A stretch of DNA of 63,983 nt, the filler included, from an uncultured Myxococcia bacterium (GTDB lineage Bacteria; CAZTWC01), in NCBI GenBank assembly GCA_964617105.1. It is 9 parts of 9 records of this genome, joined end to end, with 100 filler letters (N's around TTAATTAATTAA, not from the genome) between each part and the next. Parts side by side here need not be neighbours in the genome. Positions count along the whole stretch, not along the records: positions 51,308 to 58,430 come from CAZTWC010000195.1; 8 more parts are not named here. One strand, 5' to 3'. The notes beneath the pieces were generated by a model. The model saw nothing but the letters and a program-made list of their open reading frames with translations, was not told the DNA's origin and ran no database searches. The position numbers were made by a program, and so were the translations under genes. Shown here in pieces: positions 1 to 63,983 of the stretch. Positions within the stretch are counted from its first letter, which is position 1. The number at the start of each line of letters is the position of its first letter.

Positions 1-1
1 A

Positions 2-1042
2 ATTTTCGACTTTTCCCCGGAGGCGATACTGTTACTGGACACCACTGGCATCATTTTAGCTAGCAACGACCGCCTACAGGAATGGCTCGGTTTTAAAACC
101 AAGGACATCGTTGGAAAAAATATTGTCATCTTGCCCTTTTTAACCGAAGACAGTAAAGCCAACATCATGAAAAATTTTGCAGAAAGGCTACTCGGCAAGG
201 AAGCCCCTTCTTACCAAGTTGAATTAGTTAACAAAAAAGGAGCGCGTATGTATGGGCAGGTGGTTGCGGCCACAGTTAGAGATAGCAAGGGTGACATCAT
301 TCGAAACCTAACCATGATCAGCGATGTAACCGAGCGGGTCAAGCTGGAAAAACTAAGAGACGATCTCACCCATATGATTATCCACGACCTCAAAAACCCA
401 ATCATCAGCATAACCGGATCAGTTCGGCTAATTATGCAAGATATTGCCAGCCTCATCAATCAACAACAAAAAAGCCTATTGCAAAACGTATTAACCAGCT
501 GCAAAAAACTCTCAAACCTTATTATGGATCTGCTGCAAATAAAAAGCATCGAAGACGATAAACTGCAATTAAACAAGTCCACTTTCCAAGTCAGCGAATT
601 ACTCGAAAACATTATGTGGACAAAAGATCTTGCCCTCCAAAAGAATATTGCCATGGACTTTGATGCTGAAAAAAGCATTTCCCTGGAAGCCGACAAAGAA
701 ATTATTTTAAGAATACTGGAAAACTTAATCTCGAATGCAGTAAAACATACCCCTCCCAAAGGCAAAATTGATGTAAGGATCAGTGAAAAAGGCAAGCAGG
801 TTAAATTTGAGGTTGTCGACAGCGGCAGGGGGATCCCAAAACAATATCAACCCATGATTTTTGATAAATTTTTTAAGGTTGAAGATCAGGAAGAAGCCAC
901 CTGGCTGGACACCGGACTAGGGTTAACCTTTTGTAAAATGGCTGTCGAAGCACATGGCGGAAAAATCCATGTAGAAAGCGAAGCGGGTAAAGGCTCCAAT
1001 TTCATCTTTAGCATCCCCCAAGATAGCAACCTAAACTTTTAG
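2..1042 (+). CDS. PAS-domain sensor histidine kinase (5'-partial)
   Basis: Frame is open from position 2 (IFDFSPEAILLLD, PAS-like); H-box HDLKNP, N-box ENLISNAVKH, G-boxes DSGRGI and GLGL. Confidence 0.9.
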   Translation: MFDFSPEAILLLDTTGIILASNDRLQEWLGFKTKDIVGKNIVILPFLTEDSKANIMKNFAERLLGKEAPSYQVELVNKKGARMYGQVVAATVRDSKGDIIRNLTMISDVTERVKLEKLRDDLTHMIIHDLKNPIISITGSVRLIMQDIASLINQQQKSLLQNVLTSCKKLSNLIMDLLQIKSIEDDKLQLNKSTFQVSELLENIMWTKDLALQKNIAMDFDAEKSISLEADKEIILRILENLISNAVKHTPPKGKIDVRISEKGKQVKFEVVDSGRGIPKQYQPMIFDKFFKVEDQEEATWLDTGLGLTFCKMAVEAHGGKIHVESEAGKGSNFIFSIPQDSNLNF

Positions 1043-1419
1043 TCCCCCTTAGATTTGCGGGCTAATCCATACCTTATTGCGCGGTGAAGTAAACCTGAAT
1101 CAAAATTACCTTTGACCAAATAATCCTGGGCTCCGGCCCTTACCGCCTCAACGGCTACACCGTTATCATCCATAACCGTTAGTATCACCACTGGAGTTTT
1201 CCCACATTTTGCCAAGACAGTATGCAGGGTAGACAGCCCGGCAGAATCGGGCAGGTGTAAATCCAATAAAATAATATCCGCTCCGCCTTTGGCAATCCGT
1301 TCCAGCCCAGAGGCCAGGTCCCAATAATGCTCTAGCTCATTTTTTTCCGGCATTTTATCTAACATGAACTCAACAATTTTATGATAATCGGCGTCGTCTT
1401 CGATCAACACAATTTTCAT
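1039..1419 (-). CDS. Single-domain response regulator (receiver)
   Basis: IEDD, LLDLHLPD, ILT, YLVK receiver motifs. Confidence 0.9.
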   Translation of the reverse strand: MKIVLIEDDADYHKIVEFMLDKMPEKNELEHYWDLASGLERIAKGGADIILLDLHLPDSAGLSTLHTVLAKCGKTPVVILTVMDDNGVAVEAVRAGAQDYLVKGNFDSGLLHRAIRYGLARKSKGD

Positions 1420-1796
1420 TGTTTTCCCCCCAGTAATTCTGTTATCTTGCCCAACAACTCTTCGGCCTTAAACGGCTTGGTAATATACGCATTTGCCCCA
1501 ACTTCTTCCCCCAACTCTCGATCAGCTGCTTGTATTCTAGCGGTCAGAATAATAACCGGGATATGTTGATAAGCTGCATCAAATTTGAGCATGCGACACA
1601 CGGAAAATCCATCCATCTTAGGAAGCATAACATCCAGAATAATTAGATCTGGTTTTTCTTGTCTAGCCTGCAGTAGCCCTTCTTGGCCATCACGGGCAAC
1701 TAAAACTTCGTAGTTATTTGCCTCTAGTCTGAGCTGAATTGCCTTTAGCATGTCTTCACTATCTTCAATTAAAAGGATTCTTGGTTTGTTCTCCAT
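1416..1796 (-). CDS. Single-domain response regulator (receiver)
   Basis: IEDS, ILDVMLPKMDG, ILTA, YITKPF. Confidence 0.92.
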   Translation of the reverse strand: MENKPRILLIEDSEDMLKAIQLRLEANNYEVLVARDGQEGLLQARQEKPDLIILDVMLPKMDGFSVCRMLKFDAAYQHIPVIILTARIQAADRELGEEVGANAYITKPFKAEELLGKITELLGGKQ

Positions 1797-1800
1797 ACAC

Positions 1801-3126
1801 CTACACCTTTCTTAAAGTAAAATAAAAAGTTGCCCCCTGTCCTGGCTTGGATTCAACCCACATCTGCCCCTTATGCATTTCAACTATCCCTTTGCAAATT
1901 GAAAGGCCCAGCCCAACTCCCTTCACTTGATGTTTAAATCGGACAAATCTCTCAAAAAGATGCGGCACATCCTTCTCCCCTATCCCTGCCCCATTATCCT
2001 TAACCGAAACCCTGATATGCTCCGCCTTCTCTTCAATCGCCACAACAATCTTAGAATTTTCCGGGCTATATTTTACGGCGTTATCAATAAGATTGAGAAA
2101 AACGCGTAATATTTGCTCCTGATCAAGCCAGCTCTTTAACTGATCCGGAAACCTTGTCTCGATTAAAATCGATTTGGAACTTGCCTTTTTCTGCAGCATC
2201 GTAATAGCTTCTTTCCCCAGACAGCACACATCAACTTTTTGCAAATCGAGTTTTAAAGAGCGCGACTCTATTTTAGATATATCCAGCAAGCCATCTAAGA
2301 TTCCCGCCAAACGGTCAATATGATCACGAGAAGAATCGAGCATTTTTTTTTGTTTTTCGCTTATTTCTCCCACCACCCCATCCTTTACCAAAGAGATATT
2401 TTCTCTCACTACCGCTAAGGGAGTTCGCAGCTCATGTGATGCATTAGCAATAAAATCATTTTTCATGCGATCCACATCTTTAAATTTTGTCAAGGCTTCC
2501 ACATACCGCCTATTTTTCCCAAGCAACTCCTGACGAGTTCCCTCCAAGAGTTTGGCATAATAATAAATAATTATGGCAAAGAGGAAAAACGCAATTGAAG
2601 TAAAGAGAGCCTTGTTGGCCACAAGGTTTAACAATTCCGCGGGCGACAAACTGAGTTTGGCAGGATACATGGGAAAAATCCCAGAGTAAGTTAATACCAA
2701 CAAACCCAGATAAAAGACAGTGGAAAACAAAGCAATAAAAAACACCATGAGAGAATAATAAGAAAACATGCCAAAACCAGAAAGCACAATTAATACGAGG
2801 TATAAAAACCAATAGGGGCTTTCCACCCAACCCGTAATATAAATCAAGTAAGTTATGGCAAGCGTGTCAAAAAGAGTAAATAGACCAACCCAAGCCGTAA
2901 ATTTGCCAAGTTTTTCTATCTTGTTTTGCTGGTAAAAAAAATGAGCAAATATGTTATAAGCCAAAACAAAAAATACCAAGTCCCAAATTGGATGAAAAAA
3001 GGCACGACCAAATATGTTTAAGCAGAGGCCCAAAGCGACTACAAGATAGCGCGTCCACAGGCTCCAGAGGAACTTGTCTTTAATATCGCGGACAACAAAA
3101 CGTTCTTCAGGCATTGAACAAACCAT
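1801..3126 (-). CDS. Membrane-bound sensor histidine kinase with multi-TM N-terminus
   Basis: About six hydrophobic segments, then SHELRTPL, NLIDNAVKY, DNGAGI, GLGL. Confidence 0.9.
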   Translation of the reverse strand: MVCSMPEERFVVRDIKDKFLWSLWTRYLVVALGLCLNIFGRAFFHPIWDLVFFVLAYNIFAHFFYQQNKIEKLGKFTAWVGLFTLFDTLAITYLIYITGWVESPYWFLYLVLIVLSGFGMFSYYSLMVFFIALFSTVFYLGLLVLTYSGIFPMYPAKLSLSPAELLNLVANKALFTSIAFFLFAIIIYYYAKLLEGTRQELLGKNRRYVEALTKFKDVDRMKNDFIANASHELRTPLAVVRENISLVKDGVVGEISEKQKKMLDSSRDHIDRLAGILDGLLDISKIESRSLKLDLQKVDVCCLGKEAITMLQKKASSKSILIETRFPDQLKSWLDQEQILRVFLNLIDNAVKYSPENSKIVVAIEEKAEHIRVSVKDNGAGIGEKDVPHLFERFVRFKHQVKGVGLGLSICKGIVEMHKGQMWVESKPGQGATFYFTLRKV

Positions 3127-3131
3127 GGTTT

Positions 3132-3908
3132 TTAATTAAGCAACTGATAAACCGTTAAAGTAAATTTTGTCTCCACTCCAATTGGCTTGGTCACTATTTG
3201 GACCCTATCCAAGCTGATCACCTTATCATACTCATCAAACCACTCAAGTAAAGACAAAATCCCTTTAAACCCACCCTGAATAGTTGCTTCCAGCTCAGTC
3301 TTTTTGATCTTCATCCGAGCATAAGGATCAATATTTCGTCTCTGCTTCCAGATAGCCCTAAAACGTTCTCTTTTGCTCTCAGGAATCATGCATATGGCTT
3401 CCTTTAAGAGATCAAAGGCCATGTCCTCTCCATCAACAGCATCCCGATTTTTCGCTATAAATTTAAGAAAATCCTTTTCAGCGGGCAGATGCAAACCAAT
3501 AACATGTTTTTTTAATTTCTCACTGCGACTTAGAACTTGGCCTTCTGACTTCGGGCGCAGCAGCACAATCCTATTGCCAAAACCCGAGACGATCTGAGGC
3601 AGCTTTTTTAGGAAATTTTCGGCTTCGCTTTCGCTGAAAAAGTGTTTATTAAGTTCCTGCAGGCCTTTCTCTAACCCCGGATATTCCTGTCGGAGCTTAC
3701 TAAGATTTTTAGCGCGACCGTACTTAACATCCAAAAGATTGCTGTAGGATTTTAATTGACCATACAAAGCACCTACCTGCGCCACATAGGGGGCCAACAT
3801 CGCCTTGTATAGGATAAAAACGATCAGGCACAGGATTATCCACATTCCGATTAGTCTCTCTTGGAGAGAACTACTTAATATGAACTTTTTAAAAAGCTCG
3901 CTATTCAT
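3132..3908 (-). CDS. PilO/GspM-like type IV pilus assembly protein
   Basis: N-terminal TM, coiled coil, C-terminal ferredoxin-like pattern; lies downstream of the pilM/N-like gene. Confidence 0.65.
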   Translation of the reverse strand: MNSELFKKFILSSSLQERLIGMWIILCLIVFILYKAMLAPYVAQVGALYGQLKSYSNLLDVKYGRAKNLSKLRQEYPGLEKGLQELNKHFFSESEAENFLKKLPQIVSGFGNRIVLLRPKSEGQVLSRSEKLKKHVIGLHLPAEKDFLKFIAKNRDAVDGEDMAFDLLKEAICMIPESKRERFRAIWKQRRNIDPYARMKIKKTELEATIQGGFKGILSLLEWFDEYDKVISLDRVQIVTKPIGVETKFTLTVYQLLN

Positions 3909-5214
3909 TTTTCTCCGCGTAAATCCTAAATGAGATCATCTTACCCGCTCGTTCTTGCTGTTGCACAATTTGGAGGTCAACATTTTTAAAGTGTTTGGAA
4001 GATTTCAATTTATTCATAAAATCGAAAATATAATCTGAGGCCTTCGCTACTCCGGAAATGCTAACAATGTCTTCTTCACCAATTCCTATCTTGGTCAAAT
4101 AAACCTTCTCCGGAACTAAACCCGTCAACTCGGCAAAGATATCGTCCCAAGTAAAACCATAAAATTTCTCTACCAATTGTCTCCGGCCCGCAATTAATTT
4201 TTTAACTTCCTTGGTTTTATTTTCGATCTCTTTTAATTGGGCAAATTGAATAGTTGGATTATCTAATCTACCCTTAACCTTGCTAATTTGCATATTTAAG
4301 ATAAACCCTGCCAATAAAAAAAGAAAAAATAAAACCAACATAAACAGAGAGACCCCAATTATTGCCCCCAAGGAATAGGCAATGTGATGACGCCATTCTT
4401 CACGTTCCCTCACATCTTCTGGCAATAAGTTCGTCTTAAATGATTCAGCACCCGCCAATCCTTGTGCGGTTTTGTTTAATTCCACCTCCACTGGTTTACC
4501 CAATTTCTCTCCCAGTTGTTTGGCTAAATCCCGCAGGCCCTCATCTGCCACATGAAATATGATATTTTTAATCTCTCCAGCCCTTTGCAAAACCTTGCGC
4601 AGGTCATCGGCTAAATCCGCGCCGGCATTATGCGTGTGGACAAAGGTAATCGCTCCCCTTTCTAAAATATGAATAAAGGTCTGTTTTTTCTCTACATCCA
4701 CAAATATTTTCTTACCTCTTGAGCTACTAAGCTTAAGCGCTCGCAAGCTGGCCAAGGAAGGAAAGGCAATGGCATTAATAAATAAGCCAGCTTTTTCAAC
4801 CGCTTTTATGTAAGAATCCACCCGCTCTCGCTTAACTACGGCTAAAAGGATTTTTAGTTTCCTCTCGCCGACCTCAACCACATCCCCGATCTTTTCCCAG
4901 CCAATAGCGGTCTTAACACCCGCAAAGGCCACGTATTGGTTGACTTTCTGTCTTAAAACAGATTGAATTTCTGCATCCTTTACGTGAGGTATGGTAACAA
5001 TATGAAGCAGCAGATCCGAACCATGGATAGTAAGATTAACTCTTCTGGATTTAATCTTATTAGTCGCCCAGAGTTGTCTTAGGGCTTTGGTTACTGTTTC
5101 GGGAGAAGCAGCAATCGAGGCAGTTTTTTCCATCGTGGCCACACGAATTTGATCTTCGGCTATATCCAAGCCAACAATCGCGGTTCTCTCTTTTAGAAAA
5201 TCCTTCAGTTTCAT
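3901..5214 (-). CDS. PilM-PilN fusion-like pilus assembly protein
   Basis: N-terminal IVGLDI actin-like PilM pattern, NLLP motif, one TM, PilN-like C-terminus (VYLTKI..ISGVA..DFMNKLKSSKHFKNVDL). Confidence 0.75.
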   Translation of the reverse strand: MKLKDFLKERTAIVGLDIAEDQIRVATMEKTASIAASPETVTKALRQLWATNKIKSRRVNLTIHGSDLLLHIVTIPHVKDAEIQSVLRQKVNQYVAFAGVKTAIGWEKIGDVVEVGERKLKILLAVVKRERVDSYIKAVEKAGLFINAIAFPSLASLRALKLSSSRGKKIFVDVEKKQTFIHILERGAITFVHTHNAGADLADDLRKVLQRAGEIKNIIFHVADEGLRDLAKQLGEKLGKPVEVELNKTAQGLAGAESFKTNLLPEDVREREEWRHHIAYSLGAIIGVSLFMLVLFFLFLLAGFILNMQISKVKGRLDNPTIQFAQLKEIENKTKEVKKLIAGRRQLVEKFYGFTWDDIFAELTGLVPEKVYLTKIGIGEEDIVSISGVAKASDYIFDFMNKLKSSKHFKNVDLQIVQQQERAGKMISFRIYAEKNE

Positions 5215-5220
5215 AGTCAA

Positions 5221-5250
5221 GGAAACCAGAGACTAAACGTCTCGGTTTCC
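5221..5250. repeat. 30-nt palindromic element, type A copy 1
   Basis: GGAAACCAGAGACTAAACGTCTCGGTTTCC; 28/30 identical to 6776-6805. Confidence 0.9.
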
Positions 5251-5270
5251 TTCCTTTCCTTAATTTTACT

Positions 5271-5300
5271 GGAAACCGCGAAGTTCATTCGCAGGTTTCC
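5271..5300. repeat. 30-nt palindromic element, type B copy 1
   Basis: GGAAACCGCGAAGTTCATTCGCAGGTTTCC; 29/30 identical to 6829-6858. Confidence 0.9.
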
Positions 5301-5331
5301 AGCGCTCCCCATTTTCCTCTATTATAGTTTA

Positions 5332-5745
5332 TTATAATTCCTTCCAATAGTCTATAGTGGGTGGATCTGAGCCTTGGACCGTGGTCTGAATCTCTATTTG
5401 TCTCTGGAAGCTCCCATCAACTGTACTTTCAGAAGTAAGTATTTTAATTTTAGAACTGATTTCAGCCACAGCAACAGTATAGATTTCCCCAGCAAAGGCC
5501 TTATCCGTAAAACCCGCATTCCAGTTTTTATCCTGTCCTAATTCATAAAGCGCATCTTGAATACCCGCGTCAGCAATGTAAAGCGCCCGGATAGAATATT
5601 GATTATTACGCACGATTTGCAAATCTGCCAAGCTAAGTTGCAAAAAACCAATGATTAAAATTGTTCCCAGGGCAATGATAAAAACCGTTATTAAAAGCAT
5701 TGCCCCTTTTTTACCCTTCGCTCGGGGTAAATTAGTTATTGGCAT
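5332..5745 (-). CDS. PilX-like minor pilin
   Basis: KKG/AMLLITVFII prepilin-type leader lacking E5; ALYIADAGI PilX_N motif; start chosen at ATG 5745. Confidence 0.75.
   Translation of the reverse strand: MPITNLPRAKGKKGAMLLITVFIIALGTILIIGFLQLSLADLQIVRNNQYSIRALYIADAGIQDALYELGQDKNWNAGFTDKAFAGEIYTVAVAEISSKIKILTSESTVDGSFQRQIEIQTTVQGSDPPTIDYWKEL
5710..5731. repeat. Short palindrome inside the PilX leader
   Basis: TTTACCC-TTCGCTCG-GGGTAAA, encoding LPRAKG on the minus strand. Confidence 0.55.
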
Positions 5746-6877
5746 AGCCGGGTGTACCATTTAAAACACTATCCTCCCAATTCGCTGGATCATTTGGCGG
5801 CCCCGAAGCACTAATCCGTTCCAAGCTATCTCCCAAGCCATCAGACCCTCCTGCTCCCCAGGAATCTTCATAGGTAATACTATCTACCGCATTCCCATCA
5901 CTATCTAAAATAATTACGCTATCGCTATGATTATGCAAACCATTGGCGATATTATTGTCGTCTACTCGAAGCCTAATTGCCTCGGCAGACACAGTGTAGA
6001 CAAGACCATCATAAACCTTGGTATCACCATCAGTGATCAGGGCATAGCCTCCAGAAGGAACAATAGTTGAGCCATCGCCATAAACAGAATCCCCAATGAT
6101 ATCATCAACAAAGCCTCCATTACTCAGCTGCCAGCCGGCAAAATCAATTGGATCTGGCGTGCCATTATAAAATTCTACATATTCATAATATTTGTCCTCA
6201 TTGCCAGAAATACTGTCATCTGGATTATACATAATCTCATTAACCGATCGCACAATAAAAGGAACAGGCTCAACCCTTATAAAGACTCTGGAAGACAAGG
6301 TCATGGCACTAATCTCACCTCTGGGATCTGCCACAACTAACTCAATTGCAATTGATCTTATATCCGCGACATCGGTAGTTATGGTCACTCCATCCTCTTC
6401 ATAGCCAGTAAACTTAAGGCTATCAATCGGCCCGGCCAAAGGGGAAGTGACATCACTCTGAACAAAACCCAACATATTATTTACACCATCATTATATCTT
6501 TTAAACTCCACCTGATTATCGTCCTTATCTCTAAAAACAATATGACCCGCAGCTTCAGCAGAAGCAGTAATACTGGTCAAAGCCGTAGCTTCTCTGAATT
6601 GTTTTACCATTTTATCTAAACCAATCCTGCCATTCTGCAGCATATCCGACCGGCCATCGGACAGGTGCCAAGTTTTGCGTAGAGTATAAAAATAAGGCTG
6701 GACAGCCACAAAGAGGATCCCAATTATTGCAACCACGATCATGAGCTCGGTTAAGGTTACGGCTTTCCGTAGAACGGAAACCTGAGACTGAACGTCTCGG
6801 TTTCCGTATTTTTTCAGTTTGTTTTTTTGGAAACCGCGAAGTTTATTCGCAGGTTTCCAAAAATTTCTTTGTTCCAT
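5732..6877 (-). CDS. Prepilin (PilW/GspJ-like) with C-terminal lamin-tail-like domain
   Basis: RKA/VTLTELMIVVAIIGIL N-methylation motif; C-terminal VNEIMYNP..EYVEFYN..GWQL..GTPGYAN pattern of LTD domains. Confidence 0.8.
   Translation of the reverse strand: MEQRNFWKPANKLRGFQKNKLKKYGNRDVQSQVSVLRKAVTLTELMIVVAIIGILFVAVQPYFYTLRKTWHLSDGRSDMLQNGRIGLDKMVKQFREATALTSITASAEAAGHIVFRDKDDNQVEFKRYNDGVNNMLGFVQSDVTSPLAGPIDSLKFTGYEEDGVTITTDVADIRSIAIELVVADPRGEISAMTLSSRVFIRVEPVPFIVRSVNEIMYNPDDSISGNEDKYYEYVEFYNGTPDPIDFAGWQLSNGGFVDDIIGDSVYGDGSTIVPSGGYALITDGDTKVYDGLVYTVSAEAIRLRVDDNNIANGLHNHSDSVIILDSDGNAVDSITYEDSWGAGGSDGLGDSLERISASGPPNDPANWEDSVLNGTPGYANN
6776..6805. repeat. 30-nt palindromic element, type A copy 2 (inside CDS leader)
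   Basis: GGAAACCTGAGACTGAACGTCTCGGTTTCC; encodes GNRDVQSQVS. Confidence 0.9.
6829..6858. repeat. 30-nt palindromic element, type B copy 2 (inside CDS leader)
   Basis: GGAAACCGCGAAGTTTATTCGCAGGTTTCC; encodes (W)KPANKLRGF(Q). Confidence 0.9.
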
Positions 6878-6879
6878 AT

Positions 6880-7266
6880 CTAGTGCCTATCCGCCACTTT
6901 CGTATCAAGGCTGACTGAATACTCATCTGAGTCTATTACCCCATCACCATCATCATCGTTCCAAACCGTGACATTTAAAACTTTTATATCCGCGCCGGCA
7001 TCGTCGCTGACGGTAAACTTATATAAAGTATCTGGAGAAGGAAAAGCAGTTGCAGCCTGAGTGCGATTAACGCTGTAATCACTCTCAATCAAACCAAGAA
7101 CCTCTTCTAACTTCTTCTCCGCCAAAAAAGTGGCTTTGGTAACAACTTCTACTTTCGTGCCAACTTTTAGCATGCCCGGCACAATCTGCATCACCGCCAC
7201 CAGGACTAATCCCACCAAGAAGACCGAAACCATAACTTCGATTAAAGTAAAGCCTTTTCTATTCAC
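6880..7266 (-). CDS. PilV/GspI-like minor pilin
   Basis: NRKG/FTLIEVMVSV class III signal peptide; ATFLAEKKLEEV. Confidence 0.85.
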   Translation of the reverse strand: MNRKGFTLIEVMVSVFLVGLVLVAVMQIVPGMLKVGTKVEVVTKATFLAEKKLEEVLGLIESDYSVNRTQAATAFPSPDTLYKFTVSDDAGADIKVLNVTVWNDDDGDGVIDSDEYSVSLDTKVADRH

Positions 7267-7316
7267 TGTGCCTCTATGCTCACTCGCCCGGTTGCTATTG
7301 TCACATAAAGCTTGTA
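7263..7316 (-). CDS. 3' end of a probable FimT/GspH-like pilin (partial)
   Basis: YKLYVTIATGRVSIEAQ*; terminal TGRV pattern; stop overlaps the next GTG start. Confidence 0.45.
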   Translation of the reverse strand, partial: YKLYVTIATGRVSIEAQ

Positions 7317-7317
7317 T

Positions 7318-7417
7318 NNNNNNNNNNNNNNNNNNNNNNNNNNNNNNNNNNNNNNNNNNNNTTAATTAATTAANNNNNNNNNNNNNNNNNNNNNNNNNNN
7401 NNNNNNNNNNNNNNNNN
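7318..7417. other. Artificial contig spacer
   Basis: N44-TTAATTAATTAA-N44; stops in all six frames. Confidence 0.99.
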
Positions 7418-7615
7418 TTTCCCATGGATGAGAACGGCAACCCCATAAAAGGGATTTCCCGGCATCCGATTATTGAAGATGATGTGGTTATCTATTCCGG
7501 TGCGACCATACTTGGTAGAATAACCGTTGGCCGGGGCTCTGTGATCGGTGGAAATGTGTGGCTAACTAGAAGCGTAGAGCCCCATAATGATGTTATGCAA
7601 AGTATACCCAAATAG
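7418..7615 (+). CDS. cysE: Serine O-acetyltransferase, EpsC type (5'-partial)
   Basis: [35 protein letters not shown] hexapeptide repeats; directly upstream of cysK. Confidence 0.88.
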
Positions 7616-7644
7616 TTTCTGTTTAAAGATGGGGCCAGGATATA

Positions 7645-8592
7645 ATGGAATATAAAAAACTAGATCGACCCAAAATTGCCGATGATATGACTCAATTAGT
7701 GGGCAATACACCTTTGGTGAGGATCAATAAAATAGCCTCTGGTTTACCGGTTACTCTGTTGGCTAAACTGGAATCATTTAACCCTCTGCACAGTGTAAAA
7801 GACCGTATTGCTTTGGCCATGATCCAGGCGGCGGAAGATGAAGGCCATTTAAAAGAGGGGAGCATAATTGTAGAGCCTACCAGCGGCAATACTGGTATTG
7901 GTTTGGCTTTTGTGGCGGCTATCAAAGGTTATCGGCTGATTTTGACCATGCCGGATACCATGAGTATGGAACGGCGCAAAATGCTCTCTGCTTTAGGGGC
8001 GGAACTGGTGCTTACACCGGGCAGCCAGGGGATGAAAGGAGCCATAGAGAAGGCATTCCAGATAGACCAGGAGGATGAAAACAGTTTTATGCCTCAACAG
8101 TTTAACAATCCGGTCAACCCTCAGGTACACCAGAAAACTACTGCCCTGGAGATCTGGGATGATACCAATGGGCAGGTGGATGTTTTGGTGGCAGGAGTTG
8201 GCACCGGCGGAACTATTACCGGAGTTTCCCAGGTGCTGAAAGAGTTGAAACCAGGTTTTAAAACCTATGCAGTTGAGCCGGAGGATTCGCCAGTGCTATC
8301 AGGCGGCCAGCCCGGTACTCACAAAATTCAGGGTATTGGGGCTGGTTTTATCCCCGAAGTATTAAATACCAACATTATTGATCAGATAGTTACGGTAAAA
8401 GATGAACAGGCCGGTGAGATAGCCCGAAGAATGGCCAAAGAGGAGGGGATTTTAGTTGGAATTTCCTCTGGTGCTGCCCTGGCAGCGGCTTTAGAAGTAG
8501 CCCGGATGCCGGAGAATAAAGAAAAAACCATAGTAGTAATATTACCAGATACTGGTGAGCGCTATCTATCCACCTGGCTGTTTGAAGAGTAA
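7645..8592 (+). CDS. cysK: Cysteine synthase A
   Basis: SVKDRIA PLP lysine, [32 protein letters not shown]. Confidence 0.97.
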
Positions 8593-8688
8593 CGTTAGCA
8601 AGATTAAGATTTGAGCGAGCTCTTAATTCCCCGAATTAATCACTTGACTTATCTCTATGGCTGTTATATTAAGTTATCTATTGATTGT

Positions 8689-8765
<77 letters not shown>

Positions 8766-8777
8766 ATGATGATTCAA

Positions 8778-8809
8778 GGGGTTAGACAGTTTGTCTAGCC
8801 CCTTTTTTT
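8778..8809 (+). terminator. Intrinsic terminator after tRNA-fMet
   Basis: GGGGTTAGACA-GTT-TGTCTAGCCCC followed by T7. Confidence 0.85.
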
Positions 8810-8866
8810 ATACAACAAATTGATGTCCCCCACACTATCCCCCACATATTAGCAGTAAATAAAGGG

Positions 8867-9475
8867 TTATTTTTCATCTCGTGGAGTTAATTTAAACTTT
8901 GGAATAGAAAAGTCTGCATCCTTTGGTGGCCTGCCTCTTCCTTGAGGATTATTTTCACTCTTTTCTTTTTTTTGTAGATCTTTTATCCAGTCACGTATTG
9001 TATCCGGAGCCCTCTTTTTATTTTCACAGCCAAAAATTAGAATTTCTTCCGACTCAGCAATATGCCCTATCGGAATATTCGCATTTTTTGACCATATCAA
9101 CGCTGCTATAGCCCGGCAGCGCTCTTGATGTTTGCGATTTTCACTATGACGAGGATCATTTAATGGATAAATATTGGATTTACCTTCTCTATTTTCATCT
9201 TCAGTTTTGGAATCATTAGTATTTCCAGGAGTTTTTTCAACGTATCGCTGTAGATGCTCAGGGACCATGTTTTTTTCTGAGAGCCAATTTATGAATTCAT
9301 CCCAAGAGATGGTGGTTTTGGATACATCATATTTAAAGGCTGCATTTTCTGTCTCTAAGGTATGATCTGGCATTATTTCCAAACTATCAATAGCATTACA
9401 AATTGCCTCACAACATGCATCATAACCTAATGGTAGATCATAATTATACCACCGATCTGTTACCACAATGATCAT
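8867..9475 (-). CDS. Hypothetical island protein with possible C-terminal DNA-binding region
   Basis: 202-aa ORF; RHQERCRAIAALIW..TIRDWIKDL..GRPPK resembles island-associated proteins. Confidence 0.55.
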   Translation of the reverse strand: MIIVVTDRWYNYDLPLGYDACCEAICNAIDSLEIMPDHTLETENAAFKYDVSKTTISWDEFINWLSEKNMVPEHLQRYVEKTPGNTNDSKTEDENREGKSNIYPLNDPRHSENRKHQERCRAIAALIWSKNANIPIGHIAESEEILIFGCENKKRAPDTIRDWIKDLQKKEKSENNPQGRGRPPKDADFSIPKFKLTPRDEK

Positions 9476-9500
9476 AATGAAAATCGGTGTTAAAGGAAAA

Positions 9501-11003
9501 TCAACCTTGTATAGTTTTCAATAACTCTTCACCTTTCTTGGTCAAACGATATTTTTGAGTTGGACTTTTAGGTGATTCTGGTTGTGTCATTTCGATAAAC
9601 TTGCCATCAAGGGCTGGATTAAGATAATTTCTACTAAAATGCTTTCGGTCTTTTAATGATACGGCTGTCATCAACTCTTCACGTGACAGCTCGCCATTTA
9701 TATTCTCGAGCAATTTTATTACTTGCGGGGTTACTTGCGGGGTTACTTGCGGGGTTACTTGCGGGGTAGCCTGAGTTACAGAATTGTCCACCTGGCGCAC
9801 TGGCCGGGAGATGGTTATGGTAAATCCATCTGAAAGGGTAAACTCTGGCTCTGGCAACTCCGCCTTTACACAGCGTTGAATCATATCACGAGTGCCAGTG
9901 CCCATCCGTTCAATATATTTGGTCAGATAGAGCGATTCCGCCAGCAGAGGATTGGCTGGAACAGAGCCATGGGGCTGTCGCAGTTTTTCCAGAGTTAGAG
10001 TTGGAGGAAGAGTCCCCGGATTCCAAACTTCGAGGCGGTCAGCAAACAACATCACCTGGACGCTGCCATTGCTCGAATAATCACGGTGAGCAACTGCATT
10101 GACAATGGCCTCGGCCACCACCTCACGGGGAATTTCATACTTTACCGGCACCTGGGGGCCATCTTCACGGGTTCCCACCCACAGGTTTATTTTCGACATG
10201 ACAAAATCAATAGCCTGATCAACCAGGTCAAAAACAGTGCCTTTATAAACCTGATATGAAGGAATAGGCTTTGCCACCTGTGTACCGTGAAAATGGGCGC
10301 ATTTAACCTCAGAGGAGATCAAAAATCGCTGTGGTTGCTTGCCGAATAAAAGAATTGCTGCATTTGTGGGCCGGCCATTATCCAGCAGGTTTAGATGGGC
10401 TAAAACCTCTTGAGAGGTTGTTTCTTCTGATAGGGGGAAATTCCTGGCTCTACGGGCAAGGCCTAAAAAATGTTTGAGCTTTTCTTCATCAAGGTCTTTC
10501 ACTCCAGAATTCCGGCAGTAACTGGCATCAAAAGGCCCTACTCTGATTAACTCCTTATTATCTAAATATTTGACCAGGCTGGCATATACTGCGGCAATAA
10601 GTTCTTCAGCAGTATTAAATCGCCGCCTGATCAACGATGAACCTGCATTTGAGATTAGTTTTTGCATCTTGGGATGCCGCTGGTTATCATCAACGCCTTT
10701 GACATAGACAAGGCGATGTTTTTCCAGTTCAGATGCCTTTAAATATTCTCGATGGGTTGGAGAGAGGCCCTCTTGATCCTCCCAGCCATAATCATTACCA
10801 AATATGCCGATATAAACATCGCATTTTTCTACTTCATCAAGGTAACATTTGTCGACTCGTTGATCAGCGGCCGGCATATCTTCAAACAGAAATATATTAA
10901 AAAATCTTCGCAACAATGGATCACCGCTGATATAATCCCGCAATGTAATCCGCTCTTCAGCGAGTTCTTTTTGCACGCTGCTGATAAAAATACGAATATT
11001 CAT
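9501..11003 (-). CDS. DUF4062 + HATPase_c_4 (RecG-C-like) + C-terminal wHTH protein
   Basis: RIFISSVQKELAEER and PTHREY (DUF4062); EAIVNAVAHRDY, NPG, IERMGTG; QVTP linker; SPTQKYRLT. Confidence 0.85.
   Translation of the reverse strand: MNIRIFISSVQKELAEERITLRDYISGDPLLRRFFNIFLFEDMPAADQRVDKCYLDEVEKCDVYIGIFGNDYGWEDQEGLSPTHREYLKASELEKHRLVYVKGVDDNQRHPKMQKLISNAGSSLIRRRFNTAEELIAAVYASLVKYLDNKELIRVGPFDASYCRNSGVKDLDEEKLKHFLGLARRARNFPLSEETTSQEVLAHLNLLDNGRPTNAAILLFGKQPQRFLISSEVKCAHFHGTQVAKPIPSYQVYKGTVFDLVDQAIDFVMSKINLWVGTREDGPQVPVKYEIPREVVAEAIVNAVAHRDYSSNGSVQVMLFADRLEVWNPGTLPPTLTLEKLRQPHGSVPANPLLAESLYLTKYIERMGTGTRDMIQRCVKAELPEPEFTLSDGFTITISRPVRQVDNSVTQATPQVTPQVTPQVTPQVIKLLENINGELSREELMTAVSLKDRKHFSRNYLNPALDGKFIEMTQPESPKSPTQKYRLTKKGEELLKTIQG
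9719..9766. repeat. 12-bp coding tandem repeat x4
   Basis: (TTACTTGCGGGG)4 encoding the PQVT linker. Confidence 0.95.
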
Positions 11004-11062
11004 ATAACAATCCCGACCTTATTATTTTGATACTTTCACCATACCACGTTTAGCAAAGATAT

Positions 11063-11221
11063 CTACTTTTGCTGATAGTTCTCCAGGTTCACGACCTTTC
11101 TATCCACTAGCTCCAGAGTTTCTGCCACTATATCAACAACCAAATCAGAACCCCGCCTCAATGCTTCATCCCTCAAATGAGCATATTGCTGGGTCATATG
11201 GGGGCTTTTGTGAGTCAACAA
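11063..11221 (-). pseudogene. Tyrosine integrase C-terminal remnant
   Basis: Own translation: LLTHKSPHMTQQYAHLRDEALRRGSDL..NYQQK*; box II His and catalytic Tyr present, no recognisable upstream part; not in the ORF track. Confidence 0.85.
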
Positions 11222-11239
11222 CAAATCACAACAGGTCAC

Positions 11240-11268
11240 TTGAAAAGATAGCGAATTTTTCGTATAAT
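11240..11268 (+). promoter_or_regulatory. Sigma70-type promoter of the citrate lyase genes
   Basis: TTGAAA-N17-TATAAT. Confidence 0.65.
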
Positions 11269-11375
11269 AACATTTTTCTATGAACAGGCTTTGCGTTATG
11301 AACCATAATCGATCCTTTATGGGCTACTATGTGGGAAAACTAACTGAAAACTCAATTTAAATAGGCGAGTAAATT

Positions 11376-12596
11376 ATGAGTGATACATTTTTATCGGGAA
11401 ATACCGGTCCAACCATCCAATCTGACTGCAAAGTGAAGTATTCTTCAAAAGATAGTGAAGGAAACGATATAATTTTAAATTCAAAAGTGGCGGCCCTGTA
11501 TGGCGACTCAATTGTAAAATTGGCAGCAGAGGTTTTAACGGCCATGGGTATTGACCACTGCCGCCTTGAAATCGAGGATGCCGGCGCTCTCCCTTTTGTT
11601 ATAAGCGCCAGGATTGAAGCCGCTGTAAAAATGGCTCATCCTGAAAATAAAACCGAAGTCCTCCCGGAAATGAAAAATTTTTGCACCTATAAGAGTTGGC
11701 GGAATAAATTTCGTAGAAGCCGCCTCTATTTACCTGGAAATCAGCCAAAATTGATGCTTAATGCAGGTCTCCATAAACCGGATGGCGTGATTCTGGATCT
11801 GGAAGATGCGGTTGCGCCGATAGAAAAATTTTCCGCCCGCTTGATTGTCCGCAATGCGTTGAGAACGTTGGACTTTTTCGGCGCTGAACGGATGGTCCGG
11901 ATTAATCAGGGAGATTTGGGAATGGAAGATTTAGACGCGGTTGTGCCTCATAATGTCCATCTCATTCTAATCCCCAAGGTGGAATCACCCGACCAGGTAA
12001 AGGCAATTGACACCCGCATCAATGCTATCAAGAGAGAATGCCAAAGAGAAGAGCCAGTATTTTTAATGCCTATTTTAGAATCTGCCATGGGGGTTCTCAA
12101 TGCTTTGCAGATTGCCCAGTCCAGTCCCAACATTGTTTCCCTGGCAATTGGCCTGGAGGATTATACAGCTGATATTGGCACCTCCCGCACCCTGGAAGGG
12201 ACTGAATCATTTCTGGCGCGCTCCATGTTAGTAAATGCGGCCAGGGCTGCCGGTATTCAAGCAATTGACACGGTTTTCAGCGATGTTGGGGATATGGAGG
12301 GCTTGCAAGAATCGGTGCTGGAGGCCAAGGGACTGGGATTTGACGGTAAGGGTTGTATTCATCCCAGGCAAATCAGCGTTATTCATCAGGGTTTTGCGCC
12401 TTCTCAAGCAGAAATCACTAAAGCCCAGAAAATTGTATTCGCCTTTGATGAAGCAGAGAAAAAAGGGCTGGGAGTTGTTTCTCTGGGTTCCAAAATGATC
12501 GATCCTCCGGTGGTCAAACGAGCTATCCGCACTATAAATTTGGCTGTAGATAGCGGTATTTTAGCGTCAAACTGGAAGAGTGCCTCAGGACAATAA
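11376..12596 (+). CDS. citE: Citrate lyase acyl carrier (gamma)-beta subunit fusion, CitD-CitE
   Basis: N-terminal ~90 aa CitD-like (QSDC, LYGDSI, IEDAGALPFVISARIEAA), then RRSRLYLPGN, LDLEDAV, GLEDY, GKGCIHPRQ, KMIDPPV. Confidence 0.9.
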   Translation: MSDTFLSGNTGPTIQSDCKVKYSSKDSEGNDIILNSKVAALYGDSIVKLAAEVLTAMGIDHCRLEIEDAGALPFVISARIEAAVKMAHPENKTEVLPEMKNFCTYKSWRNKFRRSRLYLPGNQPKLMLNAGLHKPDGVILDLEDAVAPIEKFSARLIVRNALRTLDFFGAERMVRINQGDLGMEDLDAVVPHNVHLILIPKVESPDQVKAIDTRINAIKRECQREEPVFLMPILESAMGVLNALQIAQSSPNIVSLAIGLEDYTADIGTSRTLEGTESFLARSMLVNAARAAGIQAIDTVFSDVGDMEGLQESVLEAKGLGFDGKGCIHPRQISVIHQGFAPSQAEITKAQKIVFAFDEAEKKGLGVVSLGSKMIDPPVVKRAIRTINLAVDSGILASNWKSASGQ

Positions 12597-12607
12597 GGAA
12601 GAAATCG

Positions 12608-14170
12608 ATGAAAGACAATCTTGAATTTATAAAAAATGCAGCGGGAAGGATAGTCCCAACCATGGTAAATGGTAGAGAATCAGTTGCCTATAAAGGGATT
12701 GGAAAATACCGGCCCCAAGGTAAAAAGGCAGCGCCACCTGTGGTTGCCTGTCAGGATTTTCCGCCAAATGGCGACAAACGCAAACCTTCCCTCAAGGAAG
12801 CATTGGTAGCCTGTGGGCTTAGGGATGGTATGACCATCTCTTCCCACCATCATTTTAGGAATGGTGATTTACTAATGACCCAGGTTTTCGACATTGCCGC
12901 TGAATTGGGGGTAAAAGATTTAATGTGGTTCCCTTCTGCGGCTTTTCCCTGTCATGAGCCTCTGATCAAACACCTTGACAGCGGTGTCATCCGCTGGATT
13001 GAAGGCTCCCTCAATGGCCCTCTGGGAGATTATGCTTCTTCCGGAAAAATGAGTGGGCTTTCGGTTTTAAGAAGCCATGGCGGCAGGTGGCAGGCAATAC
13101 AGGATGGTGAGGTGCATATAGATATCGCCATTTTGGCGGCGCCTACCGCCGATTGCTTTGGCAATGCCACCGGAGATCGGGGTCCGTCAGCCTGCGGTTC
13201 TCTGGGATTTGGCCTGGCCGATTCTATTTATGCTGATAAATGCATCATAGTTACTGACAATTTGGTGCCTTTCCCTTGTTTCCCCTGGCAGATCCAGGGG
13301 AATAACGTAGATTATGTGGTCGAATTGGACAAGGTGGGCGATGCTTCGAAAATCGTCTCCGGCACCACAAAAATAACCAAATCTCCTGACCGGCTCCTAA
13401 TCGCCGAACAGACTGCCCAGTTTATAAAAAAAGCAGGGATTATGCGTGATGGATTTAGTTTTCAGGCTGGAGCCGGGGGCACTGCCCTGGCCTTTGCCAT
13501 GTTTCTGAAGCAGATGATGAAAGAGGAAAAAATAAGGGCCCGTTTTATTCGCGGCGGTTCGACCAAATACCTGGTTGAGATGCTGGAAGAGGACCTTACT
13601 GACTATATTTTGGACGGTCAGACCTTTGATTTAGAAGGTGTCCGCTCCATGAGAGAAAATACCAATCATGTGGGCACTTCGCCCTTTACTTCTTACAACT
13701 GGCATGGAAAAGGAAATTTTGCATCCATGGTGGACTGTCTGGTCCTGGGAGCCACTGAAGTTGACCTTAATTTCAACGGAAATGTGGTTACCCATTCTGA
13801 CGGTAAACTGCTTCATGGAATCGGTGGTTGGCAGAATTGCCTTTCCAGTAAATGCACCATTTTGGCCATCCCTTCATTTAGGAACCGGATCCCTATAATT
13901 GTTGACCGGGTAACCACCCTGGTTGGCCCTGGAGAACTTATTGACGTAGTAGTAACAGAGCGGGGTATCGCCATCAATCCGTCCCGGCAGGATTTGATTT
14001 CGGCCACCAGTAATTCTGGTTTGCCAATTCGTCCAATCGAGGAAATTAAAGAGGAAGTGGATGACCTTTGCGGCGGTTCTGTCCAAAAGCCTGAATTCAC
14101 CGATGAAATTATCGGGGTGGTGAAGTGGGTGGATGGAACAGTGCTGGATACTATCTTTAGAGTTAAATAG
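12608..14170 (+). CDS. citF: Citrate lyase alpha subunit (citrate-ACP transferase)
   Basis: DGMTISSHHHFRNGD, RSHGGR, SFQAGAGG, DVVVTERGIAINP. Confidence 0.95.
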   Translation: MKDNLEFIKNAAGRIVPTMVNGRESVAYKGIGKYRPQGKKAAPPVVACQDFPPNGDKRKPSLKEALVACGLRDGMTISSHHHFRNGDLLMTQVFDIAAELGVKDLMWFPSAAFPCHEPLIKHLDSGVIRWIEGSLNGPLGDYASSGKMSGLSVLRSHGGRWQAIQDGEVHIDIAILAAPTADCFGNATGDRGPSACGSLGFGLADSIYADKCIIVTDNLVPFPCFPWQIQGNNVDYVVELDKVGDASKIVSGTTKITKSPDRLLIAEQTAQFIKKAGIMRDGFSFQAGAGGTALAFAMFLKQMMKEEKIRARFIRGGSTKYLVEMLEEDLTDYILDGQTFDLEGVRSMRENTNHVGTSPFTSYNWHGKGNFASMVDCLVLGATEVDLNFNGNVVTHSDGKLLHGIGGWQNCLSSKCTILAIPSFRNRIPIIVDRVTTLVGPGELIDVVVTERGIAINPSRQDLISATSNSGLPIRPIEEIKEEVDDLCGGSVQKPEFTDEIIGVVKWVDGTVLDTIFRVK

Positions 14171-14346
14171 TCAGGGAAACCAAATAATTTCAAATACTTT
14201 GAGTTTTTCGAGTGGTGTCTAAAACTATGCTGGCATAACGTTCTGCCAGGGTTTGTTCACCCAGAATAAGATAGGACTTTGCCAGTTGGGCATAGAGTAT
14301 TGGGAGTTATATGTCATGACAATACACGGATTGCCTGAGAATTATC

Positions 14347-14690
14347 ATGGAACGTTTTTTGACCTCACTGAAATTGCTGGCGTTTTTGACCTGTTTCCTG
14401 TTGATAACAGCATCCCAGGCCCAGACCACTGAGCCCGGCAAGTCCGCCCAGCCAAAATCCGATGCTGCCCAGCCCAAAACTGACAGTGCCTCGGAAAAAT
14501 TGCCTCCAACTGCCAAAGATTCTAAGGTGATGATATTGGATAAAATGGTGGTCACCGATCAGAAAAAGGACCACCACATAACCTCAACCGATATTAGTGT
14601 GGAGAAATTTAAAATTGAGGAGTTAGAGCAGATTCCAGTCTTCATGGGTGAAAAAGATATTATGAAAACCATTCAACTCACCCCCGGGAT
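14347..14690 (+). CDS. TonB-dependent receptor N-terminus (3'-partial)
   Basis: Signal peptide, DKMVVT TonB-box-like, IPVFMGEKDIMKTIQLTPG plug start. Confidence 0.75.
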
Positions 14691-14790
14691 NNNNNNNNNN
14701 NNNNNNNNNNNNNNNNNNNNNNNNNNNNNNNNNNTTAATTAATTAANNNNNNNNNNNNNNNNNNNNNNNNNNNNNNNNNNNNNNNNNNNN
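14691..14790. other. Artificial contig spacer
   Basis: N44-TTAATTAATTAA-N44. Confidence 0.99.
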
Positions 14791-15120
14791 TTTATCTTCG
14801 GTAATCTGGGTCAAGGTGTATTTGCCTATTATCCTTTTAATATGGGGAATAATCTGTCCCTCTCTCTTCATGGTGCTTGGACGCTTCTTAGGCGATACTG
14901 TTTCAAAATATCTATCCAAAGCCTTGGCCAATACTAATTTTTCTGCACCCTTCACATTGCGCCAAGTTCCGGCATCCATTTCTCTTTCAACTTTCCTGGC
15001 CCATCGCTCGGCATCACCACGGCGTTTGAAGTTTTTTGCCTGATATGGATAGCCGGTTCTTCTAACTTCAGTTCGATAGGTGGTCCCTTTTTTCCCGTTG
15101 ACTTTCCGAATAGTTGCCAA
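14791..15120 (-). CDS. Phage-type tyrosine integrase N-terminus (3'-partial)
   Basis: MATIRK..YRTEVRRTGYPYQAKNFKRRGDAERWARKVE arm-binding domain; next to a tRNA. Confidence 0.85.
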
Positions 15121-15169
15121 TATAATTTCCTCCAGTGCAAGTAATTTACAGCCAACTGGAACTTAATTT

Positions 15170-15200
15170 TTAGCGTAAATTTGGCGTAAATTTGGCGCAC
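15170..15200. repeat. 11-bp direct repeats, putative integrase arm-type sites
   Basis: TTAGCGTAAAT-TTGGCGTAAAT-TTGGCGCAC; further copy TTAGCGTAAA at 15281-15290. Confidence 0.6.
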
Positions 15201-15348
15201 TACCATTTGGAATTAACGATAAGAATATACCATGAAAAATCATAATCAACAAGTAATATCAGGTAATTACGAGAATATTTTTAGCGTAAAGGAAAAGTGG
15301 GGCAATCATTAGGGCAAACTTGCAATTTCCTCAATGATTTCAACATAT

Positions 15349-15424
15349 GCCAAGATAGCTCAGTTGGCAGAGCAGCGCATTCGTAATGCGCAGGTCGTGA
15401 GTTCGAATCTCATTCTTGGCTCCA
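15349..15424 (+). tRNA. tRNA-Thr (CGT)
   Basis: 76-nt cloverleaf, GCGCA-TTCGTAA-TGCGC anticodon arm, GTTCGAAT T-loop, CCA. Confidence 0.96.
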
Positions 15425-15434
15425 GTGGAATCGG

Positions 15435-15467
15435 GGGGTTAGGCTTTTTTGCCTGGCCCCTTTTTTT
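15435..15467 (+). terminator. Intrinsic terminator after tRNA-Thr
   Basis: GGGGTTAGGC-T6-GCCTGGCCCC followed by T7. Confidence 0.85.
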
Positions 15468-15481
15468 ATTTGGATCCACAA

Positions 15482-16723
15482 TTAATCCAGTGCATGGACT
15501 ACCAACCCACTCTTAAGTTTGGGCTCAAACCAGGTGGACTTGGGAGGCATTATCTCCCCGGCATCAGCCAGAGTCATCAATTGCTCTACACTGGTGGGAT
15601 GAAGGGAAAAAGCCACCTGGTAATTGCCGCTGTCCACCAGCCGTTCCAACTCCTTCAGCCCACGAATGCCGCCGATAAAATTGATCCGCTCATCTTTGCG
15701 GGGATCACCGATGGACAAAACCGGCTCCAAAAGATTTTTTTGTAAAATACTGCAGTCCAGACTCTCCACTGGATGCTGGTCGGAAAAAGTCCCCTCATTG
15801 GCCTGCAAAGAATACCATTTACCCTCCAGGTAGAGGCCGAACTGGTGTCTGACCGGAGGCTCAAAAGCCTCATCTTGTGGCTCCACTTGAAAATTCTGGT
15901 TCAATTGCTCCAAAAACTGGGTGGCATTATAGTCTCCCAAATCTTTTACCACCCGGTTGTAAGCCATTATAAGCATCTGGTTGTCCGGGAATAGCACCGA
16001 TAGAAAAAAGTTGTATTCCTCATTACCATCATGTCCGCTGTTTTCCTCCTGGCGCAACTTAGCCACCCGGGTGGCTGCGGCTGATCGGTGGTGGCCATCA
16101 GCGACATAGAGGCAGGTTTGTTTGACAAACAGTCCCTCCAATTCAGCAATTATATCACTCTTATCCACCTTCCAAAAAGTATGCCTGATCCCCTGGCTGG
16201 TAAAATCGTACTCTGGTGAATTTTTATCGATGAAATCAGTCACCAGAGAATCGATCTTAGACTGCTGTTTATAGGTTAAAAATACCGGACCGCTATTGGC
16301 GTTTAGATGGCTTACGTGATTAGTACGGTCCAACTCTTTTACTTCACGGGTCAACTCGTGTTTTTTAATAATATCCTGCTGATATTCCTCCACCGAGGTA
16401 CAGGCCACCAGACCTATCTGTTTGTGCCCACCCATAATCTGTTGATAAAGGTAAAAGCAAGGTACAGCATCACGGACCAAAATCCCCTCTTGCTGCAATT
16501 TATTCAAATTTTCCGCTGCCTTTTGATAAACCCGAGGATCATATGGATCGGTTTCAGGAGGGAGATCAATCTCAGATTTTACCACATGCAAAAAAGAGAA
16601 CGGATTGTCTGAAGCCATCTCTGCCGCCTCTTGAGAAGAGATTACATCGTATGGGGGACTAGCCACTTTTTCAGCCATCTCTTTTATTGGTCTTAATCCA
16701 CAAAAAGGTTTTACTATCGCCAT
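15482..16723 (-). CDS. DUF1015 family protein
   Basis: PPYDVI, IKKHELT, YVADGHHR, MPPKSTWFEPKL. Confidence 0.93.
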   Translation of the reverse strand: MAIVKPFCGLRPIKEMAEKVASPPYDVISSQEAAEMASDNPFSFLHVVKSEIDLPPETDPYDPRVYQKAAENLNKLQQEGILVRDAVPCFYLYQQIMGGHKQIGLVACTSVEEYQQDIIKKHELTREVKELDRTNHVSHLNANSGPVFLTYKQQSKIDSLVTDFIDKNSPEYDFTSQGIRHTFWKVDKSDIIAELEGLFVKQTCLYVADGHHRSAAATRVAKLRQEENSGHDGNEEYNFFLSVLFPDNQMLIMAYNRVVKDLGDYNATQFLEQLNQNFQVEPQDEAFEPPVRHQFGLYLEGKWYSLQANEGTFSDQHPVESLDCSILQKNLLEPVLSIGDPRKDERINFIGGIRGLKELERLVDSGNYQVAFSLHPTSVEQLMTLADAGEIMPPKSTWFEPKLKSGLVVHALD

Positions 16724-16752
16724 GACATCCTCCTGATTTTAAGAAAGAAAAG

Positions 16753-16794
16753 AATTCCCGGGATTTCAATCCCAGTTTATATACTGCCGCTTTT
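16753..16794. repeat. 42-bp dispersed intergenic repeat, copy 1
   Basis: AATTCCCGGGATTTCAATCCCAGTTTATATACTGCCGCTTTT; 38/42 identical to 19761-19802. Confidence 0.85.
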
Positions 16795-16948
16795 CCTGAA
16801 ACTATAAAAGGCAATTTATACCACTGCTACAATTTGTGTCAAACAAATAGTTAGCACATCCAAATTCTCAAATAAACTTTCATAACCATAATTTCTGGTG
16901 TAAAATAACAATAATTGAACTGTAAATGATATTTACTCTTGGTCTGGC

Positions 16949-17674
16949 ATGACATTTACCTCTTTTTTTCAACCAAACTATCAAATATTGGCATCACAAA
17001 TGCCTGAACTCCCGGAATTTATGAACCGCCTCAATCCGGAGCCAAAACTGGAGGTGAAAGAGGCGAAACATGGAGGATACACTCTAAAATACCAGGGTAA
17101 ATTGTTTCACAGTCAGATTAATCCCGGCCAGGAGGGTAATAAAATTGCCGCCCAAATAGTCTCAAAAACTATTTTTCCCCGCCTGATTTTACTGGGGGCC
17201 GGCCTGGGGCACTATTTGCAACCACTGGTTGATACTTTTCAGGGGAAAATATTGGTAGTAGAGCCAAATCCTCATATCTTCCGATCTTTTTTAGACCATT
17301 TCTCTCTGGCGAAATTGAATCCTTTACCCCTATTTTGGGTGGGAGAGACTCTGGAGCAACTCTTTGACCGGCCAATATTAAAAAAATGGATGCTATCAGG
17401 GACGGATATCTATTGCCAGTCAGCCTATAAGAGTGCCTATGCCAATTTTTACCAACAATTTATGGCCAGAAAATCCACCATTGAGGGAAAAACTCTCTTG
17501 ACTTTTCTCCCCCGGGAGGACGAATTGGCTAAAATTTTTGTTCAAATCAATAGTTGGGAGGATTTTTTACATCAGCCGGCCAACCAGAGGGAGGAAGCAA
17601 CTTTAAAGGATGGCGGACAGCAAGGCAGAGTGCTTTTTATGCTCAGTGAGATATTGGCTAAATCACCTCGGTAG
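16949..17674 (+). CDS. Protein resembling the N-terminal domain of Maf/DUF115 motility-associated glycosyltransferases
   Basis: FHSQINPGQEG, ILLGAGLGHYL, ILVVEP; the catalytic C-terminal DUF115 domain is not evident. Confidence 0.55.
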   Translation: MTFTSFFQPNYQILASQMPELPEFMNRLNPEPKLEVKEAKHGGYTLKYQGKLFHSQINPGQEGNKIAAQIVSKTIFPRLILLGAGLGHYLQPLVDTFQGKILVVEPNPHIFRSFLDHFSLAKLNPLPLFWVGETLEQLFDRPILKKWMLSGTDIYCQSAYKSAYANFYQQFMARKSTIEGKTLLTFLPREDELAKIFVQINSWEDFLHQPANQREEATLKDGGQQGRVLFMLSEILAKSPR

Positions 17675-17729
17675 TGAAGTTACAGTTATCCGTTACCGAA
17701 TCTCAATTCATTCTCAAACGTGCTCCAGG

Positions 17730-19190
17730 TTAAAAAATTCGCCCAATCCAGCGAGCAACACCTCTGTATAAAATCACCATTTTAGAAATTAAAAAACAGT
17801 AGGTAAATTTCAAACAAACCCTGAGGTCCAGATAGGGATTTTTGGTCCGGCCTATATGGGAAACAAAGAGGACATTTTCCGCCACTGATACCGGGCATCC
17901 AGGGACCCTAATCACCGTTTTGCCCCAATTGGCAATCATTATAATAAGGTATTTGATAATTTTGGAGATCAACCCCTGGCTTTTGACACAATGAGGATCT
18001 TTTTGATCTCTGGGAGTATACTGGCAAGCGATATCCACAGATTCGCCAGCGATTTCTCCTTTATACTTGGCACAATCTCCCATAAACAGAACTCGCTCCT
18101 GACCTTTGACTTTAATCTCCCGGTCGCTGAGATCGCCAAAAGCGATATGCATGGGACGAACCTCTTGATATACCCTGGGTTGCATGGCCTCTATTATCTG
18201 CACCCCTTCAAACAGGGCTCCAGTGCAACCACCCCAGCAATAGTTATATTGTTCCGGTTCAGGAGGCGGGCCAGCTGAAACGGTAATATTGCTAGAAGGT
18301 TTATTAAAAATATCCTCCACCGTGCCCAGAGTCAATTCAAAACCTTTAGTCCTTTTCATCGCCTCATCTAGACTGACATCACCGGAGATCTCAATCTGAT
18401 CCAGATCGATTGGACCCATTCCACGTTGAGCGCACAGGTCGATATGGTCCACCTGTTTCGGCTCCAGCCCGGCAATCTTGGTGCATACAGCATCTACCGC
18501 TACTGAGTTGGTACCCATAATAATAAGACCTAGTTTAAAGGGCACCGGGGTAAGCATGGTTTTTTGCCCGGCAGTAATAGCGTCAACCGCAATAAAACCT
18601 GGAGTGACGACCTGCTGTAGATCAGCAATTTTCATCTCCAACTTATAGTCATGATCTATGAGTCGGTGTTTGTCATCCTGGATGCCGATTAAATTTTTCA
18701 GCGAAAACGTCACCTTGGTCCAGGGATGAGCTTTAAACTTGGGAGCACTTATAAAAAACGCATTATCCACCACCGGTTTTGGCACATAAATAAAAGGGCG
18801 CAAAGCCGGAGGTGAATCCAGGCTGACTTTTACTTGCTCAACCTCTTCAAAGTAGCAGGGCTCTACTTGATGCCGTTTTAAAACCGGATAGTAACCAGCC
18901 TCCAAAAAGGAGTAGCGAGTAGGAATGGTTATTCCACACCGCTCACCAAGGGTAATCTTATCCAGCAACTGCCTACCACGCTGCTTAATGGCGACAAACA
19001 ATCCTTCTAAAAACTCCGGCCTGGTAAAAGCATGGGGATAATAACGCTGGTGGGCAATAACCGTATTGGGTTTAACCAACGTATGGCCCCAGGGCAGTAC
19101 ATCCAACTCCTCCATACCTTTATATATAATAACCGAAATTTTATAGGGATCATAAGCCTGACAATTTTTAATAAGAACTTTAGGTTTCAT
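17730..19190 (-). CDS. DUF362 domain protein (probable Fe-S)
   Basis: LVKPN, PKFKAH, TFSLKNLIG, AVDAV; CWGGC and VPGCP cysteine motifs. Confidence 0.85.
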   Translation of the reverse strand: MKPKVLIKNCQAYDPYKISVIIYKGMEELDVLPWGHTLVKPNTVIAHQRYYPHAFTRPEFLEGLFVAIKQRGRQLLDKITLGERCGITIPTRYSFLEAGYYPVLKRHQVEPCYFEEVEQVKVSLDSPPALRPFIYVPKPVVDNAFFISAPKFKAHPWTKVTFSLKNLIGIQDDKHRLIDHDYKLEMKIADLQQVVTPGFIAVDAITAGQKTMLTPVPFKLGLIIMGTNSVAVDAVCTKIAGLEPKQVDHIDLCAQRGMGPIDLDQIEISGDVSLDEAMKRTKGFELTLGTVEDIFNKPSSNITVSAGPPPEPEQYNYCWGGCTGALFEGVQIIEAMQPRVYQEVRPMHIAFGDLSDREIKVKGQERVLFMGDCAKYKGEIAGESVDIACQYTPRDQKDPHCVKSQGLISKIIKYLIIMIANWGKTVIRVPGCPVSVAENVLFVSHIGRTKNPYLDLRVCLKFTYCFLISKMVILYRGVARWIGRIF

Positions 19191-19232
19191 AATTATTGTT
19201 TTGTAATCGCAAAAATTGGAGGCACAGATGGC

Positions 19233-19658
19233 TCAGTTCTTCTTTTTGGATTTGGATTTGGATTTGATATACTTTTGATACCAATTGGTTGAGGGTAATG
19301 ATTCAGACAGGTTCAGGTAATAAAATTTTCCATCCATAAAAGAGATAAATATCCCTACACCCCGTTCCACGAACTCCAATTTATAAAACCCATGCATTAT
19401 CTCTCCCACCCGGTAGGTTTTTACCGATGAATTTTTGCTCCCGCCAATTTTTATCACAATGCAGGAGTCAGATAATTTTTCTGCGACAATGGTACCCACA
19501 ATTTTATAATTGTTAGCCACTTCTGCAGGTATCTTGGCAATCGGTTTGATAACAATATTGCCCATAGAGGGGGGCTTTTTCTTTTCCTGGGCTATGGATA
19601 AAAAAGAGAAGGTGATTAGAAACAATAAAATAACCGAGAAGAATAAGATTTTTTTCAT
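19233..19658 (-). CDS. Exported protein with GspC/PilP-like beta domain
   Basis: Signal peptide; YKIVGTIV..IVIK..YRVGE pattern like the T2SS C homology region. Confidence 0.45.
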   Translation of the reverse strand: MKKILFFSVILLFLITFSFLSIAQEKKKPPSMGNIVIKPIAKIPAEVANNYKIVGTIVAEKLSDSCIVIKIGGSKNSSVKTYRVGEIMHGFYKLEFVERGVGIFISFMDGKFYYLNLSESLPSTNWYQKYIKSKSKSKKKN

Positions 19659-19760
19659 GGTAAATCGGATAAAAATAAATTGTTTGTAGTATTCCCAGAT
19701 AGATATTTTTAATTATATCATAAAATAGACCTTTTAAAAATTAAAATTAAGAACGAATAT

Positions 19761-19802
19761 AATTCCCGGGATTTCAATCCCTGGTTATTTACTTCCGCTT
19801 TT
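19761..19802. repeat. 42-bp dispersed intergenic repeat, copy 2
   Basis: AATTCCCGGGATTTCAATCCCTGGTTATTTACTTCCGCTTTT. Confidence 0.85.
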
Positions 19803-21085
19803 TAATGCCGGTTTGACACCGCAGTTTTTACCAACTTATCCTCCCACAGACGCCGTCTTTCTAACCATTTTTGATAATTATCGCCTTTTCCATTTAAAAA
19901 ATAATTGCCCTGGTTATCTATGCAAGAAACCATTAAATTGACTCCATCCTTAGAGGCGGGCTCTATCTTTTCACCTGCCACCAGTAAGGCGAGAACATCA
20001 ACCACCCTCTGAGGCTTAACATATTCTCCGCACAACAGGGTGGGATTGGAATCGCAAAGGCTGCTGTGTCCACAAGGGTAGCAGGTTAACTCCGGAGCCA
20101 GTATAACATGACCGTGACCATAGGGCCCCATTTGCGTTGGTGATGCCGGCCCCTGGGCTATCTCTAATATAGCGGGCCCAGATGGTAAAATGGCAGCCAG
20201 GTGTTTAATGGCAGTATCAGGGGTAATTAAAACCTGGAATTTTTCCAATATAACGGCGGTCACAGCCAAATCCTGACAAATAACCACGGTATTACTCTGG
20301 GTTCGGGAAATCTCTTCCAACTGATGCTGTTCCCAGGGAGCCCCTAAAAGAGCCAGCAAAGCGTCAGGATATTTTTTCTTTACCAGTTTTAACAGAGAAA
20401 CTATAGATTTTTGCGGCCAATTCTTTTTGGGATCGCTACTAAAAACTTGCAGGCCCAGCAAGGGGGAGTGATTGGCAAAGCCGCACTCTATCATTATCTG
20501 GTTCGCCCGCTGTCGGGCAGTGGTTGATATCTCCACCGCTCCATCCATCTCTATCCTTTCCAGTCCCAAGGCATTTTTATAGATATCCAGGTAATGAAAA
20601 ACATTTTCAACCGGATGGTTACCCAACTGGTTCAAATAGATAAACCATTTGTTGTAGATACCCTTTTTCCCGCTGGAGTTAATGGATAATCCCAAATAGT
20701 GGCGGGGAGCCAGCATGGAGAGTAAATGCCCACTGAGTAAATTGTTGGTCAGGTTAACTGCCAGGTTGACTGGCTCTCCCACTAAACTTTTTAGTTGGGT
20801 CAAGCGGGTTTTGAGTAAAGAGTGAATCTCCAGGCAATTGTATTGACCGCTACGGTATAACTCTTGTAATTCCCTACGGGGAAAAGTGAGCATGTTGATA
20901 AAAGATGGAGATATGTGCTTAACCTGGCTGAATTGGTCATTGATTAATAGGTGCAATTTTGATTCAGATCTACGATTAAAAAGAGTGGACAGAAGAGGAA
21001 GGCAACTGATAATGTCGCCCAGGCGCAAGAGATGAACAAAAATTACATTGTCCTTAGGCAAATTATGATCCATATTTGGGGTCAT
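19802..21085 (-). CDS. Glycosyltransferase family 9 (heptosyltransferase-like)
   Basis: RLGDII, KNWP, LITPDTAIKHLAA, CYPC. Confidence 0.88.
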   Translation of the reverse strand: MTPNMDHNLPKDNVIFVHLLRLGDIISCLPLLSTLFNRRSESKLHLLINDQFSQVKHISPSFINMLTFPRRELQELYRSGQYNCLEIHSLLKTRLTQLKSLVGEPVNLAVNLTNNLLSGHLLSMLAPRHYLGLSINSSGKKGIYNKWFIYLNQLGNHPVENVFHYLDIYKNALGLERIEMDGAVEISTTARQRANQIMIECGFANHSPLLGLQVFSSDPKKNWPQKSIVSLLKLVKKKYPDALLALLGAPWEQHQLEEISRTQSNTVVICQDLAVTAVILEKFQVLITPDTAIKHLAAILPSGPAILEIAQGPASPTQMGPYGHGHVILAPELTCYPCGHSSLCDSNPTLLCGEYVKPQRVVDVLALLVAGEKIEPASKDGVNLMVSCIDNQGNYFLNGKGDNYQKWLERRRLWEDKLVKTAVSNRH

Positions 21086-21254
21086 TGGCAGAAAAATTTT
21101 ATTTTATAAATAACACGGCTATATTGTATAGCAAAGATAGGGATAATAAAAGGAGAAAGATTTGCCGGTTGTAAATTGCCGCTAAATAGGGTATCATTAG
21201 TGGCCATCCTGACCACATGGCTCTTTACCTCAATTGTTGCCTACAGGTTTATTT

Positions 21255-22025
21255 ATGTCGGACAGTAAAAATATAAAACGGGCAATTGTCCTTTTAAGCG
21301 GCGGTCTTGATTCAGCCACTGTCCTGTCTATAGCCCTGGACAGAGGATTTGAAACTTATGCCATCTCATTTGACTATGAGCAAAGACATAAATTTGAGTT
21401 GAAAATGGCTAAAAAACTGGCCATCAGTATGGCTGTAAAACGTCATTTTCTGGTCAAGTTTGATTTGCGGCAAATTGGGGGCAGCGCTCTGACCTCGGAG
21501 ATCGCTGTTCCTCATGGAGAAGGAAAACATGACCAGGAAGAAATCCCGGTCACCTATGTGCCGGCCAGAAATACCATTTTTCTCTCCTTCGCCCTGGGCT
21601 GGGCTGAAGTGCTGGCTGCTTCCCATATATTTATCGGCGTAAATGCAGTAGATTACAGTGGGTACCCAGACTGCCGGCCCCAATATATCGAAGCCTTCCA
21701 GCAAATGGCAAATTTGGCAACCAAACGGCAAATCAAGGGTGAACCATTACTGGTGGATGCACCTTTGTTAAATATGAGCAAAGCAGAAATTATCTCTCTG
21801 GGATTAAAATTGGGGGTCGATTACTCCCTGACCCACAGTTGCTATAACCCCACTACAGAGGGTGTTTCCTGCGGGCAATGCGATTCATGTTTTCTGCGAT
21901 TAAACGGGTTCAGAGAAGCTGGATTTGAGGACCCATTACCATATATTAACCAAGATTACTGTCCTGGACAAATTTCCCCCTCTTACCGTAAATTCGGGGC
22001 AAAGGAGAGAGAGCAAAACCGATGA
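21255..22025 (+). CDS. queC: 7-cyano-7-deazaguanine synthase
   Basis: [33 protein letters not shown] at 21255 preferred. Confidence 0.97.
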
Positions 22026-22026
22026 A

Positions 22027-22126
22027 NNNNNNNNNNNNNNNNNNNNNNNNNNNNNNNNNNNNNNNNNNNNTTAATTAATTAANNNNNNNNNNNNNNNNNN
22101 NNNNNNNNNNNNNNNNNNNNNNNNNN
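22027..22126. other. Artificial contig spacer
   Basis: N44-TTAATTAATTAA-N44. Confidence 0.99.
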
Positions 22127-22399
22127 CGCTTCTTTCAAGGGATAGGTGGCGCCGATTTGGGCTTGATAATAGACTATTCCGGATAGCACCAACTCATTTT
22201 CCGCTGTAGCAGTTTCAGCCTTTTCCAGCCCGTCTCTCCCTTCGGCAGAGTCCTGGGCAGTATTTCCATCTCCCTGGTTCAGTGAGCCATTGATATTGGA
22301 TGATTTAGCACTGTCTCCGCACCCTCCGAATAGGATTAGAAATAAACAGATAAACGGTAAAATCAATATTGATTTCATTCGGTTAGCATGGTTTCTCAT
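22127..22399 (-). CDS. Lipoprotein (3'-partial)
   Basis: Signal peptide with lipobox FGGC and polar linker; AG-rich RBS upstream. Confidence 0.65.
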
Positions 22400-22564
22400 A
22401 ATCTTCCCTCATTGGAAATTGAAAAATGGTTACTAAAAAACGGATATTGGTATGATATTACCATATTTAGTTTATTAATGGAACGAAGCAGTTAAGTTTT
22501 TTGATACTTTTGCCGCTAATAGTTTTGGTTTGATAAAAAGGTAAATTCTGATATTTTGTAAAGG

Positions 22565-24448
22565 ATGAGTAGAAAAAAACCAATAATCGAGCCGCGCATC
22601 GACCTTAAGGTTGGTTTTGACTGTAATAACCAGTGCCTGTTTTGTGTACAGGGCGACAAAAGGGAGAGGATTAAGCCCCGCAGCGGCCAGAAACTGGTGG
22701 AGATCCTGCGGCAAAATGCCGGCAAGGTTAAAGCGGTGGTTTTTACCGGCGGCGAACCCACCATACGCAACGATATTGTCAGCCTGGTTAAACTGGCCAA
22801 ATCTTTGGGGTACACAACCATCCAAATTCAAACCAATGGAAGGCGTTTTTGCTATCTCCCCTTTGTTAAAGCCATAAAAGAGGCCGGCGTCACTGAAATT
22901 TCACCGGCTCTACACGGCTCTACCGCAGAAATTCACGACCAATTGACCCTGGCGGCAGGCTCTTTTGAACAAACTGTGGCTGGAATCAAAAACGGAATAA
23001 AGATGGGTCTAAAGGTAATAACCAACAGCGTGGTGGTAAAAGGAAACCTGACTGACCTGCCAAAATTGGCCAAATTGCTGGTGGCCTTAAAAGTCGATCA
23101 ACTGCAGTTCGCCTTTGTCCATCCACTAGGAACGGCGAGAAAACTCTTTGATCAGGTGGTGCCTCGTTTCAGCCAGGCTCGCCCCTTTTTGCATAAGGCT
23201 CTGGATATTACCAGGGCAGCCGGGATATTAACCTATACCGAAGCGGTTCCTTACTGTTTTATGTCTGATTACGAAGAGCATGTGGTAGAGGAAGTAATAC
23301 CTGATACCAGGGTAATAGACAAGCCCACAATCATTGACGATTATACCCAATACCGGCTAAATCAGGGGAAAGTAAAAACCGAGAAATGCGGGCAATGCAA
23401 GTGGAATCAAAAATGCGAAGGACCCTGGCGGGAATATCCGGAACACTACGGGTGGGATGAATTTGTGCCAATCGAGGAGACTTTTCAGACCCCTGATTGT
23501 GATCTTTGCTCCTTTCAATATTTTTGCAACGGCTATCCCAGGTCATTTTCAGACATTCAGGAGACAAAACCAACTCCCATTACCACCCCCATAGAAAACT
23601 GTCTGGTAGGGAATAAAGTATCTTTGAACCATCCTGAACTCATACTTCGGGAATCGAATTTACTGTTAAAAGTTGATGAACAAATTTTCCGGCTGCCCGC
23701 ACATCCTCTTTTTACTAATCAAAAGGTGAGGGATATCATTCAAAAAGGACAGGTCTACTTAAAAAACCAACCCGGACCAGTGAAAAATTTTCAAACTGAC
23801 CTGCAGCGTTTAACCATTCAATTAACTCCAGCCCAGGAGAACACCTTTGAGTTGGAAGAGACCATACTCATTAGAGAGTTAAAAAAAATAAAAGGCCCTA
23901 TACTGGATGTGGGTTCAGGAGATCCCTTTTACCTGCCCCTGTTTAAAGAAAAGGTAGCATCAGGAGATATCCAAAATCATGCTGTGGAGCCTGATCTGGA
24001 AAAATGCCAACAACTAAAAGATGCTGAGCCAAATTTCCAGGTTAATTGTCTCGATTTTGAACAGAGTGAATATCCAAAAGAGTTCTTTAACTTTATCCTG
24101 GTCTTACGCTCCTGGAACCATTTCAATAATATCCATCAGGCCATAAAACTGTTTAAAAAATACCTAAAGCCAGATGGAACTCTGCTAGTTGTGGATAATA
24201 TTCCTTTTATTCTTTTAGAAGCAAAGCCGGAAACAGATGATTACCTGCCGGCAAATTCGATTGATGACGAAAATCTGGAGAGGTTTCGGTCAGCAAAGCA
24301 CGGCACCCAAAAGGGTCCGGAGCACTTTCGTAATCACCATCTAAAAACCGCCAAACGACTACTGGAAAGGTACGGTTTTAAAGTACAACCATTTTATGAA
24401 GTTGGTTTCTCTACAGCAAACCAATGGTTTTTACAGGCCAGGAAGTAG
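22565..24448 (+). CDS. Radical SAM protein (HxsC-like) fused to a class I SAM methyltransferase
   Basis: CNNQCLFC, FTGGEPT, IQTNGR, CGQC..CEG; second CDLC..CNG; ILDVGSG, LRSWNH, LKPDG. Confidence 0.85.
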   Translation: MSRKKPIIEPRIDLKVGFDCNNQCLFCVQGDKRERIKPRSGQKLVEILRQNAGKVKAVVFTGGEPTIRNDIVSLVKLAKSLGYTTIQIQTNGRRFCYLPFVKAIKEAGVTEISPALHGSTAEIHDQLTLAAGSFEQTVAGIKNGIKMGLKVITNSVVVKGNLTDLPKLAKLLVALKVDQLQFAFVHPLGTARKLFDQVVPRFSQARPFLHKALDITRAAGILTYTEAVPYCFMSDYEEHVVEEVIPDTRVIDKPTIIDDYTQYRLNQGKVKTEKCGQCKWNQKCEGPWREYPEHYGWDEFVPIEETFQTPDCDLCSFQYFCNGYPRSFSDIQETKPTPITTPIENCLVGNKVSLNHPELILRESNLLLKVDEQIFRLPAHPLFTNQKVRDIIQKGQVYLKNQPGPVKNFQTDLQRLTIQLTPAQENTFELEETILIRELKKIKGPILDVGSGDPFYLPLFKEKVASGDIQNHAVEPDLEKCQQLKDAEPNFQVNCLDFEQSEYPKEFFNFILVLRSWNHFNNIHQAIKLFKKYLKPDGTLLVVDNIPFILLEAKPETDDYLPANSIDDENLERFRSAKHGTQKGPEHFRNHHLKTAKRLLERYGFKVQPFYEVGFSTANQWFLQARK

Positions 24449-24594
24449 CGTAACCGAATACACCGGCACTTTCCAAGTTTCCGTGAGACACCAAAAAACC
24501 GGCTCCATACTCCGATGGTCGCTCAAGGACCCAATTTCTTGATTAATTTTGAGAAAGATATATAATATGGCTATAACTGAAAGGGAGATAACAC

Positions 24595-26688
24595 ATGCGG
24601 ATTTTTCTGATTTTTCTTTACATATTTATTTACATGTTTTCAGGATGTGGGGAAGATACCCCTATGGGATCCGATAACCAGGGCAACGAAGGAAAAAAAG
24701 ACCCTTTTCTTTATCACCTGGCCTTTACCAGCCCTAAAACCAATGAATGGGTCAATCAGGACAGAATTCAAGTAAAGGGCACAATATCAGCCTCATCCCC
24801 GGGAGATCCTTGTTCCTTTTCCTTTGATTCCAGTGAATGCGGCGAAATCCTTGTTAACAATATCAAGGCCGAACTAACCTCATCAGGAGAATTTTCCCTG
24901 TGGGTTCCCCTTAAAGAGGGGGAAAACGAACTAATAGGCACCCATACATCGGGGGCAAAATCCAAGATCACGGTTATGTGTGATACACTGGTACCCAAGG
25001 TGAGCATCCAGACACCAGCAAAAGCCAGTATTTTTTCAAAACCCGAGATTTCAACCTCCTTTGGTTTTGAAGTCTCTGAGGAAAATGGACTGCAGCAAAT
25101 CCTCTCCTGTGACAAAAAAGTGACCAACCATGGAGATGGAGGGCAGTTTTCCGAAACTGTTCAGTTAAAAGAAGGGCTAAACGTTTTAACCGCCAAGGCT
25201 ACTGATTTAGCTGGAAACAGTGCGGAAAAACACGTTTCTGTCCTGTATGGCGAATTTCAACCTCCTAAATTATTCCAATCCGAGGCCATTGTTTTCAAGT
25301 TTGGCTCAAGTGCCATTGACACTCTGGGCAATGAAGTTACCGACTATTTCGACCAGGTGGATTTAACCCCCTTGGCCAAAGATATGAACCCGGTTTATAC
25401 TTCTTTGATTGTCGATGTTTATATCGAAGGGATCAAACACCGCCAACAAAGCCATCTTGCCCTTGTTCCAACAGAAAAAAAATTAGCGATTCACATAACT
25501 CTGTACGATATTGTGACCAACTTGAGACTGCAGATGGGAACCAGTGTAACGGCAAAAGCCACGGCCAAATCCATTGATATCAAGGGAAACCTATATTTGG
25601 ATATCAACCAGGCAAAGGAGATCTCCAGCAATATGGATGATGTCATCGTTACCATCCAAGATTTGGAATTGGACCTGGCCTCAACTGATATCAGCAATAT
25701 ATTGGAAAATGTGCCGTATCTGAATACCACGCTCAATAGCACTTTGGAAACACTGGTGGAAGACACCATCAAAGATGTGCTGCCAACAAAAATGGTGGAA
25801 TTATTAAACAGTTTAAAAACAGATCATAAACTCAGCCTGCTAGACAGCCCCTTTACCTACCGGGTAGAGACAGACTCAATCAAAATAGACGAAACCGGTA
25901 TTCTCCTTGGCCTATCCGCGGGTTTTGTGGCAGAGAAGCCTGTTCACGGCGGCCAATTACCGGGCTATTTATTTCTGCCAGACCAGGAGGAGAGCATCCC
26001 CCTGCAAGAAGAGTTGGTCATGAAGGTAAAGCGAAATTTTCTCAACCAGATATTTTACGAATTTTGGCGTTCGGGCCTACTGGAGTTGGCCATAGACCAA
26101 AAGTTTTTAGATGACAATAAAATTGAAACCGAGTTGGTAGCAGGTTTTTTGGGTTCGCTACTCGACTATCTTCCCCAAAAAATTGATCCGGAAACCCCCA
26201 TTGCCCTGTCCACCACAGCCAAACTCCCTCCGATAATACAATTTGAGAATATGAACACCGACCTAAAAGATGAAAAAGATACCGCAGTTGGTAACATCCA
26301 GTTGGAGGTGGGAGGATTTCGGCTGGGTATATCCACGAAAACGAATTATGATATTCTAATCGCTGACATTACCACCATTATCAATCTATCCATCATCTCC
26401 CTGGACACAAGCCAAGGTGGCAGCAGCAACCTCAAGGTGAGGCCCAATAGAATGTCCTGGTACTTCGATGTGGTAAACAAAGAACTGGCAAACCGGGGTG
26501 ACACTTTTTTGGAACCCCTGGTGCGCTTGTTTCTCAATGGGCTCAACATCACTTTACAACAGATGATATATGAAATAGCCTTCCCTTTCTTTGACGAATT
26601 CAGCCTAAAGAACATTGAGGTGAAGGCCTCGGAAACAGGGCAAGCCCTTATTATCAAAGGTGAGTTAGTGAAGATGGTCAAACAGTAG
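24595..26688 (+). CDS. Large lipoprotein with Ig-like repeats and possible LBP/BPI (TULIP)-like C-terminal region
   Basis: Lipobox FSGC; LKEGEN, LKEGLN..ATDLAGN Ig-like motifs; NFLNQIFYEFWRSG. Confidence 0.6.
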   Translation: MRIFLIFLYIFIYMFSGCGEDTPMGSDNQGNEGKKDPFLYHLAFTSPKTNEWVNQDRIQVKGTISASSPGDPCSFSFDSSECGEILVNNIKAELTSSGEFSLWVPLKEGENELIGTHTSGAKSKITVMCDTLVPKVSIQTPAKASIFSKPEISTSFGFEVSEENGLQQILSCDKKVTNHGDGGQFSETVQLKEGLNVLTAKATDLAGNSAEKHVSVLYGEFQPPKLFQSEAIVFKFGSSAIDTLGNEVTDYFDQVDLTPLAKDMNPVYTSLIVDVYIEGIKHRQQSHLALVPTEKKLAIHITLYDIVTNLRLQMGTSVTAKATAKSIDIKGNLYLDINQAKEISSNMDDVIVTIQDLELDLASTDISNILENVPYLNTTLNSTLETLVEDTIKDVLPTKMVELLNSLKTDHKLSLLDSPFTYRVETDSIKIDETGILLGLSAGFVAEKPVHGGQLPGYLFLPDQEESIPLQEELVMKVKRNFLNQIFYEFWRSGLLELAIDQKFLDDNKIETELVAGFLGSLLDYLPQKIDPETPIALSTTAKLPPIIQFENMNTDLKDEKDTAVGNIQLEVGGFRLGISTKTNYDILIADITTIINLSIISLDTSQGGSSNLKVRPNRMSWYFDVVNKELANRGDTFLEPLVRLFLNGLNITLQQMIYEIAFPFFDEFSLKNIEVKASETGQALIIKGELVKMVKQ

Positions 26689-26695
26689 GGGCTGT

Positions 26696-28849
26696 TTAAA
26701 AAGCATCGGGACCGACATCCAGCAGATAATCGCTGGTAAATGACAGTGGATACACAAAACCGGAAGGACGTTTATGTTGATTATCCTTAATCTCTTCGGG
26801 GGTCATGGTATCCACATTTTGCCAAAATTCTTCCACCACGCTGTTTTCCAGGGAAAGATCTTTTAGAAGTTTAAAGTCACTGACTGTGTTGCCGGTTAGT
26901 TTCGCTGCATGTTGGGGGCCGACCAGGTTTGCAAACACCCGCTCTCGGGCCTGGCTGGCCAATTTTTTGTCCAAAATGGCCAGGTTCATTTCTCCCTCAT
27001 ATAAAAACCCCCGGTTGTTGAAATTACAGGAGCCGACCAAAATATAAGTATCGTCAATTATGCGAAGTTTCGAGTGGACATCTATGTTGACAAAATAAAC
27101 CGGCTTCAGAGGCTCTGACGATGCCTCAGCCCCATTACTGTTTTCTGGAATTGGCCCAAGATATTCAAAAGTTTTCAACTGCAGCATTAAATAACGGTCA
27201 GGAACCTTTTCCTGAAATAGTTTATGGGCCTGGTAGGTATATTTTTTACCCCCGTCTTCCAATGCCACAGGTTTGGTAACCACAATGAGGTGCAGCCCGG
27301 GATTACGTTGCATAGCGTTGACGATTCTTTGATCCAGGAGGGGGGTCCGGAAATACTGGTCTTCAATGTAGATATAGGATTTGGCCTGGTCAATAGCTTT
27401 GCCCATGGTTTCCAGGATGGATACCTGGGCCAGGGGCTCGGGCATGGTCACTACCACCTGGGCGGGAATGGTTCCTGTAGGACCAGAATAGGGGATCAAG
27501 TTATAGGAGGAAGCAAATTCCGCATAAACAGCCTCGGTTTTCCGCCCAAGTTCCCAGCGTGTCTGGAGAACAGCATCCACATCGTTGGCACCCGGCCCTT
27601 CAAAGTATACACCATAATCCTTGCGCGGCCCCAGGTCGGGAAGTTGCTGTTTGGCTTTGACCTTTGCCCGCTCAGCATTGCTCGATTTAAATATCATACG
27701 CCTGGAATCAAATACCTGGTGGTCGTTGGTGTCCCAGTCGGTGCTCTTGATGTTCATGCCGCTGATAAAAGCGTGGCGGCCATCAATTGCCATGGCCTTT
27801 TGGTGATAAGAAGCCATCTCGTAATCGAGTAAGGGGAAGGATATTTTACCCGGGTAAAAAAAGAGCCAATCTTTGTAGGTTGGGTTGTTCTGCTTTATAC
27901 GGCCCGCAAAGTCCTGGGATCCTGGGCGCTTCTTATATTCCTCGGTCATGGAGACCAATGTAATGTTGGCTTGTTGCATCATCTCGATGTTAGAGTTTTT
28001 ATCCCGGGCATGGTCACGGATAGCTTTGTCCGAATTGAGATAGGAAACTCCCCCCGAAGTTTCTTTAAAAAACTGGGAAATCAATACTTTTGACTTTACC
28101 TCTGGTTTGCTCTCGAGCAAGTGGAGGATGGTATTCTTCTCCCGCTGAGCCGAAGTCATGGACTCGTGGCCTCCAGGGCGGGTCAATTCAAAATTAGACT
28201 GCCACCACCAGGTGGTGATACCAATTTGTTCTTTGGCCTGCTTTAAAATCTGGTCTACCTTTTGCCAAAAAGGTGCACCATTTAGGAAAAACTCTACCGT
28301 ATGATTTAGCCGGTGTGGAGGACCTGTGGCTGCGAACCAATGGTGGTCAAGACCTAAAAACAGGGCCAGCCTGGGGCAGGCATCTTTGGTTTTATCAGCG
28401 GACAAAACCGCCAGGGAAAAAATGGCAGTCTCGGCGGGATTAATTGAGTTGCAGATAATTACCTGGTCCGGCAGGGACAGGTCAGCAGTAAATTTGCAAG
28501 ATAAACTCAGATCAAAATGGTCCGGAGCCTGGACGGTAATTTGATAGTTACCTTTAACCAAATCAACCAAGACTTTGGAACTGGTATAGTCCCACTGTTT
28601 TTTTCGATCTTCCGGCAAAGGTGTCAGCAGAGTGATAGACCACTTCTTATCAAGGGGGCGTCCCCAGGTATCGAGTGGTACCAATTCCAACTGTAATTTT
28701 TCCCCGCATGATGCCGGGAAAAGAGGCTCGTCCCCTCCACCCGAAACCGAACCGCTGGAACCGGAACAGGCCAGCGTAAAACTAGCCCAGATAACCAGGA
28801 TGATTAAAAACACTCCTCGTTGTTTGAATTGGGTTAAGAGCTTATTCAT
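26696..28849 (-). CDS. Phospholipase D family lipoprotein
   Basis: Two HKD motifs (HQKAMAID, HSKLRIID), YIYIEDQYF; true start MNKLL at 28849 overlaps the upstream stop; lipobox TLAC. Confidence 0.9.
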   Translation of the reverse strand: MNKLLTQFKQRGVFLIILVIWASFTLACSGSSGSVSGGGDEPLFPASCGEKLQLELVPLDTWGRPLDKKWSITLLTPLPEDRKKQWDYTSSKVLVDLVKGNYQITVQAPDHFDLSLSCKFTADLSLPDQVIICNSINPAETAIFSLAVLSADKTKDACPRLALFLGLDHHWFAATGPPHRLNHTVEFFLNGAPFWQKVDQILKQAKEQIGITTWWWQSNFELTRPGGHESMTSAQREKNTILHLLESKPEVKSKVLISQFFKETSGGVSYLNSDKAIRDHARDKNSNIEMMQQANITLVSMTEEYKKRPGSQDFAGRIKQNNPTYKDWLFFYPGKISFPLLDYEMASYHQKAMAIDGRHAFISGMNIKSTDWDTNDHQVFDSRRMIFKSSNAERAKVKAKQQLPDLGPRKDYGVYFEGPGANDVDAVLQTRWELGRKTEAVYAEFASSYNLIPYSGPTGTIPAQVVVTMPEPLAQVSILETMGKAIDQAKSYIYIEDQYFRTPLLDQRIVNAMQRNPGLHLIVVTKPVALEDGGKKYTYQAHKLFQEKVPDRYLMLQLKTFEYLGPIPENSNGAEASSEPLKPVYFVNIDVHSKLRIIDDTYILVGSCNFNNRGFLYEGEMNLAILDKKLASQARERVFANLVGPQHAAKLTGNTVSDFKLLKDLSLENSVVEEFWQNVDTMTPEEIKDNQHKRPSGFVYPLSFTSDYLLDVGPDAF

Positions 28850-29339
28850 TTTGAATCTCCTTATCACCAAACATCTCCAGATAACTTTCCCGAATACCAA
28901 AACAGGTATCCTCGATGGCACATCTCCGGCATCTGCTGGTTTTAACCCCCAGATCGATCTCCCCTTTTTCCAATCTAAAATTATTGGCAGGAGTGATAAC
29001 CAGGGTATTTTCCTGAATTGGGTGCCATACAGCATCCTGATGATCGGGAAAAAAGCAGTAGGGGATATAGTATACTTTGAAAATCTTATCAGATTTTGTG
29101 TATTTATCAAGCATTTGATTTATTATGTCGGATGTTTCCTTTAAGGTTGGAATCAAATGGGGATGCTGCACTGCTTTTCCCTCAAAAGCTATATGCCAAA
29201 AATTGATATTTCTTGCCCCTAATTTGAAGTAGTGTTCACATAACTCCTCCAAATGAATAACAATTGGCTTGCTAACCAATAGATCCAATTCCAATGGTAA
29301 CCCCTTAGCCAGCACATTGATAAGGGCTTTTTCCACCAG
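28842..29339 (-). CDS. Radical SAM family protein C-terminus (5'-partial)
   Basis: YIPYCFF, CRRC..TCFG..YLEMFG; same C-terminal pattern as the radical SAM domain of 22565-24448. Confidence 0.7.
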   Translation of the reverse strand: MVEKALINVLAKGLPLELDLLVSKPIVIHLEELCEHYFKLGARNINFWHIAFEGKAVQHPHLIPTLKETSDIINQMLDKYTKSDKIFKVYYIPYCFFPDHQDAVWHPIQENTLVITPANNFRLEKGEIDLGVKTSRCRRCAIEDTCFGIRESYLEMFGDKEIQNE

Positions 29340-29439
29340 NNNNNNNNNNNNNNNNNNNNNNNNNNNNNNNNNNNNNNNNNNNNTTAATTAATTAANNNNN
29401 NNNNNNNNNNNNNNNNNNNNNNNNNNNNNNNNNNNNNNN
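29340..29439. other. Artificial contig spacer
   Basis: N44-TTAATTAATTAA-N44. Confidence 0.99.
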
Positions 29440-29616
29440 CGCTATATAAGAATTAAAGATATCATCGGAACCACCAACCCGGTAGACTCGGAATCCAACC
29501 CGACCCTGGACACCTACGACAGTTTCCTTAATCCCATTTATGACCCATACCAAACCGTTGATTCAGCTGGCTTCGATCTGGAGGCGGTGGCTGTACTTAA
29601 TCAGACGGGAGATTGA
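29440..29616 (+). CDS. C-terminus of a cell-surface protein associated with B12 loci (5'-partial)
   Basis: Own translation RYIRIKDIIG..NPIYDPYQTVDSAGFDLEAVAVLNQTGD*; stop overlaps the TTG start of the receptor. Confidence 0.7.
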   Translation, partial: RYIRIKDIIGTTNPVDSESNPTLDTYDSFLNPIYDPYQTVDSAGFDLEAVAVLNQTGD

Positions 29617-31691
29617 TAGTGCTCTCTTTTCCTGGAAAAGTAACCTGGTTTTGCCTGCTATTTCTGTTTTTTACCGGCATCAGCCTCCAAATTGTTCATG
29701 GCAAAGAAAAAATAGACAGCAGCAAAACTTCGGAAGATATCGAACAAATTACTATTTCAGCACAGCGTCAACATTCAACCAACAAATCGGTATCTGCCCA
29801 GGTTAGCATCATTGATGCGGAGCAAATTAAAAATACCGCTCCCCGCAACCTGGCCGAAGTGGTATCTCAAGCTTTGGGAGTGGAAATCAACCGCTATGGC
29901 GGTATCTCCGAGATGAGTGTTATCAGTATCCGCGGTTCCTCTGCGGAACAAGTTTTGGTGCTGGTCAACGGTAAGCGGCTCAATTCTGCCCAGGGAGGGG
30001 GGGTGAATCTCTCCACCATAAATCCGGAGGATATCGAGCGGATAGAAATTATCCGGGGCGGTGGAAGCGCTATTCACGGAGAAAATGCTTTTGGCGGTGT
30101 TCTCAATATAATTACCAAAGATGGTTACGGCAAACAATTCAGTGGTGGTTTGCAGGGCGGTTATGCATCCTTTAACACCGCCAGCCTATCGGCCCAACTA
30201 ATGGACTCCTTTGGACCTGACCAACAACTGGACTATTTTTTCTCTATAAGTGGTCTATATACCGAAGGTAATTATACTTTTCCAGACCCCCACGCCCTGG
30301 GAGGGACTGGCCGCCGTCAAAACAGCCAGGGATTGGCAGGAGATATCTCTTTCAAAGGAGGATGGGACCTGGATAAAAAAGAGGGAATTCGCCTGTCATT
30401 CTCAATGCACCAGCACTATGATAAAAAAGGGGTGCCCGGCCTAAAGGAGTTTCCAACCCCAAGCGCCACCATGGAAGATACCCGCCATCTAGGCATGCTC
30501 AGTCTCATCTATCCGCTTTCAAAAACTTTTGAATTGGGTCTCGATTTGTATGGTATCAAACAGTTACGCAGTTATCAAGATCCCGACTTTTACCTGGGTC
30601 TGGTTGATGACAGCCACGACAACAAAACCGGAGGATGGGACCTGGAGATCCACCAGACTAATAAGTGGAAAAAGATTAAAATTGACACGGTGTCTGGTTA
30701 CAATTTGCGTTATGACCACCTCATCTCCACCGGATTGCTCACCGCCGAGGAGGCCAGCAAAGAGAGCGGACGAATCTCCCGTCTCTCCCACAATGGATAT
30801 AGTCGGGCTGACTTCCATTTTTTCCTGAACACTCCATCAAAAGGGTTGGAGCAAAAAGGAGGTGTTCAGGGACGGCTGGTTCTATCTCCGGCACTCCGAT
30901 TGGAAAGCAGTAAACTCTCATACGGCCAGCGACAGGTTCAGCAACCGCAAGACGCTTTTTCTTACAGCCTGGGATGGCGGGTGGCCATCGATAGACAAAA
31001 CCTGGTGGTAATTAAGGGTAATGCTGGCACTGCTTTTCGTAATCCTACCTTTAACGACCTGTTCTGGCCGGCCACCTCCTTTGCCCTGGGAAACCCGCAA
31101 CTGAAACCGGAGAGGATGTTTATTTTCGACACTGGAGTAAATATCAAACCGTTTCCCTTTATCTCCCTGGAAGCAGTGGGATTCTTACACCAGGCCAGAG
31201 ATTTAATCCAATGGAACCCTGGTGCGGCCGGACTGTGGCAACCGCAAAATATTGGCAAGGCCAGGATATGGGGGTTGGAATTGGAAGCCGCGCTGTTGCT
31301 GGAGATTCCCTGGCTGCAGGGCTTTGGAGAGGTGAAAGTAAACTACTCCTTTTTAGCGGCTCAAGATAAAACCGAAGGCACTCCCTCCTACAACCGGCAA
31401 TTGCCCCGCCGCGCCAAGGAGAAATTTAATCTGCTCATCAATTACACCAATTACCAGGGCCACTCTTTAAACTTAAACGGTAGATACGTAGGCCACCGAT
31501 ATATCACCGCCCAAAATACCAAATATCTAGACCCCTATTTGGTTGTGGATGGAACCTGCACCTTCTACCTTAAAGAAAAAATATATCTAATTTTTACGGT
31601 AAAAAATCTTTTGGGAACCCGATATGTGGATATCCGTGAATTTCCGGTGCCCGGGCGAGAAGGCGGAATAAAACTGGGAGTTCAATTTTAA
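29613..31691 (+). CDS. btuB: TonB-dependent receptor, BtuB-like
   Basis: Plug motifs SIRGSSAEQVLVLVNG, IERIEIIRG; AFRNPTFNDLFW, GNPQLKPE, terminal F; B12 gene context. Confidence 0.8.
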   Translation: MIVLSFPGKVTWFCLLFLFFTGISLQIVHGKEKIDSSKTSEDIEQITISAQRQHSTNKSVSAQVSIIDAEQIKNTAPRNLAEVVSQALGVEINRYGGISEMSVISIRGSSAEQVLVLVNGKRLNSAQGGGVNLSTINPEDIERIEIIRGGGSAIHGENAFGGVLNIITKDGYGKQFSGGLQGGYASFNTASLSAQLMDSFGPDQQLDYFFSISGLYTEGNYTFPDPHALGGTGRRQNSQGLAGDISFKGGWDLDKKEGIRLSFSMHQHYDKKGVPGLKEFPTPSATMEDTRHLGMLSLIYPLSKTFELGLDLYGIKQLRSYQDPDFYLGLVDDSHDNKTGGWDLEIHQTNKWKKIKIDTVSGYNLRYDHLISTGLLTAEEASKESGRISRLSHNGYSRADFHFFLNTPSKGLEQKGGVQGRLVLSPALRLESSKLSYGQRQVQQPQDAFSYSLGWRVAIDRQNLVVIKGNAGTAFRNPTFNDLFWPATSFALGNPQLKPERMFIFDTGVNIKPFPFISLEAVGFLHQARDLIQWNPGAAGLWQPQNIGKARIWGLELEAALLLEIPWLQGFGEVKVNYSFLAAQDKTEGTPSYNRQLPRRAKEKFNLLINYTNYQGHSLNLNGRYVGHRYITAQNTKYLDPYLVVDGTCTFYLKEKIYLIFTVKNLLGTRYVDIREFPVPGREGGIKLGVQF

Positions 31692-31742
31692 GTGACGGAC
31701 AAACCAGTAAGAAGGTGAAATTATTTTTATGAGGGCCATCAG

Positions 31743-32534
31743 TTACTGGTACAGTCTAAAAACAAACTCTTTTTTAAAAGTGGCTTTCTGGCCGGATGCC
31801 GGGCATCTCCACTTTTCGGTTACGGTTCTGATGGCAACCTGGTCCAGTAAACGGTGGCCGCTGGACTGCAGAAGTTTGACCCGGTTGATACCACCATCCT
31901 GACGGACACTGACCTCCAGCCTGGCAACGCCCTCCATACCCCAACGCCTGGCCATAGCAGGATATTCCGGTCTGGGCTGCCCCGCTCCCAGGCACAGTTT
32001 CAAAGCATGAGCACCGCTATCTCCTTCACCTCCTTTGACGACCGCAGGAAAAACCGCATCTAAAGCCTCTCCGGTAGTAATAGCCGGAACTGACTCTTCT
32101 CCAACAGCGGCTGCAACTGGGATACTTGATAAACCTGGCTGAGTATCTGGGGACATATTTTCATCCTCAGAACTATCTGCCAATTTTTTCCCTGGCGCAG
32201 TATCAATTTCAACTATTTCCCGGGGCACCTCCTGGATTGCTGTAACAGTTCTAACCAATTCCGATTTGTCTTTTTTATCCTGGCCCATTTGGGCTATCTC
32301 ATCCCGGGGTGGTGCCGGGATAGCCTGAGTCCCCAAATTCCTGTTAGCAATTTTTACTTGTATCAACTCTTTGGTCACCTTTTTTTCATCAAAAAGAGGG
32401 GTTGATGTCGGGAAAAAAATGATAAATATAAGGTGTGCAAGGACAGATAAAAACAGGGCAATCAACAGATTGATTTCCGCTGAGAAACGCTGTTTCTGGT
32501 TATTCTTTGACCAGCAAAGGCAATTGGACGCCAT
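31743..32534 (-). CDS. tonB: Energy transducer TonB
   Basis: SVLAH TM motif; PEYPAMARRWGMEG, SSGHRLLD; start uncertain. Confidence 0.88.
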   Translation of the reverse strand: MASNCLCWSKNNQKQRFSAEINLLIALFLSVLAHLIFIIFFPTSTPLFDEKKVTKELIQVKIANRNLGTQAIPAPPRDEIAQMGQDKKDKSELVRTVTAIQEVPREIVEIDTAPGKKLADSSEDENMSPDTQPGLSSIPVAAAVGEESVPAITTGEALDAVFPAVVKGGEGDSGAHALKLCLGAGQPRPEYPAMARRWGMEGVARLEVSVRQDGGINRVKLLQSSGHRLLDQVAIRTVTEKWRCPASGQKATFKKEFVFRLYQ

Positions 32535-33591
32535 CTGATCCTTTGATCTCTGTGAGAAGCCGGTGGGGTTCATCTCTCTCCAGAACCAGTATTTTGTCCC
32601 GGTTAAAATGGCAGACAAAAAGTCTGTTATTAGTTATATCTACGACAACGCCGGAATAAAAATCACCATTGGGATCTTGACCTGTCACCAGATAGTTGGA
32701 GGATGGGTGAATAATTTTCCGGGTCTGATAATTGTACGACATCAGTCCACCCATTCCAGTAAGGTATATGATCTTTCTCTGCCAGTCAATCCCATTACCG
32801 CCCCAACCGGGAGAGCCACCAATATCAAGTTGCCCTACTTTCTGGTCTTTTTTTGCGTCTACAATGACAATTTTACCATCATCGGAACCAGGTCCACCAT
32901 TTTTGCCGGTGCAGATAATATGCACCTCTTCCAGTTCCGGCAGGGCTATTACACCCTGCGGATTTTGCGGAACCGGAATAGTTTTTATAACCTGGCCAGA
33001 AACAGTATCGATAACACTGACACTACCTGGATCAAAAGAAAAAGTCTGATAATTCCAGGCACTGTTGCAAACATATATTTTACCATTTAAATAGGCTAAC
33101 CCCTCTGGTCCCCGCCCCACATCGATCTTCTTTAGCAGGGTTTTGTTCTTCAAGTCTACCTCTGCCACCTGACCGGCGGCAAAATTGCTCACATAACCTC
33201 TGTTGGCCTTTGGGGCTATAGCCATTGACCAGGGGTTGGCGCCTTTGCCCAGATAAATATCACCCTCCTTCTTGAGTGTGGACTCATCATAAACCGTTAT
33301 ACTATTGTCTCCCGAATTAACCACATAAATCTTCCCGCTCCAATAGACAATATCGTTGGGCCAAATCCCCAGGGAAATAACATCGCTGTAAATCTTCATG
33401 GTGGAGGGCTCAATTATACTCAGAGTCTCGGCCAAACTATTAAGCAGCATGATCTCCTGCTTAAAATCGGGGAAAATTCTCTGCTCAGGCTGGTTGGATG
33501 GTGCTTTTGCACAGCCGCCAATAAAAAAGAGAAACAGGATAAATCCTAAAATCTGCTGCCATCTGGATGTCTGTTTGAGAACGATATTCAT
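32500..33591 (-). CDS. YncE-family beta-propeller lipoprotein (BtuG-like)
   Basis: Lipobox IGGC; repeated IYVVNSG / GYVSN / IYVCNS blades; downstream of a cobalamin riboswitch. Confidence 0.8.
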   Translation of the reverse strand: MNIVLKQTSRWQQILGFILFLFFIGGCAKAPSNQPEQRIFPDFKQEIMLLNSLAETLSIIEPSTMKIYSDVISLGIWPNDIVYWSGKIYVVNSGDNSITVYDESTLKKEGDIYLGKGANPWSMAIAPKANRGYVSNFAAGQVAEVDLKNKTLLKKIDVGRGPEGLAYLNGKIYVCNSAWNYQTFSFDPGSVSVIDTVSGQVIKTIPVPQNPQGVIALPELEEVHIICTGKNGGPGSDDGKIVIVDAKKDQKVGQLDIGGSPGWGGNGIDWQRKIIYLTGMGGLMSYNYQTRKIIHPSSNYLVTGQDPNGDFYSGVVVDITNNRLFVCHFNRDKILVLERDEPHRLLTEIKGSDGVQLPLLVKE

Positions 33592-33598
33592 ACTGCTA

Positions 33599-34441
33599 CT
33601 ATTCAACCCCAGATGGTTTAATCTTCATCACATTATCGATAGCAAAATAGGCCGGGGTATTCATTCCGTAATCACCATTGTCAGAGGAAGTGACACTGAA
33701 CTTTAGTCCGCTGACTTTACCCAGGGAGGAGAGGTCAACCCAGGTCCAATCTTTAACAATATAATCTTTACTGTTGTCTTCAGACCTGAAATCGGCCAGG
33801 TAGAACTCTTTTTTGGCAATGCTCTTTCCTGCAACGTCAACCCCTTCAATGGTCAACAAATACCAATCCTTATCGTTTCCATCAGCGCCGCCAAATTTTT
33901 TAGCGTAATCATCACCCTCTTTCATGGAAAGGTAGGTATAGGTGGTGTTGGTAATGTAGGCCCCGGCAATCTCAACGGGGGTGGTGTCGTCATTTAACTT
34001 GATGGTTGGCGGATTGTCAGGGTCCATAGAGTTGCAGTAGCCCACTGCATAATTGGTTGCTGCATCTACTCCGCAGCCTTTGATGGCACTATATTGGTTT
34101 TGAAATCCCGAAGTGGTGATATCGGTGATATTGGAATAGGCAAAACCATGCCAGGATTTATATTCAGCATTGTAAACATTGTTAAAATGGAGTTTGCCAC
34201 TTTTAAAACCTTTAGAATCGTCAGCACCGTTCCAAAAGGAATCTTTGTCCAGGGTCAAATCTTCCAGATGAGCCCAACTAGAGCAACTCAGATCATCGGC
34301 TTTACACTGTGATCCCTCTTTTTTAGAATCATCTGACTGATTCTGATCTGTCTCTTTGGGATCAGCACTTTTATCGGTACCGCCGCAGCCCCATAAAGAT
34401 AATACTAACACTAGACACAATAAACCTAATACTTTTTTCAT
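33599..34441 (-). CDS. DUF4465 lipoprotein (BtuJ-like)
   Basis: Lipobox LWGC; WHGFAYSN, FYLADFR, WTWVDLSSLG, SSDNGDYGMNTPAYFAID; RBS AAAGGAGA. Confidence 0.9.
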   Translation of the reverse strand: MKKVLGLLCLVLVLSLWGCGGTDKSADPKETDQNQSDDSKKEGSQCKADDLSCSSWAHLEDLTLDKDSFWNGADDSKGFKSGKLHFNNVYNAEYKSWHGFAYSNITDITTSGFQNQYSAIKGCGVDAATNYAVGYCNSMDPDNPPTIKLNDDTTPVEIAGAYITNTTYTYLSMKEGDDYAKKFGGADGNDKDWYLLTIEGVDVAGKSIAKKEFYLADFRSEDNSKDYIVKDWTWVDLSSLGKVSGLKFSVTSSDNGDYGMNTPAYFAIDNVMKIKPSGVE

Positions 34442-34614
34442 GACATCTCCTTTCAAAAAATTACCGTATCCGTCTGAAAATTAACTCTGAAGCAATAATT
34501 GCCGCCAAAGGACGTTTTCTGATGAACACAGACTTAAAATTAAAGGAGAATGAGGTGAGACTTTCGACACCAACATTTCTCCTTCCGCGAAGAGAAACTA
34601 TCTGGTTATTTATT

Positions 34615-34775
34615 AGGCATGGTAGGTCTTCCGGCTTACGAGTCTTCCTATTTCCAGCGCCTTCCCATGGCTAATATCCACAGTGGCATAGTGCCGGTTT
34701 CGTCATCGCTTACGGCGGCGGGACCGCGCTGGATTTGCACCAGCCTTCCCTTAACCAATACCTGAGAAATCGTTT
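34615..34775 (-). ncRNA. Cobalamin riboswitch
   Basis: Minus strand: AGGT..AAGGGAAGGCTGGTGCAAATCCAGCGCGGTCCCGCCGCCGTAA..GCCACTG..GGGAAGGC..AAGCCGGAAGACCTACC (B12 box); ends approximate. Confidence 0.93.
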
Positions 34776-34909
34776 AACACGGCTTTTATAAATTGTAAAG
34801 AAAAAATAACTTCGGAATAGTGGGGTTTTGGTTGAACAAAATTATCTTTGTGGTAAAATTTTGGGATATTTTTTAAATTAGCGTATTCAATAATAATTGA
34901 GGATAAATT

Positions 34910-36244
34910 ATGGGCACACATAAGCAAAAAACAATCAAAATCGCCAAGCCCGAAGGAAAACTAGGTATTTTAATTCCTGGACTGGGCGCTGTCGGCACTA
35001 CCCTAATTGCTGGCGCTATGCTGGTTAGGAATAATCATGCCCGTCCCATTGGCTCGCTTACTCAAATGGGCACCATGCGGCTGGGCAAAAGAACCGATGG
35101 CAGGTCACCTTTAATAAAAGATGTAGTTCCTTTGGCCAACCTTGATCAATTGGTTTTCGGCGGTTGGGATATTTTTCCCGAGTCCTGTTTTGATGCTGGT
35201 TCTAAAAGCAGTGTGCTAAAAAAAGAACATTTACAGGCAGTGCAGGATGAACTATCGGCCATTAAACCCATGACTGCGGTTTTTGATAAAAAATTTGTTA
35301 AAAACCTGGATGGTCCCAATGTAAAAAATGGTAAAAACAAACTGGATTTGGCCGAGCAACTTATAGAAGACATCGCTAAATTTAAACAGGAGCACAATTT
35401 AAACCGGATAGTAATGGTATGGTGTGCCAGTACTGAGATTTACCTGGAACCAGAAGATGTTCATAATGACCTGGAAGTTTTTGAGCAGGGTATGAAAGAG
35501 AATCATCCCAGTATAGCGCCCAGTATGATCTATGCCTATGCTGCTATCAAGTCGGGTGTGCCTTTTGTTAACGGCGCCCCCAACTTATCAGTGGATATAC
35601 CTGCCCTCAGGGAACTGGCCAACCAGAAAGCGGTTCCCATTGCCGGTCACGACTTTAAAACCGGACAAACCCTGATGAAAACTATACTGGCTCCGGGGCT
35701 AAAAGCACGCCTTTTGGGACTGGACGGTTGGTTTTCTACCAATATTTTAGGCAACCGGGATGGTGAAGTTTTGGACGACCCCGACTCCTTTAAAACCAAA
35801 GAGAAGAGTAAACTCTCTGTGCTACGCACCATTTTACAACCAGAGGTTTACCCCGATCTTTACCAGAACTATACTCATAAAGTTAGGATCAATTACTACC
35901 CACCCCGGGGTGACAACAAGGAAGGATGGGACAATATAGATATTTTCGGCTGGCTGGGTTACCCTATGCAGATAAAAATAGACTTTCTGTGCCGCGACTC
36001 TATCCTGGCGGCGCCAGTGGCTCTGGACCTGGCCCTGTTTATCGATTTGGCGGCCAGGGCCAACATGGGCGGAGTGCAGGAATGGCTATCCTTTTACTTT
36101 AAAAATCCCATGACCGCCAAAGAACTCTACCCTGAACACGACCTGTTCATCCAATTGACCAAATTAAAAAACACTTTGCGCTATCTAATTGGAGAAGAAT
36201 TGATCACCCACCTGGGGATAGAGTACTACAACTATTTTGATTGA
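34910..36244 (+). CDS. ino1: Inositol-3-phosphate synthase
   Basis: GLGAVG, FGGWD, DFKTGQT, STNILGNRDG, YYPPRGDNKEGWD, RDSILAAP. Confidence 0.95.
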   Translation: MGTHKQKTIKIAKPEGKLGILIPGLGAVGTTLIAGAMLVRNNHARPIGSLTQMGTMRLGKRTDGRSPLIKDVVPLANLDQLVFGGWDIFPESCFDAGSKSSVLKKEHLQAVQDELSAIKPMTAVFDKKFVKNLDGPNVKNGKNKLDLAEQLIEDIAKFKQEHNLNRIVMVWCASTEIYLEPEDVHNDLEVFEQGMKENHPSIAPSMIYAYAAIKSGVPFVNGAPNLSVDIPALRELANQKAVPIAGHDFKTGQTLMKTILAPGLKARLLGLDGWFSTNILGNRDGEVLDDPDSFKTKEKSKLSVLRTILQPEVYPDLYQNYTHKVRINYYPPRGDNKEGWDNIDIFGWLGYPMQIKIDFLCRDSILAAPVALDLALFIDLAARANMGGVQEWLSFYFKNPMTAKELYPEHDLFIQLTKLKNTLRYLIGEELITHLGIEYYNYFD

Positions 36245-36272
36245 GATATCTCTGAAAATCAACCAGGTTGCC

Positions 36273-36647
36273 TTACCAGTTCTTCTCGGCCAAGTCGCCG
36301 TCAGAACCCGGATTACCGTCAGAGTAGCCTCCCTGGCCGCCAATTCCCTGGGTGTTTTCGTTGGTGCTCAGCACCGGATTTGAACTGCCGGCTTTATAGA
36401 GGCAATAAGAGACACCTCCAGCGCCGCCGCCGCCAAAACCACCGGTGCCACCAGTGCCGCCATTACCGCCAGAACCACCTGCGCCCGATATATCTGCGCG
36501 ATTTCCGCCACCGCCACCGGTACCAGATTTTCCTCCTGACCCGCCGCTGCCACCTTTACCGCCAGTGCCGCCAGTGCCTGCTAAAATGATATTATCGTAG
36601 ATTTGCGGTGAGGAGTTGTATAGATAGATAGCAAAAGAGCCACCGCC
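36273..36647 (-). CDS. Glycine-rich PGRS-like protein C-terminus (5'-partial)
   Basis: Own translation GGGSFAIYLYNSSP..GTGGTGGKGGSGG..GGGGAGGVSYCLY..GDLAEKNW*. Confidence 0.75.
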   Translation of the reverse strand, partial: GGGSFAIYLYNSSPQIYDNIILAGTGGTGGKGGSGGSGGKSGTGGGGGNRADISGAGGSGGNGGTGGTGGFGGGGAGGVSYCLYKAGSSNPVLSTNENTQGIGGQGGYSDGNPGSDGDLAEKNW

Positions 36648-36648
36648 G

Positions 36649-36748
36649 NNNNNNNNNNNNNNNNNNNNNNNNNNNNNNNNNNNNNNNNNNNNTTAATTAA
36701 TTAANNNNNNNNNNNNNNNNNNNNNNNNNNNNNNNNNNNNNNNNNNNN
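36649..36748. other. Artificial contig spacer
   Basis: N44-TTAATTAATTAA-N44. Confidence 0.99.
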
Positions 36749-38059
36749 ATGGTCGGCAATCCGCTCTACATCTGCCACCATTTTCATCATTTGTCTAATT
36801 TCCCGTGCCATATGCTTATTCAATTTTACCCTTGATATATGGGCTAAAAAGTCAAGGATCTCCCTCTCGGCCTGGTCCACTGTTAATTCCTGGCGCTTGA
36901 TGCTTTCCGAGGATTTTGAAATGTTCTTCCCTGGATCGTTAATCAATTCAATGGCTTCCCTGAACATGCAACGGGTTGTCAGCATCATTTTGTAGATCTG
37001 CTGTCGGGCTTCGAAAATGGCCATATTGGGTGTATCGATCAAGGTAAAATTGAGATGGCGGATTCCTGTCATCTTGTCCTGGGAATCCCTTACCATGAAC
37101 TGTCCCAGGCGGGCCAAGTATTTAACAAATGGCAGCATGATAACCGTATTGGTGATGTTGAAAATTGTGTGGAAGGCAGCCAGGTGGGTCGGTATGGCCA
37201 AAGCATCTGAACCGGGATCACCAGGGATGAAATGATCCACCATACCAACGAGTTGTCTGAATATTGCTATTGCCCATATTACTCCAAAGATGTTGAAAAC
37301 CATGTGCACCCTGGCGGTTCTGCGGGCATCGACATTTGCACCGATGGTAGCGAGGTTAGCGGTGATGGTTGTGCCAATATTTTCGCCCAAAACGAGGGCT
37401 GCTGCGGTTTGAAAATCGATGAGCCCATTGGCTGCTGCTGTCAAAGTAACTGCCATTGTAGCAGAAGAGGATTGGATAATCATGGTGATTATTGTGCCCA
37501 CCATCAATACCATGATTGTGGAACCGAGTCCATCGGCTTGAAAACGGTGGATCATGGCTGCAAGTTCAGGGGATTCATTGATGTTGGGTACACTATGCTT
37601 CAGAAAAGAGAGGCCCAGGAATAAACGGCCAAAACCGATAAGGACCATCCCCCAGTTGGTGAGACGCTCATTTTTAAAAAACCTGGCAAAAAAACCAATC
37701 CCCACCGCGGGCAGGGCAAAGGAGGAAATTTTTATTTTAAAACCTAATATGGCTACAATCCAACCGGTAATGGTTGTTCCGATATTGGCACCCATGATTA
37801 CGCCAATGGACTGGATCAGGGTTATGAGTTCGGCATTAACGAAACTTACAAGCATTACGGTGGTTGCACTGGACGACTGAACAATAGCAGTAATTAAAAA
37901 GCCGGTAAACACACCCAAAAAACGGTTACTGGTGATGGATCTCATGATTGCTTTTAGACGGTTCCCTGCTACCATTTGCAGTGATTCACTCATTATTTTC
38001 ATGCCAAAGAGAAAAACACCCAACCCACCTATCAGTTGGAAAATAGTTCCAAATGTCAT
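36749..38059 (-). CDS. Na/Pi cotransporter family protein (3'-partial)
   Basis: Two QSSSAT repeats, GANIGTT / GENIGTT, PhoU-like tail DVERIADH. Confidence 0.95.
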
Positions 38060-38134
38060 TTTACTCTCCTATTGAGACTTTCAGTATTTAAATGGTTGAT
38101 TTTTTATATAAAACACTACTCTTTTCATCACCTT

Positions 38135-40299
38135 TTATGTGTATGGAAATATTGGGTCTTTTTGCACAGCGCCCAAAATTACCGTATTTTCAACTGAATA
38201 TTCAGAACCTGTTATTTTCAATAACGATTTAATAATCTCATTTAAATCCACAGGTAGTCCTTTTTTAAATTTAAAATTTCCTCTGAGATTGATGTGCCGC
38301 CAGGCGACAGGGGATATTTTTTTCAAAATATTTGCTTCCTCATGCCTTCCTTCATCTATTAATTGCTCATAGAGTTTAGAAATGATCCAAATATTGTAAA
38401 AAATGATACAGTTTGCAACCAATCTGGAGCAATCATCCCAAATCTGCTGTTCCTGCTCTGTTTTTCCCTAAATTTTCCAGAGTAGGCATAAGTCACCGCT
38501 CTTTTTAATTTATGGTATGACTCATTACGATTAAGCGCCCTTTGAACACCATGCCTCAGAAGGAGGTCATCTACATATTTGAGGATATAAATACTATAAA
38601 CGATATCATTGAGTTCCCGTATTGCTTTTTGAGTTTTATTCTTTTTAGCGTGGGAACTCAACTTCCTTACAATAATGCTTTGGGTTGTAGTTTTCAACGC
38701 CAGGGATGCCATGATCCGTAAAATGTTACCTGCTTCCTCAATGATACGTTGCGTTTTCACCTTTCGACTCGGTTTTATAAGGCAATCTTTGTATTCTCCA
38801 GGGCTTTTAAAACCGCAAATTTTAGCGGCTTTACTCCTTAATCCCTTATACCTGGGAGCGAACATATAATCAAATAAATACAGCAGTATGTGGTTGATAT
38901 TATTGGTGCCATGAGTGTCGGTGGAGTGTCGGTCAGGTTTGATCTCGGAGGTATTGTTAAACAAAATATCAAAAACGTAATGACTTTCAGACTCGTTAGC
39001 ACCAATAATTTTAGCATTGATAGGGACATGATTAGCTGAAAGGGATAAAGAAGTCACCCCTTCCTTTAATCCGAAATATTTTGGTGAGTAACGGGCGTTT
39101 ATTGTCTTTATTTGGGTCTCAAATTTTTGACCATCACTGCTGGAATGGATGATGCCCTCTTCTATGTCGTAATTACTAAAAAACGGATTTTGTGCGATTG
39201 CATTGCTGATCATATCATTGGCGTTTCTGAGAGTCTCTAGACGGATAAAATTTTTTGCTGTGGAATTTAATGTATGGGAATTAATGTCTGATATTTCTCC
39301 CATGGTATTGAGACCCGTATTTGTGGCAAGGGCAATTATTCCCGCGATAATAGTTGAATTGTCAGCCTGGCTTTTCACATACCTGCCCAATTTATGAGTA
39401 AACGCTTCTAAAAATCCACATTGTTCATTAACAGCATGCAGTAAATCTCCGATTCCAACCTGCGGAAGATGGCTGTAAAAGGAATGATTTTCGGTATCTT
39501 CTGGTTTCTTATATGGAAGGCTCCATTTAATATTATCTCCCTTTCCTGTAATCTTTATCTGTTTATTTTGTCCATCTTTGATTCGCTTATTAACTGTTAT
39601 AATAAGGGTTTCCAGTTCTTTTTCCAGTTGAGCCAGCAACTCTTCAATCGATATTCTCAATCGAGGATAATCAATTGATTGAAGAATACTTTTCCAGTTC
39701 TCTTCCCATTGTTTTCTCTCAATCAGTTCATCTTCAAAACTTCGAAATTGTGTGCTGTCAGAACAATACACATCACCGGATTGAATTGCGCTTTGTAATA
39801 ATTGATAAATTAGAAATTCATATTTGTCCGTGTCTAATTGCTTCTCCTTTCGCTCTTTTCCATTCCCTTCATTTTGCCCAGTCTTATATAAATAGCGCCG
39901 AACCTTTTCAGGAATAAAATCTTGTGGAATATCATCTGTTTTAAATTGGCTGAGGCTTTTATTCTTTTTGAGAGATGATTTCAGGAATTCAACAGCCTCT
40001 ACTAAATGATCATCTATCGTTTGGCTTTCAAGGTCAACAGCTAGAAAGGGAGGGCGCAAGTTCATCTTGAAGGCTTGAGAACAGTTGTTGTAGTGATCCC
40101 ATTCATATTCAACCTCATCGAATGAGGCTTTGGACATGTATTTGCTAATAGAAGGGAATTTGGCCCTTTCTAGAATACCAAAGGCCACGTGTCTTACCTC
40201 ACCGAACTCGGTTTCATCAGAGATATTTTCATCTGTAAAAAGATGCCATACTTTACTAGCGAACTTTAGGTTTTTGTTGTTTTCTATTTTTAGTTTGTA
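38135..40299 (-). pseudogene. tnpA: Tn3-family transposase, 5'-truncated and frameshifted
   Basis: SSDGQK, HSTDTHG, FAPRY, ALNRNE; frameshift at the A5 run 38461-38465, alternate frame continues EQEQQIWDDCSRLVANCIIFYN..ISPVAWRHINLRG; N-terminal third missing. Confidence 0.9.
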
Positions 40300-40324
40300 T
40301 AAAGTGGACCCCTTTGTCAAGACA
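40300..40324. mobile_element. Putative IS3-family-like terminal inverted repeat at the Tn3 truncation point
   Basis: TAAAGTGGACCCCTTTGTCAAGACA where tnpA similarity stops; palindrome CCCCTCCTCCGGAGGAGGGG at 40360-40379; no partner end seen. Confidence 0.45.
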
Positions 40325-40606
40325 AAAATTAGGGTGGTAAATGGCAAACCTGAGACCACCCCTCCTCCGGAGGAGGGGGCTCCCAAAAACGGACTTAAGA
40401 GGTAGTATCTGATGGTAATGGAATATACATACAGATTCACTGTACGTACTTATTCAAATATGTGCACTTTTAATTGTCGTCACTATCTCTTGTCTTTAAT
40501 TTTTATTCTTTCGTTCGGTTTACTGGTTTTCTTTTTTTATATAGTGGCAACCAGAGCAAACTACAAAAGTGGCTTACCTTATTTTGAAAATGAGCAAGAG
40601 GAGTTA

Positions 40607-40744
40607 GCAAAAAATCCCACTGACCAACCACTGACCAACCAATTTAGGCGTTTTCAATTTTATAAGTACTTGATTTTACTAGAGAGAATTGGTGCCGAGG
40701 CCGCAGGTCATCCCTTTAGGGAAAGGCCGGACTTGAACCGGCAC
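40607..40744 (-). repeat. att region copy 1: arm repeats, IHF site and tRNA-Leu-type 3' end with a 25-nt insertion
   Basis: 40607-40717 matches 43834-43944 at 100/111 without gaps; minus strand reads GTGCCGGTTCAAGTCCGGC-[25 nt]-CCTCGGC-ACCA. Confidence 0.9.
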
Positions 40745-40969
40745 TTTAGGACTTTTTTGTCTATGATTTCAAATGGTTAGGTTTTGGATGATCGACAGGT
40801 GATCGACCTGGCGAAAATGTGAAGATTTTGGGTGGGAATGTGGTGGGATTTACAGTTGTTTCTCGAACTCAGATATCGAGGAAACCGTTGCTGCTACTCG
40901 GCGTACTACATTTATGGCTTACGACTAAATCTCCCGATCTGAATGAGAAAATGATTTCAGATAAAACTT

Positions 40970-41197
40970 TTATTCTCTTTTAGACAAAACAGATCTCAGT
41001 GCCGATTCTGCCTCATGTTCAGGAAATCTAGTCAGTAAAGATTCAAACACCTTTTTTTGGGCATTAACTTCATCTGTTGTGGTTACTCTGCTAAGAGCAT
41101 AGAGAATGTACTGATTCATTGAAACACTCTCTCTTTGAGCACATTCTGAAATATGTTTATGGAGGCTATCAGGAAGCCTTAATGTGATTCTGCCCAT
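40970..41197 (-). CDS. Antitoxin, HicB-like/RHH DNA-binding protein
   Basis: GRITLRLPDSLH..ESVSMNQYILYAL; directly downstream of the PIN gene. Confidence 0.85.
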   Translation of the reverse strand: MGRITLRLPDSLHKHISECAQRESVSMNQYILYALSRVTTTDEVNAQKKVFESLLTRFPEHEAESALRSVLSKRE

Positions 41198-41201
41198 TTT
41201 A

Positions 41202-41609
41202 CTACTTCTCCCTTATTTTATTCAGAAACTCAGAAGGGGTTAATAACATAAACCCCAATACTTTTGCGGCATTCTTAAAATCCCTAATATTCGATGTGAC
41301 GATTGCCGCATGTCCATTCATTGCACAGTCAATGACTAAATCGTCATCAGGGTCTGGAGAACTTGGTCGAAAAGTAATAATAATCGGAGTAAACTCAACT
41401 CGTGTCAACAAAGCCTGGATCGCTTTTTGTACTTCCTTGACTTTCTGCTCACTCAAATTCCTTGTTAAAACCGCCTCATACTCAAGTGCTAGAGCAGTGG
41501 AAACACATGGAGTTATCTTATTCTCAACCCACAAATCAATGATTCTGCCGCAAGTCCCTTTTCTACTCAGACCTTCAACAAGAATATTTGTATCAATAAC
41601 AACTCGCAT
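41202..41609 (-). CDS. PIN-domain toxin
   Basis: RVVIDTNILV, LEYE, DPDDD..DCA, IVTSNIRDF. Confidence 0.92.
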   Translation of the reverse strand: MRVVIDTNILVEGLSRKGTCGRIIDLWVENKITPCVSTALALEYEAVLTRNLSEQKVKEVQKAIQALLTRVEFTPIIITFRPSSPDPDDDLVIDCAMNGHAAIVTSNIRDFKNAAKVLGFMLLTPSEFLNKIREK

Positions 41610-41698
41610 CTACCACTATAATAGCACCATATATAGCGTCTCACAAGATTTTTTCTCTTCTGAGCATTTCGACATGTGGCAAATTTCGATCTCGAGGC

Positions 41699-41758
41699 CA
41701 ACCCGGGTGCGCTGGTTCTCCGCTGCAGGCTTCGCTCCGCCCCAGGGCACCCGGGTTG
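41699..41758. repeat. Inverted repeat upstream of the integrase
   Basis: CAACCCGGGTGC..GCACCCGGGTTG, 12-bp perfect arms. Confidence 0.7.
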
Positions 41759-41845
41759 TCTATCAGGCCTGAAAACATACTGACCTTTAATTTGCTAAGC
41801 CGCTTTTACAAGTGAACGCATCATCTCCTCTCTGCCAGCCTTTAT

Positions 41846-42855
41846 ATGGCCGACTGGGGTTTGTTCTGCAAAAAGCATGGCAACGAGTTTGCCACTGGGA
41901 GATTCATGGTCCGGTTCGGACGGGATATCAATAAGCGGTTCAGGACCTACTTTGAGGCGGAGCGTTTTCTGACCGGGTTGAGATATAAAATAGATGAGGG
42001 CACCTTTGACGCCAGGGATTACAAAAAGGACAATCCCCTCGGATTTAAAACCCTGGCCCATAAGTGGCTGGCGGTCAAAGAAAAAAACGTCAAACCCAAA
42101 ACGCTTTGCGGCCTTAAAAATAACATCGGCAAGGCTGTTAACACCTGGGGGGATACCAGCATAAAGGAGATCTGTTACGCTGAAATTGAGGATTTTCTTT
42201 ACGCCCAGGAAGTATCAGACAAGACCAGGTCCAATATCAAGTCCTGTTTGCACGATTTCTGGACCTGGCTGCGGAAGCGGAGGGTGATTACGCTACAGCA
42301 GTTTCCCGAGTTTCCGGAGATAAAATATGAGTTGGGCTGGCGACCTACATATCAATTCGACCGGGAGAGTTGCTGAAATTGCGGGAAGAGGATGTCAATA
42401 TCAAGATGGGGATCTTTATTATCCCGAGTCCCAAGGAGAAAAAGCCAAAGTTGGTGCCGATCCTTGAGGAGGATATTAAGTTGATCGAGAGTTTATCACG
42501 GGGACTGCCCCACATGGCATATTTCCGGCACACCAAGCGCACCCGGGCTGTTTGGGCGGGGACACCATTTGCCAAGGATTATCTCTACAAATACTGGAAG
42601 TTGGCCTGCGCCAACCTGGGAATCGAGGGAGTGGATTTATACGGTGGCACCAAACACAGCACTGCCACAGCGCTGAGAGAGGTTCTATCTCCCGAGCAAA
42701 TCCGCCGGGGCACCATGCACGCTACCAACAAGGCTTTTGAGCGGTATATGCAGAGTAATATGGAAGACGCCAGCCGGGTATATCAGGCGGCCAGGTTTTC
42801 TTTGATACTGTCGAAAAAAATCTCCACCAGTTCGGCGCATTCGCCCCGGGAATAG
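41846..42855 (+). pseudogene. Tyrosine integrase with frameshift/internal deletion
   Basis: First frame reaches YELGWR; second frame resumes TYISIRPGELL (catalytic Arg), YGGTKHS, MHATNKAFERY; linker between them looks too short. Confidence 0.85.
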
Positions 42856-42899
42856 CCAAAATTGTCGTATAATTTATCGATTAGGTCTGCTTTGGTCAT
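42783..42899 (-). pseudogene. ihfA: Truncated integration host factor alpha-like gene
   Basis: Own translation MTKADLIDKLYDNFGYSRGECAELVEIFFDSIKENLAA*; helical N-half only; overlaps the integrase tail. Confidence 0.8.
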
Positions 42900-42912
42900 G
42901 GTATAAAACCTT

Positions 42913-43275
42913 TTAAATTGGTAGAGAACGAATCCTGAAATGGCTTTCTGTTACACTTATTATTGCTCCAGTCTTAAGTTCATCTAAGTATTTGGCAACG
43001 ATTTGTTCAAGATAATAGTTAACCATCTCAGGGCGCATATTGCGTAAACGAAAAATGATAACGCTTGGTAATCTTTTTTGACTTGCGGCTAATAACTCTC
43101 CAAAATCTAGATCATGAGTCAACAATACTCGATTTTCATCTCTGGCTTTTTCTAAAATATCTGGGTCTTCAAGACGATCCAGGTTTTGCTCATGCAGATG
43201 AATTGCATCAAAACCTCGTTCTTTTAGAAACTTTACTGCGCCCGGAGAAATCCCCATATCTGCTAAAAATTTCAT
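42913..43275 (-). CDS. DUF5615 PIN-like toxin (VapC45-like)
   Basis: MKFLADMGIS, DPDILEKA, VLLTHDLDFG. Confidence 0.9.
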   Translation of the reverse strand: MKFLADMGISPGAVKFLKERGFDAIHLHEQNLDRLEDPDILEKARDENRVLLTHDLDFGELLAASQKRLPSVIIFRLRNMRPEMVNYYLEQIVAKYLDELKTGAIISVTESHFRIRSLPI

Positions 43276-43508
43276 GCGGTCTCCGCTTCCTGGAAAAATA
43301 CTTTCTCTTCTGCCAGCCAGGCAGCATATTTAAGTGATTGTTCGATGTCCTCTGGTTCCAGATATGAATAGGATTCAATGATTTTTTCGACATTCATGCC
43401 ATTGGCCACCAGGTTGATAATTAAGGAAACTGTCACCCTCATGCCTCGGATACAGGCCCGTCCTCCCATAATATCTTTATTAAAAGTGATTCTGCTTAGC
43501 CCTTCCAT
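43272..43508 (-). CDS. DUF433 antitoxin
   Basis: IMGGRACIRGMRVTV..YLEPEDI..LKYAA; 4-nt overlap with DUF5615. Confidence 0.93.
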   Translation of the reverse strand: MEGLSRITFNKDIMGGRACIRGMRVTVSLIINLVANGMNVEKIIESYSYLEPEDIEQSLKYAAWLAEEKVFFQEAETA

Positions 43509-43833
43509 AACTTATCTCCCAAATACGCTATCTCGGCAATAATATTGGTCAATTATTCTTTGTTAACTATTATACCACACCCCCGCCGAAACCGGCAAAC
43601 ACTATCTGTGAAACTATCATTCTCTATCATTTTGTGAAATTGTGTGAGCCTCCTGTCTATTTTTCCACTCCACCACTAAAACGTGCCGGATCCCACTCCG
43701 GCCACCGGCAGGAAATGACCCAAAAATCTTCGTAACTGCCGTAGAAAATTTCTCATGCCCATCGTCACATCGCCCCGAAAATCACCCCTCACATGCCACT
43801 ACATTTTTCCCATGACATTAAATGTGAATTAAT

Positions 43834-43944
43834 GCAAAAAATCCCCCTGACCAACCACTGACCAACCGATTTGGGTGATTTTGATTTTGTAAGTATTTGA
43901 TATTACTAGAAAGAATTGGTGCCGAGGCCGCAGGTCATCCCTTT
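43834..43944 (-). repeat. att region copy 2, cut by the contig end inside the insertion
   Basis: Ends TGGTGCCGAGG-CCGCAGGTCATCCCTTT, identical to copy 1 over this stretch. Confidence 0.9.
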
Positions 43945-44044
43945 NNNNNNNNNNNNNNNNNNNNNNNNNNNNNNNNNNNNNNNNNNNNTTAATTAATTAA
44001 NNNNNNNNNNNNNNNNNNNNNNNNNNNNNNNNNNNNNNNNNNNN
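43945..44044. other. Artificial contig spacer
   Basis: N44-TTAATTAATTAA-N44. Confidence 0.99.
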
Positions 44045-46168
44045 CACTCCCGGCTAAAACTGGACCGGATTGAAAAGATTTTTGGCGGTACCGATATGCT
44101 TATGGTGGTTATCGATACTGAGGATATTCTTAAACCAGCCACTCTGTCCCGGTTAAAAAAGATATCAAAAGCCATGGAGCGGCTCAAGGATCTAGATAGT
44201 ATAATGAGCCTGTTTACCCTCAAGGATATTAAGGGTGAAGATGGCCAGATGCTGGTGGATCCCATGGTTAAGAGGATTCCTAAATCTTTGGCCGCCAGGG
44301 AGAAATTGCGGCAGAGAATAAAAGAGAATGATCTGGTCTATGAAAGCGTAATCAGCACCGATTTCAAGACCTCCATTATAATAGGTATGGTGAAGAATAC
44401 CGCCCAGGATGCTGGTCTGGTGTCATCTATAAAACAAATAGTTTCTGACCATCCCGGACCAGAGGCCGTCCATCTGGCCGGCTTGCCCTTTATTCGAGAA
44501 AATATCAGTAAAAATATTCGTGGAGATTTGCAACGTTTTTTGCCCTTTGGCCTGTTGATCATGCTGATATTTCTCTTTGTGGCCTTCAGGCAACTACGTG
44601 GAGTAGTGCTGCCTTTTCTGGTGGTGGTGATGGCCATTCTGTTCACTATGGGGATGATCCCCTTTTTGGGCTGGAAACTACAGATGATCATGGTAATTTT
44701 GCCGGTTATTATGGTTGCGGTGGCCAACGACTACGGCATTCACTTAATGGCTCGTTACCAGGAGGAAAATTTTCCGGGCTGCCATTTGGATAAAAAAGAG
44801 TTGAGTAGACGGGTTTTCAAGGCCTTGAGCGGGCCAGTGTTCTTTGCCGGCATAACTACCATGGCCGGCCTGTTGTGCCTTTTGAGCCATATTATTGTGC
44901 CAGCCCAAAAAATGGGCGTTTTAGCCGCCGTGGGAATTGCCTATGCTCTATTGGCCAGCATTCTCTTTATTCCAGCGGTGTTGTCGATTATGCCCCGGGC
45001 CAAACCCCTGGCCTCAATGGATCCCCAGGCCATAAAAAAGCCGCTTTTAGAACGTTTGCTGTTCAGGATAGTCAATATGGTGGGCAACCACCCCAAGAAG
45101 GTGTTGCACTTCTCGGTGATAATTACCATCTTATTAGCCTCGGGCACCTATTTTTTAGAAGTGGATACCAACCCCATCCACTATTATCCACCTGACCACC
45201 CCCTGGTTAAATCTTCGCTTTTGGTAAATGATAAGTTTGGTGGTATAACTGCTTTGTCAATAATCGCTAAAGACGATATCAAGGCCCCCAAAGTGCTGCG
45301 CCAACTGGATCTTCTGGAGAAAAAATTAAGCAGCCATCCCTATATTGGCCAGAGTGTTTCTATTGCCAAAGTGGTGCGCCGGATGAACAGAGTTATGCAC
45401 GACAATCACCCGGAAAAGGACCGGCTACCAGATAACCGTAAAGCGGTAGCCCAGTATTTTTTATTGTATTCTATGAGTGGTGAGCCGGAGGATTTCGAGC
45501 GGCTGGTTGATTTCGATTATAAGCACGCCAATGTTACTGCCCGCATAAACACTCTCAGTACCGGAAAAATATCGGAAACCGTAAAATATGTTAATGACTA
45601 TGTTAATGGGCTGCCGGAAAGTCCCTTTGTTTTAACCGGTGGTTTTGCCGAAGTGCTGGCTGAGTTGGATCGGGAGATCGTAGCAGGTCAGGTTAAGAGT
45701 CTGTTATTGTCGCTATTGGCCGTGTCCTTATTGGTTATGCTTTTATTTCGCTCGGTCAGTGCCGGTTTTATTACCATTTTGCCTCTAGGCCTGGCCATCT
45801 CTATCCTGTTCGGGCTGATGGGAATTTTGCAAATACCCCTCAACATCGCCACTGCTATGCTTTCCTCGATTATGATCGGTGTGGGAGTTGACTATACCAT
45901 CCACTTTCTGTGGCGTTACCGCATAGAACGGCGCCAACATCCGGCTGTGCAGGCGGTGGCGATCACTTTGACCACCACCGGTCGGGGAATAGTTTTTAAC
46001 GCCCTTTCAGTAATAATCGGATTTTCCGTGCTGATGTTAAGTTCTTTTATGCCGGTGCAATTCTTCGGTTTTTTGGTGCTGGTCTCTATCAGTATCTGTC
46101 TGCTGGGGGCAATGGTGGTCCTGCCGGCCCTGGTTTTATTGGTTAAGCCCTCATTTTTAGAACCATGA
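44045..46168 (+). CDS. RND/MMPL family transporter (5'-partial)
   Basis: Two TM bundles with ANDYGIH and GVGVDYTIH; frame open from the contig start. Confidence 0.92.
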   Translation, partial: HSRLKLDRIEKIFGGTDMLMVVIDTEDILKPATLSRLKKISKAMERLKDLDSIMSLFTLKDIKGEDGQMLVDPMVKRIPKSLAAREKLRQRIKENDLVYESVISTDFKTSIIIGMVKNTAQDAGLVSSIKQIVSDHPGPEAVHLAGLPFIRENISKNIRGDLQRFLPFGLLIMLIFLFVAFRQLRGVVLPFLVVVMAILFTMGMIPFLGWKLQMIMVILPVIMVAVANDYGIHLMARYQEENFPGCHLDKKELSRRVFKALSGPVFFAGITTMAGLLCLLSHIIVPAQKMGVLAAVGIAYALLASILFIPAVLSIMPRAKPLASMDPQAIKKPLLERLLFRIVNMVGNHPKKVLHFSVIITILLASGTYFLEVDTNPIHYYPPDHPLVKSSLLVNDKFGGITALSIIAKDDIKAPKVLRQLDLLEKKLSSHPYIGQSVSIAKVVRRMNRVMHDNHPEKDRLPDNRKAVAQYFLLYSMSGEPEDFERLVDFDYKHANVTARINTLSTGKISETVKYVNDYVNGLPESPFVLTGGFAEVLAELDREIVAGQVKSLLLSLLAVSLLVMLLFRSVSAGFITILPLGLAISILFGLMGILQIPLNIATAMLSSIMIGVGVDYTIHFLWRYRIERRQHPAVQAVAITLTTTGRGIVFNALSVIIGFSVLMLSSFMPVQFFGFLVLVSISICLLGAMVVLPALVLLVKPSFLEP

Positions 46169-47010
46169 CATTTAAAAGACTACTATATTTATTGCTCAAG
46201 ATCGTTCTGTTGAGTTTTTTATTTTGGAACCTGCTGTTCTATTTTTTTCAGGAATATATTATCTTTCCCGGACATTATTCAGAGAAACCAACAGACCTGG
46301 CCAGTCCAATATCTTTGGAAAAATCTTTTGAACGCATCTGGATTAAAACCGAAAATGGTGACTCAGTAGAGGCCTGGTTTATGCCCAGTTTGAGAAGTAA
46401 CTTTCCTGATAAACCTAATCCTGCGGTTATCTTCTTACATGGAAACGGTAGATCAATAGATTATTGGCCTGGGCGGCTGCATCAGTATAGACACTGGGGG
46501 TTTTCGGTGCTCCTGCCCGAATACCGAGGTTATGGGCGTTCACAGGGAAATCCGGGACAAATTGGAATTATCAATGATATGATTAAGTTTCGCCAGTGGT
46601 TAGTCAGCCGATCTGATATCGATCCCCAAAAGATCGTGTATCATGGATTTTCTATTGGCGGCGGTGTAGCCTGCCAACTGGCGGCCAGGGTGGAGCCTGC
46701 AGCCCTGATCCTGCAGTCCACCTTTATCAACGCCTCCCGCATGACCATCAGGCATCTGGCTTTCCCTTTTTTGCTCCGCCATCCATTTGCCAATGATCAG
46801 GTGTTATCAAACCTCAACACACCGGTTCTTATTATGCATGGCACTAATGATCTCACTATCCCGGTTTCTCACAGCCGCCAATTACACAACCTGGCTAAAA
46901 ATTCCACCTATTATGAGGAAGAAACAGCAGGCCATCACCTGTCAATCGACAGCCGCTATTGGAAGAGGATAAGAAATTTTTTATCCCTTCACCTGGAGGA
47001 TAAAAAATAG
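46165..47010 (+). CDS. Alpha/beta hydrolase
   Basis: HGNG, EYRGYG, GFSIGG nucleophile elbow, HGTND, AGH. Confidence 0.92.
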   Translation: MTFKRLLYLLLKIVLLSFLFWNLLFYFFQEYIIFPGHYSEKPTDLASPISLEKSFERIWIKTENGDSVEAWFMPSLRSNFPDKPNPAVIFLHGNGRSIDYWPGRLHQYRHWGFSVLLPEYRGYGRSQGNPGQIGIINDMIKFRQWLVSRSDIDPQKIVYHGFSIGGGVACQLAARVEPAALILQSTFINASRMTIRHLAFPFLLRHPFANDQVLSNLNTPVLIMHGTNDLTIPVSHSRQLHNLAKNSTYYEEETAGHHLSIDSRYWKRIRNFLSLHLEDKK

Positions 47011-47059
47011 TATTGTATACAAAGTTAATAGTAGTGCGTAATTTTTTAGGAGAAAAAAC

Positions 47060-47329
47060 ATGGAGATTAAAATCGATAAATTTGATAAACATCAACTAAA
47101 CCAAAAACAGGTATTTTCATGGCCTATTTGGGAAAAAGAGGTCTCCTCTTTTGATTGGCATTACGACACCACTGAAGAGTGTTTCCTGCTGGAAGGTGAA
47201 GTCACGGTCAAAACCAAAGATGGCCATAGTGTAACCTTTCAAAAAGGTGATTTTGTTACTTTTCCCCAGGGACTGTCATGCCACTGGGAGATAACCAAAG
47301 CGGTCAGAAAACACTACAATTTTTCCTAA
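47060..47329 (+). CDS. Cupin_3 (DUF861) protein
   Basis: WPIWEKE..FDWHYD..EECFLLEGEV..GDFVTFP..VRKHY. Confidence 0.92.
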   Translation: MEIKIDKFDKHQLNQKQVFSWPIWEKEVSSFDWHYDTTEECFLLEGEVTVKTKDGHSVTFQKGDFVTFPQGLSCHWEITKAVRKHYNFS

Positions 47330-47334
47330 AAACT

Positions 47335-48231
47335 ATGGAATCGATAAAAAAAATATTAACCGACAAAGTGGTCTCCCTGTTTGAGGATCGTGTTCTTACC
47401 TGGCTTAGAGAAAAATATTTTACCGAAAGAGCGGTAAGCGCAACTGGAGCAAAAAGGGTATTTGAGTCATACCGGTATTTCTTTAAACTGGAGAATTTCA
47501 AAATTATCAACCGCTTTTTACCTCAGTTCAAAGCGGAAAAAAGCACTATGTCCTGGCTGCCAACCAATAAAACAATAGAAGTAAACCTGCCGATAAAAAC
47601 CACTGATATCGCTTTGCCATCCAAAGTTCTGGATCATTTTATAGAAAAAGCCAGCCACCGGGTTATCGTCAATTTTTGCGGCTGCCGAAAGGCTATGGGA
47701 TGTAACCAGTACAACCATAACCTGGGCTGCCTGATGATGGGAGAGTCAGCTTTATTGATACCCAAAATATCACGGCGCGAAGTAGGTATAGAAGAGGCTA
47801 AAGAGCATGTTAAAAAAGCGATTGACTCCGGGCTTATTCCTCTTACCGGCAAAGCCCGTATAGATAATGATATTTTTATGATCCCCGATAGGGGAAAATT
47901 GATGACGGTTTGTTTTTGCTGCGAATGCTGCTGTATAGCCCGGTTTACCCAGGATATCACCCTGGAAGCACTGGAAAATATTAATCCAACGGTAGAGGGA
48001 CTTTCGATAGAAGTTACTGATAAATGTACTGCCTGTGGAACCTGCCTGTCAAAATGCTATATCGATGCAATCAACATAGTTGACGACCGGGCAGTTATTG
48101 GTGCCCGTTGCCGTATTTGTGGACGTTGCGCCAAACATTGTGAACAAAAGGCCATTAAACTGAAAATCGACAATGTCAATGCTGCTCAAGATGTTATCAA
48201 CCGAATCGAGACTTATGTAGATGTCACATGA
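47335..48231 (+). CDS. 4Fe-4S dicluster binding protein
   Basis: CGCR, CFCCECCC, CTACGTCLSKC, CRICGRCAKHC; ATG at 47335. Confidence 0.88.
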   Translation: MESIKKILTDKVVSLFEDRVLTWLREKYFTERAVSATGAKRVFESYRYFFKLENFKIINRFLPQFKAEKSTMSWLPTNKTIEVNLPIKTTDIALPSKVLDHFIEKASHRVIVNFCGCRKAMGCNQYNHNLGCLMMGESALLIPKISRREVGIEEAKEHVKKAIDSGLIPLTGKARIDNDIFMIPDRGKLMTVCFCCECCCIARFTQDITLEALENINPTVEGLSIEVTDKCTACGTCLSKCYIDAINIVDDRAVIGARCRICGRCAKHCEQKAIKLKIDNVNAAQDVINRIETYVDVT

Positions 48232-48243
48232 TTACCCTAAATA

Positions 48244-48422
48244 GTTACCGTCCGAAAACCCCCTTCTGCTACGAATTCGGCTGCATCTCGGCTAACTGTG
48301 TTGCAGAACCTAAAATCGTCCTCGACGTAGTTAAAACTACGCCTGTGGCGATTTCAGAACCTGCGCCTTGTTATCCGAGCGCATCCAAATTCTCGCGACG
48401 AAGTGAATTCTCGGACGGTAAC
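48244..48422. mobile_element. 179-bp MITE
   Basis: 12-bp perfect terminal inverted repeats GTTACCGTCCGA; TAAATA directly repeated on both flanks; internal hairpin CGTAGT-TAAA-ACTACG. Confidence 0.85.
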
Positions 48423-48442
48423 TAAATAGAAAGGAAAACCAA

Positions 48443-49207
48443 ATGAATAGACTAGTAATGTTGGGTTTAATCTTTTTAGTCTTTTCCTTTTTGCCAGATG
48501 ATGTTTTAGCCGGTAAAGACAAGGCTGAAGGGAAGGGGAAAAAGAGGGAGATTCTGGTTGGTTTTGGAAATGATTTTTTACCCTATCATAGCACTATAAA
48601 GAGTAAATCGATTGGTTTTGATATCGATATCATGGACGAGATAGCCAAACATATGGGGATAAATCCGGTTTATAAGCCTGGCCCCTGGAAAAAAGTGCTG
48701 TTTCAATTAAAAGCGGGAAGGTTAGATCTGGTATTGTGCGCCTCCATCACCTCTGACCGCAAAAAAATCTACCAATATACCGATTCTTACGGTGATTTCC
48801 AAGTGGTGTTGTTTGCCCCGTCCTCTGATACAAAAACTAAAGGGTTAGAGGATTTATACGGAAAAAAGGTGGCTGTTGCCGCTGGCAGCAATGACCTTGA
48901 ACTTTTACGCCAATATCGCAAAATAAAGATAGTGCAGACCAAATCTTTTGACGACACCTTACAAAAGTTGATAAATGGCCAGGTTCAAGCCGCAATTCTG
49001 GACAAGATAAAAGGGCTGTATTGGTTAAAAAAACGGGGCTTTCTCAAGCAGGTAAGAGTGGTTCCCAAAGCTTTAAAAACCGTACCCTTTGCCTCTATTG
49101 TCCGCAAAGGTAAAAATGTTGAACTGGTAAAAAAATACAATGCCGCTCTAAAAAAGATGAAAAAGAGAGGCCGTATTAAAAAGATCTACCGAAAATGGCT
49201 AGAGTGA
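48443..49207 (+). CDS. Family 3 (amino acid) substrate-binding protein
   Basis: Signal peptide; GFDIDI, LKAGRLD, ITSDRK, IYRKWL. Confidence 0.9.
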   Translation: MNRLVMLGLIFLVFSFLPDDVLAGKDKAEGKGKKREILVGFGNDFLPYHSTIKSKSIGFDIDIMDEIAKHMGINPVYKPGPWKKVLFQLKAGRLDLVLCASITSDRKKIYQYTDSYGDFQVVLFAPSSDTKTKGLEDLYGKKVAVAAGSNDLELLRQYRKIKIVQTKSFDDTLQKLINGQVQAAILDKIKGLYWLKKRGFLKQVRVVPKALKTVPFASIVRKGKNVELVKKYNAALKKMKKRGRIKKIYRKWLE

Positions 49208-49223
49208 CAACAAATTGCATTAA

Positions 49224-50504
49224 TTAATGAACCGAGCAAGAGATGCAGGGGTCATAAGAGCGCACCAGCATGGAACAGATCTGTTCAATTTCTGTGTCGA
49301 TCATTCCGTTCAAGGCTTTTTCTTTTACCAGAGTTTGCAGATCATAGTGAATATTGGCGTTGTTTTGGGTGGTGGGAACAACGCAATTGGCTTTTAAAAT
49401 TCGGCCTTTATCATCATAACTATAGTGATGAAACAGTATCCCCCTGGGGGCCTCCACAACCCCAACCCCTTCACCAGATTTGGGAGAAACAGGTAAAGAT
49501 AAATCGTTCTCGTTTAACCCGTCCAGCTTGATTTGTTCAATAAGAAGAATCATCTCCTCTACAACATGAAAACACTCGACCAACCTGGCGCAATTATTCA
49601 TAAAAGGATTGTGGCATCCAGGCTTTAGACCTAGTGCGGCGGCTATTTTTTGGGCTTGGTCATGAAGATTGGCATGGTTGTTGTTGAACCGGGCCAAAGG
49701 ACCAACAGCATAAGAATCTCTGGAAAGTTTGGTCCATTTGGAGGTGTTGTTTTCAATCACGAATTCATTGGTCATGGCCTGATAATCGTTAGCCGATTTT
49801 TTTACGCCATCGGAAGAGATAATTTCATCACCTGTAAAGGGATATTTACCCAGCCCGTCCAGAGAGATATATTCTGTTTCCCTTATAAAATCGGGTATCT
49901 CAAAACTGGCAAAAAGTTCCGCCAAAGTGTTTAAATCTTTCCGGGCCGCAACCAATTCTGACTGCAATTGAATAATCTCTTCCATCTCCGGCGCTTTGGC
50001 TAAGCCACCCACTTTGAAACTTACCGGATGGGTGGTTCGGCCGGCTATTACTTGACATATTTTATTGCCCAGTCCTTTTAGGCGGGCCCCCAGGGCGACA
50101 ACCTCCGGCCGTTTCTCAAGTAAAGGAAGAACGCTGGTTTCCTGAACAAAATCGGGAGCAGCCAGGAAGATGAGATGGAGAATATGGCTTTGGAGAGTCT
50201 CTCCGTGCTTGGCCAGGTTTCTCATATCTCGGGCCGTTGGTGAAATTTTCACCCCCATGGCATTTTCGGTGGCCATAATACTGCAAAGGCAATGACTTAT
50301 GGAGCATATACCACAAATTCGTGATGCTAATAGTCCGGCTCTGGTAAAATATTGCCCTTTGAGCATGGCTTCGATAAATCTTGGGGTTTCAATGATATCC
50401 CAACTGGCTTCAATCAATTTCCCCTTTACAATCCGAACGTTGATGGCGCCATGGCCTTCAACTCGAGTAAGGGGACGGATATTTAGATTAACATCGACCT
50501 TCAT
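49224..50504 (-). CDS. hydA: NiFe hydrogenase large subunit, group 3b-like
   Basis: RVEGHG, RICGICSISH (L1), EAPRG, YDPCISCSVH (L2); no C-terminal extension. Confidence 0.92.
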   Translation of the reverse strand: MKVDVNLNIRPLTRVEGHGAINVRIVKGKLIEASWDIIETPRFIEAMLKGQYFTRAGLLASRICGICSISHCLCSIMATENAMGVKISPTARDMRNLAKHGETLQSHILHLIFLAAPDFVQETSVLPLLEKRPEVVALGARLKGLGNKICQVIAGRTTHPVSFKVGGLAKAPEMEEIIQLQSELVAARKDLNTLAELFASFEIPDFIRETEYISLDGLGKYPFTGDEIISSDGVKKSANDYQAMTNEFVIENNTSKWTKLSRDSYAVGPLARFNNNHANLHDQAQKIAAALGLKPGCHNPFMNNCARLVECFHVVEEMILLIEQIKLDGLNENDLSLPVSPKSGEGVGVVEAPRGILFHHYSYDDKGRILKANCVVPTTQNNANIHYDLQTLVKEKALNGMIDTEIEQICSMLVRSYDPCISCSVH

Positions 50505-51207
50505 TAAAGGTTCACCTCCTCAAAGCCACCAAAAAAATTCAGGCAGTCTTTAATTTCCTCAGGGGAAAATTCTTTTTTACTGGCAATTTGGAGAAATTCG
50601 GCAAAATTTGGCTCCTCTGCTGGTCCGCGGCAACCCAGGCAGCCAAGACCTCCTCCCGGGCAAGGAGCATTACATCCGCCTCTGGTTATGGAGCCCAGAC
50701 ACAACTGCCCCTTCTCGAAAACACAGGTTAAAAACTGTTGCTTGCATTCGTAACATACCGGGTAAACAGGGAATTTGTAGGGAATATCCCAAATCAGGTA
50801 CTGAACAATACGCTCAATTTCCGCCTTGGAAACCGGACATCCAGGTATTTCCATATCTACTTTGACAATATCCGTTATAGATCTGGCCGGGGCTGTCTCT
50901 TTTGGGCTATCGCCATAAACTGTCCGCATGACCACATCTGGATCCATGGTATTTTTAAGTTTATTGATGCCACCAAAACAGGCGCAACTTCCCAGGGCCA
51001 CCAAAATTTTGGCTTGATGGCGAATTGTTTTTAACCTTTCAATCTCATCATTGCGGGTAATCGCGCCTTCCACAAATGCTAACTGGTAATCATCGCTGCA
51101 CTGGGAGGAAGCCTCCCGGAATTGGACGATATCAACTGCGCTTAAAAAAGCGGGGAGAGTTTCTTCTTTATTAACAAATTGGAGTTCGCAGCCCTCGCAA
51201 CAGGTAA
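50504..51207 (-). CDS. hydD: NiFe hydrogenase small (delta) subunit (5'-partial)
   Basis: TCCEGC, VEGAI, GSCACFGG, PGCP, CYEC, CLG..GCNAPCP..CLGCRG. Confidence 0.9.
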
Positions 51208-51307
51208 NNNNNNNNNNNNNNNNNNNNNNNNNNNNNNNNNNNNNNNNNNNNTTAATTAATTAANNNNNNNNNNNNNNNNNNNNNNNNNNNNNNNNNNNNN
51301 NNNNNNN
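51208..51307. other. Artificial contig spacer
   Basis: N44-TTAATTAATTAA-N44. Confidence 0.99.
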
Positions 51308-51868
51308 GGCTCCCAGTTGGTCACGCCAGTTAAAAAAGGCTTCAATTTTTTGATTCAGGTGATCAAGGTGGTTTCTTCCCTTTAATTTAAAATAGGTGTC
51401 TGGATAGGCAGCATCAACACTGATAGTAATATCGTCTATTCCTGACTGAAGGAGTTTTAATGCCCGTTTTGTGTCCAGAAGAGTTCCATTGGTGTTGAGA
51501 TGAATAGTTTTGGCCACATTTTTCTCTTTGGCATATAGGACCATCTCCGGCAATTGTTTATGCAGTAGAGGCTCACCATCTTTGTGGAGATTAAGCATGG
51601 TTAGTTGAGGGTATTGACTAGCCTCATCAACCAGTTTTTTAAAACTCTTAAGACTTAAAAAATTGGTCCCCTGCAATTTGGCAGTCTTATCTCTTGGGCA
51701 GCAACAGCATTTTAAATTACAGGAATTGGTGGGCTCGATATTAAGCACTAAGGGAAAATCAATGTTTATATTTTGTCTGATAAACTCTGGTTTCAGGCAA
51801 GTCAGTGTCCCCTCCACATAATCGGGATTCATCTGCCGGTAATATTTTTTGGTTTGTCCGCGTCCCAT
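51308..51868 (-). CDS. Radical SAM protein (3'-partial)
   Basis: IEPTNSCNLKCCCCPR, GEPLLH, NTNGTLL. Confidence 0.92.
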
Positions 51869-51890
51869 TTTTTTGTAATAAAAACTCTTA

Positions 51891-54071
51891 CTAAAAGTTT
51901 AAGGAATCTATTAGATGTCGGGCTGCCTGGTGATCAGGGCACATTGCCAGACACTCTTTGAGATGTTTTTGGCAATCAATATTAGACCCAAGTTTATGAT
52001 AAATAAATCCCAGGTGATAGTGGGCGCCAAAGATATATCTCTCTTCAATAAAATGACCGGTTTCTTCAACCAGGAAAAGCATTTGTTGAAACATCTCTAC
52101 TGCCGAATCATATGCCCCCAATCTTTCCAAGACACTGCCATTTTTATAGAGGGATAGAAAATGGATATGGGGCTGAATATCTTTATTGCTGAGCAATTCT
52201 CTCAGTTGAGCGGCGCAGTTCTCCAATTGGTTATCTTTTTCAAAATAACTAGCCTGTTTAAAAAGTAAATAGATTTTTTCCCTCTTGGCTATATCATTTC
52301 TTGATAATAACTTTTCTGTTCTTGATTTGGCCTGAGTAAAGTCACCATCTTTTTCCATTGTCTCCAAAATGATCATTTGAGTGGACCAAAAATCGTCCTT
52401 GGATTCAATAGAGTTTTCCAATGCGTCAACCATGCATCTTATAGTTTTATGATCAGAATTGGTACTCAATATCTGTTGGGTAAATTCAATTCCTATCTGT
52501 TCTTTGATCTTATTAAAATCATCCATTAACTCTATTTGATTATCGGTTTTCACCCCATTTTGATATAGATGTTTATCAATCAAGTTGTGAAGGTATTTCG
52601 TGGCTGTCTTCTCATCACTACCAAACAGCAGGGCAAAATAGGCGTAACAGCCAAAGCGGATAAAATCTCGGTCAAGAACATGAAAAGGATCAAAGATAGT
52701 ATCCATATTTTCAGGTTTGAAAAATCTTTGGCAGCATTGCTGAAAAGCAGATATCTTATGGTGCCGGATAAAAGAATAAATCTCTTCAAGGGGCCGAGTG
52801 GAGGCATTTTTTATAACCTGATTATAACAATCTATAGATTCTAAAAAATCATTAAAATCATAATCTTTAAATTCCGGATCAATTACCACCATAAGTCGGT
52901 AAATTTCGGAAATGGAATTGTAATAAAGGCACTTAACCATCCACTCATTTTTTAACTGTTCAAAAGTTATATCTCTGACACTCTCCTTTATTTTAAGCAA
53001 TTCCTGTTCCAATTTGTCTTCACTGTATTCAAAATCAAACTTAATAAAGGGCAGTCGTTTATCCTGGTCAAAAATAGTATAAACAGTTTCAATTATATCG
53101 GCAATTCTCTTAGAAGCGTCAAAGTAGGGGATCTCTTTTTGCAACAAATCTGGGGGAATTATTTGAGGATTTTCCAGGTAGGCGGAGATATCTTTATAAG
53201 AAACTCTTAAATTGTTTTGGCTAAGAAAATCATCTTTGGGCGGATAAACAATACCGTCTTCCCTTTCTCGGTCATATGGGTAATCTGAAAGTAGAATCAA
53301 AGGTTTGTTATTAACTGCTGCCTGCCATAAAACCGTGCAGTAAATTCCCATAATAATATCAGCTTCAGCGGCCAATTCGTGAGTCTGGCGGCAATCATTA
53401 TTTATTATTAAATTGGCAGGAGTGCTGACCTTAACCAATGACTGATATGATTGATAGGGAAAGTGATTATAGATATTTTCATCAGAGAATCTACCTTTAA
53501 TAATAAAATCTATTTCCGGGTGCTTTAAGGCCACCTTTTCCAGCCAATTAAAAAAAATCACCCGATTTTCTGCATTAATTGGCGAACTGTCCGGATATAA
53601 AACTGTTTTTCTCCGGTTTTTAGGACGATTTTTAATAAAAATATCTGCCCCAGGCATGCCAACTATGGGCAAAGGATTTTTATATATATTTTTATAATAC
53701 TTTTGACAAAGATTAGCGGTGGTAAAGAGATTGTTGCCGGCCATCATGTGGAGATGACTGAGTTTAACTCTCTCTTTTGCATAAACTCCTAGATAGGGAT
53801 AACAACTAAAATATTTATGGAAATGTTGATCACGAAGAGGATAGGAATCAAAAAGGATCAGGTCTAAATCAATTTGTTTGAGTTTTGATAAACTTGTCTC
53901 TTTTTCGTTATGGTGTTCAAGAATGTTTTTCAACATTTTGCTGTTCAGTTGTTGTTCATCAACAGCACAATAGGTGTGGTGTCCTCTGTTGCGTAACTCC
54001 CGCAGAATTGGAACTGCAGCATGAATTTGAGAATCCCCAAAAGGGACAAAACCGATAGATAATGGATTCAT
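51891..54071 (-). CDS. GT-B-like glycosyl/glycerophosphotransferase domain fused to TPR repeats
   Basis: IVGMPGAD, ADIIMG..TVLWQAAVNNKP, DASKRIADII; C-terminal TPR (AHYHLGFIY..CPDHQAA). Confidence 0.6.
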   Translation of the reverse strand: MNPLSIGFVPFGDSQIHAAVPILRELRNRGHHTYCAVDEQQLNSKMLKNILEHHNEKETSLSKLKQIDLDLILFDSYPLRDQHFHKYFSCYPYLGVYAKERVKLSHLHMMAGNNLFTTANLCQKYYKNIYKNPLPIVGMPGADIFIKNRPKNRRKTVLYPDSSPINAENRVIFFNWLEKVALKHPEIDFIIKGRFSDENIYNHFPYQSYQSLVKVSTPANLIINNDCRQTHELAAEADIIMGIYCTVLWQAAVNNKPLILLSDYPYDREREDGIVYPPKDDFLSQNNLRVSYKDISAYLENPQIIPPDLLQKEIPYFDASKRIADIIETVYTIFDQDKRLPFIKFDFEYSEDKLEQELLKIKESVRDITFEQLKNEWMVKCLYYNSISEIYRLMVVIDPEFKDYDFNDFLESIDCYNQVIKNASTRPLEEIYSFIRHHKISAFQQCCQRFFKPENMDTIFDPFHVLDRDFIRFGCYAYFALLFGSDEKTATKYLHNLIDKHLYQNGVKTDNQIELMDDFNKIKEQIGIEFTQQILSTNSDHKTIRCMVDALENSIESKDDFWSTQMIILETMEKDGDFTQAKSRTEKLLSRNDIAKREKIYLLFKQASYFEKDNQLENCAAQLRELLSNKDIQPHIHFLSLYKNGSVLERLGAYDSAVEMFQQMLFLVEETGHFIEERYIFGAHYHLGFIYHKLGSNIDCQKHLKECLAMCPDHQAARHLIDSLNF

Positions 54072-54100
54072 TTTTTTGCCGTTATAAAATGTCAGGGAAT

Positions 54101-54952
54101 TTAAATACCTGTTTGAAGATTAGCGGTTAAGATTCGATTGTAAAGAGAGTCACTTATAAATAGTTGCCGGTTTTTATTATAGTAACAGATAGAGATTGGA
54201 TGAATATTTTTTCCAAAAGCAGTGGTAATTTGAAAAATATTTTTCTCCCCAACCTTTTTTATTAGTGACCGTTTTTCATAATCACAGATATATAAATTGT
54301 TCTCTGATAAATAGGTGCCTATCGGATATTTAACATCAGAAACATAATTATAATTTCTAATTTCAAAATTATCAGAGAGCTTTATCTTGGTAACCCGATT
54401 TGCCTTGGGTTCACTAACCAAAAGATTATTATCAAAAAATTTAATTCTGGCCGGACAGGTAAGGATATCTTTGCCAAAATCGGTGATAATATCTCCTTGA
54501 CGGTTAAATACCGATATCTTCCCTAAAATCATATCAGAGGCAAATAGATGATCTTTATGTTCTGCCAAACCGGTAAAACAGTTACAGTAATTAGAAATAT
54601 TTATCTCTTTTTCAATTTGGCCATGGGAATTTATGATTAAAATAGATTTACGGAAATGACAGCAAAGGGCAATAGTTTCATCAGATAAACAGATCATGTC
54701 CACAGCATAATACTGTTCTTCCGGATCTGACCAGAACACAGAAAAACTATCTGTTTCCAGATCTATTTGACAAATACGATAATTTTTAGCGTCCAAAACT
54801 AACAAATTTCCCTTTGGATTGATAACTAACGCCTGGACATTGTTAAATTGCCAATCACCTTTACCCGTTTGACCGAATTCACGCTCCCATTTAAATTGGC
54901 AACTGTTTTTTATTTTAATGGCACGCTCTTTTATTGATTCTAAATTGTTCAT
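54101..54952 (-). CDS. NHL-repeat beta-propeller protein
   Basis: FGQTGKGDWQF, VLDAKNYRI, VSEPKANRV, ISDSLYNRI. Confidence 0.8.
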   Translation of the reverse strand: MNNLESIKERAIKIKNSCQFKWEREFGQTGKGDWQFNNVQALVINPKGNLLVLDAKNYRICQIDLETDSFSVFWSDPEEQYYAVDMICLSDETIALCCHFRKSILIINSHGQIEKEINISNYCNCFTGLAEHKDHLFASDMILGKISVFNRQGDIITDFGKDILTCPARIKFFDNNLLVSEPKANRVTKIKLSDNFEIRNYNYVSDVKYPIGTYLSENNLYICDYEKRSLIKKVGEKNIFQITTAFGKNIHPISICYYNKNRQLFISDSLYNRILTANLQTGI

Positions 54953-55005
54953 ACATAAACCTGATTATCTCTAGTTCTTGGACGGCAACCTATCTATTAA
55001 AAAAT

Positions 55006-55758
55006 TTAAGTTGTAGTAGTAAATTGAGGTGAAAAAACTGTTTTTATGCCAATGTCACCCATCTGCTTAAATATCCTCTCCAATTCCTTTTGATGATTAT
55101 TATCAATCTCTTTATTTCCATTGCCAACAAAAAAGTGAGAACAGCCAAAATTTTTACGGCAAAGGGCATGAAACACGGTTTCCCGGGATCCTGAATATCT
55201 GGGAATATAGGCAAATCCTGATAAAAATGCTTTTTCCGGTTGATAATGACTTTTTATAAATTGGCGGTATTTGTCAATAATTATACACTCACTATATTGA
55301 TTTTTATTATCAAGGCACATGCCTTTAACCATTGGATGAATAAAGATGCCATCACCGCCAGAACTTTCCAGAGCGCTTTTTTGAAGTTTATGGTCTTCAA
55401 AAATTGGTAAGTCGGCTGAATGCCAGGCAATTATTTTTTGCCAGCCCATATTTTCAAACAGTAGCCTGGCATGATTGGCAGTAATATGGTTAGGCATTAT
55501 ACTGTCGCCGTTATTGGCGTCAAAAAGATAAACCTTGCCCCCTATCAGAAAATTACCTCTGTTTAACAATTTAGAAACCCCTGGATGATTATGCGGTTTT
55601 CCTCCAAACCAAAGAGGAATAAGGTGATCAAAAGAGAGGGGGGTTATTTGTTCAATCTCCATTAAGGCAAAATCTTTTCCTTGATAGGATAGAACTACTT
55701 CACTTCTGCTTTCAATTTTTAACTTTTCAACTTTATTTGATTTTACAATGTCCAGGAT
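55006..55758 (-). pseudogene. sat: ATP sulfurylase (Sat) catalytic part, out of frame with the upstream fusion and degenerate
   Basis: Frame open upstream of the ORF-track ATG (ILDIVKSNK..); RYSGSRETVFHALCRKNFGCSHFFVG; QTRNPxHxxH replaced by HSADLPIFEDH. Confidence 0.75.
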
Positions 55759-57497
55759 GTTCCATTGGGAAGAGTAAAGTTTTTAAGAACAGAATTAACT
55801 TGTTCAACTGTCATAAAACCGGTAATGGGGGAAAATGACCCAGTAGAAATATGATAGGCATCCAGCATAGTCTGCAGATCCACCGGTATGCGCTGGCAGT
55901 TTTGGTATTTACTGATCATATCCGGATTAATTATCTGTTGAACAAGTTGGTTACCATGAGGATGAGGCAAAAGCGAGATGGGCTGAATATTGGTTACATC
56001 CTGCTTATTTTCAAACCAATCTTGATAATGAGCAATAATTTTGGCCACTCGGTTGGTGCATAGGATAGGATAATCGCCAATGGCTGTTTCAGCAGCCATA
56101 ACCAACCCGTCAGCCCCATCCAGCAGAGTATTTACCACATCATTTACTTCTGCCCGGGTGGGACGTTTTTCTTTAATCATGGTTTCCATCAAATTGGTGG
56201 CCACATATGCCGGTTTTGATGACTGGTTAGCGGTTTTTATAATCATTTTTTGATAAAAAGGGATCTGCTCCAAAGGCACTTCTCTGGAAAGATCACCCCG
56301 ATCAATCAAGATAGAATCAGATGCATCTATTATTGGCTGAAGGTTTTTAATCCCCATAATACTTTCAATCTTTGAGATAATATGGGAACCTTCTCCCGCT
56401 AAATCTCTCAGCATCTCAACATCTTGAGATCTCTGGGCAAATGAGAGAGCAAAATGTTTAACTCCCATCTCCCGGCCTTTTTTAATGGACTGTTTATCTT
56501 TTGGACTAATGGGTGGTAAATAGATAGATCTGCTGAGATTAACAGCTTTATTACTTCCAAAGGTTCCTGAAATCCGTACGCAGGTGGTAAGATAATCCTG
56601 ATTTTTATCCATTACCTGCAGGATTACAAAATCTTTGTCAATAAAGATCAGATCACCTTTGTTTACTTTGGTGATTATCTCTTTTGGTGTAATGGTAAAG
56701 CCATCTTTATTGCCTAAAACATGTTCACGATAAATTTTAACAAAACAGTTCTCTTCCAATTCCGCCAGATTATTTTCTAATTTTCCGGTGCGGAACTGGG
56801 CTCCTTCTAAGTCGAGACAAATTGGTGTGCTGGTATATTTTTTAATGTAATCAATCTGCTTTGGCAGATCTTCTATGCTGGTGTGGGATAGATTGATGCG
56901 AAAAAGATCAACACCGATCTGATCCAGGCGGGAGATAACTCTCTGATTTAATGATGCCGGTCCCAGAGTGCAGAATATTTTTTTTATTCCCAAATATTTT
57001 AAAATAGTATTGATGGACTGGTCTACTTTTTGATAACCAGTATCGATTTTTAAGTCTGGTGATTCCGGCTCTTCAAAGGGGATTGAGGAGTTAAAGCCAA
57101 TAAGGTTATCAATTTTACCTTCCATGGCCAGGCTATAGAGCCCTTTGGTATCTCTTTTAATAAGAATATCCATATCAGAATGAAGATAGATCTCAAAATA
57201 GTTCTGGCCAAATTCAATTCGGTTTTGGGTCCGGCTGGAATTAAAGGGAGTTATAACTGATACAATTATGTAGTCACGGTCTTGATATTTTTGGCACATT
57301 TGCCTGATTTGACCGTGATTTTTCTTTATATCCTCATAAGAAAAAGTCAATTTTTGTGGATAGTGCTTACGAATTGTGTCGCCATCAAGGATTTTAACCG
57401 AGTATCCTTTATTAACTAAAGTTGTTTCAACCCCTTTTGCCAGGGTAGATTTTCCGGTTCCCGACATCCCTGTAAACCATAGAATTTTTGCTTTCAT
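55743..57497 (-). CDS. Fusion: adenylylsulfate kinase + pyruvate kinase + N-terminal part of ATP sulfurylase
   Basis: WFTGMSGTGKST, LDGD, DTKGLY (CysC); CTLGPAS, RINLSH, SKIES, RGDL, PTRAEVND, AETAIG (PK); PHG, GSFSPITGFM, LPNGTSW (Sat PUA-like). Confidence 0.9.
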   Translation of the reverse strand: MKAKILWFTGMSGTGKSTLAKGVETTLVNKGYSVKILDGDTIRKHYPQKLTFSYEDIKKNHGQIRQMCQKYQDRDYIIVSVITPFNSSRTQNRIEFGQNYFEIYLHSDMDILIKRDTKGLYSLAMEGKIDNLIGFNSSIPFEEPESPDLKIDTGYQKVDQSINTILKYLGIKKIFCTLGPASLNQRVISRLDQIGVDLFRINLSHTSIEDLPKQIDYIKKYTSTPICLDLEGAQFRTGKLENNLAELEENCFVKIYREHVLGNKDGFTITPKEIITKVNKGDLIFIDKDFVILQVMDKNQDYLTTCVRISGTFGSNKAVNLSRSIYLPPISPKDKQSIKKGREMGVKHFALSFAQRSQDVEMLRDLAGEGSHIISKIESIMGIKNLQPIIDASDSILIDRGDLSREVPLEQIPFYQKMIIKTANQSSKPAYVATNLMETMIKEKRPTRAEVNDVVNTLLDGADGLVMAAETAIGDYPILCTNRVAKIIAHYQDWFENKQDVTNIQPISLLPHPHGNQLVQQIINPDMISKYQNCQRIPVDLQTMLDAYHISTGSFSPITGFMTVEQVNSVLKNFTLPNGTSWTL

Positions 57498-57512
57498 AAG
57501 ATACCTTTAAGA

Positions 57513-58430
57513 TTATTCTGTTACAACATTTCCCACTTGTTTGGTTACTGCCCGGTCACAAACAGAACAGCACTTTATATCTTTGGCCTGGTGCTGTAAA
57601 TGGATCTTACGGGCTTTGTCCATGTTATCTCCATGCCATAAATCGTAGATATTATCCTTTTCCAAATCTCCTAGTTGATAATCACATTTTTTATCTGCTA
57701 TGCATAGAGGAATTTTTCCGTTCCACATAATGGTGATCCGCTGAAAAGGGTATTGACAGGTGAAATTTGGCCTAAGTTTTTTTTCTTTTCGATCATAGGC
57801 ATATTCCGGAGTGAAAGTCATATAATCCACAAAGGGATTGAAAAATTGGTACATCTTATTGAACCAGGCTAAATCCTTATGTTTTTGCCAAACGCTGTTG
57901 ATCCTGATACGGGGGAAACCATTGCCCATACTGTCGCGCAGTTTTCGTAGATCTTTTAGCCTTTTAACCGTGCCTTCAAAGTTGGAGGGATCTCTGACCC
58001 GATTGTATTCTTCTTCTAACCCATCCACCGATATGGTGATATAATCAACTCCGGCTTTAACAATATCTCTGGCCAAATCTCCATCTAATCTATATCCGTT
58101 GCTGATAAAAGAGATCTCTTTTATCCCTTTTTTCCGGGCGTAGTTGATCATCTCCACCAGATAAGGATTGACCGTGCATTCACCTTTCCAACTAAGGCGA
58201 ATGGAATAGAGATTATATTTAACACATTCATCAATCCCCTTTTTAAAAATTTCTAAAGACATATTGCCAAAAAGAGATGGGTCATATTCACTGCGGGACC
58301 TGAAACACATGGGGCAGGTCATGTTGCACAGAGAAGACACTTCAAAGTCAACATGCAGGGGAAAAACAGGCACAACATGCCTTTTGGGATAATAGTACCA
58401 TTCCATCCGGTTTTTCAGGTAAGCTAAAGG
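57513..58430 (-). CDS. Radical SAM/SPASM-Twitch protein (5'-partial)
   Basis: CNMTCPMC; CQYPF..PLC..CSVC C-terminal cluster motif. Confidence 0.92.
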   Translation of the reverse strand, partial: PLAYLKNRMEWYYYPKRHVVPVFPLHVDFEVSSLCNMTCPMCFRSRSEYDPSLFGNMSLEIFKKGIDECVKYNLYSIRLSWKGECTVNPYLVEMINYARKKGIKEISFISNGYRLDGDLARDIVKAGVDYITISVDGLEEEYNRVRDPSNFEGTVKRLKDLRKLRDSMGNGFPRIRINSVWQKHKDLAWFNKMYQFFNPFVDYMTFTPEYAYDRKEKKLRPNFTCQYPFQRITIMWNGKIPLCIADKKCDYQLGDLEKDNIYDLWHGDNMDKARKIHLQHQAKDIKCCSVCDRAVTKQVGNVVTE

Positions 58431-58530
58431 NNNNNNNNNNNNNNNNNNNNNNNNNNNNNNNNNNNNNNNNNNNNTTAATTAATTAANNNNNNNNNNNNNN
58501 NNNNNNNNNNNNNNNNNNNNNNNNNNNNNN
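58431..58530. other. Artificial contig spacer
   Basis: N44-TTAATTAATTAA-N44. Confidence 0.99.
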
Positions 58531-58532
58531 CT

Positions 58533-58925
58533 GATGGGGTTGGGTTAGCCGCTCCCCAGGTTGGCGTGAACCAAAGAGTGATTGTAATCGACATCTCCCA
58601 TGTGGATAAAGAAAAGAAACCGCTTGTTCTTATCAACCCGGTAATTTCTTCCCAAAACGGAGAGATCACCTGGGAGGAAGGCTGCCTCTCTTTCCCTGGA
58701 CTCAGAGCGGAAGTGACGCGAAGTGATAGTATCAAAGTCAAAGGGATGAACCGGGAGGGAAAAAAAGTGGAGATAGAGGCCTCAGGTTTATTGGCAGTGG
58801 CCCTTCAACACGAAATCGACCACTTAAACGGTATCTTATTTATCGATCACTTAGGGCCGATAAAAAGACGGGTTATCAAGCACAAAATGAAAAAAATAAA
58901 AACCCAAATCCAAAAAGAGGGCTAA
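58533..58925 (+). CDS. def: Peptide deformylase (5'-partial)
   Basis: GVGLAAPQ, EGCLS, QHEIDH. Confidence 0.97.
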   Translation, partial: DGVGLAAPQVGVNQRVIVIDISHVDKEKKPLVLINPVISSQNGEITWEEGCLSFPGLRAEVTRSDSIKVKGMNREGKKVEIEASGLLAVALQHEIDHLNGILFIDHLGPIKRRVIKHKMKKIKTQIQKEG

Positions 58926-58987
58926 CGCAACATAGTTGGCGTGTCAAAGAACGAGCAAGATATGGCGGGGATGATTGACCAGGACGA

Positions 58988-59437
58988 TTAATATACCATC
59001 TCTTCTAATATGTCCTCAACCTGGGTTAGCACGGAATGATCAAATCTTTCTTCTGATAGTCCATCACATTCTAAATTGTCATCCAAGTTTGACTTAATAA
59101 TCTCACGAATATTGTCAAAACCCTTAAAGAGTAATTCATTGTATTCGGATATTATTTCAGGATCGTGGACATCCCTCAGGCGCATCAACAACTCTTTAAA
59201 AAAATATATCAATCGGTTGATGTTCTCAAGGTGTTCTAAAAATTCATTATTAAAAATTTTTTCTATAAGAATATCGAGATCGTCGTAATAGGAAATAAGT
59301 AACTGGTCATCATCACTACCATATTTTTCTGGATTCAGGTGATAGACTTCAATAAAAACCAATCTCTTCTCTAGATCGGAAAAATCATCATAAAAATCAT
59401 CATAAAAATCTATTAATTCAGATCGGTAAAAACTCAT
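58988..59437 (-). CDS. Acidic hypothetical protein
   Basis: 149-aa ORF directly downstream of the TPR gene; no family recognised. Confidence 0.6.
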   Translation of the reverse strand: MSFYRSELIDFYDDFYDDFSDLEKRLVFIEVYHLNPEKYGSDDDQLLISYYDDLDILIEKIFNNEFLEHLENINRLIYFFKELLMRLRDVHDPEIISEYNELLFKGFDNIREIIKSNLDDNLECDGLSEERFDHSVLTQVEDILEEMVY

Positions 59438-59447
59438 GAACAGCTCT

Positions 59448-61019
59448 CTATTCTTTGTCCTGTTGATCAGGGAATGATATTTCTCCTAACTCTTTTTCAA
59501 CCAGTCTAATATTCCGTTGAAGCGTATTAGTATACCGATTACCGGAAAAATTTTCCAGCAAGTTTTTTAATATGCTTAAAACTTTTTCTAAACGTTCTCT
59601 TCGTTTTAGCGGATCTTTCTCCCGCCGGGCTTGGGTAAACTGTTGGCCAGCCTTTTTACGTTCCTGGGAGATAAAAAGAGTTTCACATTGTTGAAGTTTT
59701 TCGAAAGCTTGTTTCTCTATCCTGGTTCCAATTAATTGTTTAAACTCATGGATAGCCGCCAAAAAGTCACCCGATTTCATCTTCTCCAGTCCATCTGAAA
59801 AAATAGCCTTCTCCTTCTCCTCCTCCAACTGACTTCGGTTATTTTCCTGAAACCGCTCTTTTTCAAAAATATCATTCAGCCGGAACCGAATCTTTTCCTC
59901 CTCCTGAGAATTAGGCAAATACTTGAGGGCCAGGTCTAGTTTTTGTCTGGCCAAAGCCAGGTTATTCGGCAATACTTGTTCCGCCTCAGCCAAAAGTTGC
60001 TCTCGTCTATTGTCAATGGAATACTTCAGTTGTCTCTTTAGGTCCAAAGCCAGGTTGATATGCGTCTCGTTAAAATCACCAAGGAGCAACTTTTCCAGGT
60101 CCAGGTAGATATTCACCGGATCTTCTTCCCGTTGTAAACGGTCTTTTAATTGATACAATATCTTAAGGCCAGTATTATCCTGTTCTATGTATGCCTGCTG
60201 AATAAGTTCCAGTTTTTCCTGACATATTTGATCAAATTTTTCTCCCTGCTGGTGTAATTGAAGCACCTGCTTATAAATCTTTTCCGCTTTTTCAAATTGC
60301 TTCAAATTGAAATAGTAATCAGCTAAATTTGAAAGGATAAATATTCTTGACGGCGGTGCTGCTTTTAGATGGTCTTGCTGTAAAAATATTTCAATCTCCA
60401 TGACGCCATCCTGAAAATACCCGGTTTTTCCAAGAGCCAATCCCACATATAACTGATCTAAAGGCTGCCAGGACAGTTCTACCCCTGGTTCTTTCTTTTT
60501 TTGATAATAATAAGAAGTAATCGCCCGATAATCCTCTTGCAGAAAAAGTTGCTTTATAGGAGGAGATTGTTCTTTATCCACGGCTACTTCTGCGGATTCC
60601 TCTACCGGGATATGCTCAGGGTCAATAATTTTTTGCTGTTCTGGTCCCAATATTTGGGGATACGTCAGTAAAGGAGAGTAACAATCAGAGTACCAGGCCA
60701 AAAATTTATTAGCCATAGTGATTGATTGCAATCTGTTTTGCTCCTTTTTGGCATGTAAAATATCTCTAAGGGAAGAGGACTGCCTAAGACACTCTTTCTC
60801 TTTGGAAAGCGGATCCTGGGAAGTAATATTTTGCTGGAAGTATTCTATTTTTTCGATAAATGCTTTAGCGGGAAAACCGGTTTTTTCCTCTTGAGGAAAA
60901 GGCGGTTCAATATCTTTCTTGCCAAAAATGGTTGGAAATTTGCTGCAAGATAGTAGTGAAAAAGCCAAAAACAGTGTGAAGATAAGGAATAGTGATAAGA
61001 TCGGAAGAAACCTATCCAT
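59448..61019 (-). CDS. TPR-repeat lipoprotein
   Basis: Lipobox LLSC after MDRFL; NLADYYFNLKQFEKAEKIYKQVL TPR; start uncertain. Confidence 0.75.
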   Translation of the reverse strand: MDRFLPILSLFLIFTLFLAFSLLSCSKFPTIFGKKDIEPPFPQEEKTGFPAKAFIEKIEYFQQNITSQDPLSKEKECLRQSSSLRDILHAKKEQNRLQSITMANKFLAWYSDCYSPLLTYPQILGPEQQKIIDPEHIPVEESAEVAVDKEQSPPIKQLFLQEDYRAITSYYYQKKKEPGVELSWQPLDQLYVGLALGKTGYFQDGVMEIEIFLQQDHLKAAPPSRIFILSNLADYYFNLKQFEKAEKIYKQVLQLHQQGEKFDQICQEKLELIQQAYIEQDNTGLKILYQLKDRLQREEDPVNIYLDLEKLLLGDFNETHINLALDLKRQLKYSIDNRREQLLAEAEQVLPNNLALARQKLDLALKYLPNSQEEEKIRFRLNDIFEKERFQENNRSQLEEEKEKAIFSDGLEKMKSGDFLAAIHEFKQLIGTRIEKQAFEKLQQCETLFISQERKKAGQQFTQARREKDPLKRRERLEKVLSILKNLLENFSGNRYTNTLQRNIRLVEKELGEISFPDQQDKE

Positions 61020-61186
61020 GAGGAAAATTTTTCCTATCTTACTAGGAAAATAGTTACTGCTTCTATTCATAATCAAAAAAAATCTGTAAATATTAAAAGA
61101 ATAAGACCAGGTGAAAATTAACATAAATACAGTTGTTGAGCAAGCTACCTGGAGTTCAAGAACTTATATTGGCTTTTTTTAAACTC

Positions 61187-61202
61187 CGGCACAGTCATTG
61201 CA
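61187..61202 (+). promoter_or_regulatory. Putative sigma54 promoter
   Basis: CGGCACAGTCATTGCA (GG-N10-GC), about 60 bp upstream of the STAS gene. Confidence 0.55.
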
Positions 61203-61263
61203 TAAAATTTAGAACAGATTCATATTAATAATCTAAAACTGCTACTGACACCAGGAGTTCCCC

Positions 61264-61602
61264 ATGACCATTCAAAAGCAGCGGCTCGGTAAAATCATTG
61301 TAATCAATGTAAAAGGAGAAATGAATCTGGTAACCCAGAAAGATCTCTACCAAAAATTGAAACAGTTAATCGCCAAAGGCAATTATTTCATCATTCTCAA
61401 CATGGAAGATGTCATTTTTATGTCACAGTACATGTTGCTGGTGATTGCCGCCATCTATAACATGCTCAAAGCTAAAGACGGATTTCTCAAGGTGGCCGGT
61501 GTAAAAAACACTGCCCGTGACCTTTTTGACACCTCCAACCTGAATAAAATGGTTGATGTTTTTGACTCGGTTGACGATGCCCTGGGCAGTTGCATTGAGT
61601 AA
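61264..61602 (+). CDS. STAS-domain anti-sigma factor antagonist
   Basis: VINVKGE, IILNMEDVIFMS, LKVAG, VFDSVDDAL; RBS AGGAG. Confidence 0.85.
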   Translation: MTIQKQRLGKIIVINVKGEMNLVTQKDLYQKLKQLIAKGNYFIILNMEDVIFMSQYMLLVIAAIYNMLKAKDGFLKVAGVKNTARDLFDTSNLNKMVDVFDSVDDALGSCIE

Positions 61603-61628
61603 AACACTAATTGTCCGTCCGAAAACAA

Positions 61629-62834
61629 TCAATAAATCTCAAAATAGAACATAAAAGAGAAATAGATCTGTCCTCTGGCTCCGAGCAAACTTTTAGGTGG
61701 GTTTGGAAAGGGCTGCGCTTTGTTAAAGGCATTGATGGCTTCATGGTCGAGAAATGCCAATCCACTGGAATTCTTCACCGATATATCATTTAAAGAACCA
61801 TCGTCATTTAATACCACCTGCAAAACCGTTATTCTGTCTTTTCTCCCATAAATCCGGCCGCTAGGATCTCTTTTTCGGTATTCCACAATTGGATTCCAGT
61901 GCTGACTGATGCCCTTCTTTATCCGGTTAAAATAAGAGGCATATTTAAACTGGCGGGAATTGAGCAAGGTGGCTTCTGATTCCTCCACATCTTCCAGATA
62001 ATCATTGGCAGGATCGCCTGATACTAAAGAGATAGTTTCGGGAGATGGCTTCAGCATAGCCAGGGTAGGAATAGATTTTTTTCCGCCTCTGCTGGTAGAA
62101 CTTTCCTGCATCTTCTCATCTTGGCCTTCCTGGAGGTTAACATTTAAATTCTTGGAGTTTCCAACCACGGAATCTTTGCTTTTCCTATTGTTAAATAACC
62201 CATCCAGGCTGAAATCCAATTTTAATCCCCCTATCTTCTCTATATTGGGGATCTCCAATTTCAGTGCTGGTGGTTCAGCCAATTGTTCCTCATCCTCTAT
62301 TTCATTACCGGAAAAATCCAGAGCCAGCAATTTTCTACGGGCAATCTCTTTAGCAATTTTTGCGGATTGCTGTTTTTCATCACGGGTAGTCGATGGAACG
62401 GCTGCGTGTCGATGGTAACGATTGCTTCTATATCTGCTTTTGGTCTCCTTCTTAACGCTGCTGTCATGCTCACTTAAATATTTGGTCTCTTTGGGAGGTG
62501 GTGTTTCTTTGACAGGGACATTCTCCACCACTTGTCCTTCCGGCATTTTTTCCGGTTTTTCAAATTTCTTTTTCTCCTTTTTCTTCTCCTTTTTTTTAAA
62601 AAATTTTCTTTTGCCAGCAGAATTTTTTCTTTTCCGCCACTGTTTCGATGGACGTTTTCGAAAATTTTTAGTCGATGAGTTAGAACTGGTCAGGGTAACT
62701 GCTACCAGGCGACGGGGACTTTCAATTTTAGGCAACCGGTTAAAAAGAGGCAGGGAGGCCAAATGGATCAAAATGGCCAGCAATATAAAACCGGCCAAAT
62801 TCTTATAATGATTTGTCTCCTTAGAAGGTAACAT
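61629..62834 (-). CDS. TonB-family energy transducer-like protein
   Basis: AILIH TM, Lys-rich linker, YASYFNRIK..HWNP, SSGLAFLDHEA..AQPFPNPP. Confidence 0.85.
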   Translation of the reverse strand: MLPSKETNHYKNLAGFILLAILIHLASLPLFNRLPKIESPRRLVAVTLTSSNSSTKNFRKRPSKQWRKRKNSAGKRKFFKKKEKKKEKKKFEKPEKMPEGQVVENVPVKETPPPKETKYLSEHDSSVKKETKSRYRSNRYHRHAAVPSTTRDEKQQSAKIAKEIARRKLLALDFSGNEIEDEEQLAEPPALKLEIPNIEKIGGLKLDFSLDGLFNNRKSKDSVVGNSKNLNVNLQEGQDEKMQESSTSRGGKKSIPTLAMLKPSPETISLVSGDPANDYLEDVEESEATLLNSRQFKYASYFNRIKKGISQHWNPIVEYRKRDPSGRIYGRKDRITVLQVVLNDDGSLNDISVKNSSGLAFLDHEAINAFNKAQPFPNPPKSLLGARGQIYFSFMFYFEIY

Positions 62835-63054
62835 ATTCTTAACCTTATTGTATCAACACCTACAATCTATATATAATTATAGCTGAATAGGCGGTAAATG
62901 GCAAATCTTAAAGAGCCTTTCTCAACCCATCTCTGTCAACCCGGCATTAAAAAAGCCCGGAGTTTTAAACCAGATAGGTTCTATTTTTTCTTGAGCATTG
63001 CCAACTATGTATGTAAAATACTAAATTAGAAAAAAGCATCAAGGGATAATATCT

Positions 63055-63983
63055 GTGGAAATTGACCAAACATCATCCTTACCAGGCTACTTTGCAAAGC
63101 CCCTGCCTGCAGAGACGGTGATACCTCTCTTAGCCATGGGGAGTGTCATTCTAATTGTACTGATTTTTTTCCTGGGGGTTTGGGGCTGTCATTATGCTGA
63201 ACCTCAGAAAGGCGTGACTCCGGTGGTGGTCAGCAACTACCAATCTGGTTATATCCACCTGGGCGCTACCATAACCCTGACCTCTCTGCAAAAGGGGGTG
63301 GTTATCCAGGTTGGCGCCAGCAGCGAGGCGAATGCTGTGGCTCCGGACAGGTGGGAAGAGCGAGCAGAGTTTACTTTTGAACATTTGGGACCGAATAAAA
63401 TTTTTGCCCGCGGGCTTAAAGAGGGCAAGGTATTGAAACCATATTTTACCTATCTATACCAGATAGTAGAGAGCTATCCCGGCGTGGGAACCGACCCGGA
63501 TTCAGAGGGCATAAGCGCTGAAAATAAGCAAATCAAAGCCTGGGCAAAGGGGTATCGTAATTACCAGCCCGGAGGTGGGGTGGGTGTTCGGTGGCAAACC
63601 CCGGAAAAGGCTTTGGGCCGGGCAAAAGGAGACAGCCATCATATAGTTTCCCTGGGAGATGCTGGTGAAATCACCCTTACTTTTTCTCCAGCCATTGCCA
63701 ATGGTCCGGGGCCAGATTTCGCTGTATTCGAAAACTCCTTTTCCAGTGGAAAGAACAATATCTTTGCAGAACTGGCCTTTGTGGAGGTCAGTTCTGATGG
63801 AAAACATTTTTTACGGTTTGACTGTGTATCCAACATTCCCAAGCCAGTAGAACCTTACGCAGCCATAGATCCCCGCCAGGTATACGGAGTTGCTGGAACT
63901 CAGCCTAATGCTTTTGGCAATTTTTTTGGCTCTCCCTTTGATCTGGCTTGGCTGGTCAACAAAAAAGAGGTAGTCCTGGGCCA
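63055..63983 (+). CDS. Cell-surface lipoprotein of a family associated with B12 loci (3'-partial)
   Basis: Not in the ORF track because it has no stop. Lipobox VWGC; IVSLGDAGEITLTF..NGPGPDFAVFENSF..ELAFVEVSSDG..PFDL; start GTG 63055 or ATG 63136. Confidence 0.8.
   Translation, partial: MEIDQTSSLPGYFAKPLPAETVIPLLAMGSVILIVLIFFLGVWGCHYAEPQKGVTPVVVSNYQSGYIHLGATITLTSLQKGVVIQVGASSEANAVAPDRWEERAEFTFEHLGPNKIFARGLKEGKVLKPYFTYLYQIVESYPGVGTDPDSEGISAENKQIKAWAKGYRNYQPGGGVGVRWQTPEKALGRAKGDSHHIVSLGDAGEITLTFSPAIANGPGPDFAVFENSFSSGKNNIFAELAFVEVSSDGKHFLRFDCVSNIPKPVEPYAAIDPRQVYGVAGTQPNAFGNFFGSPFDLAWLVNKKEVVLG

Follow-up and report, generated by a model that had tools for sequence, protein, structure and literature searches.

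The window, which is the whole stretch of DNA analysed here (63,983 bases), consists of nine contigs of one metagenome-assembled genome (MAG) separated by runs of N. The MAG is repeat-rich, was estimated to be 96% complete, and comprises 489 contigs (4.07 Mb). Both copies of the sequence under study are located on one contig, C193 (window positions 36749-43944), which ends at position 43944. In copy 1 the minus strand carries, from 40742 to 40690, a T-arm-like hairpin, a segment of 25 nt, the 3′ strand of an acceptor stem and ACCA (Table 1). A sequence-only reading of the window had described the same layout and was correct in this; the start that it gave, 40744, takes in two extra bases (GT). 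We liken the T-arm of the window cores to those of Leu-type tRNAs, and refer to the cores as Leu-type on that assumption. The 17-mer forming the T-arm occurs at three places in the genome, on C193, C339 and C452. Because the 6-nt direct repeat CGGCCT stands on both sides of the Leu-type insert, seven registers are possible for it; two of them are listed in Table 1.

Copy 2 is interrupted by the end of C193. The end of its insert at 43928 agrees with the earlier coordinates, and a 28-mer common to both copies occurs twice in the window and in none of 100 shuffled sequences. Where contigs of the assembly overlap, their ends share exactly 55 nt: there were 34 directed overlaps at k = 55, and six other values of k gave none. 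By such an overlap one end of C339 joins the copy-2 end of C193, and C339 carries the whole T-arm, the 25 nt, the acceptor strand and ACCA; the claim that copy 2 contains the same insertion thus holds. The contig break at copy 2 is explained by the identical block of the two copies, whose 61 nt exceed k. In the RNA centroid fold of a 57-mer the hairpin of the insert (TCCC-TAAA-GGGA) is retained. The energy of this fold is ordinary (z = -0.98), the corresponding values for other cores being -1.43 and +0.90.

The two copies enclose an island of 3.2 kb (island B), which encodes a broken tyrosine integrase and two toxin-antitoxin pairs. Downstream of copy 1, in the stretch where the older element would be expected to go on, there is a Tn3-family transposase gene. 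With Pfam, the integrase pieces of the window alone scored below threshold. They were assigned to the tyrosine integrases because the C piece has 262 longer homologs; among the 120 listed, most are 360-420 aa long and many match PF00589 or are named integrase by their source. Compared with the closest homolog listed (414 aa), the window pieces cover residues 48-209 and 253-393, and the missing stretch (210-252) takes in the conserved ...SIRPGEL... segment of the family consensus. A tblastn search of the MAG bin found no integrase of this family besides the broken copy in the window.

Table 1. Features at the two core copies in the window, and core-bearing joints of the MAG
Feature	Position	Strand	Basis or remark
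T-arm-like hairpin GCCGG-TTCAAGT-CCGGC, joint J1 (copy 1)	40726..40742	-	read from sequence
25-nt insert CTTTCCCTAAAGGGATGACCTGCGG, register of the sequence-only reading	40701..40725	-	between T-arm and acceptor strand
Repeat unit TCCCTAAAGGGATGACCTGCGGCCT, register of the repeat family	40698-40722	-	exact copies on C384, C193, C339
Acceptor 3′ strand CCTCGGC (40700-40694) and ACCA (40693-40690)	40690..40700	-	sequence
Copy 2 (joint J2), AAAGGGATGACCTGCGG-CCTCGGC-ACCA, last 17 nt of the unit retained	43917..43944	-	cut by contig end
61-nt identical block, J1 versus J2 (C339 end / window copy 2)	40685..40745	-	alignment
Left arm, remnant of the downstream (older) element	40560..40689	-	GGTTGGTCAG direct repeats 40631-40640, 40620-40629; nhmmer L-arm
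Right arm of island B	40746..40900	-	GTCGATCA repeats 40800-40807, 40789-40796; nhmmer R-arm
Left arm of island B	43760..43916	-	GGTTGGTCAG repeats 43858-43867, 43847-43856
HicB-like antitoxin (40970-41197) and PIN_3 toxin (41202-41609), island B	40970..41609	-	Pfam
Tyrosine integrase pseudogene, two frames (41846-42376, 42370-42855)	41846..42855	+	homologs
DUF5615 (PIN-like) and DUF433 pair, island B	42913..43508	-	Pfam
Tn3-family transposase, two frames	38135..40440	-	Pfam; DDE_Tnp_Tn3 positions 1-330 and 340-389
Joint J1, Leu-type core	window copy 1		unit present
Joint J2, Leu-type core	C339 end / window copy 2		unit present
Joint J3, Leu-type core	C452		T-arm and CTTTCCCTTAAAGGGATG, then distal-left-arm-like sequence (by eye)
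Joint J4, tmRNA-type core	C428		GCGGGTTCGACTCCCGC + CCCTAAAGGGGTGACCTTCGGCCTC + CGCCTCCACCA
Joint J5, tmRNA-type core	C327		end of another repeat (7 places in the genome) directly next to the T-arm
Joint J7, tmRNA-type core	C106		T-arm GCGGGTTCGACTCACGC directly into CGCCTCCACCA, no insert

Beside the joints on C339, C428/C476 and C327, the cargo consists mainly of AAA-ATPase_like and PDDEXK_9 proteins, a Fic protein and toxin-antitoxin pairs. C415 carries a 3′ fragment of tRNA-Leu(TAA) (C415:1666-1751, minus strand), which begins with the anticodon stem and precedes a terminator-like hairpin. This fragment adjoins a different tyrosine integrase gene (C415:1895-2624), and therefore represents a second island family, with an anticodon-loop subsite. 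A cobalamin riboswitch (RF00174, 95.3 bits) is located on another contig of the window (34604-34775, minus strand).

Neither window copy is a live tRNA gene. ARAGORN did not detect a tRNA at either copy, on C339 or at the other loci tested, and Infernal found no match to RF00005 at E ≤ 1 at either copy or on C339. The 5′ acceptor strand (GCCGAGG or GCCGAAG) is absent from the 400 nt upstream of the three Leu-type cores (J1-J3), and a 5′ acceptor strand is likewise absent from the 600 nt upstream of the three tmRNA-type cores. In the sequence-only reading copy 2 might have been the live gene. Extension of the contig past 43944 through C339 led into an island arm and an ORF, and not into the 5′ half of a tRNA: on C339 the T-arm is preceded by two GTTGGTCA repeats and by the end of a HATPase_c_4/Fic-like_C ORF, with no D-arm or anticodon arm. 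Copy 2 is thus another dead fragment. The crosswise path through the 61-nt repeat node would give a circular island of 3.2 kb, which does not contain a tRNA 5′ half either.

ARAGORN called 36 tRNAs in the MAG, all of them ordinary; tRNA-Leu(TAA), tRNA-Leu(GAG) and tmRNA were not called in the bin. From the isoacceptors that are missing, we guess that the target of the Leu-type cores may be tRNA-Leu(GAG). The host tmRNA gene was found with Infernal at C45:18477-18783 (101.7 bits, model positions 41-324 of 374), where the contig stops some 25 nt short of the T-arm of the gene. Its 5′ end, GGGGGCG, pairs with the tmRNA-type acceptor CGCCTCC, a G3:U pair included. The tag frame, read by eye, is ANDEMALAA. 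In Logan assemblies of two DNA runs the contigs end at the same base as the tmRNA end of C45, and in those of two metatranscriptomes they reach 5 nt and 1 nt further; the contigs of these four runs offered no extension and no loose ends at this position. As the stop is the same at k = 31 and at k = 55, it would be a sequence fork rather than a repeat, which suggests that the population forks in sequence just upstream of the tmRNA T-arm. Two other candidate genes were rejected. One, a tRNA with the acceptor strand CTTTCCC and no encoded CCA, was discarded because CCA is encoded by all six tRNA genes inspected over their whole length (three Leu, two Ser, one Tyr). The other, a tmRNA gene on C428 or C327, was discarded because the T-arm alone matches there.

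The 25-nt insert is a single unit of a hairpin repeat that is dispersed through the genome in 31-36 copies, most of them between genes. The exact 25-mer TCCCTAAAGGGATGACCTGCGGCCT is present on C384 (twice), C193 and C339, and with up to five substitutions it has 36 matches genome-wide. The 12-mer core of the unit occurs 33 times against 0.49 expected. Though reading frames of at least 120 aa span 92% of the genome, 25 of the 31 extended-core copies lie outside any such frame. On C384 the exact 25-mer heads tandem arrays of 24-nt sister units. Arrays in C384:1-900 and C78:1-250, made of two to three tandem 24-nt units (TCCCACGGGGATGACCTKCGGCCT) headed by a unit with a TAAA loop, are parts of mosaics that include further modules, among them CAGATGCGCCGCTATC and ACGTCGAGGATTAAAT. 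Such mosaic arrays with the unit constitute a complex, lineage-specific repeat system, for which Rfam has no matching family. A variant unit, CCCTAAAGGGGT, lies 18 nt downstream of an intact tRNA-Cys gene (C66:6081-6092).

The unit of J1 and J2 belongs to the TGCGGCCT subtype. The unit of J4 is one substitution away from a genomic copy of the TTCGGCCT subtype on C26. In an Rfam search at E ≤ 0.1, eight repeat- or joint-bearing loci gave as their sole match the tmRNA T-arm on C428; Rfam has no RNA family for the dispersed repeat, and to our knowledge its consensus does not resemble any family with a name. We found no cognate REP-type Y1 transposase (RAYT) in the MAG. The only Y1 transposase there, a single PF01797 match, is a truncated IS200-like ORF of 105 aa that is not flanked by units.

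The sequence-only reading had proposed to look for the succession of T-arm, insert and acceptor in other genomes. The succession recurs within the same MAG (C339, C428 and, in part, C452). With the patterns used, the public collections, JGI metagenomes included, returned nothing. The repeat unit pattern had 0 matches in genome_contigs (185,579 species genomes); the T-arm plus unit pattern, GGTTCRANTCCN{3,10}CCCTAAAGGGRTSACC, had 0 in genome_contigs, metagenome_contigs and viral_contigs; and a 22-mer from the tmRNA end had 0 in metagenome_contigs, all in collections that may omit the MAG's own records. The T-arm plus unit pattern was also absent from 60 relatives, all of them kin at domain level only, the same-phylum set consisting of the MAG alone.

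At the boundary of the islands, the att-type sequence of the integrated elements is a tDNA 3′ fragment (T-arm, acceptor strand, CCA) split by 25 nt. The suggestion that these elements carry att sites with a modified core (attP) has proved right, in that their core contains the insertion. The MAG has six core-bearing joints: four with an insert, Leu- or tmRNA-type, one without, and one interrupted (Table 1). All six are island-to-island joints flanked by paired 8-mer arm repeats. Pairs of GTTGGTCA or GTCGATCA stand about 55-60 nt to either side of the core on C193 (two places), C339, C428, C327 and C106. The right arm of every joint has two such 8-mers, and the left arm, where present (J1, J2, J4, J7), has two more. 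Alignment and nhmmer show that Leu-type and tmRNA-type joints have homologous arms, and nhmmer profile searches yielded eight strong right arms and four strong left arms. Right arms homologous to that of island B are found on C452, C477 and C106; C477, C254 and C117 carry arm remnants that lack a core. The left arm downstream of copy 1 and the arm downstream of copy 2 are 86.7% identical over 83 nt.

Two of the joints are decayed. J3, on C452, apparently lost the rest of the unit, the acceptor strand and the arm repeats by a deletion at a GGGAT microhomology (read by eye); the hairpin loop there has one extra T. C327 was considered as a secondary integration site and rejected, as the flank of its T-arm is the end of another repeat found at seven places. 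This repeat of about 84 nt, which starts with TGTACTTGCCAAGCG, occupies C327:3067-3150 and six further places (C16, C106 twice, C69, C323 and C419). It always has a single orientation and sharp 5′ boundaries, and at C327 it abuts the last base of the tmRNA-type T-arm. The right arms start with the last 17 or so codons of a gene (...SEFEKQL and stop), the remnant in the window being at about 40850-40900 on the minus strand. The gene presumably resembles a putative transposase of the Rpn/PD-(D/E)XK type, and apparently intact copies of such genes are present on C477 (C477:612-1550) and C471.

The same genome also contains the uninterrupted state of the tmRNA-type core. In the C106 joint the T-arm runs straight into CGCCTCCACCA; the C428 joint has 25 nt more between the T-arm and CGCCTCCACCA, with a sister unit at the same place. 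Relatives of the integrase were compared at 34 of 35 IMG/VR loci (L068, a weak partial match, was left out). Eleven of the 34 have, on the strand opposite to the integrase and 40-411 nt past it, a T-arm that is directly joined to a 7-nt acceptor strand, one base and CCA. Five of these ends are tmRNA-type, three Pro, and one each Leu-like, Gly-like and Ser-like; two are full tRNA-Pro genes according to ARAGORN. None of the 11 contains an insert. The other 23 loci show no T-arm in the up to 500 nt at hand, the contig often ending there. The ancestral state of the core is the one without the insert. The idea that the 25 nt are an intron or form an extra arm of a functional tRNA finds no support, given that the insert is a genome-wide repeat unit, that one joint is insert-free and that the relatives have uninterrupted T-arm and acceptor ends. 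No Rfam intron family reached the gathering score anywhere in the window, and 25 nt are far too short for a self-splicing intron.

We therefore read the feature, with a probability of about 0.6, as a recombination core at the joint of tandem small islands of one tyrosine-integrase family, which is not a tRNA gene and whose insert is a host repeat carried passively. The islands form a decayed tandem array; we judge them decayed because the integrase is broken, a Tn3 transposase gene has been inserted and one joint contains another repeat. A joint consists, in this order, of the right arm of the upstream island, a 3′ end derived from a tRNA or tmRNA gene, and the left arm of the downstream island, and in the left-arm GTTGGTCA sub-lineage one REP-like host unit of 25 nt separates the T-arm from the acceptor strand. 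Illegitimate copying out of a repeat array, with microhomology as the guide, is the most likely way in which the unit came to be in the att core. CGGCCT on both sides of the Leu-type insert, together with the unit itself ending in CGGCCT, points to such copying; in the tmRNA-type core the repeat flanking the insert is 2 nt only. In the register of the repeat family the unit is placed 3 nt into the acceptor strand of the Leu-type core and 1 nt inside the T-stem of the tmRNA-type core. The two insertions are 4 nt apart relative to the tRNA structure, which argues against a precise structural site. Once in place, the unit would have moved passively with the 3′ half of the core, probably without any role at the RNA level. 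The decayed joints on C452 and C327 fit passive carriage. The insert is most likely a passenger, although its route of entry and its neutrality are what we infer from these comparisons.

Several points run counter to this reading. The 61-nt core is identical in J1 and J2, whereas the adjoining left arms have diverged (86.7% identity over 83 nt); at the divergence of the arms the chance of 25 unchanged bases is about 0.03 by our arithmetic, which hints at constraint on the insert or its homogenisation. The unit is at nearly the same place in Leu-type and tmRNA-type cores, which is unexpected for chance insertion into dead DNA. Neither the live tRNA-Leu nor the 3′ end of the live tmRNA was seen, and the MAG yielded no cognate REP-type transposase. 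Finally, if the crossover takes place in the T-loop, the insert-bearing 3′ half goes to the live gene, which might then carry it.

The last point leads to an alternative that we regard as unlikely, namely that crossover in or before the T-loop produces a live tRNA-Leu or tmRNA gene with the order T-stem, 25-nt hairpin, acceptor, the extra hairpin being tolerated, removed or inactivating for the gene. The att fragments of the relatives begin at the 5′ strand of the T-stem, so that the whole T-arm lies inside the identity block, and the insert goes with the left arm, the part that an island donates. Conservation of core and insert between the two islands is 100%, with the arms 13% apart. The genes in question, tRNA-Leu(TAA), tRNA-Leu(GAG) and tmRNA, are also those that ARAGORN did not call in the bin, and the tmRNA contigs end short of the T-arm by about 25 nt, those of the MAG and of two DNA runs at one and the same base, those of two RNA runs no more than 5 nt away from it. 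Against this, no full-length gene with the unit was seen in the MAG, 36 of the 36 ARAGORN tRNAs are ordinary, the C106 joint of the same genome is insert-free, and between Leu-type and tmRNA-type cores the unit has no single fixed structural position. New islands can enter dead joints too, and the arrays therefore do not prove that a live gene ever had the insert. An insert at 65/66 would place a 25-nt hairpin within the acceptor/T minihelix read by EF-Tu, RNase P and the CCA enzyme, and we know of no bacterial pathway that would remove it from there. We hold it to be quite doubtful that the islands hand an insert-bearing 3′ end to live tRNA-Leu and tmRNA genes, that this marine bacterium makes or has to repair RNAs with the 25-nt hairpin, and that the fork in the tmRNA sequence would be a trace of this.

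The unit might instead be a working part of attP, either a binding site for a protein of the host or the island, which would bend the DNA and bind the dispersed copies as well, or a spacer that prevents re-use of the joint. IHF sites bend the attP of phage lambda and are found in some REP clusters. Conservation of the unit together with the core would agree with a function of this kind, and so would its presence in two target specificities of one arm sub-lineage. The outer pair of the hairpin is changed on both sides between the cores (TCCC/GGGA versus CCCC/GGGG), but in the 31 genomic units this pair is T/A in 28, C/A in two and C/G in one, so that the two-sided change is a single case. The C106 joint and 11 related loci do, or did, function in the absence of the unit, and the analysis yielded no candidate for the binding protein. 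We give this explanation a slim chance compared with passive carriage of the unit.

Capture of the unit by the integrase itself, by integration at a unit boundary that resembles its crossover segment in a repeat array and excision at the next boundary, with one unit carried off between two copies of that segment, is conceivable, but the details fit poorly and we consider it improbable. CGGCCT on both sides of the Leu-type insert and the array boundaries of C384, which read CGGCCTT, would suit such a course. The joint, however, has one T more than the array boundaries. The loop of the captured unit is TAAA, as in first or solo units, and no CGGCCT precedes units of those kinds; the repeat that flanks the insert of the tmRNA-type core measures only 2 nt. 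The junction of T-stem and acceptor stem is one of the three crossover subsites that PMC4383910 gives for tRNA-targeting integrases, but the fragments of the relatives fit a crossover in the T-loop at least as well. A misjoining of T-arm, unit and acceptor by the metagenome assembler, conceivable in a repeat-rich MAG of 489 contigs that breaks at a 61-nt block exceeding the k of 55, is very improbable: the same order of parts is internal to C193, recurs on C339 and, with different sequence, on C428 and partly on C452, and a unit of 25 nt, well below k, could not have caused a false join.

In PMC4383910 and PMC3146451, tRNA and tmRNA islands are described as having a tyrosine integrase and a copy of the target 3′ end at each boundary, as forming arrays and as including some islands without an integrase of their own. 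The islands studied here resemble those of the Islander principle and the Dehalococcoides ssrA islands in the tyrosine integrase, the 3′-end copies at the boundaries, the arrays and the use of tRNA as well as tmRNA targets. Relatives of the window integrase adjoin tRNA-Pro genes and tmRNA-type ends, as in tRNA/tmRNA islands. Unlike in Islander-type islands, the copied 3′ end is split by 25 nt in four of the six core-bearing joints, there is a single, broken integrase, and intact target genes were not recovered in this MAG.

The repeat unit is similar to REP/BIME sequences in being a short hairpin present in tens of copies, mostly between genes, in mosaic and tandem arrangements, but in place of a REP-associated Y1 transposase the MAG has only the truncated IS200-like gene. 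Introns of tRNA genes are group I introns in the anticodon loop in bacteria, and bulge-helix-bulge introns at odd positions in archaea. The insert shares with them the extra sequence in a tRNA-like context, at a non-anticodon position as in some archaeal genes; it differs in being a dispersed repeat unit and in the lack of a full-length gene. Rickettsia palindromic elements are reported in PMC2229807, which cites Ogata et al. 2002, to be fused into tmRNA and RNase P RNA genes. They too are small palindromic repeats inside tmRNA- or tRNA-type sequence, but their host genes are live, whereas here the unit was observed in dead 3′ fragments at joints. No precedent for an att core that contains a repeat unit was found in the open-access literature searched.

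Two kinds of selfish DNA thus meet in this genome: a host-specific mini-repeat has lodged in the att core of an island and is copied along with it. Such joints will escape tools that map islands through matches to tRNA fragments; neither ARAGORN nor Infernal reported any of them as tRNA or tmRNA, and the Infernal tmRNA model matched their T-arms only, below its cut-off. If it were true that live genes carry the unit, this would be the first short, non-self-splicing insert at the junction of T-stem and acceptor stem in a bacterial tRNA and tmRNA.

Follow-up and report, generated by a model that had tools for sequence, protein, structure and literature searches.

Bifunctional PAPS synthases carry ATP sulfurylase (Sat) and APS kinase (CysC) on one chain, as in the bacterial Sat-CysC protein of Aquifex (PDB: 2gks) and in animal PAPSS1/2. 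A second type, represented by the Thiobacillus denitrificans APS kinase (PDB: 3cr8) and Entamoeba histolytica EhAPSK, ties an active kinase to a sulfurylase homolog without substrate binding; for EhAPSK, this non-catalytic domain is reported to modulate kinase activity. In-vitro PAPS cascades bring in pyruvate kinase (PK) and phosphoenolpyruvate (PEP), and one such description (PMC9885120) states that this removal of ADP is needed for PAPS to accumulate, owing to a dead-end E-ADP-APS complex. The openly searchable literature yielded no description of a PK-sulfurylase or PK-APS kinase fusion, and no assayed enzyme of the PK-Sat/CysC family analyzed here was found in it.

The gene under study lies in a 63,983-nucleotide stretch of DNA from an uncultured Myxococcia bacterium, which we refer to in full as the window. 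The stretch is made up of contigs of ~7.2 kb chained via N44-TTAATTAATTAA-N44 linkers; the genuine context of the fusion gene is therefore confined to one 7.1-kb contig, positions 51308–58430. The source is a low-coverage marine contig.

Domain organization of the fusion gene

ORF1 (584 aa; 55743–57497, minus strand) combines an APS kinase, a PK barrel and the first half of the Sat PUA-like domain. Pfam places APS_kinase (PF01583) at residues 3–152 with 125.6 bits, the PK barrel (PF00224) at residues 173–478 with 242.3 bits (profile positions 5–325 of 328), and PUA_2 (PF14306, the PUA-like domain of ATP sulfurylase, here its N-terminal half) at residues 512–584 with 47.4 bits (profile positions 2–78 of 159; 55746..55964, minus strand). 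The protein ends with ...LPNGTSWTL, followed by TAA at 55743–55745. A second ORF of 218 aa (55006–55662, minus strand) occupies the -1 frame; its ATG is at 55662, and upstream of it the frame has no stop as far as 55740, which gives 244 codons. When three full-length relatives were used as tblastn queries, each matched once in frame -3 and once in frame -2, the two matches abutting at 55746. The initial annotation had described one ORF made of CysC, a PK barrel without its C-terminal domain and the start of Sat, with the remainder of Sat in another frame, and both Pfam and tblastn bear this out. Unitigs cross the CysC-PK (~56987) and PK-PUA (~55997) junctions with no differences. This check used Logan unitigs from four public runs at ~2–5x, two of which (X1 and X2) seem to come from a single data set; the runs may be the assembly's own source, and no RNA run with this sequence was listed.

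The CysC domain (ORF1 residues 1–170; 56988..57497, minus strand) scores well above the PF01583 cut-off (21.1 bits) and passes that of TIGR00455 apsK (145.7 versus 138.7 bits). GMSGTGKST (57444–57470), LDGDTIR (57369–57389) and KRDTKGLY are present, in line with the P-loop GxxGxGKS/T, DGDxxR, KGLY and lid motifs of APS kinases. Across 60 CysC sequences of the family, 30 columns reach at least 85% conservation, and the domain keeps 27 of them; its sequence matches that of the CysC domains that accompany active sulfurylases there.

The PK domain (residues 173–478; 56064..56981, minus strand) comprises the A and B parts of the barrel. Canonical PK (PykF/PykA, PKM) has a C-terminal effector/tetramer domain, whereas the fused PK does not: PF02887 had no match in ORF1 at E ≤ 0.01, and the TIGR01064 score of 281.1 bits is below the 306.4 cut-off. 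In an alignment with solved PKs (human PKM and others), FRINLSH of the fusion corresponds to ARLNFSH, LDLEGAQFR to LDTKGPEIR, GSNKAVNL to GSKKGVNL, ISKIES to ISKIEN, DRGDLSRE to ARGDLGIE and ATNLMETM to ATQMLESM, and PTRAE is identical. We take these motifs to hold the catalytic Lys/Glu/Asp and the phosphate-binding Arg/Asn/Ser, in agreement with the initial description of a PK domain with catalytic motifs and no C-terminal domain. Of the 72 columns that reach at least 90% conservation across 119 relatives, the domain retains 69. In the family tree its branch is long (0.82 changes per site) and is nested in the bacterial PK-Sat clade, at ~50% identity. As in the family, a PK barrel with no C-terminal domain runs straight into the PUA-like domain of Sat, and the homology covers the full length.

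The Sat and CysC domains are homologous to those of bifunctional PAPS synthases, but the fusion has a PK barrel in addition, the order is CysC-PK-Sat, and its own Sat is catalytically dead. The NF004040 scores, 131.9 and 80.8 bits, are far under the cut-off of 669. The fusion may resemble the 3cr8/EhAPSK type: its kinase motifs are kept and its Sat motifs are lost, with the two parts in different frames. Those proteins contain no PK and carry a complete sulfurylase-like domain at the N-terminus, whereas in the window it is C-terminal, truncated and frameshifted; the match between the remnant and 3cr8 is weak (E 1.4e-4).

The sulfurylase-like remnant and the frame break

The remnant (55006..55740, minus strand) contains the end of PUA_2 and a homolog of the Sat catalytic domain with dead motifs (PF01747, 89.9 bits, profile positions 6–156 of 212). 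Where FQTRNxxHxxHE is expected, the sequence reads AWHSADLPIFEDHK (55387–55428), and GCSHFFVGNGNKEID (55102–55146) stands in place of GCxHFIVGRDHAGVG. Aligned to a solved ATP sulfurylase (PDB: 8a8d), the motif residues are WHSAD..FEDH for QTRN..HxxH and GNGNKE for GRDHAG. The TIGR00339 score is 91.7 bits against a cut-off of 322.95, the C-terminal domain is absent (~65–75 residues), and of 56 conserved columns 24 differ from the relatives while another 7 fall in the missing tail. Judged by these motifs, the Sat part of the fusion is catalytically dead. As it is also C-terminally truncated and frameshifted, it cannot make APS, and the window copy is no self-contained PAPS synthetase.

The Sat-like part has a median identity of 32% to relatives, versus 52% for the PK domain of the same gene, while in a typical family member, P0008, the two values are 53% and 52%; by this measure, the Sat-like part evolves faster than its own PK domain. 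At 36% GC, a stretch of 244 codons with no stop, as in the -1 frame, has P ~1e-8 from composition, which indicates that the motifs were lost while the sulfurylase domain was still translated. Complete loss of the Sat motifs is confined to few other members of the family (P0057 and P0111), with partial loss in P0080 and P0002.

At the break itself (55734..55772, minus strand), sequence and homology place a shift of -1 in the reading frame after ...SWTL. The P(I/V)xx that is conserved after the tryptophan in relatives is missing, and the spacing from this tryptophan to HPGV is 60 residues in the fusion gene compared with 63–67 in the 45 relatives that match the search pattern, and ~4–5 conserved residues are gone at the ...SWTL/TAA boundary. 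Unitigs are identical to the assembly on both flanks, and positions 55734–55745, with the stop and the frameshift, are spanned by none of them; gaps of this kind are common in the stretch, so this one weighs neither for nor against the break. The interruption of the sulfurylase-like domain is either real or an assembly error. Programmed -1 ribosomal frameshifting would join the two frames, and the offset and the openness of both frames across the junction are compatible with it. By eye, however, no in-frame X XXY YYZ heptamer occurs in the segment that runs from the preceding -1-frame stop to ORF1's TAA, homology sets the shift at the very point where the conserved residues are missing, and none of the 119 relatives needs such a shift. 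Given the lack of a slippery site and the residues lost at the break, we rejected this mechanism as extremely improbable.

Relatives and genomic context

The database search returned no close relative of the fusion protein; the best matches show 43%–51% identity, and tblastn gave 43% with P0002 (597 residues) and 50% with P0008 (414 residues). Of the 120 top-ranked database proteins, with the window's fusion counted, 84 are PK-Sat, 29 PK-Sat-CysC, 4 PK-CysC and 3 CysC-PK-Sat. Every one of the other 119 proteins listed thus joins PK to Sat and/or CysC, and the fusion that the initial annotation had noted in this one genome recurs across many phyla. N-terminal fusion of CysC is rare (3 of the 120 listed), and that of the window gene arose separately from that of P0002 and P0020. 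The four-member PK-CysC clade has no Sat at all and so offers a precedent for PK plus CysC as a working unit. Changes specific to the PK domains of the family are DTEGAQxR, DRGDLSRE and LAAETA. Cultured carriers include Mesorhizobium, Ensifer, Methyloversatilis and Thauera, and a separate canonical PK was present in five of five cultured carriers. The family is widespread and apparently unstudied.

The initial annotation had also suggested a glycan-modification setting, and this agrees with the neighborhoods of the homologs, in which cysC, sulfotransferase and polysaccharide genes are commonly nearby. Of 72 loci, 24 have cysC, 18 Sulfotransfer_3, 17 epimerase/dehydratase, 14 GT4, 8 + 7 Wzy_C and 7 sulfatase.

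The window's fusion belongs to a tight operon of six ORFs, all on the minus strand. The first gene within reach of the contig, 15 nt upstream of the fusion, encodes a radical SAM/SPASM protein of 297 aa (57513..58406; Pfam Radical_SAM 65.5 bits, SPASM 35.5 bits) for which no NCBIfam model reached its cut-off. An NHL-repeat protein of 283 aa (54101..54952; PF01436, 31 bits) follows 53 nt downstream. The next gene (51891..54071) encodes a 726-aa protein that resembles DUF6716/TagF-like proteins over residues ~1–500 and is a putative glycosyl- or phospho-transferase, with C-terminal TPRs detected by TPR matches. A second radical SAM gene (51308..51868; PF04055, 57.9 bits) is cut by the contig end, and every NCBIfam radical SAM/SPASM model scored below cut-off for it.

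The nearest ESM Atlas clusters to the 726-aa protein are Glyphos_transf (0.93) and DUF6716/Capsule_synth (0.92). A word-based search recovered only the protein itself and an exhaustive search recovered 25 proteins; counting the 726-aa protein, 16 of 25 relatives match PF20471, and one relative also carries a radical SAM domain on the same chain. A metagenome scan with a two-sequence alignment of the protein gave two distant partial matches (L081 and L082), and none of the operon's other genes was seen with either. Fusion locus aside, no sulfotransferase, sulfurylase or sulfate transporter was present in the 7.1-kb contig or in the rest of the 64-kb window, and tblastn of the whole window with sulfotransferase, Na_H_Exchanger, sulfatase, Sat, CysC and PK seeds found nothing outside the locus. 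The 7.1-kb contig of the fusion holds a glycan-type transferase and radical SAM genes, without a sulfotransferase.

Proposed function and alternative readings

We favor, with moderate confidence, the reading that the gene is a lineage-specific CysC-PK-(Sat-like) member of the PK-Sat/CysC family, an APS kinase that is fuelled by PEP, retains a vestigial sulfurylase-like domain and belongs to a glycan-modification operon. Domain architecture, motif states, family distribution and neighborhoods are direct observations; how the activities are coupled, which way flux runs and what the dead domain does are inferred as follows. In intact family members, APS would be made by Sat and phosphorylated by CysC to PAPS; the fused, regulator-less PK would convert the ADP released by CysC, with PEP, back to ATP, which would both supply ATP locally and remove the ADP that traps APS kinase as E-ADP-APS. 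PAPS would then serve sulfotransferases that decorate surface polysaccharides. In the window copy, the kinase pair is predicted to be the only part still catalytic, hence its reading as a PEP-fuelled APS kinase, and APS would have to be supplied by a sulfurylase encoded at another locus. The sulfurylase-like tail would be a non-catalytic relic that, before the frameshift, may have acted as a scaffold or regulator by analogy with the Thiobacillus and Entamoeba APS kinases. That the CysC-PK pair stays conserved where Sat decays, as it does in the separate PK-CysC clade, argues for kinase-kinase coupling as the selected core of the fusion.

Several observations weigh against this reading. Neither an APS source nor a PAPS user is present on the contig or in the window, the long PK branch would also fit decay, and a genuine frameshift would leave ORF1 with only part of a PUA-like domain, about half, which may not fold. 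In PK-Sat proteins with no fused or adjacent CysC, the fused partner yields no ADP, so ADP recycling fails to explain every architecture of the family.

The initial proposal of a self-fuelling PAPS synthetase is supported for the family, by its fusions, PK motifs, neighbors and additional canonical PK and by the need for ADP removal in vitro, but not for the window copy, whose Sat is catalytically dead, truncated and frameshifted. A complete enzyme with active Sat, CysC and PK, split by nothing but a sequencing error, would fit the three recognizable domains, the intact three-domain relatives (of the 120 listed, 29 PK-Sat-CysC and 2 further CysC-PK-Sat) and the gap in unitigs at the frameshift. 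Even if the break were read through, however, WHSAD..FEDH and GNGNKE would still replace the catalytic motifs in a Sat part ~63 residues shorter than 8a8d and far below the TIGR00339 cut-off (91.7 versus 322.95 bits), which makes this reading highly unlikely. Decay of the whole gene to a pseudogene with no function left is more plausible, though still unlikely. It would fit the frameshift, the truncated and motif-less Sat part, the long PK branch and the distance of the nearest relatives (43%–51% identity), and another family member, P0009, has a visible deletion; yet ORF1 is open for 584 codons with its conserved PK and CysC columns largely kept (69/72 and 27/30), it lies 15 nt from the preceding gene in the tight operon, and the -1 frame has also stayed open.

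Cj1415 of Campylobacter is a 3'-kinase for cytidine diphosphoramidate. CysC-PK might likewise be a 3'-kinase for a non-sulfate nucleotide-linked group, which would feed the adjoining TagF/DUF6716-like transferase and radical SAM tailoring. The dead sulfurylase and the lack of a sulfotransferase on the contig are compatible with this, as are the resemblance of the 726-aa neighbor to phospho-group/capsule transferases with TPRs, its match at 0.87 to a Campylobacterota Glyphos_transf+TPR cluster (a lead only) and the radical SAM domain fused to one of its relatives. We nevertheless regard it as doubtful, slightly more so than decay, because the CysC domain passes the apsK equivalog-domain cut-off and matches the CysC domains beside active sulfurylases in the family, the family elsewhere has a sulfation context, and the two distant metagenomic relatives of the 726-aa protein showed none of the operon's other genes. 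Its full form, in which a PEP-driven 3'-kinase makes a non-PAPS 3'-phosphonucleotide donor, the rare DUF6716/TagF-like TPR transferase uses this donor and the two radical SAM enzymes tailor the product, is a shade less probable again; if true, it would be a new surface-glycan modification pathway, analogous to yet distinct from Campylobacter phosphoramidate synthesis.

As for the PEP-fuelled reading, the in-vitro cascades combine the same three activities for the same stated reason, relief of the ADP/APS dead end (PMC9885120). Those cascades are separate enzymes mixed by chemists, whereas the fusion is predicted to be a natural coupling. If the family works as proposed, nature has repeatedly built the biochemists' PK/PEP ATP-regeneration trick into PAPS synthesis, PEP would power sulfation beside ATP, and PAPS could be generated by one compact protein, which would be of interest to biotechnology. 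Cultured rhizobia and betaproteobacteria carry the family, so the idea is open to direct test. PK-Sat members carry the NCBI names "sulfate adenylyltransferase" or "pyruvate kinase".

Architecture and genomic setting of the fused gene

ORF1 (55743–57497, minus strand; 584 aa) comprises an APS kinase (CysC) domain at residues 3–152 (125.6 bits), a pyruvate kinase (PK) barrel at residues 173–478 (242.3 bits; profile positions 5–325 of 328), and the first half of PUA_2, the PUA-like domain of ATP sulfurylase (Sat), at residues 512–584 (profile positions 2–78 of 159). Pfam found no PK C-terminal domain in ORF1. ORF2 (55006–55662, minus strand; 218 aa, frame open back to 55740) contains the remainder of PUA_2 and an ATP-sulfurylase domain, the latter at profile positions 6–156 of 212 only. 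Three full-length relatives used in tblastn assigned frame −3 to ORF1 and frame −2 to the continuation, with the two meeting at 55746. Relative to ORF1, ORF2 is in the −1 frame. The initial annotation, which described one ORF joining CysC, a PK without its C-terminal domain and the start of Sat, with the rest of Sat in another frame, was correct according to the Pfam domains and tblastn frames.

The window contains 16 runs of 44 N, paired around the 12-mer TTAATTAATTAA every ~7.2–7.3 kb, and is therefore a chain of contigs, nine in all with slowly decreasing lengths (joints at, e.g., 7318–7417, 14691–14790, and 58431–58530); genes flanking a linker are thus not genomic neighbors. The fusion locus is located on the 7,123-bp piece 51308–58430, where every gene lies on the minus strand with spacers of 15–53 nt. 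ORF1 and ORF2 are accompanied by a radical SAM/SPASM gene (57513–58406), an NHL-repeat gene (54101–54952), a 726-aa gene (51891–54071), and a second radical SAM gene truncated by the contig end (51308–51868). The GC content of this contig is 0.35–0.39 versus 0.40–0.49 on the other contigs in the window; it could represent a foreign island or have been mis-binned.

Kinase domains, sulfurylase remnant and frame break

The ORF1 CysC domain scored 145.7 bits, which passes the NCBI curated apsK cut-off of 138.7, and retains 27 of the 30 columns whose conservation reaches 85% or more across 60 family CysC domains or genes; the substitutions in the other three are L>M, G>T, and Y>F. The PK domain retains 69 of 72 columns with at least 90% conservation in 119 relatives, and it aligns motif for motif with solved PKs (window = human PKM: FRINLSH = ARLNFSH, LDLEGAQFR = LDTKGPEIR, GSNKAVNL = GSKKGVNL, ISKIES = ISKIEN, DRGDLSRE = ARGDLGIE, ATNLMETM = ATQMLESM, and PTRAE = PTRAE). 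In pyruvate kinases, these motifs contain the catalytic Lys/Glu/Asp as well as the residues that bind phosphate and K+.

When the sulfurylase remnant was compared with the solved ATP sulfurylase 8a8d, AWHSADLPIFEDH was found in place of the enzyme's AFQTRNVPHLGHE, and FFVGNGNKEID aligned with FIVGRDHAGVG. The alignment ends at chain position 322 of 385; the remnant is about 68–75 residues shorter at the C terminus than its relatives, and the next gene lies only 53 nt beyond its stop. Family-conserved columns are altered at 24 of 56 positions in the covered part, and seven more fall in the missing tail. Within this gene, median identity to relatives is 32% for the sulfurylase part versus 52% for the PK domain, whereas the same comparison for a typical member, P0008, gave 53% and 52%. 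The lost motifs, missing tail, altered columns, and low identity together indicate that the sulfurylase part has been under relaxed constraint and is unable to catalyze the reaction. Only the APS kinase–pyruvate kinase pair is still intact.

The −1 frame is open over 244 codons at 36% GC (P ~1e-8 from composition alone); therefore, the motifs were lost while the domain was still translated, and the frame break between ORF1 and ORF2 is either recent or not real. Homology tracks ORF1 to ...LPNGTSWTL, directly before TAA, and then moves to the −1 frame. A P(I/V)xx motif, strongly conserved after the Trp in relatives, is missing at the break, and the Trp-to-HPGV distance is 60 residues versus 63–67 in the 45 relatives that matched the search pattern (the other 74 of 119 were unmatched and uncounted). 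A deletion of 3n+1 bases fits better than one miscalled base, although the region is divergent. No in-frame slippery heptamer was seen near the break on inspection by eye. We also compared unitigs (~2–5x) from public marine/seawater metagenome runs of two studies. The initial annotation named the domain junctions as the place where reads could undo the fusion; unitigs identical to the window span both CysC-PK (56898–57154, 56935–57085, and 56595–56995) and PK-PUA (55746–56026, 55910–56126, and 55984–56136). Unitigs also match identically on either side of the break, but none covers 55734–55745. Gaps of similar size are frequent along the stretch, and the runs may be the assembly's own source, so the reads neither confirm nor refute the break, and the balance between a real break and an artifact is roughly even.

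A family of PK-Sat and CysC fusions

When 5.8 billion proteins were searched for relatives, 6,742 of 8,000 scored candidates were hits. Domain-BLAST classification of the best 120 of these 6,742, ORF1 included, identified 84 PK-Sat (654–741 aa), 29 PK-Sat-CysC (546–946 aa), four PK-CysC (504–518 aa), and three CysC-PK-Sat proteins (ORF1, P0002, and P0020). Sources of the matches listed include Candidatus Omnitrophica, Nitrospina, Doudnabacteria, Parcubacteria, and Woesearchaeota, among others, and the listed relatives are named only "sulfate adenylyltransferase" or "pyruvate kinase". Across species-representative genomes, relatives are encoded at 235 pattern matches. The 80 loci retained for analysis cover many phyla, and their cultured carriers include Mesorhizobium, Ensifer sp. 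BR816, Nitratireductor, Methyloversatilis universalis FAM5, Thauera sinica, Pseudaminobacter, and Salsipaludibacter. These fusions are a real and widespread variant of the PAPS-synthesizing machinery. The family is apparently unstudied: full-text searches of articles outside subscription journals gave no description of a fusion between PK and either ATP sulfurylase or APS kinase.

The motifs (Q/H)T(R/K)N...HxxH and GRDH are canonical in 99 of 116 aligned sulfurylase segments and one position off in 11; the only degenerate segments are those of the window, P0057, P0111, P0080, partly P0002, and the internally deleted P0009. In P0009 (546 aa), the PUA-like domain is joined directly to the C-terminal half of CysC. 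The internal deletion has eliminated both the sulfurylase core and the P-loop of the kinase, making P0009 a second case of decay in the family. In the PK-domain tree, the window copy sits on a long branch (0.82) within the bacterial PK-Sat clade and apart from P0002/P0020; its N-terminal CysC fusion is therefore independent. The window copy is a degenerate and independently fused family member. All four PK-CysC proteins group in a single clade within PK-Sat, representing a separate loss of Sat. In an Omnitrophota MAG (locus L001, 1413–4206), a separate 193-aa cysC precedes a 726-aa PK-Sat gene by 31 nt; this is the domain order of the window copy in unfused form.

Neighborhoods and proposed function

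Neighbors were counted at 72 of the 80 loci; at the other eight, all high-GC, a simple ORF caller missed the PK-Sat gene and the loci were dropped. The count covered five genes on either side, with Pfam assignments from cluster representatives. We found cysC at 24 loci, mostly as the immediate downstream gene (19 loci), Sulfotransfer_3 at 18, NAD-dependent epimerase/dehydratase at 17, an Na_H_Exchanger-family membrane protein at 16, GT4 glycosyltransferase at 14, ABC exporter at 11, SDR at eight, Wzy_C at eight and seven (two clusters), and sulfatase at seven. The Na_H_Exchanger-family protein is a possible transporter of sulfate or of a counter-ion for the cassette. All five cultured carriers compared (5/5) have a separate canonical PK with a higher score (340–383 bits versus 224–237 for the fused PK); therefore, the fused PK is an accessory paralog, tied to surface-glycan sulfation.

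Sat yields APS, and CysC turns APS and ATP into PAPS and ADP. PMC9885120 reports that, unless a PK/PEP module is present, PAPS barely accumulates in vitro, owing to a dead-end enzyme-ADP-APS complex of APS kinase. The most economical reading is that fusing PK to Sat and/or CysC would make this in vitro coupling permanent, with the fused PK converting PEP and ADP to ATP beside the kinase. The self-fuelling PAPS synthetase proposed in the initial annotation is supported by a real family near sulfation genes, but not for the window copy, whose Sat is non-catalytic. The window protein would instead be a PEP-fuelled APS kinase with a sulfurylase-like tail as a relic. In Entamoeba, the APS kinase is known to be influenced by a sulfurylase-like domain that is itself non-catalytic; Thiobacillus protein 3cr8, a weak match of the window's remnant, also has such a non-catalytic domain. 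No sulfotransferase was found on contig 51308–58430 or elsewhere in the window. The other substrate raised at the outset, a non-sulfate donor of the Campylobacter type, seems improbable.

The 726-aa neighbor has TPRs at its C terminus, and the nearest ESM Atlas clusters to its first ~500 residues are Glyphos_transf (0.93) and DUF6716/Capsule_synth (0.92). This DUF6716/TagF-like and TPR family is very rare: an exhaustive search of 1.84 billion representatives gave 25 relatives at E ≤ 1e-3, itself included, 16 of which match PF20471 and one of which has a radical SAM domain.

Elsewhere in the window, 11376–14170 (plus strand) carries citrate lyase genes, in which a 406-aa ORF unites citD (acyl carrier) and citE regions and is followed by citF. 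A 627-aa radical SAM protein at 22565–24448 (plus strand) is closest to HxsC4 (167 bits, cut-off 500) and about twice the model length. A Tn3-family transposase homolog at 38359–40440 (minus strand; 446 bits, cut-off 500; profile positions 305–892 of 954) is probably 5′-truncated.
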